Positions 1 to 64,000 of a stretch of DNA of 64,000 nt are shown here, one piece after another (the stretch's first letter is position 1; every line of letters begins with the position of its first letter). Source of the stretch: an uncultured Acidobacteriota bacterium (GTDB lineage: Bacteria; Acidobacteriota; Vicinamibacteria; Vicinamibacterales; UBA2999); contig CAVTMO010000017.1 in assembly GCA_963735875.1 (NCBI GenBank), forward strand, positions 548,040-612,039. The letters are read 5' to 3'. The notes under the pieces were generated by a model, which made no database searches, was not told where the DNA came from, and was given only the letters and a program-made list of their open reading frames with translations. The translations under genes were made by a program, and so were the position numbers.

Positions 1-520
1 TCGGCTGGCCAGCGCCACGAAATCCAACGCCCTGCAGCACTCGATGGTGCTGTGGGACGAGGTGGTCGACGCGGTGGCCCGCGACTTCCGCGCCCTCACG
101 ATCACCAAGTACCACGTGGACGCCCTGGCCGCCCGCATGGTCACCAGTCCGCAGACGCTCGACGTGATGGTGGCGTCGAACCTGTTCGGCGACATCCTCA
201 CCGACCTGGGCGCCGCCCTCACCGGCAGTCTGGGCGTCGCGCCCGGCGCCAATCTCAACCCCGAGCGTGATCACCCGTCGATGTTCGAGCCAATCCACGG
301 ATCGGCGCCGGACATCGCCGGCAAGGGCATCGCCAACCCGATCGGCGCGATCTGGGCGGCGGCGCTGATGCTCGAGCACCTCGGCCAGCCCGACGCGAGC
401 GGCGAGATCGTGTCGGCCATCGAGAAGGTGCTCGCCGGGGCGCGGGCGCGCACGCCCGATCTGGGCGGCACCGCGACGACGGGTGATGTCACGGCCGCGG
501 TGCTGAGCGCGGTCGGCTGA
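1..520 (+). CDS. tartrate / D-malate / 3-isopropylmalate dehydrogenase family protein, C-terminal part (5' end outside window)
   Basis: Frame is open from the window edge (RLASATKSNALQHSMVLWDE...) into ORF 44..520. Family motifs SNLFGDILTDLG, NLNPER and FEPIHGSAPDIAGKGIANP are present. TGA at 518-520. Paralogue of 25035..26093. Confidence 0.85.
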   Translation, partial: RLASATKSNALQHSMVLWDEVVDAVARDFRALTITKYHVDALAARMVTSPQTLDVMVASNLFGDILTDLGAALTGSLGVAPGANLNPERDHPSMFEPIHGSAPDIAGKGIANPIGAIWAAALMLEHLGQPDASGEIVSAIEKVLAGARARTPDLGGTATTGDVTAAVLSAVG

Positions 521-557
521 ATCGACCCGGCGACGATCAGCGCTCCAGTGCCGCCTG

Positions 558-2145
558 TCAGTACTCGAAGCGCTCTCCGGGCAGCGGCGGCGTGGTCGGT
601 GGCACACGGCGCATCGGCCGGGCCTTCTCGAAGGCCAGGCCGAGCGACAACAGTCGCGCCTCGGTGAACGGCCGGCCGACGAAGGACAGGCCGATTGGAA
701 GCGGCGGGTCGGTGGTGTATCCGGCCGGGACGCTCAAGTCCGGCCAGCCCGCCAGGGGGGCGAGATCCCGGAAGCCGCGCGCCTCGGGCTGGCTCTCCTG
801 GGCGATGAGGCGGGCGGGACGGATCGTCGGACCGACGAACGCGTCGAGACGCTGCCGCGCCATCGATCCATTCGAGCGCGTCCCGGACGATCTTGCGGCC
901 TTCGGTCACGGCGCTGCGATATGGCTGACCGTCGAGGCCGCTGGTCGCGGCTTCCCGGCGGTAGGCGGCGAGGCGCGCGGGGTTGGGCACCCACCCCTCC
1001 GCCGTCCGGCCGGTCACCGCTTCGCTCATGCGAATGATCTCGGCGTGGGTGCGCGGGAGGTTGGTCCCTGGCAGCGACGCCAGATAGGTCTCGACCTGAT
1101 GCGGGAACTCCGTATCGCGGATGGTGGTGTAGACGCCTCCCATCATGCTGAGCACGTAGGGCGGCAGCGCGACGTCGACGACCTCGGCGCCTTCCCGCCG
1201 CAGGGCCGCGGCGGCCTCGTCGATCACCGCGTCCCACGCGGCCTCCACGCCCAGGAAGTCGCGCATCAGACCCAGGCGAGCACCCTTCAACGCCCCGGGT
1301 GTCATGGCCTTCACGTAGTCGACGGGAGCGCGCGCCACGACGGCCTCGTCGCGCGGGTCGGCACCCGCCATCACAGTCAGCACCGCCGCCAGGTCGGCCA
1401 CCGAGGTCGCCATCGGGCCCACCGTGTCGAGGGACAGGGCCAGCGGAATGATGCCGCCACGGCCGGTCAGGCCGAACGTCGGCCGGATCCCGGTGATGCC
1501 GTTCGCCGAGGCCGGTCCGCGAACCGAACCACCAGTGTCGGTGCCCAGTGCGAAGGTGGCGAACCCGGCGGCGACGGCAGCGCCGCTGCCCCCGCTCGAC
1601 CCGGCCGGCGACCGATCCACGGCAAAGGGGTTGCGGATCTGCCCGCCGAGCGTCGACAGCGCTGCGCCGCTGGCGAACTCGCTCATGTTGGCCAACCCGA
1701 GGATGACGCAGCCGGCGCGCCTGAGCCGTCGAGTCTGCTCGGCGTCCTGGGTCGCCACCGAGTCGCGCAAGCCGTGGAAGCCTGCCGTCGCCGGCCACCC
1801 GGCGACGTCGATGTTCGCCTTGAGGAGCACCGGAATCCCATGCAGCGCGCTTCTCGGCCCGCTCGCCCGACGCTCGGCATCCAATGCGCGAGCGTCCTGA
1901 AGCGCCGTGGGACTGAGCCGGAGAACGGCGTTCAACGCCGGGCCGGCCTTGTCGTAGGCGGCGATGCGCGCCAGGTACAGCGCGGTCAGCCGCTCGGACG
2001 AGAGCACTCCGGCCGCGAAGGCGCCGCTGAGGTCGGCGATCGAGGCGGTCGTGAGATCGATGGTCCCAGCGGCGCGACCGCGGATCGGTACGCTGCCCTT
2101 CACCGCGGCCATCGCGAACAGCGAGAGCAGGGTCCGCCGATCCAT
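558..2145 (-). pseudogene. amidase (amidase-signature family), reading frame broken once near 864
   Basis: N-terminal DRRTLL Tat-like signal. Amidase signature GLANMSEFASG...RNPF..DRSPAGSSGGSGAAVA...GTDTGGSVRGPA. The protein continues co-linearly from ...GRKIVRDALEWI (frame of 2145) into MARQRLDAFVGPTIRP...GLSFVGRPFTEARLLSLGLAFEKA (ORF 558..863). One surplus base at about 864. Confidence 0.8.
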
Positions 2146-2207
2146 GGCGACGCTCCTGTCAGACCGGGCGGCGACGCGTCATCGACATCGCGCCGCCGCC
2201 TCGATCG

Positions 2208-3842
2208 TCAACGCGATGCGGTCTGCTGACGGGCGCGCGCCAGCGACTGCCGATCGGTCGTCGCCGCGCCGGCCTGCTCCAGCAGCTTCTTGTAGAGCGC
2301 GGCCGCCGCCGCCTTGTCGCCCGACGCCTCGGCGGCGCGACCGGCCCCGTAGAGCCCAAGGAACCGTCCCGGCTCCTTGGTCATGGTCGCCTGGAACGCC
2401 GTCTGCGCCTCCTTGGTCCGGCCGGCGTCGAGCAGCATGAAGCCGAGCAGTTCGCGGGCGGGCGCGATGGGCCCGGGCGTCACCGCCGACTTGTCGGTGA
2501 GGTCCTCGGCGTCGGCCACGGCCGACAGCAGCTCGATGCCTTTGGCCTTGTCGCCCTCGGCGTAGACCTTCCACGCCTCCACCACGCGGCGCTGGATGTC
2601 CACCTGTTCGGCCCAATACGCGTCCTTCATCTCGAGCATGCGGGCCTTGATCGCGGCCAGGCGCTCGATCTCGACCGCGGCGTCGGCCGGCTTGCCGCCG
2701 CGCGCCGCGCCGAGGCCGCGCGCGAAGTGCGTGATCGCCTCGGTGTAGGGCGCGTTCGGGGTCGGCCGCACCGTGAGTGCCGCCGCCTCGCTCCACGCCT
2801 CGCGCTCCAGCACGTAGCGCGCCGGAATGGCCGCCAGGGCGAACGCGCCGGCCCCCGCCGCGCCAGCCGCCGCCGCCGTCGACCCGACCGTGGCAATCGT
2901 CACCGCGTGGTCGCGCACGCCCTTGGCCGAGGCGTCGTCGGCCAGCTGCAGGTAGGCATAGGTCTGGTAGTCGAGAGCGTGCAGCTCCTCGCCGGCGCCG
3001 GCCGGGCCGCCGGCCTTGCGCGCCGCCTCCGCCGACTTGCGGTTGGTGTCGATCGACTCCTTCCAGTAGCCGACGCGCGTGAAGGTGTGCGACGGCATGT
3101 GGAGCGCGTGCGGCACGACCGGCGCGATCGAGGCGTAGCTGCGGGCGGCGACGAGCGCGCGCGGGGCCAGCGGCGGCGCGTCGTAGGCGTGAATGATGTA
3201 GTGCGCCACGCCGGGATGGGCCGGCATCTTCTTGAAGAGCGGCTCCAGGATCTCGGCCGCGCGCAGGTTGGCGGCGTAGGTCTTGTCTGAGGGCGTGGCG
3301 GTCTGCGCCACGGCGAGCGCCCAGAAGATGCGCGCCTCGGTGTCGCCAGGATTGTCCTTGGCGATCTGGCCCATCGTCGGCCTCGTAGGCGACGACGCGA
3401 GCGCGCTGGGTGGTGACGTCGGCGCTGGAGAACAGCCCGGCCACGGCATCGATGTAGCCCTTCTCGCGCCGCGTCGGCGTCCCGGTGGCCTGGGCCTTCT
3501 CGATCGCCGCCTTGCCGGTGGCGATTGTCTCCGGTGTGCGGAGGCCGCCGAAGGGGTTGCCCCAGTAGGTCAGCGCCACGCCCCAATGGGCCATCGCGCA
3601 GCGCAGGGTCCTTGGCGGCAATCGCCGTGAACTCCTGCCGCGCTTCGGGGAACCAGAAGGAGTGCAGCAGCGCCACCGCCCGGTTCATGTCGGTCTTGAC
3701 GCGCCGGGCTGCACGAGGTCTGGAAGTCGACCGTGCCCACCTGCTCCGCCGACAGCGCCCCCGTGCCATGGGTCTCGTGCTGCGCGAACGCCGGTGGACA
3801 CACCAGACAGGCGGCCATCATCGCGATACAGGTCTTGGTCAT
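2208..3842 (-). pseudogene. secreted TPR-like protein, three frame breaks in the 5' third
   Basis: Four co-linear pieces. Piece 1: signal peptide MTKTCIAMMAACLVCPPAFAQ...VDFQTSCSPA (from ATG 3842, GGAGGAGG 8 nt upstream). Piece 2: VKTDMNRAVALLHSFWFPEARQEFTAIAAKDPA. Piece 3: CAMAHWGVALTYWGNPFGG...RARVVAYEA. Piece 4: TMGQIAKDNPGDTEARIFWALAV... to TGA 2208. Breaks at about 3701, 3601 and 3378. Family assignment beyond TPR-like is uncertain. Confidence 0.6.
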
Positions 3843-3887
3843 CACTTCAGCCTCCTCCACATGTCACCTATTACTCAATTACATTAC

Positions 3888-5140
3888 TTACTTGCCGAAC
3901 GTCAGCCGATCGAGGCCGATGCGTCCGTTGCTCAGTACCAGCAGGGGATCGAGCAGCGTGCGCGGGTGGTCGAGCGGATTGGCGTCCACCACCAGGAGGT
4001 CGGCTTCGAACCCGGCGCGCACCTGGCCGACCTGCTTGTCGATCCGGAGCAGCTCGGCGTTGACCGTGGTAGCGGCCTGCAGCGCCGCCAACGGCGCGAA
4101 CCCGGCTTCGACCAGCTCGAGCACCTCACGCGACACCCGGGCCATGCTGGCCGGGCCGTACCCGGTGTCCGACCCGGTCACGACCTTGACCCCGGCCGCC
4201 CGGGCCCGCCGGATGGTGTCGACCAGGATCGGTTTGAGCATCTGTCCGCGACGCTGCAGCCCGGCGTTGTCGTAGTCGCCGCCTGGCGCGGCCAGGTCGT
4301 TGACGACGTCGGCGGTCGGGTCGAAGAAGGTGCCCTGCTTCGCCATCAGCTTCAGCGTCTCGTCTGAGAGATAGGTACCATGCTCGATGCTGCGGACTCC
4401 AGCTTTTACCGCCGCGTGGGCCCCTTCGGCGCCGTGGGCATGGGCAAGCACCGGAACGCCCCGCGCGCCCGCCTCGCCGACCACCGCCGCCAGGTCGGCC
4501 TCCGAGTAGACCTGCTTGCGTGGGTCGGTGTCGGGCGTGCCGGCGCGTTCGGTCGCCAGCACCTTGATCCAATCCACCGTATGGGCGAGGTTCATCCGAA
4601 CGAATCGCCGAAGCGCGTCTGGCGTCGTAAGGCCGGGCTGGAGCAAGTCGCCCAGGTCGGGCGCGTCGAAGTACGCTTCGACCGCTGGCTGCGGCCGCAC
4701 GTGGTATCCGGCGGCCTGCACGTCGGGCCCCGCCAGGGCGCCGCGCTTGACCAGCTCGCGCAGGCCGACATCCTCGAAGTGCGAGACGCCGGCACTTCGC
4801 ACGGTCGTGACGCCGCTCTCCAGGGCCGCGCGCATGGCCGGCAGCCCGGCGATGTGGACGTGCGCGTCGATCAGCCCCGGCAGGAGATAGCGGCCGCCGA
4901 GGTCGATGCGGCGCAGGTCCGTCGCCGCGCCTGGGAGCGCGGTCCCCACCGACTCGATACGCCCGTCGCGCACGACCACGACCGACCCGCGCCGGACCTC
5001 ACCGGAGCCGACATCGACGACCGCGGCGTTCGACCAGGAGCACCGCCGGCGCCGGGACGGCGGGCTGTGCCGAGGACGGCCCCCCACGACGACACCGCCG
5101 CGGCGAGGGCGGCCGCGGCGACCGGGACCCTGCGGACCAT
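3888..5140 (-). pseudogene. metal-dependent amidohydrolase (imidazolonepropionase / Xaa-Pro dipeptidase-like), two frame breaks in the first ~110 nt
   Basis: Main ORF 3888..5087 has VVVRDGRIESVG...LLPGLIDAHVHI...VLAHAHGAEG...GSDTG. The N-terminus is reconstructed across three frames: MVRRVPVAAAALAAAV (ATG 5140), then ..SSAQPAVPAPAVLLV, then NAAVVDVGSGEV. Breaks are at the C6 run 5080-5085 and at about 5031. Confidence 0.7.
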
Positions 5141-5259
5141 CGCGCCGAGTCTACAGCGCCGTGCCCGCGGGCTGTGAGCCAATACACAACCCAGTGTTAT
5201 ATTGACGCCACGCAACCCAACAGCGACGCGCCGCTGCCAGCCTCGGGTCGCTCGAAACA

Positions 5260-5276
5260 CTGGCACGGAAGCCGCA
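5260..5276 (+). promoter_or_regulatory. sigma-54-type -24/-12 promoter candidate
   Basis: CTGGCACGGAAGCCGCA matches YTGGCACGrNNNTTGCW. It has TGGCAC, correctly spaced GG (5262-63) and GC (5274-75), and a trailing A. It lies about 93 nt upstream of ATG 5369 in a 228-bp intergenic region of lower GC. Confidence 0.4.
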
Positions 5277-5368
5277 GGCAGTGTTGGGTCTTTTGGGTGC
5301 CGGCTCGTCTGCCGGCGACACCGCCGCCCGCGCGGATTACGGGCGCATTCCATCAAGGAGCCGCCAAT

Positions 5369-7465
<2,097 letters not shown>

Positions 7466-7479
7466 TCGACGAGCCACGG

Positions 7480-7513
7480 GCGCGACCGGACGGTGACCGC
7501 CGTCCGGTCGCGC
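7480..7513 (+). other. perfect 14-bp stem-loop between the radical SAM stop and over the SulP start codon
   Basis: gcgcgaccggacgg (7480-7493) pairs with ccgtccggtcgcgc (7500-7513), loop tgaccg. GTG start 7493-7495 sits at the stem/loop junction. No U-tract follows. Confidence 0.6.
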
Positions 7514-9218
7514 TACACTGATCGCATCGACGCGATCCGCTTCCGACAGTGGGCGGAGCAGTTCCGCCCGGCCCTCCGCACCCAGCTCTCCGGCTATTCA
7601 CGGGCAACGCTCGCCGCCGACGTCGGCGCCGGCCTCACCGTCGGCCTCGTCGCGCTGCCGCTGGCGATGGCCTTCGGCATCTCGAGCGGAGTCACCCCCG
7701 AAGCCGGCATCCACACCGCGATTCTCGGCGGGCTCATGGTGGCGGCGCTCGGCGGCTCGGCAGTCCAGGTGTCCGGGCCTACCGGCGCGTTCGTGGTGGT
7801 GGTGGCCGGGATCATCGCCACCTTCGGCCTCTCGGGCCTCTTCCTGGTCACGATGATGGCCGGCGTGATCCTGATCGCGCTGGCGCTCACCGGGCTCGGT
7901 GCGGCGGTCCGCTACATCCCCAAACCGATTGTCATCGGCTTCACCAACGGCATCGCGCTGCTCATCGCAACCACGCAGATCAAGGACGCGCTCGGCCTGC
8001 CGCTCGAGAGGGTGCCGACGGAGTTCTTCGCGCGCATGTCCGCGCTCGGCCAGGTCCTGCCGCGGACCGACCCGGTGACGGCCGGCCTCACCGCGGCGTC
8101 ACTGGCCCTGGTGCTGGTGACCCCGCTCGTCTGGCGGCGCGTGCCTGGCCCGATCGTCGCCCTCCTGGCCGGCACGGCGGCGGTGTGGCTGTTCGACCTG
8201 CCGGTGGCGACGATCGGGTCGCGCTTCGGCGGGCTGCCCCGCCACCTGCCGACGTTGAACGTGCCCGACTTCCGGGCCGACCTGATCCTGCCGCTGCTGC
8301 CCTCGGCCGTCACGGTGGCGCTCCTGGGCGCGCGTGGAGAGCCTGCTCTCCGCCGTCGTCGCCGACGGGATGACCGGCCGGCGGCACAATTCCAGCGCCG
8401 AACTGCTGGCGCAGGGCGTGGCCAACGTCGTGGTGCCGGTGGTCGGCGGCCTGCCGGTGACCGGCGCCATCGCGCGAACCGCCACCAACGTCCGCGCCGG
8501 CGCACAGACGCCGATCGCGTCGATCGTGCACGCCGTGACGCTGGCGGCCGTGGTGTTCGCCTTCGCTCCGCTGGCCGGCTACGTGCCGCTGGCGACGCTG
8601 GCCGCCGTGCTCCTGGTCGTGGCGTGGAATATGGGCGAGTGGCTCGAGATCGCGCCGATCCTCAAGCTCGAGTGGAGCGACGTCGCCGTGTGGGGCATCA
8701 CCTTCGTGCTCACGGTCATCGCCGATCTGACCGTGGCCGTCGAGGCGGGCGTGGTGCTCGCCGCCTTGCTCTACGTGCACCGCGTCTCGCAGACCACCAC
8801 CGTGCAGCTGGTGACGCCGGCGTACCTCGACGAGGGCTACCCGCACATCCTGCAAGGCAAGGACATCCCGCCCTACGTGTCGATCCTCCGGGTGCACGGC
8901 CCGTTCCTCTTCGGCACGACCTCCCTGCTCGACGAGGCCACTGCCGATCTCGACCAGTTCCAGCCCATCGTCGTCCTGCGCCTGCGGAACATGACGGCGA
9001 TCGACGCCACCGGCGTCCACGCGCTGGAGCAGCTCTCGGACCGGCTGACGCGATCGGGCCGCCGCCTGTTGCTGTGCGGCGCCCGCCGCCAGCCGGCGCA
9101 GTTCCTCGAGCGCGCCGAGTTCGTCGCGCACATCGGCGCCGAGAACATCCTGCCGCACGTCGATGCCGCGCTCGACCGGGCTCGTGTCCTGGCCGCCTCG
9201 GGTGCCGTGACGCCGTGA
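7493..9218 (+). pseudogene. SulP family sulfate/anion permease with C-terminal STAS domain, one frame break at about 8333
   Basis: ADVGAGLTVGLVALPLAMAFG...SAVTVALLGA (frame of 7493) continues as VESLLSAVVADGMTG...GLPVTGAIARTA... plus a STAS-like tail (ORF 8334..9218). One surplus base in the gcgcgcg run at 8333. Confidence 0.8.
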
Positions 9219-10036
9219 CGACACTCGCGCTGGCTGGCGTGCGTCTGTTGACGGTCGCGCTCAACGTGCCCGGACCGGCAGCCGTCGCACGGCTCGTCGG
9301 CCTCGGCGCCACGGCCGTCAAGATCGAGCCGCCAGCGGGCGACCCGCTGGCGACGCTGTGCCCGGCGTGGTTCGAGGCGCTGCACGCCGGCGTGACGCGC
9401 GAGACGCTGGACCTCAAGACCGGCGCCGGGCGGACGGGCCTCGATGGCCGGCTGGCTGCCGCGGACGTCGTGATCACCAGCCAGCGCCCCTCGACGCTCG
9501 CGCGTCTCGGCCTCGACCCGCCGCGGGTAGCGGCCATCGCCGCAGCGCTCCGGGTGGTGCGCATCGTCGGCGACACGGCCGACCCCGAGCGCCCCGGCCA
9601 CGATGTGACCTACCAGGCGGAAGCCGGCCTGCTGGGCGATCGGCTGCCGATCACCCTGCTGGCCGATCTCGTCGGCGCCGAGCGGGTGGTGGCTGCCGTG
9701 CTCGTGGCGCTGCGGTCGGCGCCCGGCACCGTAGTGGACGTGGGCCTGCGCAACGCGCTCGACGCGTTGACCGCGCCCATCGCCCACGGCCTGACCGCGT
9801 CCGGCGGGCCTCTGGGAGGCGGCCTGGCGGCGTACGGCGTCTACGCGACGCGCGACGGCCACGTCGCCGTCGGCGCGCTGGAGCCGAGCTTTCGCGGCCG
9901 GCTCTACGCCGCGCTGGAACTGCCGCTCGACGCGCCGCTCGCCGACGCGATGGCCGCGCGCACCACCGCCGAGTGGACCGCCTTCGCCCGCGAGCACGAC
10001 CTGCCGATCAGCAAGTGCGAAGGGGCTGGGGGCTAG
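9215..10036 (+). CDS. CoA-transferase family III (CaiB/BaiF-like) protein, short form
   Basis: GTG 9215 overlaps the SulP TGA (GTGA). LAGVRLLTVALNVPGPAAVARLVGLGATAVKIEPPAGDP resembles the family III N-terminal motif. At 273 aa it is shorter than typical members. The last codons GAGG-TAG lie inside repeat arm 10022-10054. Confidence 0.55.
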   Translation: MTTLALAGVRLLTVALNVPGPAAVARLVGLGATAVKIEPPAGDPLATLCPAWFEALHAGVTRETLDLKTGAGRTGLDGRLAAADVVITSQRPSTLARLGLDPPRVAAIAAALRVVRIVGDTADPERPGHDVTYQAEAGLLGDRLPITLLADLVGAERVVAAVLVALRSAPGTVVDVGLRNALDALTAPIAHGLTASGGPLGGGLAAYGVYATRDGHVAVGALEPSFRGRLYAALELPLDAPLADAMAARTTAEWTAFAREHDLPISKCEGAGG

Positions 10037-10174
10037 GGACTGGGGGCTAGGGCCGCAACGAAAACGGGCGCGAGGCCGAAGCCCCGCGCCCGCTGTGATA
10101 ACGCAGCATGCCGACGGAACAGCCAGACGAGGAGCTTTGTAGCCCAGCCCCAGCCCCGAGCCCCTAGTCCCTAG
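10022..10174. repeat. paired G-tract / C-tract arm element A (GGGGCT/GGGACT heptads) enclosing a terminator
   Basis: Left arm ggggctgggggctagggactgggggctagggcc (10022-10054). Right arm agcccagccccagccccgagcccctagtccctag (10141-10174). The arms are imperfect reverse complements separated by an 86-nt core. Both flanking convergent genes end with TAG inside the arms. Confidence 0.8.
10065..10092 (-). terminator. intrinsic terminator candidate for the minus-strand receptor gene
   Basis: cgggcgcgaggc / gccccgcgcccg stem (11 bp, one mismatch), loop cgaa. On the minus strand it is followed by TTTT (aaaa at 10061-10064). Confidence 0.5.
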
Positions 10175-13072
10175 AAGGTGACCTTGGCCGCCAGCTGTCC
10201 GACCCTCGGCTGGTAGGCGTTCAGCAGGTTCTGTCGCGGATCCCCGAAGCCGGCGTTGTTGATCACGCTCTGGTAGGCGCCGTAGTTCTTGTGGTTGGTC
10301 AAGTTGAATACTTCGGCAATCAAGCTGATGCGCATCCCGCCCGGCAGCGGGATGTCCTTCGACAGGCGCATGTCGACACGGTGCAGCGCGTCGCCCTGCA
10401 AGGCATCGCGCGGCACGAGGTCGCCGACGGCGAACGAGGTCGGCCCGTCGAACCGATCCTGCACGCCGGCCGGCACCGTCACCGGCGCGGTTACGAAGCG
10501 ATTGGTGCCCACGGCGCCGAACGGCGCCGCACTGAAGGTGGTGGCGTAGTAGTTGCCCGAGCCGAAGAAGTAGGCGCCGGCGATGTTGACGTCCCAGGGC
10601 AGGTGCCAGAGGGCGTTCATGCGCAGCGTGTGCCGCTGGAAGTCGGTCGAGCGCGCCCACTCGGCATCCGGGTCGAAGGGGTTGGTGCCCTCGAACTGGA
10701 AGTTGGTGGTGTTGTCGTTCATGTAGAGCATGTAGGTGTAGGTCAGCCCGGCCTGCCAGTTGTCGGCGTAACGCTTGGTGACCCCGCTCGAGATCGCGGC
10801 GTAGTCGGCCTCGCCGGTGGATTCGAGCCACTGGATCTTGCCGAACTTCGGGTCGGGGCGGCCGGCGGACGGATTCAGGTTGTAGCCCGTCAACGGATTG
10901 AAGAACAGGTTCGGATCACGCTGCCGGGCGAAGTTCTCGCCCTTCCAGTGGGTGAGATCGGCCTCGACGCCCAAGCGGGCGCCGAACTGGGTCTGGAAGC
11001 CGATCGTGCTCTGCCAGGTGTAGGGCATCTTGTAGTCGCTGGCGATGGCGCGAGGCGACTGGGCCGGCAGCGGCGCCCGGCCCGCCAGGATGTCGTCGGC
11101 GGTGACACCGCGGGTCGGGTCCTGGATGAAGCCGGGCCGGCCGTCGTTGGGGAACGAGTTGACCAGAATCCGCTCGCCGTTGAACGACTGGTGGCTGAAG
11201 GTCGTGTTCGAGTCGGGGATGCTGAAATAGAGCCCGCTGCCCCCGCGTATGACCGTGGTGCCCTGGCCGCCGATGTTCCAGGTGAAGCCGCCGCGCGGGG
11301 CGATGTTGTTGATGTCGCGCAGGTCGCCGGGGTAGAGCATCTCGCCGGAGCTCAGGGCGGTGTTCTCGGTGTAGCCGGCGCGGGGGTTGAAGGTCACCTC
11401 GGTGGTGATGTGCGGCGGGTCGAGGGCGCCCCAGTCGGCGTCCCAGCGCACGCCGCCGTTGATGGTGAACGAGTTGTTGATCTTCCAGGTGTCGCCCACC
11501 CACAGCGCCAGCGTCGGCCGCGGGATGTCGATGGTCCAGTCGCCGAAGTTCTGATCGAAGCGGGTCGCGATCGAGTCGAGGCCGGTCACGTCCCAGCGAG
11601 TGGGATCGTTCCAGGCGTCCACCGGGAAGCGGCGGAGGACGTCGGCCGGCGTGGCAGAAAAGATGAATTCGCCGCGCGACAGCAGCTCCCACGAGCCGGT
11701 GTCGTGCCAGCGCAGGAACTCGGCGCCGAACTTGAGGTCGTGCGCGCCACGGTTGGTGGTCAGGTCGTAGCGCAGGCTCCAGGTGTTCTGGTAGAACTCC
11801 TGCGGGTAGTTGCGGCGCTGGCCCACCGTGAGGCTGGGGAACACGTAGTTAGGGGTGTTGGCCAGGGCCGACACCGCCAGCTGGTTCTTCCAGTCGAAGT
11901 GGCTGTAGCCCAGCCGCACTTCCTGGATGGTCTTGTCGCTCAGCACGTTGGCCCAGGTGTTCGACACGTTGAACGCCTTGCGCGATCGATCGGCCACCTG
12001 CGACGGATGCTCGGTGCCTGACACCTGGGTGAACGGGTTACCCCAGTCCCAGTAAGAGACGCGCGAGGTGATGTGATCGCCCTGACGCACCTGCCAGTCA
12101 GCGCGGCCGAGGAAGCTGTTCTGCACCAGCTTGGTCGGGAACGACCACGTGGCGGTCGGCCCCAGCGCCGCCGACGCGGCGAGGATCGTGTTGGGCTCGT
12201 TCTCGCGCTCGTAGGACAGGAAGTAGTGGAGCTTGTCGCGGACGATCGGCCCCCCGATGGCGGCCCCCCACTGCTGGTTGGAGTACGGCAGCACGCGGTT
12301 GGCGATGAAGTCCTGCTCGTTGAGCTTGTCGTCGCGGAAGTAGCCGTAGACGCTGCCCGCCATGTCGTTGGTGCCCGAGCGCGAAATGGCCTGCACCTGG
12401 ATGCCGAGCGAGCGGCCCTGGGTGATGTCGAAGAGGTTGGTCACCACCTGGAACTCGGCGATCGCCTCACGGCTGAACCGGGGCTGGCCGAAGCCGCCGC
12501 CGGCCACCTGCTGGGTGATCTCCTGGCCGTCGAGATTGAGCTGGAAGGCGCGATCGCGCACGCCCGGGATTGGTGTCGACGGCGTTGGCGGTGATGCCCT
12601 TCACCTGCATGGCCAGCTCCATCCAGTTGCGGCCCTGCAGCGGCAGCTCCTCCATCTGGCGGCGGTCGACGTTGCCGGCCACCTGCGTCGAGCTGATGTC
12701 GACCAGTGGCGATTCGCCGGTGACGGTGAGCGTCTCGCTCAAACTGGCCACCTGCATCGCGAACGGCACCGAGCGGTTCTGGCCGACCAGCAGTTCCACT
12801 TCTGGCACGATCACGGTGGCGAAGCCCGAGAGCTCGGCCTGCACCTTGTAGCGGCCCGCCGGCACACCGCGCAGGCGATAGTCGCCGCGCTCGTCGCTGA
12901 CGCTGGTGAACACCCGGCCGGTCTCGAGCGACGTCGCGGTGACGGTGACGCCCGGCAGCGCGCCGCTCGTCGAATCGGCAATCGTGCCGAAGATGGATGC
13001 CTCCTGCGCGAACGCCGAGGCTGCGAACAGCACGATGGCGGCAGCAAAGACACCGATGGAACGCACGCGCAT
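10171..13072 (-). pseudogene. TonB-dependent receptor-like outer-membrane protein with N-terminal carboxypeptidase-regulatory-like domain, one frame break at about 12562
   Basis: ATG 13072. Signal peptide MRVRSIGVFAAAIVLFAASAFAQ, then GTIADSTSGALPGVTVTATSLETGRVF..DERGDYRLRGVPAGRYKV (CarboxypepD_reg). ...ANAVDTNPG continues as VRDRAFQLNLDGQEI... (ORF 10171..12561). C-terminal aromatic end ...AAKVTF. Confidence 0.8.
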
Positions 13073-13301
13073 ATCGCCCCCTTCCCCTGGTGGGGAATCT
13101 CCCGACTTGCAACACACGGCAATCGTCTCCGATTGCAACCGCCGAAAATGGCGCGGAAACGGCGGAAACTCGCGCGGACTATAGCACACGGCCGCGCTTG
13201 GGGAACGGCGTACCCATCGTGCGATCCGACGTGAATTCGGCCGCTGCCGCACGTCGGGCTGCTATGATGCCGCCGCCTCGGCCCGCCGCGTCACGCTCAC
13301 C

Positions 13302-13601
13302 ATGCCCCCACCCGTCCCGGCCTCGTCTCACCCCGCCCTCGACGCCCTGGCCGCCGCCCGGTCGCGGATCGCCATCGGACTCACGGCGGCCATGACCGCC
13401 ATCTACGTGGCGTTCATCCTGCTCATCGCGTTCGGCAAGACGTTCCTCGGCACGCTCCTCGCGCCCGGACTGAGCATCGGCATCGTGCTCGGGGTGCTGG
13501 TGATCGTCACGGCGTGGACGCTCATCCTCGTCTACGTGCGCTGGGCCAACACGCACTACGACCACCGCGTGGCCAGCATCCGCGACGGAGACGCCCGGTG
13601 A
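13302..13601 (+). CDS. DUF485 (YjcH-like) inner-membrane protein
   Basis: 99 aa with two TM segments and the motif VRWANTHYD. Its TGA overlaps the GTG of the downstream acetate permease, which is the typical yjcH-actP arrangement. Confidence 0.75.
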
Positions 13602-15133
13602 ACGGGGCGATGGGACAGCCCAACATCGTGGCCATGGCGGGCTTCTTCATCTTCATTGCCGCCTCGCTCGGGATCACCTGGTTCGCCGCCCGCCGCACCA
13701 AGAGCGCCGAGGACTTCTATGCCGCCGGCCGCCGGGTGACCGCCGTGCAGAACGGGCTGGCGCTGGCCGGCGACTACATGAGCGCCGCCAGTTTCCTCGG
13801 CATCGCCGGGCTGGTCGCCCTGTCGGGCTTCGACGGCCTCATCTACTCGATCGGGTTCCTGGTCGGCTGGCCGGTCGTGCTGTGCCTCATCGCCGAGCCG
13901 CTGCGCAACCTCGGGCGCTACACCTTCGCCGACGTGGTGGCGTTCCGCCTGCAGCAGCGTCCGGTGCGCGTCGCCTCGGCGGTCGGTGGCCTGGCGGTGA
14001 TTGCCTTCTATCTCATCGCCCAGATGGTCGGCGCCGGCAACCTGATCCGGCTGCTCTTCGGCCTGTCCTACGAAGTGGCGGTGATGATCGTCGGCGTGGT
14101 GATGCTGGCCTACGTGCTCTTCGGCGGCATGCTGGCCACCACCTGGGTGCAGATCGTCAAGGCGGTGCTGCTGATGACCGGCGCGGCCCTGCTGGCGCTG
14201 CTGGTGCTGATGCGCTATTCGCTGAACCCGCTGGCGCTCTTCGCCGATGCCGCGTCGCGCTACGGCGACGCGGTGCTGGCCCCGGGGCGCCTGGTGTCGG
14301 ATCCGATCGACGCCATCTCGCTCGGCATCGCCCTGATGTTCGGCACCGCCGGCCTGCCGCACATCCTGATGCGCTTCTACACCGTGCCCGACGCGCGCAC
14401 CGCCCGTGTGTCGGTGGCCTACGCCACGGCCGCAATCGGCGTGTTCTACCTCCTCACGTTCATCCTCGGCTTCGGCGCGATGGTGATCGTCGGCCAGGAC
14501 GCGATCCGCGCCATCGACGCCGGCGGCAACATGGCGGCGCCGCTGCTGGCCGAGGCGGTGGGCGGCCAGGCCTTCCTCGGGTTCATCGCCGCGGTGGCCT
14601 TCGCGACGATCCTGGCGGTGGTCGCCGGTCTCACGCTGGCCGGGGCGGCGGCGCTGTCGCACGACATCTGGGTCAACGTCGTCCGCGACGGCCATGCCGA
14701 TTCCGGCGAGCAGCTCCGCGTGGCCCGCGGGGCGACGATCCTCCTGGCGATCGTCTCGATCGTCCTCGGCATCGCCTTCAAGGGCCAGAACGTGGCCTAC
14801 ATGGTCGGCCTGGCGTTCGCCATCGCCGCCAGCGCCAACTTCCCCGCCCTGGTGCTGTCGATGTTCTGGAAGCCGTTCACGACGCTGGGCGCCGTGGCGT
14901 CGATCGTGGTGGGCACGGCGACGGCGCTCGGGCTCATCTACCTGTCGCCGGCCATCCAGGTCGACCTGCTCAAGCATCCGGCAGCGCTGTTCCCGCTCCG
15001 CAACCCCGGCATCATCTCGATTCCGCTGTCCTTCGCCGTCGGCATCGTCGTGTCGCTGCTGGTGCCCGAAGGGGCGGCGGCGGCGAAGTTCGCGGCCACC
15101 GAGCGGCGCCTGCACCTGGGTGAAGAGGCATAG
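13598..15133 (+). CDS. actP: cation/acetate symporter (sodium:solute symporter family)
   Basis: [35 protein letters not shown]..., a multi-TM SSF pattern downstream of DUF485. Start is GTG 13598 (overlapping stop) or ATG 13610. Confidence 0.8.
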
Positions 15134-15151
15134 GCCGGCCGGTCGGCCGGC
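15134..15151. terminator. GC-rich hairpin between convergent actP and acetyltransferase genes
   Basis: gccggccg / cggccggc palindrome filling the 20-nt gap between two TAG stops. No clear U-tract. Confidence 0.3.
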
Positions 15152-15153
15152 GG

Positions 15154-15672
15154 CTACCTCGCCGCGTCGCCCAGCAGCCGCTCGACGATCACGACGTCGC
15201 GCCACTTACCGTCGAGCATTCCGTGGCGACGATACACACCCACTTCGCGGAAGCCGTGTCGCGCGCACAGCGCCCGTGACGCCGCGTTCTCTGGAAAGAG
15301 CCGCGACAGCACCTTCCAGAAGCCGGCCCGTTCCAGCGACTGCAGGAAAGGCGGCATCAGCAGGTTCGCCACGCCGCGGCCATGGTGGCTCGAGGCCACG
15401 TAGATCGAGTACTCCGCGATACCGGCGTAGCACTCCCTCGCGCGATACCTCGAGGCGGCCGCCCAGCCGACAACCTCGCCGTCCTGCACCGCGACAAGGA
15501 CAGGAAATCGGGCATCGTCGAACCAGGTGAGGACGTCGGCCGCCGTGCGCTCGCGCGTCTCGAAGGTGGCGCCGCGGCCGCGAATCCCCTCGTTGTAGAT
15601 GCGGGCGATGGCCTCGGCGTCATCGCGGGCGGCGGCGCGGATCGTGATCGGGCCGGTCATCGCGCGCGCCAC
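15154..15672 (-). CDS. GNAT N-acetyltransferase, phosphinothricin acetyltransferase-like
   Basis: IRAAARDDAEAIARIYNEGI..RGATFETRERT...VVGWAAASRYRARECYAGIAEYSIYV...HGRGVA...LFPENAASRALCARHGFREVG. Confidence 0.8.
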   Translation of the reverse strand: MARAMTGPITIRAAARDDAEAIARIYNEGIRGRGATFETRERTAADVLTWFDDARFPVLVAVQDGEVVGWAAASRYRARECYAGIAEYSIYVASSHHGRGVANLLMPPFLQSLERAGFWKVLSRLFPENAASRALCARHGFREVGVYRRHGMLDGKWRDVVIVERLLGDAAR

Positions 15673-15681
15673 TATAGCGGC

Positions 15682-17262
15682 TCACGGCCGGGCGCGTCGC
15701 GGCGAGCGTCGCAGGGCGGGCCCGAAGACGAGCTCGGTGGCCACGCCCTCGCCGCGCACGTACGGCTCGCGGTCTTCCGGCAGGAAGATGCGCACGCGGC
15801 GGTCCACGTCGTAGCGAGGCGGCCAATCGAGTGCGCCGTAGGTCTGGCCGTCGAAGTGCGTACGGAAGCCGGCCTCCTCCCACCGCTCGACGATGATCGC
15901 GGGCTGGCGGCCGTGTGTCTGCAGCCAGCTGACCGCGGTGTCGAGCCACTGCGGGTCGAGCGAGTCCCAGACCAGCACTTCCCGGCCGGGCCAGAACCGG
16001 AGGCCACCGGATTGCCAGATGGTGATGGGCACGGCCCCGGCATCGAGGCGCTCGGCGACGACGGCGGCGGTATCCGGGAACCGGGCTTCGAGTCCCTGCA
16101 ACCCACGGGCCTCCCTGGCGTGCGGCGTCCGCCAGGTGTAGAGCCCGATCGCGACGACGATCAGCAGGACCATCGGCGTCGCGGCGCGCGGCAGCCGGCG
16201 CCCGGCGATCGCCGTCAGGCTCACCGCCGCGAGCACGGCGGCGAGCGCAACCGACGGCAGGAGGAACCGGAGGAACCACCAGTCGTCGAACGGGCGATAG
16301 GCGAGGTAGACGAGCGACAGCGCCACTGCCAGCACGGACACGGCGGCGGCCTCGGCACGCCGCTCCCGCGAGACGCACCACCACGCGGCCGCCGAGGTCA
16401 ACACGATCGGAGTCCCGCCCACGATCCACGTCCGGCCGTACCCCACGAGGTTCACGGGCACGTGCCCGGCCGCGAACAGCGCCTCGAGACTGCCGTATCC
16501 GGACTGCAGCGGGGAGCCGTAGAGCACCTGATTGAGACCGAGGGCGGCGAGGACGCCCGGTGCCGCGCCGAGTCCGCCGATCACCGCGGCTCGAGTCGCG
16601 CGGAGCAGCCATCCGGGCTGCGGCGCCTTCGCTCGCAGCCAGGAGGAGGCGGCGATCGCCATGACGCCGGCCACGATCAGGTTGGGCCGCACCAGCACGG
16701 CGAGCCCGACGAGCGCGCCGACGGCGGCAGGGTGGGCCGCACACATGGCCACGGCCACGGCGAGCCACAACGCGCCGGTGGTGATGTCGTTCATCGGCTG
16801 CACGGCCTGGAACAGCACGATCGGGGTCGTCGCCACCAGGGCGGCGGCGGCCACGCCAGCTGCGGGCGAAACCAGACGGCGCCCGAGGACGAACGAGAGC
16901 CAGACGAGCAGCGCCGCGGCGAACGGCGGGACCAGGTGCACTGCGTCGCCGCCGAGCACCACCACGAGCGGCGTGATCAGCAGCGAATAGCCCGGCGCGC
17001 ACACCGGCACGGCGGCGCCGGCGCGGAGGGCGGAAGGCAGGAACCCGGCGGGGGCCGCCACCCGGGAGGCGTCGGGCCACGGCGCCTCGGCCGCCAGCAC
17101 GCTGCGTGGTTCCACCGCCCCCTCGGAGAACACCCGCGCCATCAGCGCGTAGCAGGCCGAGTCCGACCCGCCCACGGCGCCGGTGCGCCACTCCCACGCG
17201 ACCAGTCCGAACACCACGCTGATCGTCGCCGCGACGGCCGACCACCAGTGATTGCGGGTCAT
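15682..17262 (-). CDS. integral-membrane glycosyltransferase (GT39/GT83 ArnT/PMT-like)
   Basis: 526 aa with many TM helices and a soluble C-terminal domain. Directly downstream of a GT2 polyprenol-phosphate sugar transferase gene. Confidence 0.6.
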   Translation of the reverse strand: MTRNHWWSAVAATISVVFGLVAWEWRTGAVGGSDSACYALMARVFSEGAVEPRSVLAAEAPWPDASRVAAPAGFLPSALRAGAAVPVCAPGYSLLITPLVVVLGGDAVHLVPPFAAALLVWLSFVLGRRLVSPAAGVAAAALVATTPIVLFQAVQPMNDITTGALWLAVAVAMCAAHPAAVGALVGLAVLVRPNLIVAGVMAIAASSWLRAKAPQPGWLLRATRAAVIGGLGAAPGVLAALGLNQVLYGSPLQSGYGSLEALFAAGHVPVNLVGYGRTWIVGGTPIVLTSAAAWWCVSRERRAEAAAVSVLAVALSLVYLAYRPFDDWWFLRFLLPSVALAAVLAAVSLTAIAGRRLPRAATPMVLLIVVAIGLYTWRTPHAREARGLQGLEARFPDTAAVVAERLDAGAVPITIWQSGGLRFWPGREVLVWDSLDPQWLDTAVSWLQTHGRQPAIIVERWEEAGFRTHFDGQTYGALDWPPRYDVDRRVRIFLPEDREPYVRGEGVATELVFGPALRRSPRRARP

Positions 17263-17343
17263 GCGCGGACCTGTCCTGGGAGCCCGAGCGCGAAGTGAGA
17301 CCGTGCGGCCACGCGGTGCCGCTAGTTTAGGCTGGATTGCTCG

Positions 17344-18033
17344 TCACGGCCACCGCAACTTCACGAGCACCTGCAGCGCCCGCGCGCCGTCGCGCCAGCC
17401 GATCTTCTTGCCCTGCGCGCGGCTTCGTGGCTCGAACCGGACCGGGCGCTCGAGGATGCGGTGGCCCTGGCGCAGGAGCTTGGCCGTGATCTCCGGCTCG
17501 ATGTCGAACCGGTCCGCGGCGAGGTTCAGCCCGCGGGCAACCGTGGTCTCCATGATCTTGTAGCAGGTCTCCATGTCGGTGAGCCGCGACCCGTACAGGA
17601 TATTGGTGACGGCCGTGAGCGTCCTGTTCGCCGCGACCGTGAGCCACGGCGCCGTCGAGGTCGGCTCGAGAAACCGCGAGCCGTAGACCACCCGGGACTC
17701 GCCGCGCAGAATCGGCGCCACGAGGTTGCCCAGCTGCGACGGATCCAGTTCGAGGTCGGCGTCCTGGATCGCCACGATCGAGCCACGCGCAGCGGCGAGG
17801 CCCAGCCGGATCGCGCTGCCCTTGCCGCGGTTGGCGGGCGCGTGCAGGACCCGCACCGCCGCGTGCGCCGGCAGCGTGTCGAGCACGTCGCGGGTGCCGT
17901 CGGTGGATCCGTCGTTGACGACCAGGATCTCGCGATCGGCGGGCAACGGTACTTCCAGCAACCGCGCAATTACGGCGGCGACGGTGGCCGACTCGTTGAA
18001 GACCGGGACGATGATCGAGACGAGCGCGGCCAC
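17344..18033 (-). CDS. family 2 glycosyltransferase (polyprenol-phosphate glycosyltransferase-like)
   Basis: VSIIVPVFNESATV...ILVVNDGSTDGT...IQDADLE..., the GT2 DxD pattern. Confidence 0.8.
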   Translation of the reverse strand: MAALVSIIVPVFNESATVAAVIARLLEVPLPADREILVVNDGSTDGTRDVLDTLPAHAAVRVLHAPANRGKGSAIRLGLAAARGSIVAIQDADLELDPSQLGNLVAPILRGESRVVYGSRFLEPTSTAPWLTVAANRTLTAVTNILYGSRLTDMETCYKIMETTVARGLNLAADRFDIEPEITAKLLRQGHRILERPVRFEPRSRAQGKKIGWRDGARALQVLVKLRWP

Positions 18034-18063
18034 GCGGGCTCCAGTATGCCTGCGCGCCGGGCC

Positions 18064-18747
18064 TCAGCGCTTCTTCTTGGGGGCCGGCGCCGGCCGGTAC
18101 TCGACCATCACGTTGCTGATCGTCGCCACCGGACGGCCGGCCGAGGTGAACAGGTCCTCGCCATCAGGGCGCACGACCGCCAGCTTCTCCCCCAGGATAC
18201 TGACCTCGCTGATGTCACCGGCGATCGCGAACTGCACCAATTCGCTGCCGGTCGGCGCGACGGCCTTGACGCCGCCAGGGCCGGCGCCGCCGCCGATGCG
18301 ATCGTACAGATCGCGGACGGTGCGGAACTCGGAGTCGATGACGGCCCGGTCGATGAGCGTGTTGTCCATGGTCAGGACGCCGATCGTCGCCGTGTAGCGG
18401 CGGTATGCCTGTTTCGTCTTGATGAGCTCGGCCGAATAGGTATGCCGGTTGTGCACCTCGAAGGAGAGCGTCGCCTGGCCCTGGTGGGCAGGCAGGCTGA
18501 CGACGATGCCGGCCTTGGGGTCGCGGCCGCTCAGGACGTCGCAGTAGCGACGCCGGGTGGACACGCCCATCCCGAGTTCCGATGGACAGACGAGCGAAGC
18601 CGGCACCCGCGTGAGCGGCGGCCCCGACTTCTTGGCGGGCGACTTGGGGGAAGGCGCCGCGCGGCTGGCGGGCGCCTTCTTCTTCGTCTGTGCCTCGCCG
18701 GGCACGACCAGCAGCGCGAGGGCGAGCGCGACGAGGACGGACCGCAT
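18064..18747 (-). CDS. hypothetical secreted protein with Lys/Pro-rich termini
   Basis: Start chosen at ATG 18747 (MRSVLVALALALLVVPGEAQ signal peptide). No recognised domain. Ends PAPAPKKKR. Confidence 0.5.
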   Translation of the reverse strand: MRSVLVALALALLVVPGEAQTKKKAPASRAAPSPKSPAKKSGPPLTRVPASLVCPSELGMGVSTRRRYCDVLSGRDPKAGIVVSLPAHQGQATLSFEVHNRHTYSAELIKTKQAYRRYTATIGVLTMDNTLIDRAVIDSEFRTVRDLYDRIGGGAGPGGVKAVAPTGSELVQFAIAGDISEVSILGEKLAVVRPDGEDLFTSAGRPVATISNVMVEYRPAPAPKKKR

Positions 18748-19323
18748 GCGGAACAGCTTAGCTGACTTCGACGAGCGACTGCACGGCGTCGCGCAGTTCT
18801 GCGCAGTCTGGCCATACCGTTCGGTCAGGCGGCCAATCCGGTGTCGGAACGCAACGAGCCGACCGGACCATGAGTCGCCCCCACTTCCTCGACGCGGTGA
18901 CTCGCGCAGCAGCACGTTGTTGACCATCCGCCGGCAGGTTGCGCCGCGTCACATCGCCCTCTCGCCGGGCGCGTTCGTGGTCGTCGAGCTTCCCGCCGGT
19001 GCGGCGGATCGCGGTCGGCCGGAACAGGAGTCGATCGCTTCTGGCGTTGCAGTTCCAATTCGAGTCCAGGTGAGAATTTTGTCAGGGCCAGAAATGCATT
19101 CAGCGCCGATGGCTGTCGACCGTCGTCGTGGGGGATTGCACGAGAAATGGCTTGAAGATGCACGATTCTTCACAGTGCATCGAGCCATCGTTCTACGGGC
19201 ACAGCAGTTGCTGGCCGGCGAGGTGTGCAGATCGGGTAATGTCCTGATTCGGCCCGCTCCAGCCGGCCGCGCTGTGAGGGGCGCGGGCTGTCGTCGCCCC
19301 CGGGCACGGACGGAGATTCGGTT

Positions 19324-19506
19324 ATGAAGCAGCTCCTCTCGAGACTGATGCACGACGAAGATGGGCAGGATCTCATCGAGTACGTGCTCATCGCTGCGGC
19401 GATTTCGGTCATCGCGATTCCGATCGTTCCGCAGGTCGGCACCGCAATCGTGAACGCCTGGAGCTTCGTCACGGGCAAACCCGACGGCCTCACACCGGCG
19501 CCATAG
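19324..19506 (+). CDS. flp: Flp family type IVb pilin
   Basis: 60 aa. Flp motif EDGQDLIEYVLIAAAISVIAI, with the prepilin processing site after G. Confidence 0.85.
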   Translation: MKQLLSRLMHDEDGQDLIEYVLIAAAISVIAIPIVPQVGTAIVNAWSFVTGKPDGLTPAP

Positions 19507-19566
19507 AACGAAGGCCAGGCACCAACCTTTGCGCATCGCCACACCCGATCCCTCCGGAGGCGGGCC

Positions 19567-20079
19567 GTGACGGCCTTCGAGAGCGGCGCGCTCTTCGTCG
19601 CCCTTGCGGCCTGCGTGGCCGATGTCAGGTCGCGGCGCATCCCCAACGCCCTGACCGCGTCGGCGATTGCCCTCGGGGTCGTTGCGCATGTTGTCCTGCC
19701 GTCGGGTGACGGCCTCGGCGCCGCATTGCTCGGCGGCCTGCTGGGTCTGGCCGTGTTCTTACCGTTCTTCGCGCTCGGCGGTGTGGGTGGTGGTGACGTC
19801 AAGCTGATGGCCGCGCTCGGCGTCTGGGTAGGCGCCGTGCTGATCGGCTGGAGCGCCCTCTACGGCGCCGTGGCCGGGGGGCTGCTGGCACTGTGCCTCG
19901 GCGCCGCCCGCGGATACCTGCGGCAGGCCTTTGCGAACATCGGCGCTCTGCTGCTGATCTGGTCGGTGCAGGGCGTGAGACCCGTGCCGGCGCTCACCCT
20001 GGAGCGCGGTGACGGCCCCAGGCTGCCCTATGCGCTGCCCGTCTTCGCCGGGCTGCTCACGGCACTGTGGCGGCACTGA
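19567..20079 (+). CDS. cpaA: A24 family prepilin peptidase (CpaA/TadV-like)
   Basis: 170 aa membrane protein. D..RRIPN... and GGGDVKLMAALG aspartyl-peptidase motifs. Adjacent to flp. Confidence 0.8.
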   Translation: MTAFESGALFVALAACVADVRSRRIPNALTASAIALGVVAHVVLPSGDGLGAALLGGLLGLAVFLPFFALGGVGGGDVKLMAALGVWVGAVLIGWSALYGAVAGGLLALCLGAARGYLRQAFANIGALLLIWSVQGVRPVPALTLERGDGPRLPYALPVFAGLLTALWRH

Positions 20080-20089
20080 CCCGAGCGGC

Positions 20090-20635
20090 TCATGATCGCT
20101 TGAGGAGGTCGAGGAACTCCATCCGCGTACGGGCGTCGTGGTGGAACACGCCCAGCATGGCGCTCGTCACCGACGTCGACGCCTGCTTCTCCACGCCCCG
20201 CATCGCCATGCACAGGTGGGTGCCCTCGCAGACGACGGCCACGCCGAGCGGGGTCACCGCGTCGCGGATGGTCTCGGCAATCTGGCTGGTCATGCGCTCC
20301 TGGAGCTGCAGCCGCCGCGCGAACATGTCGACCAGCCGCGGGATCTTGCTGAGACCGATGACGCGTCCGTTGGGCACGTAGGCGACGTGGCACTTGCCGA
20401 AGAACGGCAGCAGGTGATGTTCGCATAGACTGTAGAAGTCGATGTCGCGCACGATCACCATCTCGTTGTAGTCCACCGAGAAGAGCGCGCCGTTGAGCAC
20501 CTGAGCCGCATCCGTGCGGTAGCCGCTGGTGAGGTACTCCATGGACCGCGCCACCCGTTCCGGCGTCCTCGCGAGCCCTTCGCGCGCCGGGTCCTCGCCC
20601 ACCTCGAGGAGCAGGCGCGTGATCAGTTCCTGCAT
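20090..20635 (-). CDS. folE: GTP cyclohydrolase I
   Basis: [21 protein letters not shown]...[34 protein letters not shown]...QERMT. Confidence 0.95.
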
Positions 20636-21371
20636 CGCCGTATCATACCTTGCGCTCGTCGCCGGCCTCGGCGGCGGCGGCCTACGGCTGGACGCGCAGT
20701 CGGCCTCCGACGATCCCGACGCGCTCTATCGCGACCGTGAACAGCCCGCAAGCGCGCTGACGGCCGAGCGAATCTGGAGCGACCGCGTCGCCGCCGACGC
20801 CCGCGACTTCGTGTCGGCGTGGAAGCTGGCGCGCGTGCGCTACTGGCTGGGCACGAACGGCCCGGCACCGGCCGACGAGAAGAAGCAGATCCTCGAACGC
20901 GGGATCGACGCCGGCCGCCTCGCCGCCGCCGCAAACCCGGGCGCGCCGGACGGCCATTTCTGGATGGCAGCGAACATGGGCGCGCTGGCCGACGCCCACG
21001 GGCTGCGGCAGGGCATCAAGTACCGGGGCGCGATCCGCGCCGGGCTGGAGACGGCGCTGAAGCTCGACCCGGCCTTTCTCGACGGTTCGCCCGACCGCGC
21101 CCTCGGACGCTGGTACTACAAGGTGCCACGCCTCTTCGGCGGTGATCTGCGCAAGGCGGAACAGCACCTGCGCAAGGCGCTCACCTACAACCCCGACAGC
21201 GTGATCTCGTTGCTCTTCCTGGCCGAGACGCTGATCGGGCTCGACCGGAAGGACGAGGCGCGGGCGACGCTCAATGCGGCACTCGCGGCGCCTCTCGACG
21301 ACGACTGGATTCCCGAGGACACCCGCTTCAAGTCCCAGGCCACGCAGTTGCTCGCCACGCTCGGCCGGTGA
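20619..21371 (+). CDS. TPR-like periplasmic protein (possibly TatT-like family); start uncertain
   Basis: ORF 20529..21371. No ATG/GTG/TTG occurs downstream of folE until far inside the gene. GTG 20619 gives [21 protein letters not shown] and overlaps the divergent folE 5' end by 17 nt. The motif [28 protein letters not shown] is helical-repeat like. Confidence 0.45.
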
Positions 21372-21410
21372 TCAGGCGCAACGGCGTACGGCTGGTGTAA
21401 GGTGTGCGCC

Positions 21411-22931
21411 ATGCCCACGCTCACCCGCCGTGCGTTCGCCGGAACCCTGCTCGCCGGTGCCGCCGTGTCTCGCGTCCGGACCCCGCTGGCGGCCCAGCGG
21501 TCAGCGACGCCCACCGACCTGGCCTGGACCTCGCTCACCGAGGCCGCCGAACTGGTGCGTGCGAAACGGGTGTCGCCGACCGAGCTCGTGACGGCCTGTC
21601 TCGATCGCATCGCGACTTACAACCCGAAGCTGAACGCGTTCATCACCATCACCGGCGAGGCCGCCCTGGCGCGCGCCAAGGCGCTCGAAGGTTCGACCGC
21701 GGCGCGCGGGCCGCTGCACGGCGTGCCGATCGCCCTCAAGGACAACATCGACACGGCCGGCGTCCGGACGACCGCCGCGAGCTCCGTGTACGATGACCGC
21801 ATCCCGGCCGAGGACGCCGAGGTGACGCGGCGGCTGGCTGCCGCCGGCGCGATCGTGCTGGGCAAGCTGAACCTGCACGAGTTCGCCAACGGCGGCACGT
21901 CGGCGACCAGCTACTACGGCCCCGTCCGCAACCCGTGGGCGCTCGACCGCAACCCTGGCGGCTCGTCGGGCGGGTCGGCTGCCGCCGTGTCGGCGGCGCT
22001 GTGCTACGGAGCGCTCGGCACCGACACCGGCGGTTCCATCCGGACGCCGGCCTCCTACTGCAGCATCGTGGGACTCAAGCCCACCTACGGGCTGGTGTCG
22101 ATCCGCGGCATCATCCCGCTGGTGCTCTCGCTCGACCACTGCGGCCCGATGACGCGCACGGTGGCCGACGCCGCGTTGATGCTGCAGGCGCTGGCCGGCT
22201 ACGACCGTCTCGACATCGCCAGCGTGGAGCACCCGGCCGAGGACTACGCCGCCGCGCTGGCCACGCCGGTGAAGGGCCTGCGCGTGGGTGTGGCCCGGGC
22301 CCCGTTCTTCGACCATCTCGACGACGATGTCGCGACGGCGACCGAGGCCGCGCTGAAGACGATCGCCGGCCTGACCCGCAGCATGAGCGACGTGGTGCTG
22401 CCGACAACCCGGGACGCCAACCTGAACGGCGAGATGTACGCCTATCACGAAGCGCTGTTCACGAAGATGGCAGGCCGCTATCAGATTCCGACGCGGCGCA
22501 ACCTGCAGAACGGCAGCAACACCAAGGCCGCCGACTACATCCGCGGCCGCTGGGCGCTGGAGGCCCTGCGACGGACCATCGACGACAGCTTCCGTGACAT
22601 CGACGTCGTGGTCCTGCCCACGCGCCGGCACACCCCGCGCACGGTCGACGCGGCGATCGAGCGCGAGGAGACCGACGTGCCGCGCAATCCCGAACTCGAG
22701 AACACCGGCCAGTTCAACGTCTACGGCATCCCGGCGATCTCGGTGCCGTGCGGGTTCACCTCGGCCGGCCTGCCGGTCGGCCTGATGATCGCCGGCCCCC
22801 GCTTCTCCGAGGGCCGCGTCCTGGCCCTGGCTCATGCCTTCGAGAAGGCGACGGAGTGGCACACCAAACGCCCGCCACTCAAGCCCGACACGCCGGTGCC
22901 GCCGTTGGCGAAGACGACGTCCAGCGGCTAG
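21411..22931 (+). CDS. amidase (amidase-signature family), Tat-signal
   Basis: MPTLTRRAFAGTLLAGAAV twin-arginine motif. PLHGVPIALKDNID...NPGGSSGGSAAAVSA...GTDTGGSIRTPASYC. Confidence 0.85.
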   Translation: MPTLTRRAFAGTLLAGAAVSRVRTPLAAQRSATPTDLAWTSLTEAAELVRAKRVSPTELVTACLDRIATYNPKLNAFITITGEAALARAKALEGSTAARGPLHGVPIALKDNIDTAGVRTTAASSVYDDRIPAEDAEVTRRLAAAGAIVLGKLNLHEFANGGTSATSYYGPVRNPWALDRNPGGSSGGSAAAVSAALCYGALGTDTGGSIRTPASYCSIVGLKPTYGLVSIRGIIPLVLSLDHCGPMTRTVADAALMLQALAGYDRLDIASVEHPAEDYAAALATPVKGLRVGVARAPFFDHLDDDVATATEAALKTIAGLTRSMSDVVLPTTRDANLNGEMYAYHEALFTKMAGRYQIPTRRNLQNGSNTKAADYIRGRWALEALRRTIDDSFRDIDVVVLPTRRHTPRTVDAAIEREETDVPRNPELENTGQFNVYGIPAISVPCGFTSAGLPVGLMIAGPRFSEGRVLALAHAFEKATEWHTKRPPLKPDTPVPPLAKTTSSG

Positions 22932-22943
22932 CGGCTACAAGCG

Positions 22944-23786
22944 TCAGTACGTGTAGAACCCTTTCCCGCTCTTCTTCCCCAGGTGCCCGGCCAGCACCAT
23001 CCGCTTGAGCAGCGGTGGCGGCGCGAAGCGGGTCTCGCGGAACTCGTCGAACAGGATGTTGGCGATGAAATAGGTCGTGTCGAGGCCGACAAAGTCGAGC
23101 AGGGTGAACGGACCCATCGGATAGCCGCACCCCAGCATCATGCCCTTGTCGATGTCCTCGACCGTGCCCAGGCCGTCTTCGAGGCAGCGGACGGCGTCGA
23201 GCAGGTACGGCACCAGCAGCCGGTTGACGATGAATCCGCCGCGGTCGGGTGCGGCGATCGGCTCCTTGCCGATGGCCCTGGCGAACGCGGTCAAGGCCTC
23301 TTGCGTCGCCGGGCTCGTGGTGAGGGCGCGGATGACCTCGACGAGCTTCATCAGCGGCACGGGGTTGAAGAAGTGGAGCCCGCCGAAGCGATCAGGCCGC
23401 TTCGTGCCCGCCGCCAGCTCGGTCACGCACAACGACGAGGTGTTCGACGCGAGCAGGCAGTGGTCACCCACCACCGCCTCGACCTGGGCGTAGGCCTGGC
23501 GCTTGGCGTCGACGTTCTCGACGATCGCCTCGATCACCAGGTCACACGCCGCCAGGTCCGCATACGAGGTCGTCCCCGAGAGCCGGCCGCGGACCTCGGC
23601 TTTCGCCTCGGCCGTCATCTTCCCTTTCGCCACACCGCCCTCAAGGAACTTGTCGATGCGCGCCAGCCCCCTGGCCAGCACGTCCTGGTTCACCTCGAGC
23701 ACGATGGTCCTGAAGCCGGCGGCCGCCGACACCTGCGCGATCCCCGCGCCCATCAATCCACAACCCAACACACCGACCGTTTTCAT
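22944..23786 (-). CDS. hbd: 3-hydroxybutyryl-CoA / 3-hydroxyacyl-CoA dehydrogenase
   Basis: ATG 23786. MKTVGVLGCGLMGAGIAQV (NAD fold) ...ASNTSSL...GLHFFNPVPLMKLVEV...GFIVNRLL. Confidence 0.9.
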   Translation of the reverse strand: MKTVGVLGCGLMGAGIAQVSAAAGFRTIVLEVNQDVLARGLARIDKFLEGGVAKGKMTAEAKAEVRGRLSGTTSYADLAACDLVIEAIVENVDAKRQAYAQVEAVVGDHCLLASNTSSLCVTELAAGTKRPDRFGGLHFFNPVPLMKLVEVIRALTTSPATQEALTAFARAIGKEPIAAPDRGGFIVNRLLVPYLLDAVRCLEDGLGTVEDIDKGMMLGCGYPMGPFTLLDFVGLDTTYFIANILFDEFRETRFAPPPLLKRMVLAGHLGKKSGKGFYTY

Positions 23787-23794
23787 CGTGGCAG

Positions 23795-23827
23795 CCCCGT
23801 TCCCTGTTCCCCGTTCCCTGTTCCCTA
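23795..23827 (-). repeat. G-tract array (GGGAACA/GGGGAAC units) filling the thiolase-hbd intercistronic gap
   Basis: Minus strand reads TAGGGAACAGGGAACGGGGAACAGGGAACGGGG. That is five G3-4 runs with 3-4 nt loops, a tandem 14-mer GGAACAGGGAACGG x2. It begins in the TAG stop of the thiolase and ends 8 nt before the hbd ATG. Confidence 0.8.
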
Positions 23828-25012
23828 CTGAAGCCCTTCGATGATCATCGCAATCCCCTGCCCGCCGCCGATGCAGGCCGAGGCGACACCGTAGCGCTTC
23901 TTGCGCCGCCGGAGCTCGAGCGCCAGCGTCAGCAGCAGGCGGGCGCCGCTGGCCCCGAGCGGATGCCCGAGCGCGATCGCCCCGCCGTTCACGTTGACCC
24001 GGTCCCGGTCGAGCCCGAGCTCCTTCTCGCAGGCCAGGTATTGCGGCGCGAATGCCTCGTTGATCTCGATGAGGTCGAGCTGTCCGATCGACAAGTCGGC
24101 GCGCGCCAGCGCCTTGCGGATGGCGGGCGCTGGTCCCATCCCCATCAGCGTCGGTTCGACCCCCACCGCCGCCCACGACACGAGGCGGGCGATCGGCGCC
24201 ACGCCGTGGGCCCGCGCCGCGTCGCCCGAGGCAATGACCAGCGCGGCCGCTCCGTCGACGATGCCGCTGGCGTTGCCGGCGGTGACCACCCCGTCCTTCT
24301 TGAACACGGTGGGCAGCGCCGCCAGCCCCTCCAGCGTCGTCTCGGGCCTCAAGTGGTCGTCACGATCGATCGTCGTGACGCCCTTGCGCGTCTTGACCTC
24401 GACGGGGACGACTTCCTCGGCCAGGGCCCCCGACGACCAGGCGGCGTGCGCCAGCTGCTGGCTGCGCAGCGCGTAGCAGTCGGCCTCCTCGCGCGTGATG
24501 CCGTATTTCGCGGCGCAGTTCTCGGCGGTGATCGCCATCGAGCAGCCGGCATACGGATCGTTCAGCCCTTCCCACAGCCAGTCCTCGAGCTTGCCCTGGC
24601 CCAGGCGCAGCCCGCTGCGCAGGCCGCGAATCACGTGGGGCACCTGGCTCATACTCTCCATGCCGCCGGCAACCACCACGGCCGCCTCGCCGAGCAGGAT
24701 CTGCTGGGCCCCGCTGACCACCGCCTGGATGCCCGATCCACAGAGGCGGTTCACGGTCAGCGCCGGCACCTCGATCGGCAACCCGGCGCGAAGGCCCACG
24801 TGCCTTGCCCCGTAGTGGGCGTCGGTGCTGCTCTGTTGCACGTTGCCGAAGACGACGTGGTCGACGGCGGCGGGCGCCACGCCGGCGCGGCTCAGGGCGC
24901 CACGCGTCGCCACGGCGCCGAGCTCGATTGCCGACACGTCCTTCAACGCGCCGACGTGCTGGGTCATGGGCGTACGGGCGCCGCCGAGGATGAAGAGATC
25001 GTTGCTGGGCAT
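23825..25012 (-). CDS. acetyl-CoA C-acetyltransferase (thiolase II)
   Basis: LTVNRLCGSGIQAV (active Cys) ...NEAFA...NVNGGAIALGHPLGASG...ASACIGGGQG. Confidence 0.9.
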   Translation of the reverse strand: MPSNDLFILGGARTPMTQHVGALKDVSAIELGAVATRGALSRAGVAPAAVDHVVFGNVQQSSTDAHYGARHVGLRAGLPIEVPALTVNRLCGSGIQAVVSGAQQILLGEAAVVVAGGMESMSQVPHVIRGLRSGLRLGQGKLEDWLWEGLNDPYAGCSMAITAENCAAKYGITREEADCYALRSQQLAHAAWSSGALAEEVVPVEVKTRKGVTTIDRDDHLRPETTLEGLAALPTVFKKDGVVTAGNASGIVDGAAALVIASGDAARAHGVAPIARLVSWAAVGVEPTLMGMGPAPAIRKALARADLSIGQLDLIEINEAFAPQYLACEKELGLDRDRVNVNGGAIALGHPLGASGARLLLTLALELRRRKKRYGVASACIGGGQGIAMIIEGLQ

Positions 25013-25034
25013 GAGTCCTGTCCTTCGTCCTGAA

Positions 25035-26093
25035 TCAGTGGGCGCGGGCCACGGCCGCGGCGATCACGTCGCCCACCGCCGTCGTGCCGAGCGTGCCGCC
25101 GACGTCGCTGGTCGTCTGGCCGGCGTGCACGGCGGCTTCCACGGCCCGCTCGATCGCCTGCGCTTCGGCCGTCCATCCGAGGGTCTCCAGCATCAACGCG
25201 GCCGACAGGATCGCCCCCATCGGGTTGGCGACGTTCTTTCCGGCCAGCGGCGGCGCCGAACCGTGCACCGGCTCGAAGAGCGACGTGCGGCCGGGATGGA
25301 TGTTGGCCGATGCCGCCATCCCCAACCCGCCCTGCAGGGCCCCGCCGATGTCGGTGACGATGTCGCCGAAGAGGTTGTTGGTGACGATGACCTGGTACTG
25401 GCCGGGGTCCTTGACCAGGAACATCGCCAGCGCGTCGATGAACTGGTGCGTCGCCGTGATCGCCGGGAACTCGCCGGCGACCTCCTTGAAGACCCGCTGC
25501 CACAGGGCGTGGCCCTGCGCCATGGCGTTGCTCTTGTCGGCCATGCAGACCTTGGTCAATCCGCGGGCCGCGGCGTAGTCGAAGGCGTGGCGGATGATGC
25601 GGTGCACGCCCTTCCAGGTGTTGATCTCCTCCTGGATCGCCACCTCGTCGGGAGTGCCGGCCTTGAAGCGGCCGCCGACGCCGACGTAGACGCCTTCGGT
25701 GTTCTCCCTGAACACGACGAAGTTGATGTCGGCGCGACCGCGGCCCTTGAGCGGACACAGTCGATCGTCGAGCAGCTTCACCGGCCGGTAGTTGACGTAG
25801 AGATCGAGTTCGAACCGGGTGCCGAGCAGGATGTCGCGGGCATGGCGATTGTCGGGCACACGCGGATCGCCGAGCGCGCCGACGAGCACGGCCGCGAAGT
25901 CGTCGCGCAGCCGGCGATACCCGTCGGCCGGCAGCGTCTCACCGGTGGCCAGGTAGTGGTCGGCGCTCCACGGCAGATGCTGCAGATCGAGCGACTTGCC
26001 AGAGGCGGCGCAGACGGCGTTCAGCACCTTGACCGCCTCGGCCGTCACGTCTTTCCCGATCCCGTCGCCGGGGATCACCGCGATCCGCATCAC
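25035..26093 (-). CDS. tartrate dehydrogenase/decarboxylase / D-malate dehydrogenase-like (isopropylmalate dehydrogenase family)
   Basis: MRIAVIPGDGIGKDV...YVNYRPVK...FVVFRENTEGVY...DKSNAM...NLFGDIVTDIG...FEPVHGSAPPLAGKNVANP. Overall resembles DmlA/TtuC more than LeuB (recalled similarity, not computed). Confidence 0.8.
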   Translation of the reverse strand: MMRIAVIPGDGIGKDVTAEAVKVLNAVCAASGKSLDLQHLPWSADHYLATGETLPADGYRRLRDDFAAVLVGALGDPRVPDNRHARDILLGTRFELDLYVNYRPVKLLDDRLCPLKGRGRADINFVVFRENTEGVYVGVGGRFKAGTPDEVAIQEEINTWKGVHRIIRHAFDYAAARGLTKVCMADKSNAMAQGHALWQRVFKEVAGEFPAITATHQFIDALAMFLVKDPGQYQVIVTNNLFGDIVTDIGGALQGGLGMAASANIHPGRTSLFEPVHGSAPPLAGKNVANPMGAILSAALMLETLGWTAEAQAIERAVEAAVHAGQTTSDVGGTLGTTAVGDVIAAAVARAH

Positions 26094-26097
26094 GAAG

Positions 26098-26133
26098 CCT
26101 TCCCGGTCCCCGGTCGCCGGTCCCCGGTCCCCG
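26098..26133 (-). repeat. G-tract array (GGGGACC heptads) in the thiolase / TtuC-like intercistronic gap
   Basis: Minus strand reads CGGGGACCGGGGACCGGCGACCGGGGACCGGGAAGG. It lies between TGA 26155 and the GTG/ATG start at 26093/26090. Confidence 0.8.
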
Positions 26134-26154
26134 AGGGCGAGGCGTTCAGAGTGT

Positions 26155-27360
26155 TCACAGCGCCTCGATCGCCATCGCCATTCCCATGCCTCCGCTCACG
26201 CAGAGCGTCGCGATGCCGCGCGCCGCGCCGCGCCGTCGAAGCTCGTGCAGCAGCGTCACGACGATGCGCGTGCCGGTACAGCCGATCGGATGGCCCAGGG
26301 CGATCGCGCCGCCGTTGACGTTGAGCTTCGCGGGGGCGATCGGCACGTCGCGGGTCACCGCGATCACCTGCGCGGCGAAGGCTTCATTCAGCTCGACCAG
26401 GTCCACACCGTCCACGGTGAGCCCGGTGCGCGCCTGCAGCTTCCGGAGCGCGGGGACCGGACCGATGCCCATCACCCGCGGATCCACCCCGGCGCTGGCC
26501 CAGCCGATGATGCGCGCCAGCGGCCGCACGCCGTGCGCATGGGCCCACTCGGCCGAGGCGAGCACCACGGCGGCGCCCCCGTCGGTGATGCCCGAGGCCG
26601 AGCCCGCGGTGATGATCCCGGGTTGCCCTTCGACCACGGGGAACGTCAGCGCGAGCCTGGCGAGCCCCTCGATCGTGGACCCCGGCCTCGGGTGCTCGTC
26701 GGCCCGCAGCGTGACGGTCTTCCCGCGCTCGGTGAGCTCGACGGGCGCGATCTCGGCGTCGAAGCGGCCCTCGCGCTGCGCCACTTCGGCCTTGCGCTGA
26801 CTCTCGAGGGCGAACGCGTCGGACTCGGCGCGGGTGATGCCGTACTGGCGGGCCAGGATCTCCGCGGTCTCCCCCATGATCAGGCCCGACAGCGGACACG
26901 AGAAGCCATCGCGATACATGGCGTCCACGAGCTGGAAGTGGCCCATCTTGTGGCCCCACCGTGCATCGGCGGCGTCCACGAGATACGGCATCCGGCTCAT
27001 CGACTCGACACCGCCGGCCACGACTACCGCCGACTCACCGAGCAGGATGCTCTGGGCGCCCGAGGCGATCGTCTGCAGGCCTGACGCGCAGGCCTTGTTG
27101 ATCGTCTGCGCCGGCGCCGTCACGGGTATTCCGGCGCGATATCCGACCTGCCGGGCCGGATTCGGCCCTGAACCGGCCTGCCGGCCGTGGCCGATGAGCA
27201 CTTCGTCCACCGCCTCCGGCGGCACCCCGGAGCGCGCGAGCGCGGCCCGCACGGCGACGGCGCCCAGTTCCGCGGGGTGCGTGTCCTTGAGCGAGCCGCC
27301 GTACCGCCCGATGGGGGTGCGGGCGGCCCCGAGGATCACGACATCCGCGGCAGCAGCCAT
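26155..27360 (-). CDS. acetyl-CoA C-acetyltransferase (thiolase II), second copy
   Basis: INKACASGLQTI (active Cys) ...NEAFAAQ...NVNGGAIALGHPIGCTG...LCVSGGMG. Confidence 0.9.
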   Translation of the reverse strand: MAAAADVVILGAARTPIGRYGGSLKDTHPAELGAVAVRAALARSGVPPEAVDEVLIGHGRQAGSGPNPARQVGYRAGIPVTAPAQTINKACASGLQTIASGAQSILLGESAVVVAGGVESMSRMPYLVDAADARWGHKMGHFQLVDAMYRDGFSCPLSGLIMGETAEILARQYGITRAESDAFALESQRKAEVAQREGRFDAEIAPVELTERGKTVTLRADEHPRPGSTIEGLARLALTFPVVEGQPGIITAGSASGITDGGAAVVLASAEWAHAHGVRPLARIIGWASAGVDPRVMGIGPVPALRKLQARTGLTVDGVDLVELNEAFAAQVIAVTRDVPIAPAKLNVNGGAIALGHPIGCTGTRIVVTLLHELRRRGAARGIATLCVSGGMGMAMAIEAL

Positions 27361-27702
27361 TCGCCCGCGATGATATCAAACGGTTGTTCAAATCGGCTCG
27401 AGTGAGGCGTCACCAGGCGACGACGCGTCGCCTTCTGGGCCCAGTGACGAGGCACGATTCGGCGTTTCGTGGCGTGAGAATGCGCCCCAACACCATAAAC
27501 AGGCCTTATGTCCCCTGACGGATCCAAGAATGGGGATCCGGGGGCTCAGAGATCAGGATCCCGGTCAGTGATGAATGGTTTCGTCCCTGACGGCATCGCC
27601 TAAACCTGTCGGTGTTCGCCTCTGTCTGGACTGGCATGGACTTTTCAATCGACCAACCGTTCGGTAGGTGAATTCCATTTCTTTGGCAGGAGTAGACACA
27701 GC

Positions 27703-30666
27703 ATGAGAACTCCAGTGAGTGCCATCTTCGTGGCTCTCTGGCTCGCCCTGATGGGTTCAGCGTCTGCGCAGGAGACGACCGGGACCCTCACGGGCAAGCT
27801 GACCGATGGTCAGGGCCTCGCCCTTCCCGGGGTGACCGTGACCGTCACCGGCCCGCAGGGTGCCCGGTCGTTCGTCACCGACGGCGAGGGCCTGTTCCGG
27901 GCTCCGTTCCTCGTCCCCGGCGCCTATGACGTGCGCGCCGAGCTCCAGGGTTTCAAGGCCGTCGAACAGAAGGCGGTTCCCGTCAGCCTCGGCCAGACCA
28001 CGTCGGTCACGCTGAGGCTCGAAGTCGGCGGCATCACCGAGACGGTCTCGGTGACCGGCTCGTCGACCATCGTCAACACGTCGTCGACCACGACCGGTGC
28101 TGTGCTGTCGAGCGAGATGCTGGCCACCATCCCCGTGGGCCGGCGTTTCACCGACACACTGTATCTGGCGCCGGGCGTGAGCAGCGGCGGCTCGGTAGGC
28201 CGCGCCAACCCGTCGGTGTCGGGCGGCTCGGGCCTCGACAACCTCTACGTCGTCGACGGCGTCAACGTGACCAACACCGGCTACGGCGCCGTCGGGTCCT
28301 ACTCGATCATCTTCGGCTCGCTCGGCACTGCCACCCCCTTCGACTTCATCAAGGAGATCCAGATCAAGACCGGTGGCTACGAGGCCGAATACGGCCAGTC
28401 GATGGGCGGCGTGGTGAACGTCGTGACCAAGAGCGGCACCAACCAGCTGCGCGGATCGCTGTTCGGCTACTCCCAGACCGACGCGATGGAGGCGGAGTGG
28501 AAGACGTTCCAGTCGGCCAACGGCACCGTGAACACCGTGGGCACCGGCCGTTCCGACGTCGGCATGGAAGGCGGCTTCCCGCTGCTCCGCAACCGCCTGT
28601 TCTTCTTCGGTGCGATCAACCCGGCCTGGGAGAAGCGGACTTTCATCGCGCCCGACGGCTTCCCGCTGCAGAGCCTGGGCGAAGTCGATCGCGAGCGGAT
28701 GTCGCTGTCCTACTCCAGCAAGGCCACCTGGCAGGCGGCCTCGGCGCATCGCTTCGATGTGTCGGTATTCGGCGATCCGGCCAAGGGCGACCTGGGGCCG
28801 CAGCGCACCTCGTCGCTGCTGGTCACCGACCGGTCGTCGTTCAGCGAGCTCGATTACGGCGGCCACAACCAGACGCTGCGCTACGACGGCGTCCTGTCGC
28901 CGAACCTCCTCCTGGAAGCCAGCGCTTCCCACGCCTTCAACAAGATCGCGGAGACGCCGTCGGTCGACGCCTGGCGCGTCACCGACACGACGGTGGTGCC
29001 CAACATCATCACCGGCGGCATCGGCACCTACGAGAAGGGCAACGAGAGCAGGAACTACCAGTACGTGGCCAAGGCCACCTGGGTGGCCGGCGGGCACCAG
29101 GTGAAGATCGGCGGCCTGTTCGAGGACGTCGAGTACGCCCAGGTCAACCAGCTCACCGGCCCGACGTTCACCGCCGCGACCGGCCAGCAGACCGAAACCG
29201 GGGCGTCGGTCAGCATCATCGCCGATCCGACCCTCGGCCGGATCTACCGGGTGACCCGCGCCAACTTCAACTCGGCACGCACGACCAGGCAGGACTACTG
29301 GTCGCTGTTCCTCCAGGACACCTGGCGGGTCAACGATCGCCTCACCATCAACCCGGGCGTCCGCTACGAGCAGCAGACGCTGCGCGGCACCTTCGAGACG
29401 CTGACCACCCTCGACGGCGAGGAGCTCAGTGACTTCCCGCTGAAGAACAACTGGGCGCCGCGCATCGGCGTCGTCTACGACGTGCTGGGCAACGGCCGGA
29501 GCAAGATCTACGGCAACTACGGCCGCTACTACGCGCGCATCCCCAACGACCTGGCGGCGCGGGCGCTGTCGGGCGATGCCGGCTTCACCCGCGGCGACTA
29601 CTACGACGCCAACCTGACGCAGCCGATTCCCAACGGCGTGCTGGCCGGCGGCCAGACCAATCACTACGTCGTCGCCGGCCTGTTCGCCGACCAGATCGAT
29701 GCCGACGCCAAGCTCTCCTACCAGGACGAGTTCGTCGCCGGCTTCGAGTACGAGGCGTTTGCGAACACCAACGTCGGCGTCCGCTACATCCACCGCAACG
29801 TCGGCCGCGTGCTCGAAGACATCGCCGACGCCCCGGCGGTGGCCTACGACCTGGGCCTGCCCGGCCTCGGCTCGGTCGAGTACATCCTGACCAACCCCGA
29901 CTCCAGCTTCCCCACCCGGTATCCGGAGCTGGGTGCGGCCTTCGAGGATCCCAAGCACGTCTACGATGCGGTGGAGTTCACCGTCGACCGCCGCTTCTCC
30001 AACAACTGGTCGATGATGGCCAGCTACCGCTGGTCGCGGCTGTTCGGCACCTTCGAGGGCTTCTATCGCGAGGACAACGGCCAGTCGGACCCGGGGATCA
30101 CGTCGCTCTACGACTTCCCGACCAACGACCCGTCGTTCACCGCCATCGGCGGCACGCAGTTCGGCTACCAGGGCGACATCCGCTTCCTGGGCGCGCTCGG
30201 CGAGGGCCCACTGCCTCTCGACCGGCCGCACCAGGTGAAGGTGTCCGGCTCCTACGCCTTCAACATGGGGCTGTCGTTCGGCGCCGGCCTCAACCTGTCG
30301 TCGGGCAAGCCGCTCACGGCGCTGGCGGCGCTGGCGGCCTACGACAACGACAGCGAGATCCCGCTGACCCCGCGCGGCGAGGGCTTCGAGACCTTCGAAG
30401 GGTTCCAGGAGCGGACGCCGTTCGAGACCCAGCTCGATCTGCAAGCCAGCTACGCGCTGACCATGGGCGGGCGCAAGCTGACGCTGCTGGCCGATGCCTT
30501 CAACGTGTTCAACCTGCGCCGCGTCACCGACTACAACGCGGCGGTGGAGTACCCGAGCTTCGGCGTGACCAACCCCGACTTCGGGACGCCGACCTCGGCC
30601 AACGTCTCAGGCCAGATGTACCAAGCGCCATTCCAACTGCGTGTCGGCGCCCGTTTCGCCTGGTAG
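27703..30666 (+). CDS. TonB-dependent receptor-like outer-membrane protein with carboxypeptidase-regulatory-like domain (intact)
   Basis: Signal peptide MRTPVSAIFVALWLALMGSASAQ. GTLTGKLTDGQGLALPGVTVTVTGPQG...GLFRAPFLVPGAYDV. Plug-like DNLYVVDGVNVTN. C-terminal LRVGARFAW. Confidence 0.85.
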   Translation: MRTPVSAIFVALWLALMGSASAQETTGTLTGKLTDGQGLALPGVTVTVTGPQGARSFVTDGEGLFRAPFLVPGAYDVRAELQGFKAVEQKAVPVSLGQTTSVTLRLEVGGITETVSVTGSSTIVNTSSTTTGAVLSSEMLATIPVGRRFTDTLYLAPGVSSGGSVGRANPSVSGGSGLDNLYVVDGVNVTNTGYGAVGSYSIIFGSLGTATPFDFIKEIQIKTGGYEAEYGQSMGGVVNVVTKSGTNQLRGSLFGYSQTDAMEAEWKTFQSANGTVNTVGTGRSDVGMEGGFPLLRNRLFFFGAINPAWEKRTFIAPDGFPLQSLGEVDRERMSLSYSSKATWQAASAHRFDVSVFGDPAKGDLGPQRTSSLLVTDRSSFSELDYGGHNQTLRYDGVLSPNLLLEASASHAFNKIAETPSVDAWRVTDTTVVPNIITGGIGTYEKGNESRNYQYVAKATWVAGGHQVKIGGLFEDVEYAQVNQLTGPTFTAATGQQTETGASVSIIADPTLGRIYRVTRANFNSARTTRQDYWSLFLQDTWRVNDRLTINPGVRYEQQTLRGTFETLTTLDGEELSDFPLKNNWAPRIGVVYDVLGNGRSKIYGNYGRYYARIPNDLAARALSGDAGFTRGDYYDANLTQPIPNGVLAGGQTNHYVVAGLFADQIDADAKLSYQDEFVAGFEYEAFANTNVGVRYIHRNVGRVLEDIADAPAVAYDLGLPGLGSVEYILTNPDSSFPTRYPELGAAFEDPKHVYDAVEFTVDRRFSNNWSMMASYRWSRLFGTFEGFYREDNGQSDPGITSLYDFPTNDPSFTAIGGTQFGYQGDIRFLGALGEGPLPLDRPHQVKVSGSYAFNMGLSFGAGLNLSSGKPLTALAALAAYDNDSEIPLTPRGEGFETFEGFQERTPFETQLDLQASYALTMGGRKLTLLADAFNVFNLRRVTDYNAAVEYPSFGVTNPDFGTPTSANVSGQMYQAPFQLRVGARFAW

Positions 30667-30690
30667 TCACCGACGTCGGTAAAGGGAGAG

Positions 30691-30719
30691 GGGGCCGGCT
30701 GTCAGCCGGCCCCTTTTCT
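30691..30719 (+). terminator. rho-independent terminator
   Basis: ggggccggc / gccggcccc 9-bp stem, loop tgtca, followed by TTTTCTTTG. Located 25 nt after the stop at 30666. Confidence 0.75.
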
Positions 30720-31133
30720 TTGTCGCGCGGCCCAGGCAGGATGCTGCCGGGAGCCGTCACGACTGCCGTCGGCAACGCCCTGTTGCCGCCTTGCCTGCCT
30801 TCGCGGCCGCCGCGTTCAGCAGCCCGGCGGCGCTCGCCGCGGGACCTGCCTCGGACGCCGGCCGGCGCGCGCCGCGCTCGGCCGGTGGATGCCGGCGACG
30901 AGGCTGAGGGGGCGAGCTTCCGCGTGAACCCGCGCCTCGAGGACGACATCCGGCGCCTGCCGGAGTGACGCGCCGTTCGCGCGCCGTGCCACTGCGAGTG
31001 ACGCTGAATGTCGCTCCCGGACCACGACCGGACTACGCTCGGCTGAAAAATCGCAGGAATCCCCAGGAAAATCGTGAAAACACCCACTGGCTGCTGATTG
31101 GCCCGCTTCTTGTAATTGGCAGGGACAACGATC

Positions 31134-31499
31134 ATGCGCAACACCACGACATCCCGCACACGGCGCGTAATGGTGGTCGGCGGCGGCCCCGACGTGCTGC
31201 CCCGGGTGGAGCCCCTGCTCCCGGCCGGCGGCTACGAGGTGGAGTTCGTGGCGTTCGACCAGGAGCCGTACGGGTGCATCACCGACGCCCCGCCCGATCT
31301 CCTCGTCGTCTGCCTGCGCATCGAGGACGCCGCAGGGTTTCAGTTCCTGAGCATGCTGCATATGGATCCGGTGACGCGACACCTGCCGGTGCTGACCTAC
31401 ACGACGGAGACCGAGGGACAGCTGCTGCCGGGTGCGGACGACGTCACGACGCGCCGTTTCACATCACGGCGCACCGCACACAGGCTGGCGCGGCACTGA
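31134..31499 (+). CDS. receiver-like (pseudo-receiver) domain protein lacking the phospho-acceptor aspartate
   Basis: REC-like beta-alpha pattern RRVMVVGGGPD...PDLLVVCLRIEDAAGFQFLSML..DPVTRHLPVLTYT...GADDV. The acidic pair is replaced by GG and the acceptor Asp by Cys. Start is ATG 31134 (or TTG 31116). Confidence 0.55.
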   Translation: MRNTTTSRTRRVMVVGGGPDVLPRVEPLLPAGGYEVEFVAFDQEPYGCITDAPPDLLVVCLRIEDAAGFQFLSMLHMDPVTRHLPVLTYTTETEGQLLPGADDVTTRRFTSRRTAHRLARH

Positions 31500-31521
31500 T
31501 GCTATAGTCGAGCGTCACCGG

Positions 31522-31872
31522 ATGAACGACGATCATCGCCGTGCGCACGAGCGCCACGACTTGCCCGGCCACGTGCCCGGCGAGGTGAAGATCTATCATT
31601 CGATGGCCATCCGCCAGTTGAGCGAAGGCGGTGCGCTCATCGAAATCGGCGTGCCGCTGCAGCTCGACTCCCTGCACGACTTCCGCCTCTCGCTCGGCGA
31701 GCGCTCGGTGGTGGTGAAGGCGCGCGTCGTGCACTCGCGGATCAGCAACGTGGGCTCGGACCGGGTCACCTACCGCACCGGCATCGAATTCGTCGACCTC
31801 TCGGAGCCGGTGATGCAAGCCATCGCCGGTTTCGTCGAAGCGCTCGGCGCCGAGCGGCTCGAGAAGCCGTAG
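31522..31872 (+). CDS. PilZ domain protein
   Basis: ATG 31522. RRAHER (RxxxR) and QLSEGG (D/N-x-S-x-x-G-like) motifs, then a beta-barrel-like VVVKARVVHS...YRTGIEFVDLSE. Confidence 0.7.
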   Translation: MNDDHRRAHERHDLPGHVPGEVKIYHSMAIRQLSEGGALIEIGVPLQLDSLHDFRLSLGERSVVVKARVVHSRISNVGSDRVTYRTGIEFVDLSEPVMQAIAGFVEALGAERLEKP

Positions 31873-31919
31873 GGCGGCTCGTCAGAGCCGCCACCGGCGG
31901 AGCTGAAGCTTCGCCCTAC
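31869..31919. repeat. REP-like double-hairpin element (GTAGGGCGG...CCGCCCTAC), copy 1
   Basis: gtagggcggctcgtcagagccgcc-acc-ggcggagctgaagcttcgccctac. Each half is itself a hairpin and the halves are inverted. The element starts in the TAG stop of the PilZ gene. Same design as 52901..52952. Confidence 0.75.
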
Positions 31920-31936
31920 TGAACCCGTACACGACA

Positions 31937-31960
31937 ACGGCCGGCCTCACGGCCGGCCGT
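31937..31960 (-). terminator. GC hairpin, probable terminator of the minus-strand gene 31982..32977
   Basis: acggccggcc / ggccggccgt perfect 10-bp stem, loop tcac. On the minus strand it is followed by TGTCGTGT. Confidence 0.45.
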
Positions 31961-31981
31961 CGCGAGCCCGTCGTCGTCGGC

Positions 31982-32977
31982 TCACCGCGGCGCGTCGTCG
32001 TTTCCCCGCCGCGTGCCGCTCTTCTGGCGCATCGCCTCGAGCGCGTCGAACACCTCGCTCGGCACGGCAAACGCCACCGCCACCGTCCGGCCCTCGCCGC
32101 CCAGTTGCAGCGAGTCGGCCATCGTCTTCAGCGCCGGGTTGTCGCCGGACTGCAGCTTCACCATGGCGACCACCCCGCGCAGCATGTCGCGCAGGTTGGC
32201 CGCCGCCTCGTCGTCCTTGGCCTCGGCCTTGATCGTCCCCGACACGCCGCCGTTCAGGTGCCCGGCGGCCGAGAACCACGACAGGGTCGGGATTCGCTGA
32301 TTCAGGCCGTCGGGCAGGTCGGCCTGGTTGGCCAGGGTATCGAATCGGCCTACCGCCCAGGCGTTGCTGGCATCGAGGTCGTTGACCAGCCGCATGAGGT
32401 CGGTGTTCGACAGCACGCTCCGGCCGCTGCGCTTGGCGTCGATGGCGGCGCGCACCGCCGCGGCCGAGCCCACGGCCAGGACGCCCGGCTCGAGGAAGCC
32501 CAACGCCACCGGCGTGTCGCCATCCGAGTGGGTCAGCACCCGTACCCCCTGGTAGTCGGTGGCCTGGCCGCCGTGGTCGCGCGCCAGCCCCTCGATCCGC
32601 ACCTGGTCGAACCGGCCGCGCGCCACCACCAGCGGCCGCTTGTCCGATTCAGCCGACCCCTTCTGGGGCAGGATCGCGCCGACGACGCTGTCGATGTCGG
32701 TTTCGATGTTCACGCCGGTCTTCGCTTGGAAGTCGTCGCGCTCGCGGGTGTCGGGCTCGAGTTTGCGCAGGCGCTGGCGCAGCTCCGAGGCCATCACCTC
32801 CTGCACGTTGGCGTAGCCGACCGCCGTGGCCTCGGCTGGGACGTATTCGAGCTCGGCCGGGCCGGCCGCCCGGGAAAGCGCCACCGGCAGGCCGAGCGAG
32901 GCCACCAGTCCGGTGGTCAGGCCGACGGCCAGGATGCCGCCCGCCCCCAGGACGAAGGTCCGCGTCTTCTTCGTCAT
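31982..32977 (-). CDS. hypothetical membrane-anchored periplasmic protein, last gene of the double ABC cluster
   Basis: 331 aa. N-terminal TM anchor FVLGAGGILAVGLTTGLVASLGL. No recognised catalytic motif. Confidence 0.55.
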   Translation of the reverse strand: MTKKTRTFVLGAGGILAVGLTTGLVASLGLPVALSRAAGPAELEYVPAEATAVGYANVQEVMASELRQRLRKLEPDTRERDDFQAKTGVNIETDIDSVVGAILPQKGSAESDKRPLVVARGRFDQVRIEGLARDHGGQATDYQGVRVLTHSDGDTPVALGFLEPGVLAVGSAAAVRAAIDAKRSGRSVLSNTDLMRLVNDLDASNAWAVGRFDTLANQADLPDGLNQRIPTLSWFSAAGHLNGGVSGTIKAEAKDDEAAANLRDMLRGVVAMVKLQSGDNPALKTMADSLQLGGEGRTVAVAFAVPSEVFDALEAMRQKSGTRRGNDDAPR

Positions 32978-33044
32978 CGATAGTCCCCCTGGCGAAGTAT
33001 ACGGATCAGTTTGCCTCGAAGTTCGGTGGCCTGCACGTTCGAGT

Positions 33045-33882
33045 CTACTGCTCCAGCACGTATTCCCGGCGGGTTACCATCCGCGTCGCCAGCCAGAGAA
33101 ACACGGCCAGGATGCCCAGGAGCGCCGCCACCGACGTCGTGGCGCCGGGGGCCTCCCGGAAGAAGCTCTGCAGGACGCTCAGCGCGTTGTCACTCGGCAG
33201 GGCGTGCGGGACCAGGCCCTGGAGGTAGTGCGCCACCGTGAACCGCCGCACATACCCGGGCAGGGCCATAGCCACCTGCTCCCAGCCGAAGGCGAACACC
33301 AGCCCGACCACCAGCGGCCGCTTCAGCCAGGTGCCGACGAAAGCGAACACCGCGCCGTAGACGGCCAGGCCGAGCGCCAGGATCACCAGGTCGAGCACCA
33401 GCGATCGGAAGGTGCCGCCCGACCTCGGCGAAGGGCACCACCAGGAAGTAGGTGAGCATCACCGACGGCAGGACCACCAGCGACGTGCAGGCCAGGTAGG
33501 CCAGGTACTTGCCGAGCAGGACGGCGCCGCGCGGAATCGGCCGGGTGAAGAGATAGGTCAGCGTCTTGTCCTCGACTTCGTCGGCCAGCAGCGCCGTGCC
33601 GTAGAAGACGCCGAGCATGGGCACGATGAAGCGGATGTAGAGCATCCACATCATCACGCCGAAGATGCTCGATCCGGCCACCCGGGTGCCGTTGACGCGC
33701 AGCGCCGGCATGCCGAGCGACTCGACGATCTTGAAGACGAGGGCGAGGATGACCGGCCCGCCGACGACCAGGGCCATGAAGATGGTGCGCCGCGACCACA
33801 ACATCTCGCCGAACGACAGATCGAACACCCGCCGGGCGGCGGCGAAGAGCGACGGCGGCGGCACGCGGGAGCGTGCGGTCAC
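33045..33882 (-). pseudogene. ABC-2 type transporter permease, one frame break at about 33417
   Basis: GTG 33882 overlaps the upstream TGA (GTGA). ...VVPFAEVG continues as GTFRSLVLDLVILALGLAVYGAVFAFVG... (ORF 33045..33398). Confidence 0.7.
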
Positions 33883-34808
33883 TGCCGCACCAGGTACTTG
33901 AACACGGCCTGCAGGTTGTCGTCGGGCGAGGTCACTTCGGCGATCGCGCCCGCTTCCCGCGAGGCCGCCAGCTGCGTCAGCGTCTGGTAGAAGGCGTCGG
34001 GCTGCCGGGTCTCGATGACCAGCGCTCCGGGCTCGAAGGCGAGGCTCATCACGCCGTCGTCGGCGAGCAGCCGGTGCGCCAGCGCCCGCGGATCGTCGGC
34101 GCGCACGTGCACGGTGTGCGGGTGGGTGTCGATGAGGTCGCGGATCTGGTGGACGTTGCCCTCGGCGACGATCCGCCCGTTGTTGATGAGCAGGATGTTC
34201 GAGGTCATCGCCTCGATCTCGTGCAGGATGTGGCTCGAGACGATGACGTGCTTGCCGAGCCGCGCCCAGTCCTTGATCAGCCGGATGGTCTTTCGCCGCT
34301 GCAGCGGGTCCATGCCGCTGAGGGGCTCGTCGAGGATCAGCACCTCGGGGTCGTGCACCAGCGCCTGGGCCAGCTTCACGCGCTGCCGCATGCCCTTGCT
34401 GTAGGCGCCGATCTTCTTGCCGCCGGCGTCGGTGAGGTCGACCTGCGCCAGGGCCCGCTCCGCCGCGGCCGACGCCTCGGCATCGGCCAGCCCGTTCAGG
34501 CGGACCAGTGCCGTGACCCATTCCAGGCCGGTCATCCGGTCGTAGAACGCATCCTGCTCGGGGCAGAAGCCGACGCGGGCGAACGCCTCCGGGGAGTCCC
34601 ACAGCGACGTGCCGAGCACCCGGATGGTGCCCTGGCTCGGCTTGAGCTGTCCGGTCATGAGCTTCATGAACGTGGACTTGCCGGCGCCGTTGGGGCCGAG
34701 CAGCCCGGTGACGCCCGGCGGGATGTCGACGGTGATGTCGTTCAGGCCGTTGACCTGTCCGTACCACTTCGACAGGTGGTCGGCCTGGACGATGGCCTCG
34801 GCGCTCAT
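33879..34808 (-). CDS. ABC transporter ATP-binding protein
   Basis: Walker A GPNGAGKST, signature YSKGMRQR, Walker B VLILDEPLSGMD. ATGA overlap with the upstream permease. Confidence 0.9.
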   Translation of the reverse strand: MSAEAIVQADHLSKWYGQVNGLNDITVDIPPGVTGLLGPNGAGKSTFMKLMTGQLKPSQGTIRVLGTSLWDSPEAFARVGFCPEQDAFYDRMTGLEWVTALVRLNGLADAEASAAAERALAQVDLTDAGGKKIGAYSKGMRQRVKLAQALVHDPEVLILDEPLSGMDPLQRRKTIRLIKDWARLGKHVIVSSHILHEIEAMTSNILLINNGRIVAEGNVHQIRDLIDTHPHTVHVRADDPRALAHRLLADDGVMSLAFEPGALVIETRQPDAFYQTLTQLAASREAGAIAEVTSPDDNLQAVFKYLVRQ

Positions 34809-35644
34809 CGCACCACCTCGACGGCGCGCACCCGGCGCTCCAGCACCAGCAGCGACCCGGCAATCAGCCCGACGACCACCAGCGCCGCCGCCCACGTCGG
34901 CAGGTCGTAGCGCTGCGGCAGCCGGAACATCGCGTCCCCCAGCTGCTCCAGCGCATCGGTCGGCGACAGCCAGGCCAGCCACGAGCGGCCGGTGATGCCG
35001 CGCACGGCGTTGAAGATCGCACCGGTGAAGAAAATCAGGCCCGCATACATGATGCCGACGAAGCGGCTGCTGTTGGACAGCGACGACAACGCCAGGATCG
35101 TGCACGACGCCAGCAGCACCTGTACCAGCGAGAACAGCGTGATCGCCGGCACGAGATAGAGGTTCTGGCGCACGAACGCGAAGCTGCCGGCGAACCCGAT
35201 CTGCACCAGCAGCAGCGTCATCGCCGGCAGGAAGGTGACCAGCACCAGGAAGGCGAAGAGGATGGCCAGCTTCCCGGCCACGTACTCCCACCGGGTGAGC
35301 GGCTTGGACAGATAGAGCTGCAGGGCGTTGGCGCGGCGATCGGCGGCAATCAGCCCGGCGCCGACGTAGATGGTCACGAAGAAGACGAAGATGCCCTGCT
35401 GATCGAGGAACTCACGGAAGGTCTCGCCCTTGGGCTGGAGGAACGACGCCTGCTGGAAGTTGGAGGCGATGTAGATCTGCACCGCCCGGACCAGGAACGG
35501 TCCCCAGGCGAAGAGCAGCAGCGCCAGGAACTTGCGCTCAGCCAGCACCGTTCGGATGCCCGCGCGCGCGATCACCTGCCATGCCGCGCCGGATCGGTCG
35601 CGCTCGCCGAGGTAGCGGTGGTAGCCCTGATCGTGAATGGGCAT
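34805..35644 (-). CDS. ABC-2 type transporter permease
   Basis: 279 aa, six predicted TM segments. Starts immediately after the TAG of the upstream ATPase (TAGATG). Confidence 0.75.
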   Translation of the reverse strand: MPIHDQGYHRYLGERDRSGAAWQVIARAGIRTVLAERKFLALLLFAWGPFLVRAVQIYIASNFQQASFLQPKGETFREFLDQQGIFVFFVTIYVGAGLIAADRRANALQLYLSKPLTRWEYVAGKLAILFAFLVLVTFLPAMTLLLVQIGFAGSFAFVRQNLYLVPAITLFSLVQVLLASCTILALSSLSNSSRFVGIMYAGLIFFTGAIFNAVRGITGRSWLAWLSPTDALEQLGDAMFRLPQRYDLPTWAAALVVVGLIAGSLLVLERRVRAVEVVR

Positions 35645-36607
35645 CTACTCGGCTCCCACCGCCCGCGCGAACGCGTCTTCCAGCGTCGGCACGCTCGGAC
35701 GCAGGTGCCGCACCTGCAGGCCGTGGGCCGCCGCCATCTGGAAGATCGGCCCGGCATCGCCGTCGCCTGGCACGAACACCCGCATCACGTCGTCGTCGGT
35801 GTCGTGGCACTCGTAGCCGGCGGCCCTCAGCAGGCCGACCATGCGCTCGGCGCCGTCCTTGACCCGCAGTTCGAAGACCTGTCCCTTCGGCCCTTTCACG
35901 GCTTCGATGCTACCGTCAGCGACGACGCGCCCGCGGTCCATCACCACCACGTGGTCGCAGGTGAACTCGACGTCGGGCAGCAGGTGCGACGACAGGATGA
36001 GATTCACGCCTTTGTTGTGCGCCAGGTCGCGAATGAGCTCCAGCATCTCGTCGCGTCCCTTCGGGTCCATCCCGTTGGTCGGCTCGTCGAGGAACAGCAG
36101 GTCGGGGTCGTGGACCAGGGCCTGGGCCAGCTTGATCCGCTGCTTCATCCCGGTGGAATAGGTCTCCAGGGTGCGATAGCGCGCTTCACCGAGCCCGACG
36201 TAGTAGAGCACTTCGTGCGCGCGCTGCATCGCATCGTCCGACGGCAGGCCGGCGAGCTGCCCGCAATAGGCGACAAAGGTGACGGCGGACATGCCCGGAA
36301 TGTGGGCGTCGGTCTCGGGCATGTAGCCGATGCGGCTGCGAATCTCCAGCGGCGAGGCCGCCACGTCGAGGTCCAGAACGCGCATGTCGCCTTCAGCCGG
36401 CACCAGGAACCCGAGCAGGGCCTTGAGCAGCGTGCTCTTGCCGGCCCCATTCGGTCCGAGCAGGCCGACGGCACCCGCGGGAAAGGCGGCCGACACGTCC
36501 TTGAGCGCCCACTGCTTCCCGTAGGCGATGCTCACTGCCCGCAAGTGCACGACGGGACCAGCGGGCGCCTGGTGGGGTGGGGCGTCGGGGATGGATGGGC
36601 CGGTCAT
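35645..36607 (-). CDS. ABC transporter ATP-binding protein
   Basis: Walker A GPNGAGKST, signature YSTGMKQR, Walker B LLFLDEPTNGMD. Confidence 0.9.
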   Translation of the reverse strand: MTGPSIPDAPPHQAPAGPVVHLRAVSIAYGKQWALKDVSAAFPAGAVGLLGPNGAGKSTLLKALLGFLVPAEGDMRVLDLDVAASPLEIRSRIGYMPETDAHIPGMSAVTFVAYCGQLAGLPSDDAMQRAHEVLYYVGLGEARYRTLETYSTGMKQRIKLAQALVHDPDLLFLDEPTNGMDPKGRDEMLELIRDLAHNKGVNLILSSHLLPDVEFTCDHVVVMDRGRVVADGSIEAVKGPKGQVFELRVKDGAERMVGLLRAAGYECHDTDDDVMRVFVPGDGDAGPIFQMAAAHGLQVRHLRPSVPTLEDAFARAVGAE

Positions 36608-36646
36608 CCGCTGATCAATACGGAAAGGCGGTGGGCGGTGTTCGCC

Positions 36647-37228
36647 TCACAGCGATCCCCGCAGGCCGAGATCGTCGGCCCGCTCGCGCATGAAGCCGAT
36701 GACGTTGGTGACGTGGACGTCCAGCGGCAGACCCATCAGCTCGGCGCCGCGGCGCAGGTGCTCGCGGGGAACGGCGCGCGCAAAAGCCTTGTCCTTCATG
36801 CGCTTGATGACCGACGACGCTTCCAGGTCGAGGACGCTGCGGCTGGGCCGCACCAGTGCCGCCGCGGTCACGAAGCCCGCCAGCTCGTCGCAGGCGACCA
36901 GCGCGCGTTCGACCGGCGCCTCGGGCTGCACGCCGGTGATTTCCCACGCGTGTGACTGAATCGCCCGCATCACCCACTCCGGGTAGCCCAGCGAGCGCAG
37001 GTGCTCGCAGCCCTTGTTGGGGTGATCGCCGAGCGTGGGATAGCGCTCGTAATCGAAGTCGTGAAGCAGCGCGACCACGCCCCACTCCTCCTCGCTGGCG
37101 CTGGCGAGCCTGGCATATCCGCGCACGGCGGCTTCGACGGCAAGCGCGTGCTTGCGCAGGCTGTCGCTCGCCGTCCACTCGGTGAGCAGCGTCCAAGCGG
37201 CGCCACGGTCCAGGGTCATGCCGCTCAT
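36647..37228 (-). CDS. HD domain metal-dependent phosphohydrolase
   Basis: LRKHALAVEAAVRGYA...VVALLHDFDYE... HD motif, 193 aa. Confidence 0.75.
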   Translation of the reverse strand: MSGMTLDRGAAWTLLTEWTASDSLRKHALAVEAAVRGYARLASASEEEWGVVALLHDFDYERYPTLGDHPNKGCEHLRSLGYPEWVMRAIQSHAWEITGVQPEAPVERALVACDELAGFVTAAALVRPSRSVLDLEASSVIKRMKDKAFARAVPREHLRRGAELMGLPLDVHVTNVIGFMRERADDLGLRGSL

Positions 37229-37229
37229 C

Positions 37230-37694
37230 CTACCTGCCTTCCCCGCCGTCGCGCCGCCGGACGCCGTTGGCCTGCAGTCCGAATGCGGCGGTGATGACCG
37301 CCAGCGCGTGGGCGTTGACCTGGTAGGGCGCCAAGGCGTCGCGCGCGACCCAGGCGACTTCGGAGGCGTCGTCGCCCGGCGCCAGGAAACCGCCGACGGG
37401 ACGGCACAGATAGTCGGCGATGACGAAGTGGTAGCGGATGCGGCCGGCCTCGTCGCGGTGCACGCGGTCGAACAACTCGACCAGGGGCCCGACGGCGACC
37501 TCGAGTCCGGTCTCCTCGTGCAACTCCCGCTGCACGGCCTGCTCCAGCGACTCCCCCAGTTCGAGCTTGCCGCCCGGCAGCGACCATTCGCCCTGGCGCG
37601 GTGGATGCGCGCGCCGCACGAGGAGCACCCGGTCGCCTTCGATCACGACGCCGCCGACACCGACCACGGGCGCCGCCGGATACTCCTGGGCCAT
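37230..37694 (-). CDS. NUDIX hydrolase
   Basis: Nudix box GGKLELGESLEQAVQRELHEETGL. Confidence 0.9.
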   Translation of the reverse strand: MAQEYPAAPVVGVGGVVIEGDRVLLVRRAHPPRQGEWSLPGGKLELGESLEQAVQRELHEETGLEVAVGPLVELFDRVHRDEAGRIRYHFVIADYLCRPVGGFLAPGDDASEVAWVARDALAPYQVNAHALAVITAAFGLQANGVRRRDGGEGR

Positions 37695-37709
37695 TACTCG
37701 TAGGCCATC

Positions 37710-38774
37710 TCAGCCCAGGGCCAGCGAGGGCACGGCGTTGGTGCCGGCGCCGGCGAGCAGCCCGGCGTCGAGGAGCCGCGCCCCCGACGCCGCGATCATC
37801 GCGGCGTTGTCGGTGGCCAGCGCGATCGGCGGGACGAACACCGCGAGTCCGCGCTCCCGGCCACGGGCCTCCAGATCGCGCCGCAACCGGCTGTTGGCCG
37901 ACACGCCCCCGGCCACGCCAATCGACCGCGCGTCGTGCTCACGCGCGGCCTCGAACGTGCGTGCCACAAGCGTGCTCACCACGGTCCGCTGGAAGCTCGC
38001 GCACAGGTTGGCGATCTCACCGGCCGGCAGCCGTTCGACGCCGAGCGCCGCCTGACGGGCCCGGACATGGCGCAACACCGCGGTCTTCACGCCGCTGAAG
38101 CTGAAGTCCAGGCGGCCGTCGCGGTCGGGCGCGTTGCGATCGCGGTGCGTGAGGCGGGTGGCCGGCAGATCGACGGCGCCGTCGTCACCGTCGGCGGCCA
38201 GGCGATCGATCACCGGGCCGCCTGGATAGCCCAGGCCGACCAGCTTGGCCACCTTGTCGTAGGCTTCGCCGGCGGCGTCGTCGCGGGTGCGGCCGAGCAG
38301 CCGATAGGTGCCGGCCTCGGGCACCAGGTAGAGGCTCGTGTGGCCGCCCGACACCACGAGCACGACCGCTGGCAGCGGCAGCGGACCGTGGGCGAGCCAC
38401 AACGACTCGATGTGGCCCGCCAGGTGATTGACGGCCACCAGCGGCAGGCCATGCGCCCACGCTGCGGCCTTGGCGAAGGCGACGCCCACCAGCAGCGACC
38501 CGACCAGCCCCGGCCCCTGGGTGACCGCCACCGCATCGAGCCCGCGCCATGAGACGCCGGCTTCCTCGAGCGCGCGTTCGACGACTCCGCAGATGTCGCG
38601 GACGTGCTGCCGCGACGCCAGTTCGGGCACGACGCCGCCCCACTCGCGATGGATCGCGACCTGCGAGGCGACGATGTTCGAGCGAATGGCCCACCGCGCG
38701 CCGGGATCCGGGTCGCGGCCGATGACCGCGGCTGCTGTTTCGTCGCACGACGTCTCGATGCCGAGGAGGATCAC
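37710..38774 (-). CDS. tsaD: tRNA N6-adenosine threonylcarbamoyltransferase
   Basis: GTG 38774 overlaps the mtn[20 protein letters not shown]...[14 protein letters not shown]...VNHLAGHI...VSGGHT...[16 protein letters not shown]... pattern. Confidence 0.9.
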
Positions 38775-39808
38775 GCCAGCCGGGCCAGTCCGCCGGCGAA
38801 CGGCGGGTGCACGACGCCCCGATCGGTGACGATGGCGGTCACGTACCGGTGGGGCGTGACGTCGAAGGCGGGGTTGCAGACGGCCGCACCCTCCGGCACC
38901 AGCTGCAAGGATCCGAGGTGGGTGACTTCCACCGCCTTCCGCTCTTCGATCGGGATCCCCTCGCCCGTGGGCGTGGCCAGGTCGACGGTGGACCAGGGTG
39001 CCGCGACATAGAACGGAATGCCGTGCGCGTGGGCCAGAACCGCCACGCCGTAGGTGCCGATCTTGTTCGCGGTGTCGCCATTGGCGGCGATCCGATCGGC
39101 GCCGACGACCACGGCGTTGACCCGGCCGGCGCGCATCATCGCCGCCGACATGCTGTCGGTGATGACGGTCGTGGCGATGCCGTCCTTGACGAGCTCCCAG
39201 GCCGTCAGCCGGGAGCCCTGCAGGAAAGGCCGCGTCTCGTCGGCGAGGACGGTGACCGACTTCCCCGCCTCGACGGCACTGCGGATCACCCCGAGCGCGG
39301 TGCCGTAACCGGCGGTGGCCAGGGCGCCGGCGTTGCAATGCGTGAGCACCCGCGCGTCGTCGGGCAGCAGCGCGGCGCCGAACCGGCCGATCGCCCGGCA
39401 GCTGGCGACGTCCTCGTCGTGGATGCGATCGGCCTCCCGGCCGAGCCGTGCGGTCAGCTCGGAGACGCTCTCCCCGGCCTGGGCCCCGGCGGCGAAGGCC
39501 TGCTTCATCCGCTCGATCGCCCAGAAGAGATTGACCGCCGTCGGCCGGGTGGCGGCCAGGACGTCGGCGAGGCGCTGGAACTCGGTGACGAACTGCCGGG
39601 TGCCCGTGGCCTTGCTGCGCCGCGCGCCCAGGGCCAGCCCCATCGCCGCCGCCACGCCGATTGCCGGCGCGCCGCGGATCACCATCGCCGTGATGGCCTT
39701 GGCCACGTCGAGCCCCGACCGGCAGCGTACGTAGACCTCGCGCCCGGGCAGCTTGCGCTGATCGATCATGACGATGTCGTCGCCGTCCCAGGCGATCGTG
39801 GGGAGCAT
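38771..39808 (-). CDS. mtnA: S-methyl-5-thioribose-1-phosphate isomerase
   Basis: [16 protein letters not shown]...[18 protein letters not shown]...[11 protein letters not shown]...HCNAGALAT...[20 protein letters not shown]...[18 protein letters not shown]. Confidence 0.9.
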
Positions 39809-39818
39809 GGGTCACATT

Positions 39819-39972
39819 CTAGGGGCTGGGGGCTGGGGACTAGGGCTTGCCAATATCCCGCTTCGCATCGCGGCATTCGCGGCGATGCACAAGCCCTGGC
39901 TCTTGATCACGTCACTCGACAGCTTGACGGCCGCATGCCCCAGTCCCCAGCCCCTAGCCCCCAGTCCCCAGG
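39819..39972. repeat. paired G-tract / C-tract arm element B between cdd and mtnA
   Basis: Left arm ctaggggctgggggctggggactagggc (39819-39846). Right arm gccccagtccccagcccctagcccccagtccccagg (39937-39972). 90-nt unrelated core contains a gcatcgc...gcgatgc hairpin. The cdd C-terminus ILGTGG-TAG is encoded by the right arm. The left arm ends 10 nt from the mtnA ATG. Confidence 0.8.
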
Positions 39973-40358
39973 ATCGTTTTGTCGAAGGGCATCGGCAACA
40001 AGTCGGCAAGGCGGACGCGGCCGGATTCCCGTTCGAGGTTGGCGAGGACGATCTCGATGTCGCCGCAGTATTCCCAGAGCAGCTGGCGGCACGCCCCGCA
40101 CGGCGGGGTCGGGCGCGCGGTATCGGCGACGACGGCCAGCCGGACAAACGAGGTGCGACCCTCCGACAACGCCTTCCACAGCGCGACGCGCTCGGCACAG
40201 ACGGTGAGGCCATACGTGGCGTTCTCGATGTTGCAGCCGGTGACGACGGTGCCGTCGGCGCATTCGAGCGCCGCGCCCACGCCGAAGCCGGAGTAGGCCG
40301 CCTGCGCATGGGTCCGCGCAGTGCGGGCAGCCGCGACCAGCGTCTCAAAGCCGCTCAA
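39954..40358 (-). CDS. cdd: cytidine deaminase
   Basis: YSGFGVGAAL...CAERVAL...PCGACRQ zinc-binding motifs, 134 aa. Confidence 0.9.
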   Translation of the reverse strand: MSGFETLVAAARTARTHAQAAYSGFGVGAALECADGTVVTGCNIENATYGLTVCAERVALWKALSEGRTSFVRLAVVADTARPTPPCGACRQLLWEYCGDIEIVLANLERESGRVRLADLLPMPFDKTILGTGG

Positions 40359-41193
40359 CCACGCCCTCCAGCAATGAGATGAACTCGCCGCGCACCCGCG
40401 CCGCCACCTGCATCACCTCGTCGTGGTCCAGCGGCTGATCGACGACCCCGGCGGCGGGGTTGGTGATGCACGAGATGCCCAGCACCTCGAGACCCATGTG
40501 ACGCGCGACGATCGCCTCCGGCGCGGTGGACATGCCGACGGCATCGGCGCCGAGCGAACGGAAGGCGCGGATCTCGGCCGGCGTCTCGTAGCTCGGGCCG
40601 AGTACCGCGACATAGACGCCGTGCTCCAGCCGGACGCCGCGCGCCTTCGCCGCCTCGGTAGCGACGGCTCGCAGGCGGCGCGAGTAGACCTCGGTCATGT
40701 CGGGAAACCGCGGACCGAGCCGCGGGTCGTGCGGGCCCACGAGCGGATTGCGCCCCATGAAATTGATGTGATCGTCGATGAGCATCAGCGCGCCGGTCGC
40801 AAAACCGGTGTTGATCGCCCCCGCGGCGTTGGTCAGGATGACGCGCGGCACGCCGAGGGCGCCGATCACCCGCATCGCGAAGGTGACGTCCTCGAGCGGA
40901 TGGCCCTCGTAGACGTGCGCCCGGCCCGACAGGGCGATCACCCGCCGCGAGCCGAGCCTGCCGGCGACGAGCACGCCGGCGTGGCCGACCACGGCCGACG
41001 CCGGCCAATGCGGGATCTCGCCGTAGGGGACGCGCGTGGCGGGCGCGAGACCATCGGCGAACGCGCCCAGCCCGGAACCCAGGACGATCGCCACGTCGGC
41101 GGTCTCGGCGCCGCGGCTGCGCAGGAACGTCGCTGCCGCAGCCGCTCGCTCGAGCTGGCCGGCTGGCGCCGCCGTCGAGGGCGGGAGCGTCAT
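40345..41193 (-). CDS. punA: purine nucleoside phosphorylase (trimeric PNP/PunA type)
   Basis: VLGSGLG...GHAG.LV.G...GR.H.YEG...NAAGAIN...GPRFPDM...GPSYETPAEIR...GADAVGMSTAPE. Confidence 0.85.
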   Translation of the reverse strand: MTLPPSTAAPAGQLERAAAAATFLRSRGAETADVAIVLGSGLGAFADGLAPATRVPYGEIPHWPASAVVGHAGVLVAGRLGSRRVIALSGRAHVYEGHPLEDVTFAMRVIGALGVPRVILTNAAGAINTGFATGALMLIDDHINFMGRNPLVGPHDPRLGPRFPDMTEVYSRRLRAVATEAAKARGVRLEHGVYVAVLGPSYETPAEIRAFRSLGADAVGMSTAPEAIVARHMGLEVLGISCITNPAAGVVDQPLDHDEVMQVAARVRGEFISLLEGVVERL

Positions 41194-42515
41194 GGCTGGA
41201 GCGTCTCCCCATCGCGGTGCACCCAGGCGCGCACGAGTGGCGCCGGCGGCGGTGGCGCGCCGAGCGTCACCGCCCCGGCGGCCAGCGTGCGGGCGCCGGC
41301 CAGCCGCGTCTCGGCGTTGCAGTGGAGTTCGAGGAGCGGCGTGCCGCGGCTGACCCGGTCGCCGGGGCCGACGCGCAGGCGGATGCCCGCGGCGTGATCC
41401 ACCGGATCGCCGGCCCGGTCGCGCCCGGCGCCGAGCAACACCGCCGCGCGACCGATCCGCTCGGCGTCCACGGCGGCGACGACGCCGTCGGCAGGCGCGT
41501 CGATCACCTCGACGTGGGATGCCCGCGGCAACCGCGATGGATCGTCCACCACCGCCGGATCGCCACCCTGCGCCACCACCATCGCCCGCAACTTGGCCCG
41601 GGCTCGTCCGTCGTCGAGCACGCCCCGCACCTGGGCGAGCGCCTCGTCAGGATGCACGGCCCGTCCACCCAGCTGCACCGCCCGGGCGCCGAGCGTCTCG
41701 ACCAGCGCCCGTACGTCGGCAGGTCCGGCGCCACCGAGCACCTCGAGGCACTCCTCGATTTCCAGCGCGTTGCCGACCGCGCGGCCCAACGGGCCGTCCA
41801 TGGCGGTGACGAAGGCCTCGGTGCGCACGTCGTGCGCCGTGCCGATGGCCACCAGCGAGCGGGCCAGCGCCAGCGCCTCATCCAATGTCTTCATGAACGC
41901 GCCGCGCCCGCACTTCACGTCGAGCACGAGCGCCTGGCTGCCCTCAGCGATCTTCTTGCTCATCACCGAGGCCGAGATGAGGGGCACGCTCTCGATCGTC
42001 GCGGTCACGTCGCGCAGCGCATAGAGCGCCTTGTCGGCGGGGGCAATGTCAGCGGTCTGGCCGACGATGGCGCAGCCTACCTCGCCCAGCACGGCGACGA
42101 ATTCCTCCGGCGACAGCGCGACGCGGAACCCGGGAATCGACTCGAGCTTGTCGAGGGTGCCGCCGGTGTGGCCAAGGCCGCGCCCCGACATCTTGGGCAT
42201 CACGACGCCACAGGCCGCCACCGCCGGCGCGAGCACGATCGAGATCTTGTCGCCGACACCGCCGGTGCTGTGCTTGCCGACGGTCGGGCGTCCGAGCGGC
42301 GACAGGTCGACGCGACGGCCCGAACGCACCATCGCCTCGGTGAGACCGGCGGTCTCCTCGGGCGTCATCCCGCGGAGCACGATCGCCATGAGGAGCGCCG
42401 AGACCTGATAGTCGGCCCACGAGCCGTCGAGCACGCCGGCCACGAAGGCGTCGATGGCCTGCCGCCCCAGCGCCTCGCCGTCGCGCTTGGCGCGGATGAT
42501 GTCGACCGCGCGCAT
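41190..42515 (-). CDS. deoA: thymidine / pyrimidine-nucleoside phosphorylase
   Basis: ATG 42515. IIRAKRDGEAL...ALLMAIVLRGMTPEE...GKHSTGGVGDKISI...KMSGRGLGHTGGTLDKLESIPG. ATGA overlap with punA. Confidence 0.9.
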   Translation of the reverse strand: MRAVDIIRAKRDGEALGRQAIDAFVAGVLDGSWADYQVSALLMAIVLRGMTPEETAGLTEAMVRSGRRVDLSPLGRPTVGKHSTGGVGDKISIVLAPAVAACGVVMPKMSGRGLGHTGGTLDKLESIPGFRVALSPEEFVAVLGEVGCAIVGQTADIAPADKALYALRDVTATIESVPLISASVMSKKIAEGSQALVLDVKCGRGAFMKTLDEALALARSLVAIGTAHDVRTEAFVTAMDGPLGRAVGNALEIEECLEVLGGAGPADVRALVETLGARAVQLGGRAVHPDEALAQVRGVLDDGRARAKLRAMVVAQGGDPAVVDDPSRLPRASHVEVIDAPADGVVAAVDAERIGRAAVLLGAGRDRAGDPVDHAAGIRLRVGPGDRVSRGTPLLELHCNAETRLAGARTLAAGAVTLGAPPPPAPLVRAWVHRDGETLQP

Positions 42516-42654
42516 CAATCGGTGCGCAGTATAGCAGCGCGGCTCAGGCTGCAGCGGGGCCATGGCATCCGCGCGACCGGCGCTGGCCGGCAGCCCGAGG
42601 GCGTCTATAATCGTCGCGGACCGGCCGGCAAGACGCGGGTCCTTCCGGGCGTTC

Positions 42655-44976
42655 ATGTCCCACGCGACCGAACCGCTGTCAGCCGAGACGAGTGCCAAGC
42701 TGGTGGACCTGGCCCGCGCCTGCAAGGGCGCTGCCCGGGTCGTGGCGATGTACCCGGCGACGCACCCGGCGATCCAGGACGCCCTGAGCCGCATGACCGC
42801 GGCCGGCACCGCGGCCGTCGCCGGCGGACCGTTCCAGTTCGCGGTCACGCCCGAGACCCTGCTCGTCGGCGGGCGTGCGCTGTCCCGTCCGGACCTCGCG
42901 GTGTCGGAGCTCGCCGCGATGCTGCACGCGCACAGCGTGGGCGAGATCCACCTCCTGGACGTCCTCACACCCGCTGCCTGGCATGCCTTCCTGCTGCTCA
43001 TCACGCAGTCGCCGGCCGACGTCCGCGGCGAAGGCGGCATCACGAGCGCGTGGGCCGCGGCGGGCGGCGGGCCGATCGAGATCCGCCAGATCGACTACGG
43101 CGAAGTGCTGCGCGAGCGGTCGAGCGGCGACGAGTCGAGCTGGGAATTCATCCTGAGCGCCTACCTCGAGGGCGAACAGGCCGACCTCGACGACGCCACC
43201 CTGGCCGCTCTCACCGAGATGGTCACCGATCCGCAGCGGATGGCGGCCTTCATGGACGGCGTCGTCGAACAGGCCAAGGACGGCTGGCTGACACGCCAGC
43301 AGGCGCAGCTGGCCCGGCTGCTGCAGGCGCTGGCGGCCTTCATCTCGAAATCCGATCCGGCCGCGGTCGACACGATGCTGCGCGGCGTGGCCAACAGCCT
43401 GCCGCGCCTGTCCCCGGAGATCGTCACCGGATTGCTGACCGAGCCGCGGCCGGTGGACGATGACGGCAATCCCACCGGCATCGACCTGGGCGGCGAGGTG
43501 CTCGCCCGGATCGACGACGGCGTCGTCGCGCGTTTCGTCGCCGGGGTGATCGCCCGCGATCGCGCCGCGTCGGGACGCCTCGCCGAGGCGTTCCAGGCGC
43601 TGGTGCCCGACGAACAGCAGCGCGGGCGGGTGCTCGACCTGGCCGAGGGCGTCGCCGCCCAGGGACCGCTCGGCAAGGATCCGATGTTCGTCGACCTCTG
43701 GCAGCAGGCATCCGAGATGCTGCAGTCCTACTCGGATGAGAAGTACATCTCGGACGAGTACGCCGGCGATCTCTCCAAGGCGCGGGCCTCGGCGGTGGAG
43801 ATGGAGCGGATCGCCGACGACCCGCCCGACCGTGTCGCCGCCTGGGTCGCCACCGTCAGCGACGAGCAAATCCGGCGGCTCGACCAGCAGGTGCTGGGCG
43901 ATCTGCTGGTCGTGGAGACGCGGCGCGAGGACTGGCGGAAGGTCCACGGACTGGCGCTGACGCGAATCGAGCAGCTGGTGCTGGTCGGCGACCTGCCCCC
44001 GGCCCAGGAACTGCTCGACACGCTGCTCCGCCTGTCGCGCGATCCCGCGTCGGAAGTGGCGGCCGACGCCCGCGACGGCGTCGCCAGGCTCGCCGCCGGC
44101 GAGCTGATGACCCACCTCGTGCTCTTCATCCGACAAGCCGAAGAGGCCGAGCTGCCGCGGGCGACGCGGTTCTGCCTGTCGCTGGGCAAGTCGGTCGCCA
44201 GCCGGCTGGTCGACGCGATCCTGGTCGAGGACAGCGCGCGGACGATCCGCCGCTTGCGCGAGCTCCTGGTCTCGTTCGGCTCGGCCGCCAAGCCGCGAAT
44301 CGCCGAGCTCTGCACCGCCAGCAACCCCGCCGTCCGCCGGACGGCCATCGAGCTGCTGCGCATGGTCGGGAGCAGCGAGGCGCTGCCGCACCTGGTGGCG
44401 CTGCTCGACGACGACGAGGCGCAGGTGCAGCGAGAGGCGCTGCGCGCGATCATGCAGGTGGGCACCGACGAGGCCTTCACCGCCCTCCAGACGGCGCTCA
44501 CTTCCGGACCGCCCCGCACCCGCGACGCGATCAGACACTCGGTGGCCACGCTGCGCGACGAGCGGGCGGCGCCGCTCTTCGCCTTCATCGTGCGGCAATC
44601 CGATCACCGCGGCGACTCCGAAGACTTCTACCGGTCGGCGCTGGAGACGCTGGGACACCTCGGCGACTCCTCCGAGTCGACGCTGCAGGCGCTGCGCGGC
44701 GCGCTCGACCGCGGCGAATGGTGGGCGCCAGTCCGTACCCGCAGACTGCGCGCCGCCGCGGCGACCGCGCTGCGGGCGATCGGCACACCCGAGGCGACCA
44801 CGGTCCTCGAAGCCGCGGCGGCGAACGGGTCGAGAGGGGTACGGGCCGCGGCGCGGGCCGCCCTGGCCGGCCAGCGGCCGAGCCGCCCGCCGGCCGACGC
44901 CGGGGCCGAACCCCAGACCGATCCGACCGGCTCCGACGAGGCCGGCGACGCGCCCAGCGAGAGGAGCCCGTCTTGA
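42655..44976 (+). CDS. HEAT-repeat protein with an N-terminal domain related to that of the downstream HD-GYP protein
   Basis: ATG 42655 chosen. C-terminal third has HEAT-like repeats (NPAVRRTAIELLRMVGSSEALPHLVALLDDDEAQVQREALRAIMQVG...). N-terminal AMYPATHPAIQDAL...FQFAVTPETLLVGGRAL...VGEIHLL parallels QLYAPSHPLAGRAL...VAVGFIDNEVVVGEIPL...IERIAF in the next gene. Confidence 0.65.
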   Translation: MSHATEPLSAETSAKLVDLARACKGAARVVAMYPATHPAIQDALSRMTAAGTAAVAGGPFQFAVTPETLLVGGRALSRPDLAVSELAAMLHAHSVGEIHLLDVLTPAAWHAFLLLITQSPADVRGEGGITSAWAAAGGGPIEIRQIDYGEVLRERSSGDESSWEFILSAYLEGEQADLDDATLAALTEMVTDPQRMAAFMDGVVEQAKDGWLTRQQAQLARLLQALAAFISKSDPAAVDTMLRGVANSLPRLSPEIVTGLLTEPRPVDDDGNPTGIDLGGEVLARIDDGVVARFVAGVIARDRAASGRLAEAFQALVPDEQQRGRVLDLAEGVAAQGPLGKDPMFVDLWQQASEMLQSYSDEKYISDEYAGDLSKARASAVEMERIADDPPDRVAAWVATVSDEQIRRLDQQVLGDLLVVETRREDWRKVHGLALTRIEQLVLVGDLPPAQELLDTLLRLSRDPASEVAADARDGVARLAAGELMTHLVLFIRQAEEAELPRATRFCLSLGKSVASRLVDAILVEDSARTIRRLRELLVSFGSAAKPRIAELCTASNPAVRRTAIELLRMVGSSEALPHLVALLDDDEAQVQREALRAIMQVGTDEAFTALQTALTSGPPRTRDAIRHSVATLRDERAAPLFAFIVRQSDHRGDSEDFYRSALETLGHLGDSSESTLQALRGALDRGEWWAPVRTRRLRAAAATALRAIGTPEATTVLEAAAANGSRGVRAAARAALAGQRPSRPPADAGAEPQTDPTGSDEAGDAPSERSPS

Positions 44977-46367
44977 GCGATGCCGCCCGACAACTGCGCC
45001 AGGCCGACGAGTTCGTCCGGCGCCTGACGGCCGCCGTCCGCGCCAACCAGCTCTACGCCCCGTCGCATCCGCTGGCGGGCCGGGCCCTCAAGGCGCTGAC
45101 CGAGAGTGCCGGGCAGCTGCTGGCCGCCGAGCCGACCGTGGCGGTGGGCTTCATCGACAACGAGGTGGTCGTCGGGGAGATCCCGCTGGTGCAGGTCGGC
45201 GATGCCTTTGCCGAGCTGCTGCGCCGCGTCCGGCAGGTGGGCATCGAGCGCATCGCGTTCGATCGCGGGGTGAGCCCCGACGAGATCGGCGTGCTGGTCG
45301 AGACGCTGGCACGACCCGAACGGGCGGGAGTCGCCGGGCCGGGCCAGGTGGCCGACCCGCTCGCCGTGCTCGGCGGACTCACGCGCATCCGCGTCGGCCG
45401 GCTCAGCCTCGACGAGCGGGTCGAGGCGTCGCCGGCCGACGTGGCCACGATCCGGCGGCTCTACACCGACGGCGTCTCCATCGCCGGCGCCCTGTGGGAG
45501 ATGACCCAGCGCGAGGGCATGCCCGATCCGAAGCAGGCCAAGGCGCTGGTCGATTCCCTGGCGCAGGCGGTGGCGCAGAACCGCACGGCGCTGATGGCCC
45601 TCACCGCCCTCAAGGACTACGACAACTACACCTTCACCCATATGGTGAACGTGTCGATCCTGGTGATGGCGCAGGCCCGCAGCCTCGGCATCGACGGCAC
45701 GCTGCTGCGCGAGTTCGGGCTGGCGGCGCTGATGCACGACATCGGCAAGGTGCGCACGCCGCTCGAGGTGCTGAACAAACCCGACAAGCTCACCGACGCC
45801 GAGTTCGCCATCATGCGCATGCACGTGGTGGACGGCGCGGAGATTCTCCGCCGCACGCCCGACATCCCGGCGCTGGCCCCGGTCGTGGCCTTCGAACACC
45901 ACCTGCGGCTCGACGGCACCGGTTACCCGATGGGCGTCAAGCGTGCCTCGCTCAACCTCGGCACGATGCTCTGCAGCATCTCGGACGTCTACGACGCGAT
46001 GCGATCGCAGCGTGCCTACCAGGGCGCCTACCCGACCGAGCGGATCCTGGCGGTGCTGCAGAAGAGCGACGGCCTGCACTTCGACCAGCACCTGGTGCGC
46101 CGCTTCTCGCAGCTGATGGGGCTGTATCCTCCAGGCAACATGGTGCGTCTCGACACCGGGCACGTCGGCGTGGTCATCCGCTCGTTCGCGCCCGACCCGC
46201 GCCGGCCGCGGGTGCGCGTGATCATCGACGGCGCCGGCCACCGGCTCACGCGTCCCTTCGACGTCAACCTCTGGGAGGTGGACAGCGAGACGTCGTCCGG
46301 GCCGCGCGCGATCTCCACCCCGGTCGATCCCAAGGACTTCGGGATCGACCCGCTCACCTTCCTCTGA
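44973..46367 (+). CDS. HD-GYP domain protein (putative c-di-GMP phosphodiesterase)
   Basis: TTG 44973 overlaps the upstream TGA. THMVNVSILVMAQARSLG...AALMHDIGK...HHLRLDGTGYPMG (HD...GYP) ...ISDVYDAM. Confidence 0.85.
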   Translation: MSDAARQLRQADEFVRRLTAAVRANQLYAPSHPLAGRALKALTESAGQLLAAEPTVAVGFIDNEVVVGEIPLVQVGDAFAELLRRVRQVGIERIAFDRGVSPDEIGVLVETLARPERAGVAGPGQVADPLAVLGGLTRIRVGRLSLDERVEASPADVATIRRLYTDGVSIAGALWEMTQREGMPDPKQAKALVDSLAQAVAQNRTALMALTALKDYDNYTFTHMVNVSILVMAQARSLGIDGTLLREFGLAALMHDIGKVRTPLEVLNKPDKLTDAEFAIMRMHVVDGAEILRRTPDIPALAPVVAFEHHLRLDGTGYPMGVKRASLNLGTMLCSISDVYDAMRSQRAYQGAYPTERILAVLQKSDGLHFDQHLVRRFSQLMGLYPPGNMVRLDTGHVGVVIRSFAPDPRRPRVRVIIDGAGHRLTRPFDVNLWEVDSETSSGPRAISTPVDPKDFGIDPLTFL

Positions 46368-46377
46368 GGCATCGCCA

Positions 46378-48042
46378 GTGCACGGCCCCCTCCGTTCGAC
46401 GCCCCGGCGAATCGGCGCGGCTGCCATGGCCGGCGCGCTGGCTGCGGGGCTCGCCTGGCCGCCGGCGGCCGCCCAACCGGCCCGGCCGTCGCCCACACTC
46501 CTCGTGCTGGTCGTCGTCGACCAGATGCGAGCCGACTACCTGACGCGCTTCGATGCCCGCTTCACCGGGGGCTTCCGTCGCCTGATCGACGAGGCGCGGA
46601 TCTTCGAGCAGACGTTCTATCCCTATCTCAACACGGTCACCTGCGCCGGGCACGCCACGCTCGGCACCGGCGCCTGGCCGAAGACGCACGGCGTCATTCT
46701 GAACGAGTGGTACCGGCGGGAACTGAGCCGCGTCCGCTCCTGCACGGCCGACGCCGACACCACCCCGGTCCAGTACGTGGGCGTGGCCGAAAAGGAAGGG
46801 CACAGCGCCAAGGAGCTGCGGGTGCCGACGTTGGCTGAACGGCTCCGCGCCCGATGGCCTCAGTCGCGGGCGGTCACGCTGGCGGTCAAGCCGCGCTCGG
46901 CGGTGATGATGGCGGGCAAGGGCGCGACGGCGGTGACGTGGGTGGGCGCCGACGGCTGGCAGACCTCGACGGCTTATGCCGATCGGCTGGTGCCCGAAGT
47001 GGTGCATGCGCTCGGCCCCGAGCCGTTCCTGCGGGAGCGGGCGCTGGTATGGGAACGGTTGCACGCTCCCGGCTCGTACGAAGGCGCCGACGACGGCGTT
47101 GGTGAACGTCCCCCCACCGGCTGGACCAGCCTGTTCCCGCACCCGCTGCTCAGTCCCGACCATCCGAAGGAACTGATCGAGCTCTGGCAGACGAGCCCTT
47201 ATGCCGACGAGCAGGTGGCGATCATGGCTGCCTCCCTGATCGAGAGCTACCAGCTGGGGCGGCGCGGTGTGGTCGATTTCCTGGGGGTCAGCTTCCCCGC
47301 GACCGACAAAGTCGGACACGACTTCGGCCCCGACAGCCACGAGCTCCAGGACACGCTCTTGCGGCTCGACCGCACGCTCGACACGTTCCTGAAGGCGCTG
47401 GACACCCTGGTGGGGCGTGATCGGTACGCGTTGGCACTGTCGGCCGACCACGGCGTGGCGCTGGTGCCGGAGGCGCAGCGCGCCCGGGGCGAGGACGCCG
47501 GACGGCTGCCGACGGCGATGGTGGCAACCGCCGTGAACGAGGCGCTCACCACCGCCGGTCTCGGCCCGGGTCCGCACGTGGCGCGAGTGGAGTACACGGA
47601 GATCTATTTGACGGAGGCGGCGCGGGCGCGGGTCACGGCGGAGACCATTGCCCCGGCGCTTGCGGCGGTGCGGGCCCTGCGAGGCATCCGCGACGTCGTG
47701 TGGACGCCGGCACTTGCCTCTCTTGACGCGAACGATCCCGACGTCCGGGCGATCCGCGCCGGCTTCGTCCCGGAGCGCAGCGGCGATCTCACGATGGTGC
47801 CCGCCCGGCAATGGATCGTCGTGCCCGGCCGGAATCCCGCCGGCGGCAGCGCCACGACCCACGGCACATCGAACAGCTACGACCAGCACGTGCCGCTGCT
47901 GTTCTACGGCGGCCCCTTCTTGCCGGGCCGTACGAGCGAGGCCGCCACCCCGGCCGACGCCGCCCCGACGCTGGCCGCCACGGTCGGCCTTGCCTTCGAC
48001 GGTGTCGAAGGACGCGCGCTGCGGGGCGCCGTGCGGAAGTAG
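46378..48042 (+). CDS. alkaline phosphatase superfamily protein (type I phosphodiesterase / nucleotide pyrophosphatase family), secreted
   Basis: Signal peptide ...AGLAWPPAAAQ. LVLVVVDQMRADYL, TCAGHATLGTG, DKVGHDFGP, SADHG, HGTSNSYDQHVPLLF metal-site motifs. Confidence 0.8.
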   Translation: MHGPLRSTPRRIGAAAMAGALAAGLAWPPAAAQPARPSPTLLVLVVVDQMRADYLTRFDARFTGGFRRLIDEARIFEQTFYPYLNTVTCAGHATLGTGAWPKTHGVILNEWYRRELSRVRSCTADADTTPVQYVGVAEKEGHSAKELRVPTLAERLRARWPQSRAVTLAVKPRSAVMMAGKGATAVTWVGADGWQTSTAYADRLVPEVVHALGPEPFLRERALVWERLHAPGSYEGADDGVGERPPTGWTSLFPHPLLSPDHPKELIELWQTSPYADEQVAIMAASLIESYQLGRRGVVDFLGVSFPATDKVGHDFGPDSHELQDTLLRLDRTLDTFLKALDTLVGRDRYALALSADHGVALVPEAQRARGEDAGRLPTAMVATAVNEALTTAGLGPGPHVARVEYTEIYLTEAARARVTAETIAPALAAVRALRGIRDVVWTPALASLDANDPDVRAIRAGFVPERSGDLTMVPARQWIVVPGRNPAGGSATTHGTSNSYDQHVPLLFYGGPFLPGRTSEAATPADAAPTLAATVGLAFDGVEGRALRGAVRK

Positions 48043-48084
48043 CGGGTAGAATCGAGAGGCCTGCCGCCCCCGAGGATCCGAGCC

Positions 48085-49659
48085 ATGTCCACGTCCACAC
48101 GGCGCCAGCTGCGGCGCACCGGTCTCGCCGCGGCACTGGCCGCCGCAGCGTGGGTTGCCGTCCCGGCCGGCCGGCAGGGGCCGATCGACCAGGCTCGGCG
48201 ACAGCTGGTCAACGACATCACGCTGGCGGGCATCGACCGCGGGCTGGCCGCGAACGAGGCGCCCACGGAACCGGCCGATCGCGTTCGCCGCGGCGCCGTC
48301 GCCGCCAGCGGCGCGCCACCGGTTCGCGAGGCCTTCGCGCGCGGCGCGGTCATCGTCAAGTTCCGCGACGGCTCGACCCCGCCGCTGGCCACGCTGCAGG
48401 CGGTTCGCGGCCGGGCCATCGCGCGGCCGGCGTGGACCGATTTCGACGTGATGACCATCCCGATGGACGCCGATCCGGAGGCCGTGGCCGCCGAGCTCGC
48501 CGCCCGGCCCGACGTCGAGTACGCCCAGCCGCGCTATCTCAATCACCTGATGTTGCGACCGAACGACCAGTTCTACCCGCAGCAATGGAACTTCCCGGCC
48601 ATCGACATGGAGCGGGCCTGGGACATCCAACCGGGCGCGTCGACGAGCGTCACCGTGGCGGTGATCGACAGCGGCGTCGCCTTCGAACACGCGGTTTTCC
48701 AGTATCAGGCCCGGGCGTTCCGGTTGGAGGTCGGCGGTCCCGCCTACCCGTCATTGGGTGTCGTCAGCGTGCCGTTCTCGCCCGCGCCGGACCTGGGCGA
48801 TCCCACCCGGTTCGTGTCGCCGCGCGACTTCATCTGGCACGACAACGACCCGGTTGACCTCGACGGCCATGGGACGCACGTTGCCGGCACCATCGGCCAG
48901 GCCACCAACAACGGCGTCGGTGTCGCCGGCATGGCGTTCAACGTCCGCATCATGCCGATCAAGGTCATTGCCGGGGAGTGGGACTTCATCTTCGGCAACG
49001 ACAACGGCGGCACCGACGACGTGCTCGCCCAGGCCATTCGCTATGCCGCCGACAACGGCGCGCACGTGATCAACATGAGCATCGGCCGCGAAGCGGGCGG
49101 GCCGGCGCCGGTCGTCGAAGCCGCCGTGCAGTACGCGGTGTCGCGAGGCGCGTTCGTGGTCATCTCCGCCGGCAACGAGGGAAACGAACAGAATCGCCCC
49201 AGCCGCACCGCCGAATTCGCCGGGCGGATTGACGGCGCCGTCGCCGTCGCGGCGGTGGGTCGCAATCTGAATCGCGCCTACTACTCGACGACCGGCGGCT
49301 ATGTGGAACTGGCCGCCCCGGGCGGGGATCAGCGGCTCAACGGCACCGAGGGCGGCGTGCTGCAACAGACCCTGGACCCCGCCCTGGCCGAGACCTACAC
49401 CCTGGCCCCGGCGCTGTTCCGGGCGCCGCGATTCGACGCCTTCCAGTATCGCTTCTTCCAAGGCACCTCGATGGCCACGCCGCACGTGTCGGGGTTCGCG
49501 GCGCTGCTGCACCAGCAGGGCCTCACCTCGCCGGCGGCGATCGAAGCGGCCATGAAACGCTTCGCCACCGACCGTGGGGCGGCCGGACGTGACGACGAGT
49601 ATGGCGAGGGCCTCATCAACCCCCGGGCGACGTTGCGGGGCCTGGGGTTGGCGCGATGA
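48085..49659 (+). CDS. S8 family (subtilisin-like) serine peptidase, secreted
   Basis: Catalytic triad contexts VAVIDSGV, DGHGTHVAGTIG, GTSMATPHVSG. N-terminal signal-like region. Confidence 0.9.
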   Translation: MSTSTRRQLRRTGLAAALAAAAWVAVPAGRQGPIDQARRQLVNDITLAGIDRGLAANEAPTEPADRVRRGAVAASGAPPVREAFARGAVIVKFRDGSTPPLATLQAVRGRAIARPAWTDFDVMTIPMDADPEAVAAELAARPDVEYAQPRYLNHLMLRPNDQFYPQQWNFPAIDMERAWDIQPGASTSVTVAVIDSGVAFEHAVFQYQARAFRLEVGGPAYPSLGVVSVPFSPAPDLGDPTRFVSPRDFIWHDNDPVDLDGHGTHVAGTIGQATNNGVGVAGMAFNVRIMPIKVIAGEWDFIFGNDNGGTDDVLAQAIRYAADNGAHVINMSIGREAGGPAPVVEAAVQYAVSRGAFVVISAGNEGNEQNRPSRTAEFAGRIDGAVAVAAVGRNLNRAYYSTTGGYVELAAPGGDQRLNGTEGGVLQQTLDPALAETYTLAPALFRAPRFDAFQYRFFQGTSMATPHVSGFAALLHQQGLTSPAAIEAAMKRFATDRGAAGRDDEYGEGLINPRATLRGLGLAR

Positions 49660-50327
49660 TCCTCCGCCGACTGGTGGTCGCCGCCACGCTGGCAGCGGCA
49701 CTCGGCGCCGTGCCGGCGACCGGCATCGCCCAGACCGCGCCGCCGCCAACGACGCGCGAGTCGTTGAGCGTGCAGGGCTTCGCCATGGCCGGCATCACGC
49801 TCTTCGCCGCGTCTCAGACGTTCGACGCCATCCTCGAGACGGACAGCGGCGCCATCTTCGGCGGCGGCCTGCGCCTGGTCATCCCCGGCGGGCCGTATCT
49901 CGAGGTGGGCGCGTGGCGCTTCGAGCAGGACGGCGAGCGCGTCTTCGTCGGCGCGAACAACCAAGTCTTCCCGCTCGGCATCCCGCTCACGGTGCAGATG
50001 ACACCGCTCGAGATCACGGCCGGCTGGCGCTTCCCGGGAGTGTTGGGGCCGCGCCTCACCCCCTATGTCGGCGGCGGCTACACCTCGATGCGCTACGAGG
50101 AAACGTCCGAGTTCGCCGACGAGAGCGAAAACGTCTCCGAGCGCTACAACGGCTTCCATCTGGCCGGCGGCGCCGAAGTGCGGCTGGCGCGCTGGGTGGC
50201 ACTGACCGGCGACGTGGTGTGGACACGCATCGGCGGTGCGATCGGCGAGGGCGGCGTGTCGGAGGTCTTCGACGAGGACGACCTTGGCGGGACGAGCTTC
50301 CGGATCAGGCTCATCCTCGGCCGCTGA
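49656..50327 (+). CDS. outer-membrane beta-barrel protein (OmpW/porin-like fold)
   Basis: Signal peptide MILRRLVVAATLAAALGAVPATGIAQ. Alternating beta-strand pattern with terminal FRIRLILGR. ATGA overlap with the S8 gene. Confidence 0.6.
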   Translation: MILRRLVVAATLAAALGAVPATGIAQTAPPPTTRESLSVQGFAMAGITLFAASQTFDAILETDSGAIFGGGLRLVIPGGPYLEVGAWRFEQDGERVFVGANNQVFPLGIPLTVQMTPLEITAGWRFPGVLGPRLTPYVGGGYTSMRYEETSEFADESENVSERYNGFHLAGGAEVRLARWVALTGDVVWTRIGGAIGEGGVSEVFDEDDLGGTSFRIRLILGR

Positions 50328-50655
50328 CCGGTTCGCGCGGCGGGTGCTGGCCGTGGTCGCGCGCATTCCGCCCGGCCGGGTCTGCACCTACGGCGAGGTG
50401 GCGGCGCTGGCCGGGGCGCCTGGCGCCGCCCGCGCCGTCGGCAACGTCATGGCCAACGCCAGGATGCCCGGGGTGCCGTATCACCGGGTGATCGCAGCCG
50501 GCGGGCGCCTCGGCGGCTACAGCGACCTGCAGACCAAGCGGGCCCTGCTGGCGGCCGAGGGGCTGGAGGTGACGCGGGCGGCGGTCCGCCATTTCGATCA
50601 GGTGCGCTGGCCCGGCAAGCGGCGGCGCGGGCGCCGGTCCCCGGCCCCGCCGTAG
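50284..50655 (+). CDS. MGMT-family DNA-binding protein, alkyltransferase-like (ATL): catalytic Cys replaced by Tyr
   Basis: FARRVLAVVARIPPGRVCTYGEVAALAGAPGAARAVGNVM...VPYHRVI..GG.LGGY, where O6-alkylguanine transferases have PCHRV. Start uncertain: TTG 50284 or ATG 50236, both overlapping the upstream gene. Confidence 0.65.
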   Translation: MAGRASGSGSSSAADRFARRVLAVVARIPPGRVCTYGEVAALAGAPGAARAVGNVMANARMPGVPYHRVIAAGGRLGGYSDLQTKRALLAAEGLEVTRAAVRHFDQVRWPGKRRRGRRSPAPP

Positions 50656-50719
50656 CGTCAAGGCCGCGAAGGCGGGCATCAACCCCCCGGGATCGCACCC
50701 CGTCTAAGCTTTCAGAGTC

Positions 50720-51280
50720 GTGGACGACGCCGATGCCACGCTGGTGGCGCGCTGCCGGGCCGGCGACGGCACGGCATTCGAACAAATCTACGCCCGGCAC
50801 GCCGGGCGAGTGTATTCGCTCGCGTATCGGATGGTCGGGTCGGGCGAGGCCGAGGACCTGGTGCAGGACATCTTCTTGCTGGCGCATCGCAAGCTCGCGG
50901 GGTTCCGGGGCGACTCGTCGCTCGGGACCTGGCTGTACCGGCTGGCCATGAACCACTGCCTCGACGTGCTGCGCAGCCGCCAGGCGCGGATGAACGAGCG
51001 GACGTCGTCGCTCGATGCGCCCGAGGCGGCCGAGCCCGCCGCGCCGTCGACGCTGGGCCGCGTGTCGCCGTTCGACCTGGAACGAGCCATCCAGGCGCTC
51101 CCACCAGCCTGCCGGGCGGCGTTCGTCCTCCACGACGTGGAAGGGTTCGCCCACCAGGAAGTCGGCGAGGCGCTGGGCATCTCCGAGGGCACGTCGAAGT
51201 CGCAGGTGCACAAGGCGCGCCTGCGCATCCGCGCGTTCCTCCATCAGCCGTTCCCGGCCGTGTCGGGGGCCACCCGATGA
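50720..51280 (+). CDS. ECF-type RNA polymerase sigma factor (sigma-70 family group 4)
   Basis: Region 2 DLVQDIFLLAHRKLAGFRGDSSLGTWLYRLAMNHCLD. Region 4 FVLHDVEGFAHQEVGEALGISEGTSKSQVHKARLRIR. Confidence 0.9.
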   Translation: MDDADATLVARCRAGDGTAFEQIYARHAGRVYSLAYRMVGSGEAEDLVQDIFLLAHRKLAGFRGDSSLGTWLYRLAMNHCLDVLRSRQARMNERTSSLDAPEAAEPAAPSTLGRVSPFDLERAIQALPPACRAAFVLHDVEGFAHQEVGEALGISEGTSKSQVHKARLRIRAFLHQPFPAVSGATR

Positions 51281-51966
51281 CGCCGCCCTCGTGCGCCGCC
51301 GTGGAGGCGTGGCTGGCGTCAGGGGAGGACCACGCCGTTGCCGCCGCGGCGCCAGCCGGCCTCGACGCCCACCTGGCGACTTGTGCTGCCTGTCGCGCGC
51401 TGGCCGCCGATCTGTCGGCCATCCGCGAGGCCGCGGTAGCGCTGCCGCAGCTTCCGGTGCCGCCCGCCGTCTGGGCGCGGCTCGCGCCAGGGGTCGCGGC
51501 CCGGCCGGCCGCCGGCCGCGGGTTCTCGGTCAGCACGGCCTGGTTGGCGGCGGCGGCGGTGCTCGTCTTCGCCATCGGCGCGGCGCTCGGCCCGCTGGCG
51601 CGGGACGCCGGGCGCGAGACCGGCGCCGGCGGCGAAGCCTCGGTCGCGCAAGTCGCGGCGGACCTCGAGGCCGCCGAGGCCCACTACCTGCGCGCCATCG
51701 ACGGGCTCGAGCGGATCGCGCGAACCGACGACCCGGCGCTCGACCCGCAGGTAGCCGAGGTACTGCGCGCCAACCTGCTCGCCCTCGACGGCGCGATTCG
51801 CGAGACGCGCACCGCCTTGCGGGCCAGGCCCGATGACGACGTGGCACGGCGCGGCCTGTTCGAGGCGCTCGACGGCAAGGTGGCGCTCCTCGAACAGACG
51901 GTCTCGCTCATCGACGCCGAACGGGTGCTGGACGACCCGGCGGCCCTCTCGAGCAGCCCCAGGTGA
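51277..51966 (+). CDS. anti-sigma factor (zf-HC2 type) with one TM segment
   Basis: H-x3-C-x2-C (HLATCAACR). TM WLAAAAVLVFAIGAAL. 4-nt overlap with the sigma gene. Confidence 0.75.
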   Translation: MTPPSCAAVEAWLASGEDHAVAAAAPAGLDAHLATCAACRALAADLSAIREAAVALPQLPVPPAVWARLAPGVAARPAAGRGFSVSTAWLAAAAVLVFAIGAALGPLARDAGRETGAGGEASVAQVAADLEAAEAHYLRAIDGLERIARTDDPALDPQVAEVLRANLLALDGAIRETRTALRARPDDDVARRGLFEALDGKVALLEQTVSLIDAERVLDDPAALSSSPR

Positions 51967-52904
51967 TGCCGATGCTGCAGCGATTCGTGGCGCGGGCCGT
52001 CGTGGCCGTGGCCATCGCGGCGACGGTGGCGGCCGCCGCCGCGCAGCCGGCCACCGACGAGCGCCGGACGTTCACCGTCGGTCGCGGGAGCGCGCTCGAC
52101 GTGGCCAACGTGGCCGGCAACGTGCGGATCAGCGCCGGAGAGGGCGACGTCATCGTCGTGGAGACGATGCGTCGTCTGCGCGGCGACAGCCGCCGCGACG
52201 GGGCGTCGACGGTGCGGGTGGAGATGACCCAGGTCGGCAACCGCGTCGAAGTGCGGGCCCGCGGATCGATGTCGAGCCGGTCGAGCGATGTCATCGACAT
52301 CACGGTGTCGGTGCCGGCCGACGCCGCGGTGATCGCCCGGTCGGTCTCGGGCCACGTCGCGCTCACCGGCACCAGCGGCGAGTCCCGGCTCGAAACGGTG
52401 AGCGGCGACGTGGACGTCGCCAAGGCCGGCAACGTGACCCTGGCCAAGAGCGTGTCGGGCGGGGTCACCCTGCGCGACGCCGTCAGCGCCGGCACGCTCA
52501 CGCTGTCGAGCGTGAGCGGGGCGATCGTGGCCAGTGGCATCCGCGCCGGCGGCCTCGAGGCGACCAGCGTATCGGGCGGGGTCAGGCTCGGCGACGTGAC
52601 GGCCTCGCGAGTGCTCGCCAAGGCGATCAGCGGCGACATCGATTTCAGCGGCGCGCTGGCCGCCGGCGGACGCTTCGAGTTCACCGCGCACTCGGGGGAG
52701 GTACGGCTGCGGCTCCCGGCAGCGGCCAGCTTCGACCTGTCGGCCGATACCTACAGCGGCCGGCTCACGTCGGATTTCCCGGTCACCCTGCGCAGCACCA
52801 GCGGCGGGCGCTCGTCGCGGACGATCCGCGGGGTGGCCGGCAACGGCGACGCGCAGCTCGTCGTCCGGAGTTTCAGCGGGTCGGTGACCATCGGTCGCCA
52901 GTAG
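51963..52904 (+). CDS. DUF4097 family beta-helix (putative adhesin) protein
   Basis: Repeated SVSGxVxL/ SGDVDV strands (VSGHVALTG, VSGDVDVAK, SVSGGVTLRD, SVSGAIVASG, SVSGGVRLGD, ISGDIDFSG), ending SFSGSVTI. 4-nt overlap with the anti-sigma gene. Confidence 0.75.
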   Translation: MMPMLQRFVARAVVAVAIAATVAAAAAQPATDERRTFTVGRGSALDVANVAGNVRISAGEGDVIVVETMRRLRGDSRRDGASTVRVEMTQVGNRVEVRARGSMSSRSSDVIDITVSVPADAAVIARSVSGHVALTGTSGESRLETVSGDVDVAKAGNVTLAKSVSGGVTLRDAVSAGTLTLSSVSGAIVASGIRAGGLEATSVSGGVRLGDVTASRVLAKAISGDIDFSGALAAGGRFEFTAHSGEVRLRLPAAASFDLSADTYSGRLTSDFPVTLRSTSGGRSSRTIRGVAGNGDAQLVVRSFSGSVTIGRQ

Positions 52905-52952
52905 GGCGGAGCTTCAGCTCCGCCATGAGGCGGCTCTGAAGAGTCGCCCTAC
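52901..52952. repeat. REP-like double-hairpin element (GTAGGGCGG...CGCCCTAC), copy 2
   Basis: gtagggcggagcttcagctccgcc-atga-ggcggctctgaagagtcgccctac. Begins in the TAG stop of the DUF4097 gene. The left half differs by 1 nt from the reverse complement of the right half of copy 1. Confidence 0.75.
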
Positions 52953-53043
52953 GTCCCGTCTGCGCTCGTCGCGAGCCCTGAGCTCCGCGCCACAGAACCA
53001 AAACCGCTCTGGCAGCGCAGCGAAGGCGGGCGATACTCTTCCC

Positions 53044-54438
53044 ATGCGCACCGCACTCGCCGCCGCCCTGCTGTGGGGGCTCGCCGGCCAGGGACTCGCT
53101 GATGCCGCCGCCACCTGGCGCCTGGACGTCTTCCACACCGGCGGCCGGGGCACCGAAGTGTTCGCGGTGGACGAGGTCGTCGTCGAGCCGCTGCCGTGGC
53201 CCGGGCATGCCGCCGGTGCGCTCGACCCGACCGGGTTCGGCAGTTACCGCTACGAGGTGCGCGAACCCGACGGCCGGGTGGTGTTCTCACGCGGCTTCGG
53301 GCCGATCTTCGCCGAGTGGATCACGACGGCGGAAGCGGCGACGACCTATCGCACGTTCCACGAGTCGTTCCGGTTCCCGGCGCCGGCGGGCCCGGTGGAC
53401 GTCGTGGTCTTCCGGCGCGATGCCACCCAGGCCTTCGTCGAGGCGTGGCGCACGCGGGTCGATCCGGCGAGCCCGTTCGTGAACCGCGCGGCGCCGCCGC
53501 CGCAGGCGCTCATCGAGGTCGAGCGGCACGGCGATTCGGAGCGGAAGGTGGACCTGCTGCTCCTCGGCGACGGCTACACCGCCGCGCAATGCGGCGCCAA
53601 GTTCCGCGCCGATGCCACCCGCATGGCCAACGCCCTCTTCGCCCGCGAGCCCTTCCGCGAGCGCCGCCGCGACTTCAACGTGTGGGGCCTGTGCGCGCCG
53701 GCGGCCGAAGCCGGCGTGGCCCGGCCGTCAGGCGACATCCACCGCCGGACGCCGGTCGGCGCCACCTACGACATCTTCGGGTCGGAGCGCTACGTGCTCA
53801 CCTATCAGAACCGCGCCTTCCGCGACGTGGCGGCGTGGGCGCCGTACGAATTCGTCACGATCCTCGTCAACAGCGCCACCTACGGCGGCGGCGGACTCTA
53901 CAACGTCTACTCCACCGTCGCCGTCGACAGCGCGTGGGCCGACTATCTGTTCGTCCACGAGTTCGCGCACCACTTCGCCGCGCTGGCCGATGAGTACTAC
54001 ACCTCACCGGTCGCCTACACGACGCCGGCCACGATCGTCGAACCGTGGGAACCCAACGTCACAGCGCTCCTCCCGGGCACGCGGTTGAAGTGGGCCGACC
54101 TGGTGGCGCCGGGCACCCGGCTGCCGACGCCGTGGCCCAAGGACGACTTCGAGGGCTACCAGCGGCCGGCCCAGGCCCGGCGCGCCAAGCTGCGCGCCGA
54201 CCGGCGGCCGGAGGCCGAGATGGACGCGCTCTTCCGCGACGAACTCGCCTTCACGACCCGCACGTTCGAGCCGCAGTCGGGGACGGTCGGCGCCTTCCAG
54301 GGCGCCTACTACGACGCCGGTGCGTACTACCGTCCCGAGGTCGACTGCGTGATGTTCACCCGCAATCTCGCCCGGTTCTGCGCGGTCTGTCGCCGGGTCC
54401 TGTCCCAGGTCATCGCCCAGCACGTACCGCCCGCCTAG
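53044..54438 (+). CDS. M64 family (IgA peptidase-like) zinc metallopeptidase
   Basis: Signal peptide MRTALAAALLWGLAGQGLA. VDLLLLGDGYT, ATYGGGG, FVHEFAHHFAALADEY zinc motif. Confidence 0.8.
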   Translation: MRTALAAALLWGLAGQGLADAAATWRLDVFHTGGRGTEVFAVDEVVVEPLPWPGHAAGALDPTGFGSYRYEVREPDGRVVFSRGFGPIFAEWITTAEAATTYRTFHESFRFPAPAGPVDVVVFRRDATQAFVEAWRTRVDPASPFVNRAAPPPQALIEVERHGDSERKVDLLLLGDGYTAAQCGAKFRADATRMANALFAREPFRERRRDFNVWGLCAPAAEAGVARPSGDIHRRTPVGATYDIFGSERYVLTYQNRAFRDVAAWAPYEFVTILVNSATYGGGGLYNVYSTVAVDSAWADYLFVHEFAHHFAALADEYYTSPVAYTTPATIVEPWEPNVTALLPGTRLKWADLVAPGTRLPTPWPKDDFEGYQRPAQARRAKLRADRRPEAEMDALFRDELAFTTRTFEPQSGTVGAFQGAYYDAGAYYRPEVDCVMFTRNLARFCAVCRRVLSQVIAQHVPPA

Positions 54439-54552
54439 CCCGGCCGGGGATCTCTGCCCGGATCTGCCGTTCGTCCCAACCCTGGGGACCAGTGTGCAGA
54501 GGGCGGGACGAAGTGCCGATAAACTGGGTTTGACGGGTACGTGCATGTTTTT

Positions 54553-54575
54553 GGGCGCCCTTCGGGCGCCCTTTT
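54553..54575 (+). terminator. rho-independent terminator 15 nt upstream of the next start codon
   Basis: gggcgccc-ttc-gggcgccc (8-bp stem) followed by TTTT (54572-54575). ATG of the receptor gene is at 54591. Confidence 0.7.
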
Positions 54576-54590
54576 GCGGGGGATGCGACC

Positions 54591-57384
54591 ATGTTCAGAC
54601 TGTCTACGCTCTGCCTGACGGCCGCGCTCACGGCCGCCCTGGCCATGCCGGCGTTCGCGCAGCCGGCGCAGACCGGCACCATTGCCGGCGTCGTGCAGGA
54701 CGCCAGCGGCGGCGTGCTGCCCGGCGTCACCGTGACCATCACCAGCCAGGAACGCGGCTTCGTCCGCTCGGCCATCTCCGACGAGCAGGGCCGTTTCGTC
54801 TTCGGCGCGGTCTCGATCGGCAACTACACGGTGGAGGCGACGCTCGCGGGCTTCGCCCCCATGCGCCTCACCGACAACCTGGTCGAGACCGAGAAGACCA
54901 CGACCGTGTCAATTCCCATGCGCGTGGGCGGGCTCACCGACACCGTCACGGTCACCGGTGAGACGCCAATCGTCGACCTGACCAACGTGACGGCCAACAC
55001 CCGCCTCCGCCGGGAAGAGTTCGAGCGCCTGCCGGTCGGCCGGAGCTATCAGGCCCTGGTCGAGGCGTCGCCCGGGGTCGTCGGCGGGACGGCCTTGACC
55101 GGCAACTCCAACGTCAACGCCCTCGGCGCCCCGAACAACGCCAACCTCTACGTCATGGATTCGGTCGACACGACCGATCCGACCACCGGCACGTTCGGCG
55201 CCAACCTCAACTTCGAGGCGATCCAGGAAGTGTCGGTCTCGACCTCGGCGGTGTCGGTCGAGTACGGCCGCGGCCAGGGGGCGATCATCAACGTCATCAC
55301 CAAGTCGGGCACCAACCGGTTCGAGGGCTCGGCCAAGTACATCGCCATCAACGACCAGTGGGACGAGCAGAACTCGACCGAGAGCGAGACCACCGGTCTG
55401 TCGCTGGCGCGCGTGAAGTTCGACAAGGTCAACCCGGCCTACAGCTTCACCCTGGGCGGGCCGATCTGGCGCGACCGTGCCTGGTTCTTCGGCGCCTACG
55501 AGTACGCGACCAACACCACCCCGCAGCGCCAGACCCCGGGACCGATTCCCGAGGACTACCAGCAGTCCACCGAGAACAACTTCATGAACGTCCGCGGCAC
55601 GCTGCAGATCGCCGAAGGCCACCAGGCCTGGGTGAAGTACTTCCGCTCGCCCACCGACGGCTTCATCATCGACTACTGGGGCGCGACCACGCCGGCCGGC
55701 GAGCTCGAGGCGCTGACCGCGCAGAACCAGTCGAGCGACTCGTGGGCGGCGCAGTGGACCGGCGTCTTCCGCGGCAATCTGGCGGTGGAGGCGGCGTTCG
55801 GCACCTACTCCTCGCTCATCGACGTGACCACCTACGAGGCGGGACGCATCGGCTCGAACGCGCCGGTGCAGGCGCAAGCCGACAACCGTTTCTACAACGG
55901 CGCGAGCTTCGACGGCTACGTCAATCGTCCCCGCCAGCAGTTCAACGTCGCCGGCACGTACTTCTTCAACATGGGCTCGCGCAGCCACAACGTCAAGGCC
56001 GGCTTCGACTACCAGACCGTGGATTCGGGGTCGCTCTTCAACTACCCCACCAGCCAGTATTTCGTGGCCGAGTCGTTCAACCAGGCGGCCGGCACGTTCG
56101 TGCCGCTCTTCCGCCGCGACTACGAGTCGGGGCCTTCGACCTCGAAGGGCAAGAACTACGCGTTCTACCTGCGCGACAAGTTCGACCTGACCAGCCGGCT
56201 CTTCGTCGAGGCCGGCGTCCGGTTCGAGCACCAGACCGGGACCAGCGACCTGGGCGCCGACACGGTCGACACCACCGAGCTGGCGCCGCGAATCGCCGCC
56301 AGCTGGGACGTGTCGGGCGACGGCAAGAGCCTCATCACCGGCAGCTTCGGCCGCTTCTACACCGGCATCATCCAGAGCTTCTCCGACGGCTTCGCCGGCG
56401 TGCCGCAGCAGCAGAACTACGACAACTTCGCCTGGAACGGCTCGAGCTACGTCTTCCAGAACAGCGTCCGGGTCGGCGGCTCCACGTTCCAGCCGAATCC
56501 CGAGCTCGACCCGTCGTACCTCGACGAGTGGACCATCGGCGCGCAGCGGCAGTTCGGCCGCAGCATGGCCGCGAGTGTCCGCTACATCGCCCGTGAATGG
56601 AACGACCTCATCGACGACATCCGCACCATCAACCCGGACCTGTCGGTCAACCGGGTCGTCGACAACTACGACGCCGCCGAGCGGCAGTACCGCGGCGTCC
56701 AGGGCACCTTCGAGAAGCGGTTCGCGAGCAACTGGAACCTGGGCAGCCAGCTACACCTACTCCAAGACCGAGGGCAACCACTTCGACGCCACGTTCACGC
56801 CGCTGGGTGACTACATCGACGCCCAGTGCCGCACCACCCTCGACGCGACCATCGGCACGGCCGGCGTGATCTCGTGCAACGAGGTCCAGAACGGCGCCAA
56901 CAAGTACGGCCGGCCGATCTACGACCGGCCGCACAACTTCAAGCTGAACGGCGCCTACGTGCGGCCGATCGGTCCGTTCAACCTGGCGGTCGGCGCGCTG
57001 GTCGAATCGGTGTCCAAGCGCCGCTACGAGAAGGTGCGCACGGTCAACGTGCTCACTCCCGGGGCGCTGACCAACTTCGGGCCGACGGCGACCTACTTCT
57101 ACAACGAGCGCGGCGAAGACGCGCTCGAAGGGATGCAGTGGTACATCGACAACTCGATCGAGTTCATCTGGCGGGCTCCGGGCAGCACCCAGATCGGGAT
57201 GAAGGGCGAGGTCTTCAACCTGACCAACCGCGAGGAGAAGATCATCTCGAACAACACCGCGTTCTGCGGCGCGACCGCCAACCAGGCGTGCACCGACGCG
57301 GTGAACAACTACGGCAAGGCCACGGCGCGCGGCTCGTTCCAGACGCCGCGGCAGTTCCGGATCTCGGCCATCTTCCGCTTCTAG
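54591..57384 (+). pseudogene. TonB-dependent receptor-like outer-membrane protein with carboxypeptidase-regulatory-like domain, one frame break at about 56745
   Basis: Signal peptide MFRLSTLCLTAALTAALAMPAFAQ. GTIAGVVQDASGGVLPGVTVTITSQERGF...GRFVFGAVSIGNYTV. ...FEKRFASNWNLG continues as ASYTYSKTEGNHF... (ORF 56575..57384), ending QFRISAIFRF-TAG. Confidence 0.8.
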
Positions 57385-57522
57385 GGGCTGGGGACTGGGG
57401 GCTGGGGACTAGGGCTCGTCACGAGCTGCCGGTCTCTACGCGACCCGAACGTACAAAGGGCCGGGCGAATCGCCCGGCCCTTTGTGTTCGTGACCCGCCC
57501 CAGTCACCCAGCCCCTAGCCCC
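57382..57522. repeat. paired G-tract / C-tract arm element C enclosing a bidirectional terminator
   Basis: Left arm taggggctggggactgggggctggggactagggc (57382-57415), which starts with the TAG stop of the receptor gene. Right arm gccccagtcacccagcccctagcccc (57497-57522). 81-nt unrelated core. Confidence 0.8.
57455..57483. terminator. bidirectional rho-independent terminator between convergent receptor and rng genes
   Basis: aaa-gggccgggcg-aat-cgcccggccc-ttt. Perfect 10-bp stem flanked by an A-run and a T-run. Confidence 0.7.
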
Positions 57523-57598
57523 GCAGTTCGACGTGATGTCGACACGCGCTTGAGGCCGCGCAGCGGCTTACCCCCCAATTGACATCACGTCGAACTGC
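57523..57598 (-). other. 18-bp perfect inverted repeat spanning the rng stop codon region
   Basis: gcagttcgacgtgatgtc (57523-57540) is the exact reverse complement of gacatcacgtcgaactgc (57581-57598). The latter encodes the last residues ...EQFDVM of rng. 40-nt loop contains the TAA stop. Confidence 0.85.
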
Positions 57599-59200
57599 TC
57601 GTGGTGCAGCTGCACGTCGGGCTTGACGATCACGTCCTTGCCGAGGGTCTGCTTGAGGTCACGCAGCACGCCGCGCTCCTCGTCCTTGAGCGCGCGGGCG
57701 ATGTCGGGGTTGACCCGCAGCAGCACGCCCAGGCCGTCGAGGTCGGGGCCGAGCTTCTTCACCTCGGTCAGGATCTCGTAGCACACGGTGGAGCTCGACT
57801 TGATCGTGCCGGTGCCCGAGCAATACGGGCACGGCTCGGTGAGCGTGCGCTCGAGGCTCTGCTTGACGCGCTTGCGGGTGACGATGACCAGGCCGAAGTC
57901 CGAGACCTGCAGCGCCTTGGAGGGTGAGCGGTCGCGCCGCAGCTCGTGCTCGACCGCCTGGAACACTTTCTGGCGGTTCTTCTTCTCCTCCATGTCGATG
58001 AAGTCGAGCACGATGATGCCGCCCAGGTCGCGCAGCCGGATCTGGCGGACGATCTCCTTCGCCGCCTCGAGGTTGGTCTTGATGATCGTGTCCTCGAGCC
58101 GGCCGGCGGTCTTCTTGCCGACGTAGCGCCCGGTGTTGACGTCGATGGCGACCAGCGCCTCGGTCTGGTTGATGACGATCGAGCCGCCCGACTTGAGCCA
58201 GACCTTGCTCTTCAGCGCCTTGTCGAGCTCCGACTGCACGCCGTACTCCTCGAAGATCGGAAACGGCTTGTCGTGCAGCTTCACCCGGGCGGACATCCCG
58301 GGCATGATCCGGTCGAGCAGCTCGACGATGCGGGCGTGCTCGCGCGTGTCGTCGATGCGGATGGCCGTGTAGTCGTCGGTCAGCAGGTCGCGCAGGAGCT
58401 TGGCCACCAGGCTCGCCTCGCGGAAGACGACCGCCGGCGCCCGGCTCGACTCCGACTTCTGCCGCATCTCGGTCCAGACGCGGTGGAAGTACTGGAGGTC
58501 GGAGACGATGTCCTCCTTGGGTCGGCTCTCGGCGGCCGTGCGGATGATCACGCCGCCGCCGAACTGGTGCTGGCCGCGGAACTCCTTGACGATGCCGCGC
58601 AGCCGGTTGCGCTCCTCACGCGTCGAGATCTTGCGCGACACCCCGACGTGGTCGACGGTGGGCATGAAGACCAGAAAGCGGCCGGGCATCGTGACGTGCG
58701 AGGTGAGGCGCGCGCCCTTGGTGCCGAGCGGCTCCTTGGCCACCTGCACGATGATGTCCTGCCCGTCCTTGACCAGCTCCTCGATCTTGGGTTCCGGGCC
58801 CTTGTCGCGGTCGCCGCGATCGCGGCCGCGTCCGCCGCGGCCGCGGCGCTCGGCGCCATTGGCGGCCGGCTCGGCCGCCACTTCGGCGGCGCCGCTGCCC
58901 ACCGCCGGCGGCGGCCGGCGCCGGTGCCTCGTCGTCCTCGTCGTCGCCGCTCAACCGCTCGAACTCCTCCATCGTGTTGACGACGTCGGAGACGTAGAGG
59001 AACCCGTCGCGCTCGAGGCCGAGGTCGACAAACGCCGACTGCATGCCAGGCAGCACCTTGGAGACCCGGCCCTTGTAGACGTTGCCGACCACGCCTCGAT
59101 TGCGTTCGCGCTCGACGAAGACCTCGGCGAGCAGGTCGTCCTCGAGGATGGCCACGCGGGTCTCGTGGCCGTTGGTCGCGATGATCATTTCCTTGGTCAT
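57568..59200 (-). pseudogene. rng: ribonuclease G / E family (Rne/Rng) endoribonuclease, one frame break at about 58900
   Basis: N-terminal S1 domain GNVYKGRVSKVLPGMQSAFVDLG (ORF 58616..59200). ...DDEDDEAPAPAAAGG continues as GSGAAEVAAEPA...IVQVAKEPLGTKGARLT...VAIDVNTG...GGIIVLDFIDM...CPYCSGTG (ORF 57568..58902). Confidence 0.85.
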
Positions 59201-59216
59201 GCGGATCCGTATCCCA

Positions 59217-60302
59217 TCAATTGGTGAAGCGGCGCATCTTGACGCCGAGAATGAGGCCGAAGCCGGCCAGGGTGGCGATCATCGAGGAGCCGCCGTAGCT
59301 CATGAGCGGCAGCGTGAGCCCCTTGACCGGCGCCAGTCCCGCCGACATGGTGATGTTGTAGACGACCTGGAAGGTGAAGCAGGACAGGACGCCGAGGACG
59401 AGGAACGTGCCGACGCGATCCTTCGAGAGCCGCGCCGCGTCGAGCGAGCGCATGATGACGAAGAGGTAGAGCGCCAGGGCCACCACGACGCCGGCGAACC
59501 CCTGTTCCTCGGCGAGCACCGAGAAGATGAAGTCGTTGTGGGCCACGGGCAGGAAGCGAAGCTGGCCCTGAGTGCCCTGCATGAAGCCCTTGCCGGTCAC
59601 GCCGCCCGACCCCACGGTGATGCGCGCCTGGATCTGCTGGTAGCCGGCGCCGCGCGAATCCTGCTCGGGGTCGAGGAAGGTCACGATGCGCGATTTCTGG
59701 TAGTCCTCGAGGGCGAATGTCCAGGCGATCGGCGCCAGCACCACGGCGATCAGGGCGCCGATGGCCAGATAGCGCATCGACAGGCCGGCCGCGAAGACAA
59801 TTGCGCCGAACACCGGCAGCAGGGTGACCGCGGTGCCGAGATCGGGCTGCCGGGCGATGAGCACGAGCGGCACGAGCGTGAGGACGGCGGCCAGGAACAG
59901 GTCCTGGTTCGACAGCTCAGCGCGCCGGCTCTCGCCGAGGAGCTTGGCCAGCACCAGGGCGACACCCGCCTTGACGAACTCCGACGGCTGCAGGTTGAAG
60001 ACGCCGAGGTCGAGCCACCGCCGCGAGCCGCCGCGCACCGCCCCGAACAGCAGCACGGCGAGCAGCGCGACGAGCATCGCCAGATAGATCCAATGGGCCT
60101 TGTCGACCAGGGATCGATAGTCGACCGCCAGACACAGGACCAGGCCGACGAGCCCCAGGCCGATGGCGTAGATCTGCGTCCAGTACTCGCGGCTGGCGCC
60201 GCCGGTCGTGCTGAAGATCATCGCCACGCCCAGCGCGGTGAGCGCCAGGACAGCCGCCAGCAGCGGCCAGTCGAGGTGGGAGGAGAGCCGGCGCTCGAAC
60301 AC
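59217..60302 (-). CDS. rodA: rod shape-determining protein RodA (SEDS family)
   Basis: FtsW/RodA/SpoVE pattern LQPSEFVK...TDFIFSVLAEEQGF...LTLPLMSYGGSS. Follows mrdA. Confidence 0.9.
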   Translation of the reverse strand: MFERRLSSHLDWPLLAAVLALTALGVAMIFSTTGGASREYWTQIYAIGLGLVGLVLCLAVDYRSLVDKAHWIYLAMLVALLAVLLFGAVRGGSRRWLDLGVFNLQPSEFVKAGVALVLAKLLGESRRAELSNQDLFLAAVLTLVPLVLIARQPDLGTAVTLLPVFGAIVFAAGLSMRYLAIGALIAVVLAPIAWTFALEDYQKSRIVTFLDPEQDSRGAGYQQIQARITVGSGGVTGKGFMQGTQGQLRFLPVAHNDFIFSVLAEEQGFAGVVVALALYLFVIMRSLDAARLSKDRVGTFLVLGVLSCFTFQVVYNITMSAGLAPVKGLTLPLMSYGGSSMIATLAGFGLILGVKMRRFTN

Positions 60303-60305
60303 GCG

Positions 60306-62303
60306 TTATCTTTCGGTCGCGCCGGCCCCGGGTCGCGTAGTCGGTGCCGGCGTTGGCGGCACGGCGGGCGCGGTGGTGGCGGGCGCAGCCGGCGCCGGTC
60401 GGGTCGATGGGGTCGCGCCGCCCGCCACGCGGGTCGCGGCGGGCGCGGCGGCGGGCAGCGGCGGCAGCTCGGGCAGCGGCCGGCCCTCCTTGCGCGCGTA
60501 GTAGGTCTCGATGATGTGTTTGGCGATCGGCGCCGCCAGGTAGCCGTGCTCGGAATGCTCGGCGAAGATCACCCCGGCCAGCTCCGGGTTGTCGCGCGGG
60601 ACCATGAAGACGAACCAGCCGTGGTCGCGCAGGTCCTTGCCGCTGCCGCGGGCCCGTTCGCGGCCCTGGATCGAGATCACCTGCGCCGTCCCGGTCTTGC
60701 CGGCGACGTCGCGGCCGGCCAGGCGGGCCCGGCCCGCGGTGCCGGCACCGTTGACGGCGAGCCACAGCCCGTCGTGGATCGCCGAGACCGTCGCCGGCTT
60801 GAGCGTGACCGGCGACCGGACCTGCGGCGACGACACCGGCTGCCAGGGCATGCCGGGGCCATCGGCAGTGGCGCGCACGAGTCGTGGCGCCACGCGGGCG
60901 CCGCTGGCCACCGAGGCCATCATCACCGCCATCGACATCGGCGTGACCGAGACCTGCCCCTGCCCGATCGCCACCGAGATCGTCTCGCCGGCGTACCAGC
61001 GCTCGCCGTAGCGCTGCTGCTTCCACGCCGTGGACGGCATGATGTTCTCGACCTCGTTGGGCAGGTCGATCCCGGTCTTCCCGGCCAATCCGAGGCGCTC
61101 GGCCCATTTGTGGATGCGGTCGACGCCGAGCAGGTTCCCGGCCGTGTAGAAGTAGACGTTGCACGACTTCTCGATCGCGTGCCGCATGTCCATCCAGCCG
61201 TGGCCGCCGGCGAGGTGGCACTTGAACCAGCGGCCGTGGAAGTTGGCGCCGCCCGGGCAGAACACCTTGGTGTCGGGCGTCATGACGCCCTCTTCGAGCG
61301 CCGCGGTCCCGACCACGATCTTGAAGGTCGAGCCGGGGGAGTACCGGCCCTGGATGGCGCGGTTCTGGAGCGGACGCAGCTCGTCGGTGTTCAGCGACTG
61401 CCACGTCGCCCGGTCGATGCCCGAGGCGAACGCGTTCGGATCGTAGGCCGGCAGGCTCACCATGGTGAGCACGTCGCCGCTGGTCGGTTCGAGGACCGCC
61501 GCCGATCCCCAATAGCCGTAGTGGCGGAAGGCCTCTTCCGCCGCGCGCTGCATCGCCGCATCCAGAGTCACCTGGATCCGGCGGCCCTCCACCGGCGGCT
61601 CCTCGTCGAGCGTGCGAATTTCGCGGCCCACGCTGTTGACCACGACGCGGCGGGCGCCGTCCTCGCCCATCAGCACCTTGTTGTAGGTGCGTTCGAGCCC
61701 CGACTGCCCGATGACGGTTCCCGAGGGCACGCCGACGTAACCCATCTGCTGCTCGCTCGCCTCGCCCACGTAGCCGAGCAGGTGCGCCCCCAGCGCCTGC
61801 GCCGGATAGCGGCGCGTCGGCACCTGCTGGACCACCACGTCGGGCAGCTCGAAGTCGAGACGGCGGGCGGTGACGGCCGCGACCTGTGCGAGCGACGCGT
61901 CCTGCACCATCACCACCGGGCGGTAGCTGGGCTCGCGGCGGTGGCGCTCGACGTTCTCACGCAGCTCCTGCTCGTCGCGGCCGGTGACCTCGGCCAGCAG
62001 CCGCACGGTGCGGTCGAGGTCGCGCGAGTGCTCGCGCATGATCGAGATGTTGAACGAGGCCCGGTTCTCGACCAGCACCTCGCCGTGGCGGTCGAAGATC
62101 ACCCCGCGCGGTGCCCGCAGCGGCAGCGTGCGCTGGTGGTTGTTCTCGGCCATCTCCTTGAACTTGGCGTGCTGGAAGATCTGGAAGTACCAGAACCCGC
62201 ACAGGAGGAGGGCAAAGGCCGTGAAGACGGCGGCGCGGAGGATCCCGACCCGCGCCTGGAGGCGGCGGCGGTCCTCGGTCGCGGACATGCTGGTGATGCG
62301 CAT
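60306..62303 (-). CDS. mrdA: penicillin-binding protein 2 (elongasome transpeptidase)
   Basis: PBP dimerisation plus transpeptidase motifs SPGSTFK, SCN (EKSCNVYF), KTGTAQ. Pro/Ala/Thr-rich C-terminal tail. Confidence 0.9.
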   Translation of the reverse strand: MRITSMSATEDRRRLQARVGILRAAVFTAFALLLCGFWYFQIFQHAKFKEMAENNHQRTLPLRAPRGVIFDRHGEVLVENRASFNISIMREHSRDLDRTVRLLAEVTGRDEQELRENVERHRREPSYRPVVMVQDASLAQVAAVTARRLDFELPDVVVQQVPTRRYPAQALGAHLLGYVGEASEQQMGYVGVPSGTVIGQSGLERTYNKVLMGEDGARRVVVNSVGREIRTLDEEPPVEGRRIQVTLDAAMQRAAEEAFRHYGYWGSAAVLEPTSGDVLTMVSLPAYDPNAFASGIDRATWQSLNTDELRPLQNRAIQGRYSPGSTFKIVVGTAALEEGVMTPDTKVFCPGGANFHGRWFKCHLAGGHGWMDMRHAIEKSCNVYFYTAGNLLGVDRIHKWAERLGLAGKTGIDLPNEVENIMPSTAWKQQRYGERWYAGETISVAIGQGQVSVTPMSMAVMMASVASGARVAPRLVRATADGPGMPWQPVSSPQVRSPVTLKPATVSAIHDGLWLAVNGAGTAGRARLAGRDVAGKTGTAQVISIQGRERARGSGKDLRDHGWFVFMVPRDNPELAGVIFAEHSEHGYLAAPIAKHIIETYYARKEGRPLPELPPLPAAAPAATRVAGGATPSTRPAPAAPATTAPAVPPTPAPTTRPGAGATER

Positions 62304-62335
62304 CTGCTACGCCGTATCTCCCAGATTATCGGCTC

Positions 62336-62845
62336 TCACCGCTTCACCCGCATCCCCCGATTCGCCCGTCGCCGCTCGACCACTCTCGGGATGGCCTCGA
62401 CGGCCCGCACCCCGACCACCCCGACCACCGCGTTGCCGACGGCCTGGGCCGCCACGGCCGCCATCGGGTCGGGAAACGACCGCAGCCCCAGCAGGGAGTA
62501 GAGGCCCATGAAGAGCAGCGCATGAGCGGCGGTGGCCGCCGCGAACACCAGGAGGCGGGGCACCGTCGCGGTCACGATGAACTGGGTGGCGAACCGCCCG
62601 GCGGCGAACCCGACGAGGGTCTTGGCCAGCCCCCCCATCCCGAGAATACCGGAGGACAAGGCGTCCTGGATCAGCCCGCCGACGGTGCCGGCCAGCAGCC
62701 CGGTGACTGGCCCGAAGGCCAGGGCGGCCGCCACGACCACGACCAGGACGAGGTCTACCGGCAGGACGCGCAGGACGGTCCCGGTGATCGTCGTCTGCAG
62801 GACCAGCGCCACCGTCAGGGCCGCCACGATTCCCAGAAACCTCAC
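62336..62845 (-). CDS. mreD: rod shape-determining protein MreD
   Basis: GTG 62845 overlaps the mreC TGA. 169-aa polytopic membrane protein at the canonical position after mreC. Confidence 0.75.
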   Translation of the reverse strand: MRFLGIVAALTVALVLQTTITGTVLRVLPVDLVLVVVVAAALAFGPVTGLLAGTVGGLIQDALSSGILGMGGLAKTLVGFAAGRFATQFIVTATVPRLLVFAAATAAHALLFMGLYSLLGLRSFPDPMAAVAAQAVGNAVVGVVGVRAVEAIPRVVERRRANRGMRVKR

Positions 62846-63675
62846 TTGGTCGCCCCGGCCGGTGGAGCGGCCAGCACGACCAGCACCTCCTCGAGCCTCG
62901 AGAAGTCCACGGCCGGCCGCACGCTGATGACATGGTACAGGCCGTCGCCACGCTCCACCCGCTCGACGGTGCCGACGGCGAAGCCCTTGGGGTAGAGCCC
63001 GTCGATGCCCGACGTCACGATCTGGTCGCCGGCGACGACATCGCCGGTCGTGGCGACGTAGTCCATGCGCAGCGTGCCGTCGCCCACGCCCACCACCACG
63101 CCCTGGACCCGCGTGCGCTCGACCAGCGCGCCGGCCGCGGCGTTGCGGTCGATGAGCAACTGGACGAGCGAGGCGCGGGCGCTGGGCAGGGTGATCCGGC
63201 CGACGACCCCGGCCGGGGCGAGCACGGCGAGATTCGCCGCCAGCCCGTCGCCGGTGCCTTTGTCGATGGTCACGGTGCGGAACTCGGGGCTGGCGCCCGT
63301 GCCGATCACCTCGGCGCCGGTGGTGGCGAGCGCCGTCCGCGCGCGGAACTCGAGAAGCCGCCGGAACGACTCGGCGCGCTCGGCGGCGACCCGTTCCTGC
63401 TGCAGGACCACCTTGAGATCCCCGAGCTCGCCGCGGAGCGCCTCGTTTTCGGCGCGGACCCGCCGCAAGTCCAGATAGCCTTCCCACCAGGATCGCAGGC
63501 TGCCGCCCGCCCCCGACGCGCCGCGCTGCGCCTCGGCGACGCCTCCGAAGACCACGGAGTGGAACACGGTCACGCCGGTCTGGGTCGTGACCTGCAGCGA
63601 GATGAGGGCCACGTGCAGGGCGACCGCCGCGCCGAGCAGGATGCCGGGCCGTTGACCGATGTCCGCGAGGGCCAT
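62842..63675 (-). CDS. mreC: rod shape-determining protein MreC
   Basis: N-terminal TM, coiled-coil ENEALRGELGDLK, beta-barrel domains ...VVGRITLPSARASLVQLLID...VTSGIDGLYPKGFAVG. Confidence 0.9.
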   Translation of the reverse strand: MALADIGQRPGILLGAAVALHVALISLQVTTQTGVTVFHSVVFGGVAEAQRGASGAGGSLRSWWEGYLDLRRVRAENEALRGELGDLKVVLQQERVAAERAESFRRLLEFRARTALATTGAEVIGTGASPEFRTVTIDKGTGDGLAANLAVLAPAGVVGRITLPSARASLVQLLIDRNAAAGALVERTRVQGVVVGVGDGTLRMDYVATTGDVVAGDQIVTSGIDGLYPKGFAVGTVERVERGDGLYHVISVRPAVDFSRLEEVLVVLAAPPAGATK

Positions 63676-63705
63676 CAGGGTGCGCGACCTTCGGTCGCTC
63701 GTTCA

Positions 63706-63732
63706 GGGACCGGGGACCGGGGACCGGGGGCC
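63706..63732 (+). repeat. G-tract array (GGGGACC heptads) in the mreB-mreC gap, on the strand opposite to transcription
   Basis: GGGACC GGGGACC GGGGACC GGGGGCC on the plus strand, 5 nt from the mreB TGA (63737). Same heptad as 26098-26133 but inverted relative to the genes. Confidence 0.8.
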
Positions 63733-63736
63733 ACGA

Positions 63737-64000
<264 letters not shown>

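Follow-up and report, generated by a model that had tools for sequence, protein, structure and literature searches.

Paired inverted heptad arrays at gene ends of an uncultured Vicinamibacterales bacterium

Heptamer and stem-loop repeats in prokaryotic intergenic regions

G-rich heptamer repeats have been described by Rehm et al. (2015, PLoS One 10:e0144275, PMC4692102) in Xanthomonas, with the units GGGAATC or (GGGANTN)n, and in Nostoc PCC 7120 with the unit GGGGA(C/T)T. The arrays contain about four units, are intergenic in about 90% of the cases, lie beside stop codons on the coding strand and form G-quadruplexes in vitro. A Xanthomonas genome has 70-75 convergent array pairs, for which a stem-loop potential was noted, few inverted pairs were found in Nostoc, and the function was left open. 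Among prokaryotic intergenic tandem repeats in general, period 7 dominates (Mori et al. 2019, NAR 47:e8, PMC6344855), and TAACTGA heptamer repeats have been reported for Beggiatoaceae (PMC4679880). These surveys deal with direct repeats; inverted pairing, covariation of the arms and polarity lie outside their subject.

The cyanobacterial STRR resemble the elements described below in being intergenic, hairpin-forming and transcribed, with transcript stability or translational coupling as proposed roles. The STRR1 unit CCCCAGT reads ACTGGGG on the opposite strand and is the same as the unit found here, and Vioque is said to have described in 1997 an STRR inside RNase P RNA. STRR hairpins are also located between hupS and hupL (PMC2670836). 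The STRR differ from our elements in that their arrays are often long and single and belong to low-GC genomes.

REP/BIME and REPIN of Enterobacteria and Pseudomonas are intergenic elements that follow the 3' ends of genes in convergent or co-directional arrangement, with hundreds of copies per genome and a lineage-specific sequence. Inverted REP pairs form stable stem-loops that protect mRNA 3' ends, act in termination or affect translation near the stop codon. A single REP forms an imperfect palindrome with a length of about 20-40 nt. In REPINs the spacer is conserved, and a RAYT transposase mobilises the doublet.

Anatomy of the three elements

The stretch of DNA analysed here (64 kb, the window) belongs to an uncultured soil bacterium of the Vicinamibacterales (Acidobacteriota) and contains three elements (10021-10174, 39819-39971 and 57381-57522), each built from a 5' arm of NGGG(G/A)CT heptads, a core of 77-89 nt and a complementary C-rich 3' arm. 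An earlier note on the first of them had described pairing arms of G-rich units, the repetition of this layout at two more places and unrelated cores, all of which we found again at nearly the same coordinates. The two arms are 82-88% complementary in the first two copies and 71-88% in copy 3, and alignments of the three cores with each other score no better than shuffled sequence. The window has six GGG(G/A)CT arrays of three to five units each compared to 0.004 expected from 500 dinucleotide shuffles, and seven arrays with at least four G-tracts compared to 0.45 expected from dinucleotide shuffles; their occurrence is non-random. As three genes of the window are frameshifted relative to intact orthologues, the exact lengths of the G-runs may include indel errors. 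In RNA folds the arms pair around the core (z = -5.7, -7.1 and -8.7 for copies 1, 2 and 3), in agreement with the stem of about 30 bp proposed before. The quadruplex pattern, proposed as the alternative, is also present in all six arms, with at least four tracts each and G4Hunter magnitudes of 2.1-2.5. Rfam 15, searched at gathering score over the whole window, matched no known structured RNA family.

Copy 1 is located between two convergent genes, and their stop codons lie where the earlier note had placed them. Its 5' arm (10021-10054), G-rich on the plus strand, consists of four to five heptads and encodes the C-terminal residues E-G-A-G-G and the stop codon TAG (10034-10036, plus strand) of a CoA-transferase III gene. 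The 3' arm (10141-10174) is C-rich on the plus strand with its G-rich heptads on the minus strand, and its outermost unit at the outer edge contains the stop codon (...TTC TAG, 10171-10173, minus strand) of an outer-membrane beta-barrel gene. The core of 86 nt (10055-10140) is unrelated to those of copies 2 and 3 and includes a GC hairpin (10065-10092), which is kept in the relatives L206 and L209. The note had called it an ordinary terminator; the hairpin is indeed there, but the T-run TTTTCGTT is present on the minus strand only and a simple scan called no terminator. Because TTTTCGTT comes after the hairpin on the minus strand, the structure looks like a terminator of the barrel gene.

The convergent arrangement does not extend to copy 2, as cdd and mtnA follow each other co-directionally on the minus strand. 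Its first arm (39819-39846) is G-rich on the plus strand and C-rich in the sense of these flanking genes; it stops 11 nt short of the start codon of mtnA (39808-39806) and overlaps a -10-like TAGAAT (39821-39816, minus strand). The core (39847-39935, 89 nt) has a small hairpin (39865-39888) without a terminator-like T-run and is followed by the second arm (39936-39971), which is G-rich on the minus strand and encodes the tail G-T-G-G of the cytidine deaminase together with its stop codon (39956-39954).

In copy 3 the 5' arm (57381-57416), G-rich on the plus strand, has the TAG of a TonB-type barrel gene (...R-F-stop, 57382-57384, plus strand) inside its first unit. A perfect 16-bp hairpin (57453-57485, ACAAAGGGCCGGGCGA / TCGCCCGGCCCTTTGT) within the 77-nt core (57417-57493) is bidirectional-terminator-like, and its stem is kept in the relative L204. 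The 3' arm (57494-57522), G-rich on the minus strand, is shorter and more degenerate, and the stop codon of the RNase G gene (57568-57570, minus strand) lies 45 nt outside of it. Next to this element, 18 nt from the end of the RNase G coding sequence are repeated in inverted orientation.

Three further arrays of the window are unpaired. A GGGAACR array (23795-23826, minus strand) starting at the stop codon of a thiolase gene and a GGGGACC array (26102-26133, minus strand) occupy co-directional spacers of one minus-strand operon with ordinary coding sequence between them, and a (GGGGACC)n array (63706-63730, plus strand) is found in the mreB-mreC spacer.

Terminator-like inner hairpins, read by eye, are present in copies 1 and 3 only, and simple terminator and promoter scans around the three copies called none. 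The outer arm stems are followed by AAGGUGAC, GGAUCGUU and GCAGUUCG, none of which is a U-tract, and they lack the combination of GC stem-loop and immediate U-tract of an intrinsic terminator.

With the heptamers of Rehm et al. the elements share the tandem 7-nt units with G3-4 tracts, the placement at stop codons or gene ends, which holds for all six arms of the window, and the frequent convergent stem-loop pairs (3 of 3 in the window). GGGGACT and GGGACT fit the Nostoc type and (GGGANTN), whereas the commoner GGGGCT does not. The elements differ from the published ones in their host, an Acidobacteriota, and in their unit (NGGGGCT/NGGGACT, with some overlap with GGGGACT of Nostoc); in addition, the published repeats are defined by the quadruplex, whereas relatives of our bacterium keep pairs with units unable to form one. 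The elements appear to be a Vicinamibacterales example of this published repeat type, to which the STRR, known for even longer, are related, so the suggestion of an undescribed family has to be given up. The core drift with kept arms, the covariation of units, the polarity and the faster mutation of the arms described below are added to what was published. The REP/BIME, as intergenic inverted stem-loop pairs at 3' ends, offer the best functional analogy. They are nevertheless distinct, since the arms here are tandem heptads instead of palindromes, the cores are unrelated and there is no indication of mobilisation. The earlier view that the elements are neither a MITE nor a classical REP is therefore supported, as the three copies show neither the conserved interior nor visible target-site duplications of a MITE.

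Arms, cores and units in relatives

The idea of a structured family, identified by its arms and with a core that is free to vary, is supported. In relatives all three orthologous loci keep the arms while the cores drift or change in length. Among the spacers orthologous to copy 2, that of L121 has a core of 63 nt and that of L122 one of about 25 nt, L123 has no core, and the sequences are unrelated. In L204, whose RNase G is 99% identical, both arms of the copy 3 locus consist of GCGGCT-type units, most of them without G3 tracts, which form a perfect duplex of at least 14 bp and fold with z = -7.7. The cdd-mtnA spacers of other lineages show inverted pairs of GGGTTCA/TGAACCC, TTGCTGA/TCAGCAA, GAAGCCA/TGGCTTC, AAGGATG/CATCCTT and others, and even an AT-rich heptad pair (L131) folds with z = -5.8. 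The quadruplex is thus not what is conserved, since a close relative has GCGGCT-type units on both sides and other lineages have AT-rich heptad pairs in the corresponding spacer. Within a spacer the left unit and the reverse-complemented right unit agree at 6.5 of 7 positions compared to 3.6 of 7 between loci (12 spacers, at least nine unit families), with unit consensus pairs that were hand-picked, non-blind, from the TRF output and by direct reading.

The arms also change faster than the cores. Strains with 99% identical CoA-transferase are separated by about one indel in the core, and by differences at five or more positions in the arms, including one lost unit. The (GGGGACC)n array of the mreB-mreC spacer is kept in L204, and (GCGGCTA)4 stands in its place in L205. 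Length changes in 7-nt steps and the faster change of arms than of cores suggest the behaviour of microsatellites. Some relatives lack an arm: L123 has a spacer of 9 nt, the G arm is missing in L207 and L208, and L205 retains only the RNase G-side arm after loss of the facing neighbour gene. Both barrel genes encode a C-terminal Phe and have their stop codon precisely at the first unit, and the two cytosolic enzymes have array-encoded C-terminal tails that vary between genomes.

In the loci compared, mixed-unit arms were detected by regular expressions and TRF, and period 7 gave 366 arrays, partly seeded by our search pattern, compared to 29 to 61 for each of the periods 6, 8 and 9. Among the adjacent arm pairs of loci L001-L120, 17 are inverted with the G-rich arm first, one is inverted with the C-rich arm first and ten are direct; the bias of 17:1 is significant (binomial p = 1.4e-4). 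A preference for gene ends, which the note had expected, is also visible: a long ORF precedes the arm on the G-rich strand for 56 of 129 arms (43%) and on the C-rich strand for 14 of 129 (11%), compared to 5.7% at random positions, and the stop codon abuts or lies inside the arm in 20 of these 56, as it does for elements of the window. The ORF-based gene context of pairs in high-GC loci is noisy and was given no quantitative use. An enrichment of stop codons in the heptad units was considered and rejected, as about 55-60% of them have a stop on either strand, which is close to chance according to a rough hand tally and estimate. The paired architecture with NGGG(G/A)CT-like units recurs in at least six phyla, and a genome scan found the G-rich heptad pattern at numerous loci of Nostoc, Calothrix and Anabaena.

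Possible origin and role of the paired arrays

The reading we prefer, and to which we give about an even chance of being right as a whole, is that of inverted heptad arrays that bracket a spacer, are coupled through a hairpin and serve as a REP-like boundary stem. The element would be a pair of inverted heptanucleotide microsatellite arrays reaching from ORF edge to ORF edge, with the G-rich arm first on either strand. Slippage by 7 nt would create the arrays and constantly remodel them, and hairpin formation would physically couple the two arms of one spacer, by hairpin-templated correction, by selection for pairing or by both; because of this coupling the arms would stay reverse complements whatever the unit. 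The product would be a stem of about 28-35 bp around the spacer, with a genuine terminator hairpin inside where one is present, formed in read-through RNA and/or single-stranded DNA. As a working inner terminator would end the transcript before the C-arm, the long RNA stem is expected in read-through RNA only. Such a stem might insulate neighbouring transcription units by providing a second site of termination or processing, or a barrier at the 3' end, and by analogy the REP-like intergenic stem-loop is the most likely role. Because the arms persist while the cores drift, relatives pair units without G3 tracts, the G-rich arm comes first at 17:1 and the arms mutate faster, the conserved property is the heptad-periodic hairpin and not the quadruplex, whose potential is real in this lineage but an optional property of the current unit. 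The sequences themselves show the anatomy and its non-randomness, the covariation and polarity of the arms, their position at gene ends and their evolutionary dynamics; from these patterns we infer both the formation of the hairpin in vivo and its function. Since the outer stem has no U-tract, we likewise only infer the terminator clamp that was suggested before. This absence, together with the lack of a canonical terminator call, speaks against a hairpin boundary, and so do the restriction of the long RNA stem to read-through RNA, the dispensability of the arms (L123, L207/L208, L205) and the ten direct arm pairs. The hairpin alone does not suffice to explain the G-first polarity, and hypervariability and the replacement of an array at one locus suit neutral microsatellites equally well.

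A possible but clearly less probable explanation is that the arrays are functionless and hypermutable, expand until coding sequence blocks them, and come to lie in inverted pairs mechanically, when template switching at hairpins corrects quasi-palindromes. Their orientation would be filtered only because G-rich template strands or C-rich nascent transcripts are selected against. The fast change of the arms between 99% identical strains, the swap of one array type for another in the same spacer and the invasion of ORF tails with variable junk C-termini as a result would all be expected from such arrays, and arms are missing in some relatives with no visible consequence. Heptamers are moreover the commonest intergenic tandem repeats of prokaryotes without known function, and the inverted RNase G copy beside copy 3 indicates that inverted duplication happens locally. 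The strong polarity and gene-end bias, the survival of the architecture at three loci where neutral spacer sequence has been scrambled and its recurrence across phyla argue against neutrality; they are nevertheless compatible with it, because self-renewing arrays can persist without selection.

Somewhat less likely still are G-quadruplexes acting at gene ends, with the arm pairs as a mere by-product of two facing gene ends. The G4Hunter values and tract numbers of the arms fit this, as do the four-unit preference and the K+-dependent quadruplexes of related units in vitro (Rehm et al.), the frequency of arms after stop codons on the G-rich strand, the lone RNase G-side arm of L205, where the facing gene is absent, and the G-first polarity, which puts G on the non-template strand for an incoming polymerase. 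However, in L204 most units on both sides have lost their G3 tracts with complementarity and position kept, and other orthologous spacers contain heptad pairs lacking G-tracts. Across at least nine unit families both arms of a spacer are built from one unit type, as would not be the case for independent gene-end arrays, the gene pair at copy 2 is not convergent, and the mreB-mreC array is C-rich in the sense strand.

It is improbable that the arms are multivalent sites for a reader of 7-nt-spaced RNA or ssDNA motifs, such as Rho (via YC dinucleotides of the C-arm) or an S1-, Csp- or CsrA-type protein, tuning termination or translation. Strict 7-nt periodicity and the use of one unit at several loci per genome (six GGGRCT arrays here, GCGGCT at two loci of L205) would suit such a reader, and protein binding has been proposed for the TAACTGA repeats and the Nostoc heptamers. 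On the other hand, no candidate protein was identified, the sites would be masked once the arms pair, and units differ between neighbouring spacers: L126, L129, L137 and L141 each have three to four unit types within a few kb, which makes a single sequence-specific reader unlikely. For the same reason we rejected, as a general rule, one house unit per genome read by one factor. A mobile element of MITE or REPIN type with the arms as terminal inverted repeats is the least probable explanation and can be dismissed despite the inverted, intergenic arms in several copies per genome, as the copies of this genome have unrelated cores, the ends of copies 1-3 show no target-site duplication, the arms stay at orthologous sites without gain or loss of whole units and arm length varies in 7-nt steps.

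Beyond the coupled boundary stem preferred for this lineage, inverted heptad arrays might represent a general class of intergenic hairpins that extend themselves whatever their sequence and act as boundary elements in many phyla, an extension that we regard as doubtful. The 7-nt step would then be set by a specific molecular ruler, such as the footprint of a polymerase or of slippage, loops missed by mismatch repair, or a factor that reads heptads. Copying templated by the hairpin would keep the arms in step, and the evolvable stems, always with the G-arm first, would mark the boundaries of transcription units. If true, this would give a mechanism and a function to the 'prime-number periodicity' that has long been noted for intergenic repeats of prokaryotes.

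In practice, the arms produce variable junk C-terminal tails and shift stop codons, and as they are indel-prone in long-read assemblies they can mislead gene calling. The set of orthologues is a natural experiment that parts the quadruplex from the paired hairpin layout, two properties that are usually conflated, and arms of GGGGCT and GCGGCT are natural variant pairs for reporters. Work on heptamer repeats is thereby pointed towards functions as stem-loops and boundaries or towards mutagenesis templated by hairpins, rather than towards quadruplexes alone.

Anatomy of the three elements and their flanking genes

The arms of copies 1, 2 and 3 are built from a heptad, NGGG(G/A)CT. Copy 1 begins with the G-rich arm AGGGGCTGGGGGCTAGGGACTGGGGGCTAGGGCC on the plus strand (10021-10054, read from the sequence) and ends, 86 nt further on, with a complementary C-rich arm that is G-rich on the minus strand (10141-10174). 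The same layout was found in copy 2 (39819-39846 and 39936-39971) and copy 3 (57381-57416 and 57494-57522). The arms are 82–88% complementary in copies 1 and 2 and 71–88% in copy 3, in agreement with the imperfect reverse complements described in an earlier note on this DNA, and the cores are no more similar to each other than shuffled sequence, as the note had also claimed. In RNA folding of each element the arms form a long outer stem around the core (z = -5.7, -7.1 and -8.7), which agrees with the proposed pairing. Against a composition null of 500 dinucleotide shuffles, the window (70% G+C) has six GGG(G/A)CT arrays where 0.004 are expected and seven arrays with at least four G-tracts where 0.45 are expected. 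G4Hunter scoring of the suspected quadruplex pattern gave a magnitude of 2.1–2.5 for every arm of copies 1–3.

The "ordinary terminator hairpin" noted in the core of copy 1 is present as a hairpin (10065-10092), but its T-run is on the minus strand only and a simple terminator scan of copies 1–3 gave no calls. The core of copy 3 holds a perfect 16-bp hairpin, bidirectional in appearance, and no terminator-like tail was found in the core of copy 2. An Rfam search of the whole window gave no matches. Unpaired arrays also occur in co-directional spacers, with a GGGAACR unit after a thiolase stop (23795-23826) and a GGGGACC unit ahead of a downstream start (26102-26133) and between mreB and mreC (63706-63730).

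Flanking genes were identified by Pfam. Copy 1 separates a plus-strand CoA-transferase III gene, whose E-G-A-G-G-TAG end is within the left arm, from a minus-strand outer-membrane beta-barrel gene, whose TTC-TAG end falls in the right arm's outermost unit, confirming both stop positions of the note. Copy 3 is flanked by a TonB-type barrel gene (plus strand, R-F-TAG end at the first unit) and RNase G (minus strand, stop 45 nt outside the right arm). Both barrel genes, each with a C-terminal Phe, terminate exactly at the first heptad unit. The convergent arrangement holds for copies 1 and 3 but not for copy 2, where cytidine deaminase (cdd) is followed by mtnA, both on the minus strand. Here the cytidine deaminase end ...I-L-G-T-G-G-TAG is within one arm and the other arm stops 11 nt short of the mtnA start on the same strand.

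The CoA-transferase and cytidine deaminase tails are encoded by G arms (10019-10036 and 39954-39971) and vary among close genomes. Before the stop codon they read EGAGG, QRGWGLGTGG and LGTRD for CoA-transferase (window, L206 and L209, loci corresponding to copy 1) and ILGTGG, LLGAGD and LLGTGTGDSGARAGA for cytidine deaminase (window and L121 and L122, loci corresponding to copy 2). These two cytosolic enzymes tolerate array-encoded tails, and protein ends and stop positions are rewritten by the arrays. Ahead of mtnA (39806-39821, minus strand) we found the -10-like hexamer TAGAAT (39821-39816), and in nearly all orthologues (L121-L154) such a hexamer (TAGAAT, TATGAT, TACAAT, TATCAT or TAAGAT) is located 6–8 nt before the ATG. 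As no Shine-Dalgarno sequence is visible upstream of the ATG in the window or in L121-L154, this suggests a leaderless mtnA mRNA with its promoter abutting the C-arm.

Arms and cores at orthologous loci

The closest relatives of MtnA, RNase G and CoA-transferase come from metagenome-assembled genomes labelled Vicinamibacterales (Acidobacteriota). The expectation that arms are kept while cores drift was borne out at the copy 2 locus of two relatives with 90% identical MtnA (L121, L122), which retain both arms around cores of unrelated sequence (89 nt in the window, 63 nt in L121, about 25 nt in L122). In L123 (MtnA 82%) a 9-nt spacer carries a degenerate trace only. At the copy 1 locus, L206 retains both arms and the core hairpin; L207 and L208 lack the G arm. 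At the copy 3 locus, L204 (RNase G 99% identical) has GCGGCT-type heptads in both arms (GGCTAGGGGCTAGCGGCTCGCGGCTAG ... CTAGCCGCGAGCCGCCTGAGCCGCAGCCG), so that the G3 tract is gone from most units and pairing is retained (fold z = -7.7). L205 (RNase G 97% identical) lacks the TonB-type barrel gene and has only the RNase G-side arm left, with GGGRCT and GCGGCT units mixed (11639-11760).

Upstream of mtnA, period-7 arrays were found in 19 of 70 metagenomic orthologues. Their units vary by lineage and the inverted-pair arrangement recurs, as in GGGTTCA...TGAACCC (L141), GTTCTAG...CTAGAAC (L132), GAAGCCA...TGGCTTC (L164), AAGGATG...CATCCTT (L178) and the AT-rich TTGCTGA...TCAGCAA (L131, fold z = -5.8). 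Over 12 spacers, which represent nine or more unit families, the left unit and the reverse-complemented right unit agree at 6.5 of 7 positions, compared with 3.6 of 7 between different loci. In these genomes neighbouring spacers hold different units, so the match belongs to the pair and not to the genome. Other repeats in this spacer are an inverted pair of 17-nt-period arrays (L124, ~1950-2075) and a 24-nt unit repeated three times with small flanking hairpins (L133, ~1760-1835).

L209 and the window (CoA-transferase 99% identical) are about one indel apart in the core, whereas at least five arm positions differ, including the loss of one unit; the CoA-transferase tail, EGAGG in the window, reads QRGWGLGTGG in L209 owing to an indel immediately ahead of the arm. 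Between mreB and mreC the array is (CCCCGGT)n in the window and L204 and (GCGGCTA)4 in L205. Over short times the arms are hypermutable and over long times they renew themselves; cores are the reverse.

Three window genes are split across frames and intact in close relatives (tblastn), namely a SulP transporter (~8332), the TonB-type barrel protein (~56725-56774) and RNase G (~58902-58946). These are probably indel errors of long-read assembly, although they could be pseudogenes, and exact G-run lengths should therefore be read cautiously. Adjoining copy 3 is a perfect 18-bp inverted repeat (57523-57540 and 57581-57598), one arm of which is the last RNase G coding bases (GCAGTTCGACGTGATGTC); its stem surrounds the stop codon of RNase G and folds as RNA with z = -4.7. 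The repeat is weaker in L204 and, by eye, 10 nt long in L205 (TGTCGATTGG / CCAATCGACA). It may be a regulatory hairpin of the RNase G 3' end or the trace of an inverted duplication, and as an inverted copy of a coding end it points to inverted copying taking place in that spacer.

Heptameric repeats as a class

The family is not undescribed: G-rich heptameric simple sequence repeats are known from Xanthomonas and Nostoc (Rehm et al. 2015, PMC4692102). There the units are GGGAATC/(GGGANTN)n, with 183–186 arrays in each of two Xanthomonas genomes, and GGGGA(C/T)T in Nostoc PCC 7120. Four units are the favoured array size, about 90% of the arrays are intergenic, they adjoin stop codons on the coding strand, and two arrays converge with stem-loop or cruciform potential in 70 and 75 cases. 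The repeats form K+-dependent quadruplexes and i-motifs in vitro and most arrays are transcribed; the paper identified no function (PMC4692102), and our literature search found no later paper assigning one. Cyanobacterial STRR heptamers are mentioned, by way of a citation in PMC2670836, as hairpins between genes. In a prokaryote-wide survey, heptamers were the commonest tandem repeats between genes (Mori et al. 2019, PMC6344855). The window elements belong to the class that Rehm et al. described, intergenic G-rich heptamers with convergent pairs, here from Vicinamibacterales and with the unit GGGGCT/GGGACT.

Scanning representative genomes with GGGRCTNGGGRCTNGGGRCTNGGG gave at least 120 loci, and those listed span Cyanobacteria, Acidobacteriota, Gemmatimonadota, Planctomycetota, Chloroflexota, Actinomycetota and Proteobacteria. 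Adjacent arms 10–300 bp apart among the 120 matches listed comprise 17 inverted pairs with the G arm first, one with the C arm first and 10 direct pairs (binomial p = 1.4e-4 for the 17:1 polarity); several such pairs enclose a textbook terminator, e.g. L098. The preference for gene ends was also confirmed: among the matches listed, 56 of 129 arms have an ORF of 120 codons or more that ends, on the G-rich strand, between -30 nt and the end of the arm, and 14 have one on the C-rich strand, compared with 5.7% for random positions. For 20 of these 56 arms the stop codon is directly adjacent to the arm or is placed within it at +5, +12 or +19, the in-arm stops being the TAG of the ...GCTAGGG... junction. 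In-arm stop codons are thus a general property of the heptad-arm class.

Pairing of the arms and its possible role

The constant across lineages is a complementary, heptad-periodic arm pair that bounds the spacer on both sides, against the ORFs. As complementarity outlasts complete turnover of the unit, we infer that the two arms pair physically with each other in a hairpin, and the element reads as a hairpin-coupled inverted microsatellite pair. The hairpin could form in RNA, with selection for pairing, or in single-stranded DNA, with quasi-palindrome correction through template switching, a known mutational route; both could also act together. The most plausible role would be REP/BIME-like, by analogy a boundary stem-loop acting on read-through transcripts or 3'-end stability. 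Copy 2 fills the gap from the cdd stop to the apparent leaderless mtnA promoter. Against this role, the outer stem lacks a U-tract, a working inner terminator would leave the C-arm untranscribed, some relatives do without the arms, and a hairpin by itself leaves the G-first polarity unexplained. The polarity could arise if selection disfavours G-rich template strands or, alternatively, C-rich nascent RNA that Rho can access.

Purely neutral microsatellites are a serious alternative that accounts for hypervariability, array replacement and dispensability, but it must add an orientation filter for the 17:1 polarity. A protein reading the heptads is unlikely as a general explanation, since neighbouring spacers carry different units. 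The bias towards the sense strand and the published in-vitro results agree with a pure G-quadruplex role, but the GCGGCT and AT-rich variants contradict it, as does the covariation of the arms; judged from these, the quadruplex is not the conserved principle of the family. The unrelated cores and the retention at orthologous sites rule out a mobile MITE or REPIN, and the note's view of a structured family that is neither MITE nor REP stands.

The class itself has been published already; the covariation of the arms across lineages and the natural G4-minus variants make the puzzle of intergenic heptamers easier to test directly.

Follow-up and report, generated by a model that had tools for sequence, protein, structure and literature searches.

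The 64,000-nt stretch of Vicinamibacterales DNA analysed here (the window) contains, between the genes cdd and mtnA, an inverted pair of 7-base tandem repeats that forms, immediately past the cdd stop codon, a long GC hairpin. This element is one example of the G-rich heptameric intergenic repeat class known from Xanthomonas and Nostoc, a class which is itself known but functionally unexplained. As for what it does at this junction, we put at roughly 0.55 the probability that the pair acts as a 3'-end or boundary hairpin of the upstream operon, placed next to a leaderless promoter that belongs to mtnA alone. We propose that the two arms would pair in RNA from the nucleoside-salvage genes deoA-punA-cdd, giving a GC stem of ~30 bp that follows the cdd stop immediately; as a hairpin for pausing, termination or processing, this stem would mark and protect the 3' end of the upstream unit and insulate the downstream one, while mtnA-tsaD would bind ribosomes independently of any read-through RNA by virtue of their own -10 box (TAGAAT) and, most likely, a leaderless mRNA. 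The arrays themselves were probably born by replication slippage in steps of 7 nt, their complementarity probably being maintained by selection for pairing, by template switching between the arms, or by both.

Read along the minus strand, the element has the order described by an earlier, sequence-only reading of this DNA, namely a G-rich arm, a core with a small hairpin, and a C-rich arm that stops 10 nt short of mtnA. The G-rich arm (39938..39971) consists of five tandem heptamers, which run from 39971 to 39938 as CTGGGGA, CTGGGGG, CTAGGGG, CTGGGGA and a final CTGGGG. The core between the arms is locus-specific and 91 nt long (39847..39937), and its hairpin (gcatcgccgc/gcggcgatgc, 39865..39888) is also present in the relatives L082 and L083. 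The C-rich arm (39819..39846) is made of the units gccctag, tccccag, cccccag and cccctag (gccctagtccccagcccccagcccctag) and is complementary to the G-rich arm over 32 nt, at 88%; from its end at 39819, only aatgtgaccc separates it from the mtnA ATG (39808-39806). Period-7 arrays were returned when TRF was run on the window, in which the motif CTGGGGNCTRGGG matches 16 times, at three loci, against 0.87 expected, and 0 of 100 shuffles reached 16. Rfam gave no match for the whole window at gathering thresholds and, for the element region at E <= 1, generic long-hairpin matches only, all far below threshold. A second assembly of the same organism (L001, 99.5% identical overall) shows zero differences across the region 39662-40001, an identity that is uninformative on repeat instability, and scanning metagenomes with the -10 box and the mtnA start as anchors yielded two extra variants only, too few for copy-number polymorphism. 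The cdd|mtnA stem has no U-tract after it (the sequence 3' of the C-rich arm is agaaugugaccc), and a consensus scan, which demands such a tract, found no intrinsic terminator there; both points count against the boundary hairpin.

The first arm is at the same time coding sequence. The product of cdd (cytidine deaminase, 134 aa; 39954..40358, minus strand) matches its NCBIfam equivalog, but the family profile stops at about residue 129, leaving the last ~5 residues outside it and read from the repeat: the 3' end of the ORF, atc ctg ggg act ggg ggc TAG, lies within the run of five heptamers, the G-rich arm coding for the tail L-G-T-G-G as well as for the stop (TAG, 39954-39956). Among orthologues, the shared sequence ends at ...PFDRSLL, and beyond this point come variable tails of 0-18 residues (among them GTGG, GSGG, GAGD, GTGDSGTGDQGSGTG, GARDPGPGARE) that resemble translated repeat units. 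The idea that arms supply gene ends therefore stands on the variability of the cdd C-termini, and on the window itself, in which four genes (cdd, a CoA-transferase gene and two outer-membrane receptor genes) take their stop codon from the TAG in the CTAG of an arm. For annotation, it follows that C-terminal tails that are short and Gly-rich, and likewise TAG stops, can be repeat-derived in such genomes.

Two further inverted pairs lie in the window, both described here by plus-strand coordinates. In copy A, a family III CoA-transferase gene takes its TAG (10034-10036) from the G-rich arm (10022..10052), and its tail ...CEGAGG is indeed read from the arm as had been claimed; a convergent gene for an outer-membrane beta-barrel receptor, with V-T-F as its last residues, takes its minus-strand stop (10171-10173) from the C-rich arm (10142..10174). 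In copy C, a receptor-like gene whose product ends in F-R-F has its TAG (57382-57384) where the G-rich arm (57381..57415) begins, and the C-rich arm (57497..57523) lies ~45 nt from the stop (57568) of a convergent RNase E/G gene; the core of copy C holds a perfect hairpin, aaagggccgggcg-aat-cgcccggcccttt, then gtgtt (57455..57488), which by inspection looks like a bidirectional intrinsic terminator nested between the arms. Single heptamer arrays also occur, all on the minus strand and given here by their unit on the mRNA strand: (GGGAACR)n at 23795..23826, in a co-directional gap reaching from a stop codon to the next start; (GGGGACC)n at 26102..26133, in a co-directional spacer; and (CCCCGGT)n at 63706..63729, immediately 3' of a stop codon. 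The second of these has the very unit that makes up the two arms between cdd and mtnA in L084.

Could copies A, B (cdd|mtnA) and C be insertions of one MITE, with heptamer repeats for terminal inverted repeats? All three are two-armed, their arms are similar, and sites share units (<=1 mismatch) in 16.7% of comparisons within a genome as against 3.6% between genomes. However, arm length and unit order are unlike between the copies, single arms exist (the arrays just listed, and L086), and the element is ancestral at cdd|mtnA, where its units have turned over in place. Moreover, the three cores are unrelated, matching only by a chance 7 nt, the 91-nt core at cdd|mtnA being homologous only to the same-junction cores of close relatives (L082 and, in part, L083), and no target-site duplications are visible at the arm ends of the three copies. 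On the last two grounds we reject the MITE, to which we attach almost no probability. Of the view that the same element was inserted repeatedly, what survives is that the arms are one repeat family; with three unrelated cores, they do not make one mobile element.

What, then, of the gene downstream? mtnA (S-methyl-5-thioribose-1-phosphate isomerase; 38771..39808, minus strand, ATG 39806-39808), with tsaD next to it, matches its NCBIfam equivalog. Its residue 4 aligns with profile position 2 and an in-frame TGA lies two codons 5' of the ATG, so that the start call is sound. The Shine-Dalgarno sequence is missing as had been noticed, there being no GGAGG-like site 5' of the ATG. What does lie there is TAGAAT (39816..39821, minus strand), the putative -10 box of a leaderless mtnA promoter, which starts at -13, ends 7 nt upstream of the ATG, and takes its TAG from the end of the C-rich arm's last CTAG. 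Leaderless genes have been defined by a TANNNT box that begins ~12 bp upstream of the start codon, without a Shine-Dalgarno sequence (Zheng et al. 2011, PMC3160421), and this is the configuration found at mtnA, with TAGAAT from -13 and no Shine-Dalgarno site.

This box is not peculiar to loci with a repeat. In 49 of the 71 orthologous loci, the distance from the end of TANNNT to the mtnA ATG is 6-9 nt, irrespective of spacer content, and the offsets peak sharply at 6 nt (24, 10, 9 and 6 loci at 6, 7, 8 and 9 nt, with at most 2 at any other offset); in non-mtnA genes, likewise, offset 5 has 0 TANNNT and offset 6 already has 12. The commonest mtnA boxes are TAGAAT, TACAAT and TATCAT, and CTAGAAT is invariant across the subclade at cdd|mtnA. 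Loci with a spacer of 4-9 nt have the box too, located there within the final codons of cdd. A -35-like hexamer is not visible 5' of TAGAAT, and a consensus sigma-70 promoter scan, which demands a -35 box and is blind to leaderless promoters with a -10 box only, found no promoter at the element. Judging from the box and its spacing, mtnA seems to be transcribed from a promoter of its own into a leaderless mRNA. Such an mRNA would explain the absent Shine-Dalgarno and, as it would start at the AUG, would include neither arm; its first 10 nt are predicted to be unpaired. This arrangement does not hold everywhere, since 22 of the 71 loci have no TANNNT at 6-9 nt before the mtnA ATG and, in some of these (L088, L094, L038 and L020), an arm abuts the ATG. 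A difference of 30% vs 4% that seemed to tie paired arrays in general to leaderless starts disappears once the mtnA junction is removed (1/15). For Vicinamibacterales at large, an absent Shine-Dalgarno can signal a leaderless gene.

The sequence-only reading had put these parts together differently: in a cdd-mtnA RNA, the initiation region of mtnA would be hidden by the arm duplex and released when the G-rich arm folds into a quadruplex, in a way that depends on K+, on a helicase or on a protein. That arm does contain five G4 tracts with loops of 2-3 nt, and related repeats give G-quadruplexes in vitro (PMC4692102). When quadruplex energies are switched on, a quadruplex is predicted both for the G-rich arm alone (-35.1 vs -11.9 kcal/mol) and for the nascent RNA (-76.2 vs -49.6 kcal/mol), and in read-through RNA the helix is predicted to gain ~12 bp into mtnA codons 2-6, with the AUG in a 14-nt internal loop. 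The full element, however, folds at -111.9 kcal/mol, compared with -80.5 +/- 4.7 for shuffles (z = -6.6). With quadruplex energies on, it still folds as the hairpin at -111.9, whereas holding the G-rich arm single-stranded leaves a remainder of only -47.8; the hairpin is preferred by a predicted >30 kcal/mol. The start codon lies outside the arm duplex, there is no Shine-Dalgarno site to sequester, and the conserved -10 box at leaderless spacing already accounts for its absence. Furthermore, L086 carries the C-rich array alone, and orthologous elements have units without G-tracts, which means that quadruplex potential is not a conserved property of the junction. On these grounds the element is probably not a switch on mtnA translation, and we consider the quadruplex version of such a switch very unlikely.

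Indeed, relatives provide a natural experiment, in which the unit at one junction has been replaced many times. L082, L083 and L085 keep CTGGGGN arms; in L084, both arms have changed to GGGGACC/GGTCCCC; other genomes have arms of CAGATCT, ACCAGCT, AACGGAG, ACGGTCC and further units without G-tracts, and in genomes at a greater distance the inverted arrays consist of unrelated units. Alignment of the junction thus shows arms that stay complementary while their unit sequence turns over among relatives. RNAalifold keeps the arm helix in 5/5 sequences with some double changes, on an alignment made ambiguous by the repetitive arms, and 19 of the 34 long spacers fold at z below -3. Across these replacements, the array after the stop, its inverted partner, the core hairpin, the complementarity of the arms and the downstream -10 box all persist, which argues that pairing and position matter, or that they reflect the mechanism that generates the arrays, rather than G-quadruplex chemistry. 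In many relatives, the cdd-mtnA spacer is just 4-9 nt long and has no hairpin, so the hairpin is dispensable for the pathway.

Such variability also lends itself to the main rival of the boundary hairpin, in which the arrays are a neutral or selfish by-product with no function at all. Polymerase slippage by 7 nt, a hypothesis for heptamers that is cited in PMC4692102, would fill dispensable intergenic bases and halt at constrained codons and promoter boxes, and the arms would be kept alike through intramolecular template switching (quasipalindrome correction) or gene conversion. Unit, copy number, and presence or absence do vary freely at orthologous junctions, down to the many spacers of 4-9 nt and the single-armed L086; the arrays extend exactly to essential features (the Phe-stop that ends outer-membrane proteins, and the -10 box), and they have lengthened a cdd tail that is dispensable. 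On the other hand, the architecture of one junction has been kept despite the turnover of its unit, and in Xanthomonas the repeats are 83% positionally conserved, within unusually stable regions (PMC4692102). The distribution of arrays described below adds two further objections, and we regard the absence of any function as possible but not likely.

To see the junction in its wider context, we took a census of intergenic arrays of at least 3 copies in 85 sequences, amounting to 1.40 Mb of Vicinamibacterales DNA. It contained 119 arrays of period 7, as against 10, 37 and 19 of periods 6, 8 and 9. An inverted partner (>=13/14 matches) lay within 500 nt of 44 of 124 arrays and a direct partner of only 4, a bias that a neutral by-product does not readily accommodate; the same is true of the shortage of arrays between divergent genes, where gaps hold 23% of the intergenic length and 10 of 117 arrays (101 are co-directional, 6 convergent). 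Array edges overlap a stop codon or come within <10 nt of one in 49 of 113 cases, and a G3/C3 run occurs at 32 of 94 array sites in the clade. These counts show heptamer arrays to be the dominant intergenic tandem repeat in the clade, often in inverted pairs and usually beginning no more than a few bases from a stop codon.

In co-directional pairs, the median distance is 4 nt from the stop to the beginning of the first arm and 12.5 nt from the end of the second arm to the following start, a geometry that could speak for translational coupling. Ribosomes terminating on cdd would enter the G-rich arm by 15 nt, melt the stem and expose the mtnA start, which lies across the base of the helix, for re-initiation, and the extruded hairpin would mimic the 4-9 nt spacer of other species, whose own geometry is that of coupled genes. 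The cdd stop inside the first arm and the short distance from the second arm to the AUG agree with this, as do Shine-Dalgarno-type sites, found at 0 of 15 genes downstream of paired arrays and at 58 of 441 in array-free gaps, albeit for start codons that are crude calls in this census. Yet the second arm is >30 nt from the next start in 8 of the 24 co-directional pairs, the convergent copies A and C are beyond the reach of the model, and the -10 box points to a separate mtnA transcript. Coupling seems to us quite improbable.

Alternatively, the stem may be a processing site, at which RNase III would cut the near-perfect duplex of ~30 bp and thereby detach the upstream cistron from the downstream one. 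A similar bracket elsewhere holds a small four-helix-bundle gene, as do the intervening sequences (IVS) of 23S rRNA: each of the 7 PF05635 genes sampled is flanked by inverted heptamer arrays, and 6 of them sit in the cdd|mtnA spacer, in both orientations. In Coxiella, the IVS is a selfish element with an ORF of the PF05635 family, excised by RNase III (PMC4990558). The likeness extends to the inverted repeats, the long stem and a core able to encode a four-helix-bundle protein, and this layout is present in the cdd|mtnA spacer of relatives. The window element, in contrast, has no ORF and lies in an mRNA spacer, not in rRNA; none of the window cores holds a PF05635 ORF or a recognisable remnant of one, and the association comes from close homologues of one protein and may reflect shared ancestry at one locus. 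An RNase III site is, in our judgement, unlikely. In a wider form of the idea, which we think distinctly doubtful, inverted heptamer arrays would be the stems of an IVS-like module of mRNA spacers, able to carry a PF05635 (Avd-like) gene, and the window pair would be a cargo-free case. The stem of such a module could be processed, for example by RNase III, and its cargo could flip by recombination between the arms; the four-helix-bundle protein, which binds nucleic acids, might even help to create or maintain the arrays. If true, this would join bacterial heptamer repeats, rRNA intervening sequences and a large orphan family of four-helix-bundle proteins. A literature search for four-helix-bundle or IVS proteins linked to heptamer repeats found nothing.

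How does the cdd|mtnA element, read as a boundary hairpin, compare with other repeats? In enterobacteria, REP/BIME palindromic units occur in many copies as intergenic hairpins, mostly on the 3' side of genes or in the spacers of co-transcribed ones, and are credited with stabilising the mRNA upstream of them and damping read-through. Unlike REPs, which share a conserved sequence and move by means of RAYT transposases, our element is a tandem heptamer array whose unit sequence is free and not conserved across the clade. The cyanobacterial STRR heptamers, such as STRR1 (CCCCAGT), reportedly described by Mazel et al. in 1990, are intergenic tandem heptamers as well, and we take the C-rich arm unit CCCCAGT to be identical to the STRR1 consensus. 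STRRs are known mainly as single arrays used for strain fingerprinting, and their definition includes neither inverted pairs nor a stop-codon rule. The TAACTGA heptamer repeats of Beggiatoaceae, Cyanobacteria and Bacteroidetes (MacGregor 2015, PMC4679880) resemble our element as intergenic tandem heptamers placed a few nucleotides before start codons, where canonical ribosome-binding sites are often absent, but they have a single, specific AT-rich unit and are nearly always direct, with one indirect case in 170 sets (PMC4679880).

Rehm et al. (2015, PLoS One, PMC4692102) described heptamer repeats of the units GGGAATC in Xanthomonas and GGGGA(C/T)T in Nostoc/Anabaena, with 70-75 convergent inverted pairs in each Xanthomonas genome. 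On the coding strand these repeats overlap stop codons, and on the non-coding strand they are found up to 50 bp upstream of ORFs; they are under-represented between divergent genes, and are conserved in position but variable in length; no function was assigned to them despite RNA-seq (PMC4692102). The arrays studied here share the tandem 7-nt units with a G3-4 tract, GGGGACT being literally a Nostoc unit, as well as the usual number of units, ~4-5 per array: where the class has at least two and typically four, there are five CTGGGGN at 39938-39971 and four units in the complementary arm. Placement follows the same pattern, the cdd TAG lying within the G-rich arm and the G-rich strand of the other arm being antisense, with its end 10 nt from mtnA. 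Inverted pairing is found both in the 88% complementary arms of this element and among the paired arrays of the census, and convergent inverted pairs are frequent in both settings; dispersal through non-coding DNA is evident from the 119 intergenic period-7 arrays in 1.4 Mb, and here, too, there are fewer arrays between divergent genes, and position is kept among relatives while length and sequence vary.

There are differences, too. The host belongs to a 70%-GC lineage of Acidobacteriota (Vicinamibacterales); the heptamer units of the clade are many and unrelated, and most lack G-tracts (at 62 of 94 sites); the unit has been replaced in both arms together at one orthologous junction; and the distal arm is fused to the -10 box of a probable leaderless gene. 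A literature search for heptamer repeats in Acidobacteria found nothing. Intergenic heptamer repeats were first described in cyanobacteria, and the 2015 study dealt with Xanthomonas and Nostoc; to these two groups, the cdd|mtnA locus adds a third, unrelated phylum.

At the cdd|mtnA junction (copy B of the window's three two-armed repeat loci) everything is read from the minus strand, and the repeat starts inside a gene. The cdd frame (39954-40358) closes with atc ctg ggg act ggg ggc TAG, and these terminal codons lie within a G-rich arm of five heptamers (39971->39938; CTGGGGA CTGGGGG CTAGGGG CTGGGGA CTGGGG). A core of 91 nt with a small hairpin (39865-39888) leads to the C-rich arm (39846->39819; gccctag tccccag cccccag cccctag), 3' of which aatgtgaccc precedes the mtnA ATG (39808-39806). 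The arms are 88% complementary over 32 nt, and the RNA has a predicted folding energy of -111.9 kcal/mol (z = -6.6 relative to dinucleotide-shuffled sequences). NCBIfam models match cdd, mtnA, the upstream purine-nucleoside phosphorylase and the downstream tsaD; mtnA aligns from its residue 4, at profile position 2, and a longer mtnA ORF is excluded because an in-frame TGA stands two codons upstream of the ATG. On window sequence, folding, family matches and the upstream TGA, every factual statement that the sequence-only reading made about this copy was correct.

The motif CTGGGGNCTRGGG occurs 16 times in the window, against 0.87 expected, at three loci that share the layout of G-rich arm, core and C-rich arm, each folding far better than shuffles. 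Copy A (10022-10174) is flanked by convergent CoA-transferase and outer-membrane receptor genes, and copy C (57381-57523) by a receptor-like gene and RNase E/G. These had been taken for the same element: the three loci do carry one repeat family, but the cores of A, B and C showed no relationship when compared (best cross-match, 7 nt), so they are not one element. A MITE ranks among our lesser alternatives for such loci. Single heptamer arrays lie in co-directional spacers at 23795 (GGGAACR), 26102 (GGGGACC) and 63706 (CCCCGGT), and four TAG stops in the window are supplied by an arm's CTAG. The core of copy C contains a perfect 13-bp GC hairpin (57455-57488) with an A-tract 5' and a T-rich tail 3', which looks like an ordinary bidirectional intrinsic terminator nested in heptamer arms between convergent genes. 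The neighbouring TonB-dependent-receptor-like gene (54591-57384) is in two pieces, ORFs 54591-56810 and 56575/56866-57384, owing to a frameshift, pseudogenization or an error of assembly. The C-rich arms of copies A and B also have CCCCTAGAAkGTGACC in common at their outer ends (10161-10176; 39809-39824), perhaps by chance; it encodes the C-terminus V-T-F-stop of the convergent receptor gene in A and forms the mtnA -10 region in B.

Has the repeat, as had been proposed, created the end of cdd? The exact window protein is found on a contig from a soil metagenome, and its homologues, assigned to Vicinamibacterales/Acidobacteriota, support this: conserved sequence ends at ...PFDRSLL, beyond which the tails of the orthologues vary over 0-18 residues (GTGG, GSGG, GAGD, GTGDSGTGDQGSGTG, GARDPGPGARE and others) and read like translated repeats. 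Across eighty loci from reference genomes the order cdd->mtnA is conserved with a spacer of 4 nt to ~700 nt, and the long spacers very frequently hold inverted tandem-heptamer arrays or other hairpins, 19 of 34 folding with z below -3. The heptamer unit varies between genomes (ACCAGCT, CAGATCT, ACGGTCC, AACGGAG, CTGGCAG, GTAGTCC and so on). Among closer relatives retrieved by exact-protein look-up, three (L082, L083, L085) have a CTGGGGN-type element as in the window, and in a fourth (L084) both arms have changed jointly to GGGGACC/GGTCCCC; RNAalifold retains the arm helix across the whole set of five sequences, with a few double changes. Two metagenome variants carry, respectively, a C-rich arm without a partner (L086) and a collapsed remnant through which cdd reads (L087). 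This comparison therefore indicates that the structure is old at this junction, that its sequence turns over, and that the arms evolve in concert and are separable. Other spacers are built differently, with four tandem copies of a ~47-nt unit, one hairpin each (cagccctaaagggctg; L004:10397-10585), or repeated REP-like hairpins (ggggccgccttcaggcggcccg; L078:9606-9722). Another assembly of this organism (L001) is 99.5% identical to window positions 29953-50355, differing by 79 mismatches and 16 gaps in 20 kb. In L001, indels of one base disrupt mtnA (window 39287) and merge the thymidine phosphorylase frame with that of PNP (window 41238); of the two versions, that of the window appears to be intact.

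What the junction conserves beside the arms is a box. A TANNNT hexamer ends 6-9 nt upstream of the mtnA start codon at 49 of 71 orthologous loci (24, 10, 9 and 6 at the four offsets, at most 2 at any other), most often as TAGAAT (20), TACAAT (10) or TATCAT (9), and regardless of spacer content. Where the spacer is 4-9 nt, the box falls within the terminal cdd codons (ctg cTA GAA Taa), and the residues encoded across it vary as the DNA pattern stays constant. CTAGAAT does not vary within the window's subclade, and its TAG closes the last arm unit. A TANNNT box beginning ~12 bp ahead of the start codon has been published as the signature of leaderless genes (PMC3160421), and we infer such a promoter for mtnA. 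Upstream of TAGAAT there is no recognisable -35, and a consensus promoter scan likewise gave no match there. Ahead of 1136 called non-mtnA starts, TANNNT is absent at offset 5, rises abruptly to 12 occurrences at offset 6 and remains elevated through 13. SD-like motifs are most frequent at offsets 6-8, and these genomes thus seem to use both modes of initiation. A 190-aa gene without a Pfam match (36647-37219, minus strand) is a candidate second leaderless gene of the mtnA cluster, with TAGGAT-N6-7-ATG kept in three genomes (also L002:12982 and L084:13454). Behind the -10 box, 4-5 nt ahead of the real mtnA ATG, lies a two-codon start-stop, ATG TGA (39809-39817); it recurs in 8 of 9 subclade sequences (ATG TAG or ATG TAA in relatives), not clearly beyond chance.

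We consider it somewhat better than an even bet (about 0.55) that copy B combines a boundary hairpin behind cdd with a separate leaderless promoter for mtnA-tsaD. In read-through RNA the arms would pair as a long stem immediately 3' of the cdd stop, serving as the 3'-end or boundary hairpin of the upstream operon and perhaps affecting stability or read-through, and mtnA-tsaD would be transcribed from its own promoter abutting the distal arm. Transcription from that promoter would yield a leaderless RNA whose first 10 nt are predicted to be unpaired. Direct observation covers the anatomy, the enrichment, the positional rules, the joint change of the arms and the conserved -10 box; the transcription start, 3'-end formation and any influence on stability or read-through are inferred. 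Processing of the arm stem by RNase III is a lesser alternative.

The sequence-only reading had instead proposed a possible switch over the mtnA start, opened by a G-quadruplex in the upstream arm. With quadruplex energies on, a quadruplex is predicted for the G-rich arm alone (-35.1 vs -11.9 kcal/mol) and for nascent RNA lacking the C-arm (-76.2 vs -49.6 kcal/mol). The full element, however, adopts the hairpin (-111.9) with the option on or off, and keeping the G-rich arm single-stranded leaves only -47.8 kcal/mol for the remainder; the quadruplex could therefore persist only kinetically. The conserved -10 box, the single-armed L086, the many orthologous arms without G-tracts and the presence of a G3/C3 run in only 32 of 94 array sites across the clade also weigh against the switch, which we rank as a lesser possibility. 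One part of the model does hold for read-through RNA, where the helix gains ~12 bp, cdd codons pairing with mtnA codons 2-6, and TAGAAT...AUG comes to lie in an internal loop; the switch itself is not supported. Translational coupling, with ribosomes unmasking the mtnA start, is likewise a lesser rival.

A census of 85 sequences (TRF, 1.40 Mb; genes called by a position-specific GC model whose stops are exact and whose starts are approximate) places copy B among many such arrays. Intergenic arrays of at least 3 copies number 119 at period 7, and 10, 37 and 19 at periods 6, 8 and 9. An inverted partner within 500 nt (at least 13 of 14 matches) accompanies 44 of 124 non-coding heptamer arrays, a direct one 4 of 124. 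Co-directional, convergent and divergent contexts hold 101, 6 and 10 arrays, the last being 10/117 against the 23% of intergenic length in divergent gaps. Of 113 array edges, 49 lie less than 10 nt from a stop codon or overlap it; in co-directional pairs the medians are 4 nt from stop to first arm and 12.5 nt from second arm to next start. Units are shared (at most 1 mismatch) at 16.7% within genomes and 3.6% between them. The main rival, which we hold to be rather unlikely, is neutral slippage: template switching would maintain the palindrome, and the product would be tolerated because neither a leaderless mtnA nor a dispensable cdd tail would be sensitive to it. On crude start calls, the distal arm frequently abuts a called start codon, and an SD-type site precedes 0/15 genes behind paired arrays (mtnA excluded; e.g. 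L014:8594-8677, L075:7598-7720, L056:3705-3794, L054:17563-17689) vs 58/441 behind array-free gaps.

In some relatives the core is itself a gene. At L038:10389-10958 and L030:10386-11055 it encodes a PF05635 four-helix-bundle protein ("23S rRNA IVS protein", Avd-like), and with five further homologues on long contigs (L088:1441-1898, L094:1446-1909, L090:1430-1957, L096:1384-2061, L097:1372-2023) inverted heptamer arrays, for example (CAGTAGG)n...(CCTACTG)n, bracket 7/7 genes examined. Six of the seven occupy the cdd|mtnA spacer, and their orientations (three co-oriented, three inverted) suggest that they flip between the arms; the seventh has an unrelated neighbourhood. In L088 the spacer gene sits between (AGTAGGC)n arrays, and an empty inverted pair, AGGCAGT ... 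CTGCCGA, occupies mtnA|tsaD (2935-3016), so this unit family is reused within one genome. The layout is like that of rRNA intervening sequences, of which the Coxiella 23S rRNA example is a selfish element with a PF05635-family ORF, excised by RNase III (PMC4990558). Our literature search found no publication connecting this family with heptamer repeats, and the association is a lead rather than a result, because the sample is small and biased to close homologues.

Heptamer repeats as such are familiar. MacGregor 2015 described TAACTGA heptamers adjoining start codons (PMC4679880), and Rehm et al. 2015 described repeats of Xanthomonas (GGGAATC) and of Nostoc (GGGGA(C/T)T), depleted between divergent ORFs, conserved in position and variable in length, forming G4 in vitro and left without an assigned function (PMC4692102). 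Copy B shows every sequence-level feature of the latter class, GGGGACT being one of the Nostoc units; the window element is this known class, now in a new phylum. New from our comparison is that the orthologous site conserves architecture and arm complementarity, not unit sequence or G-richness.
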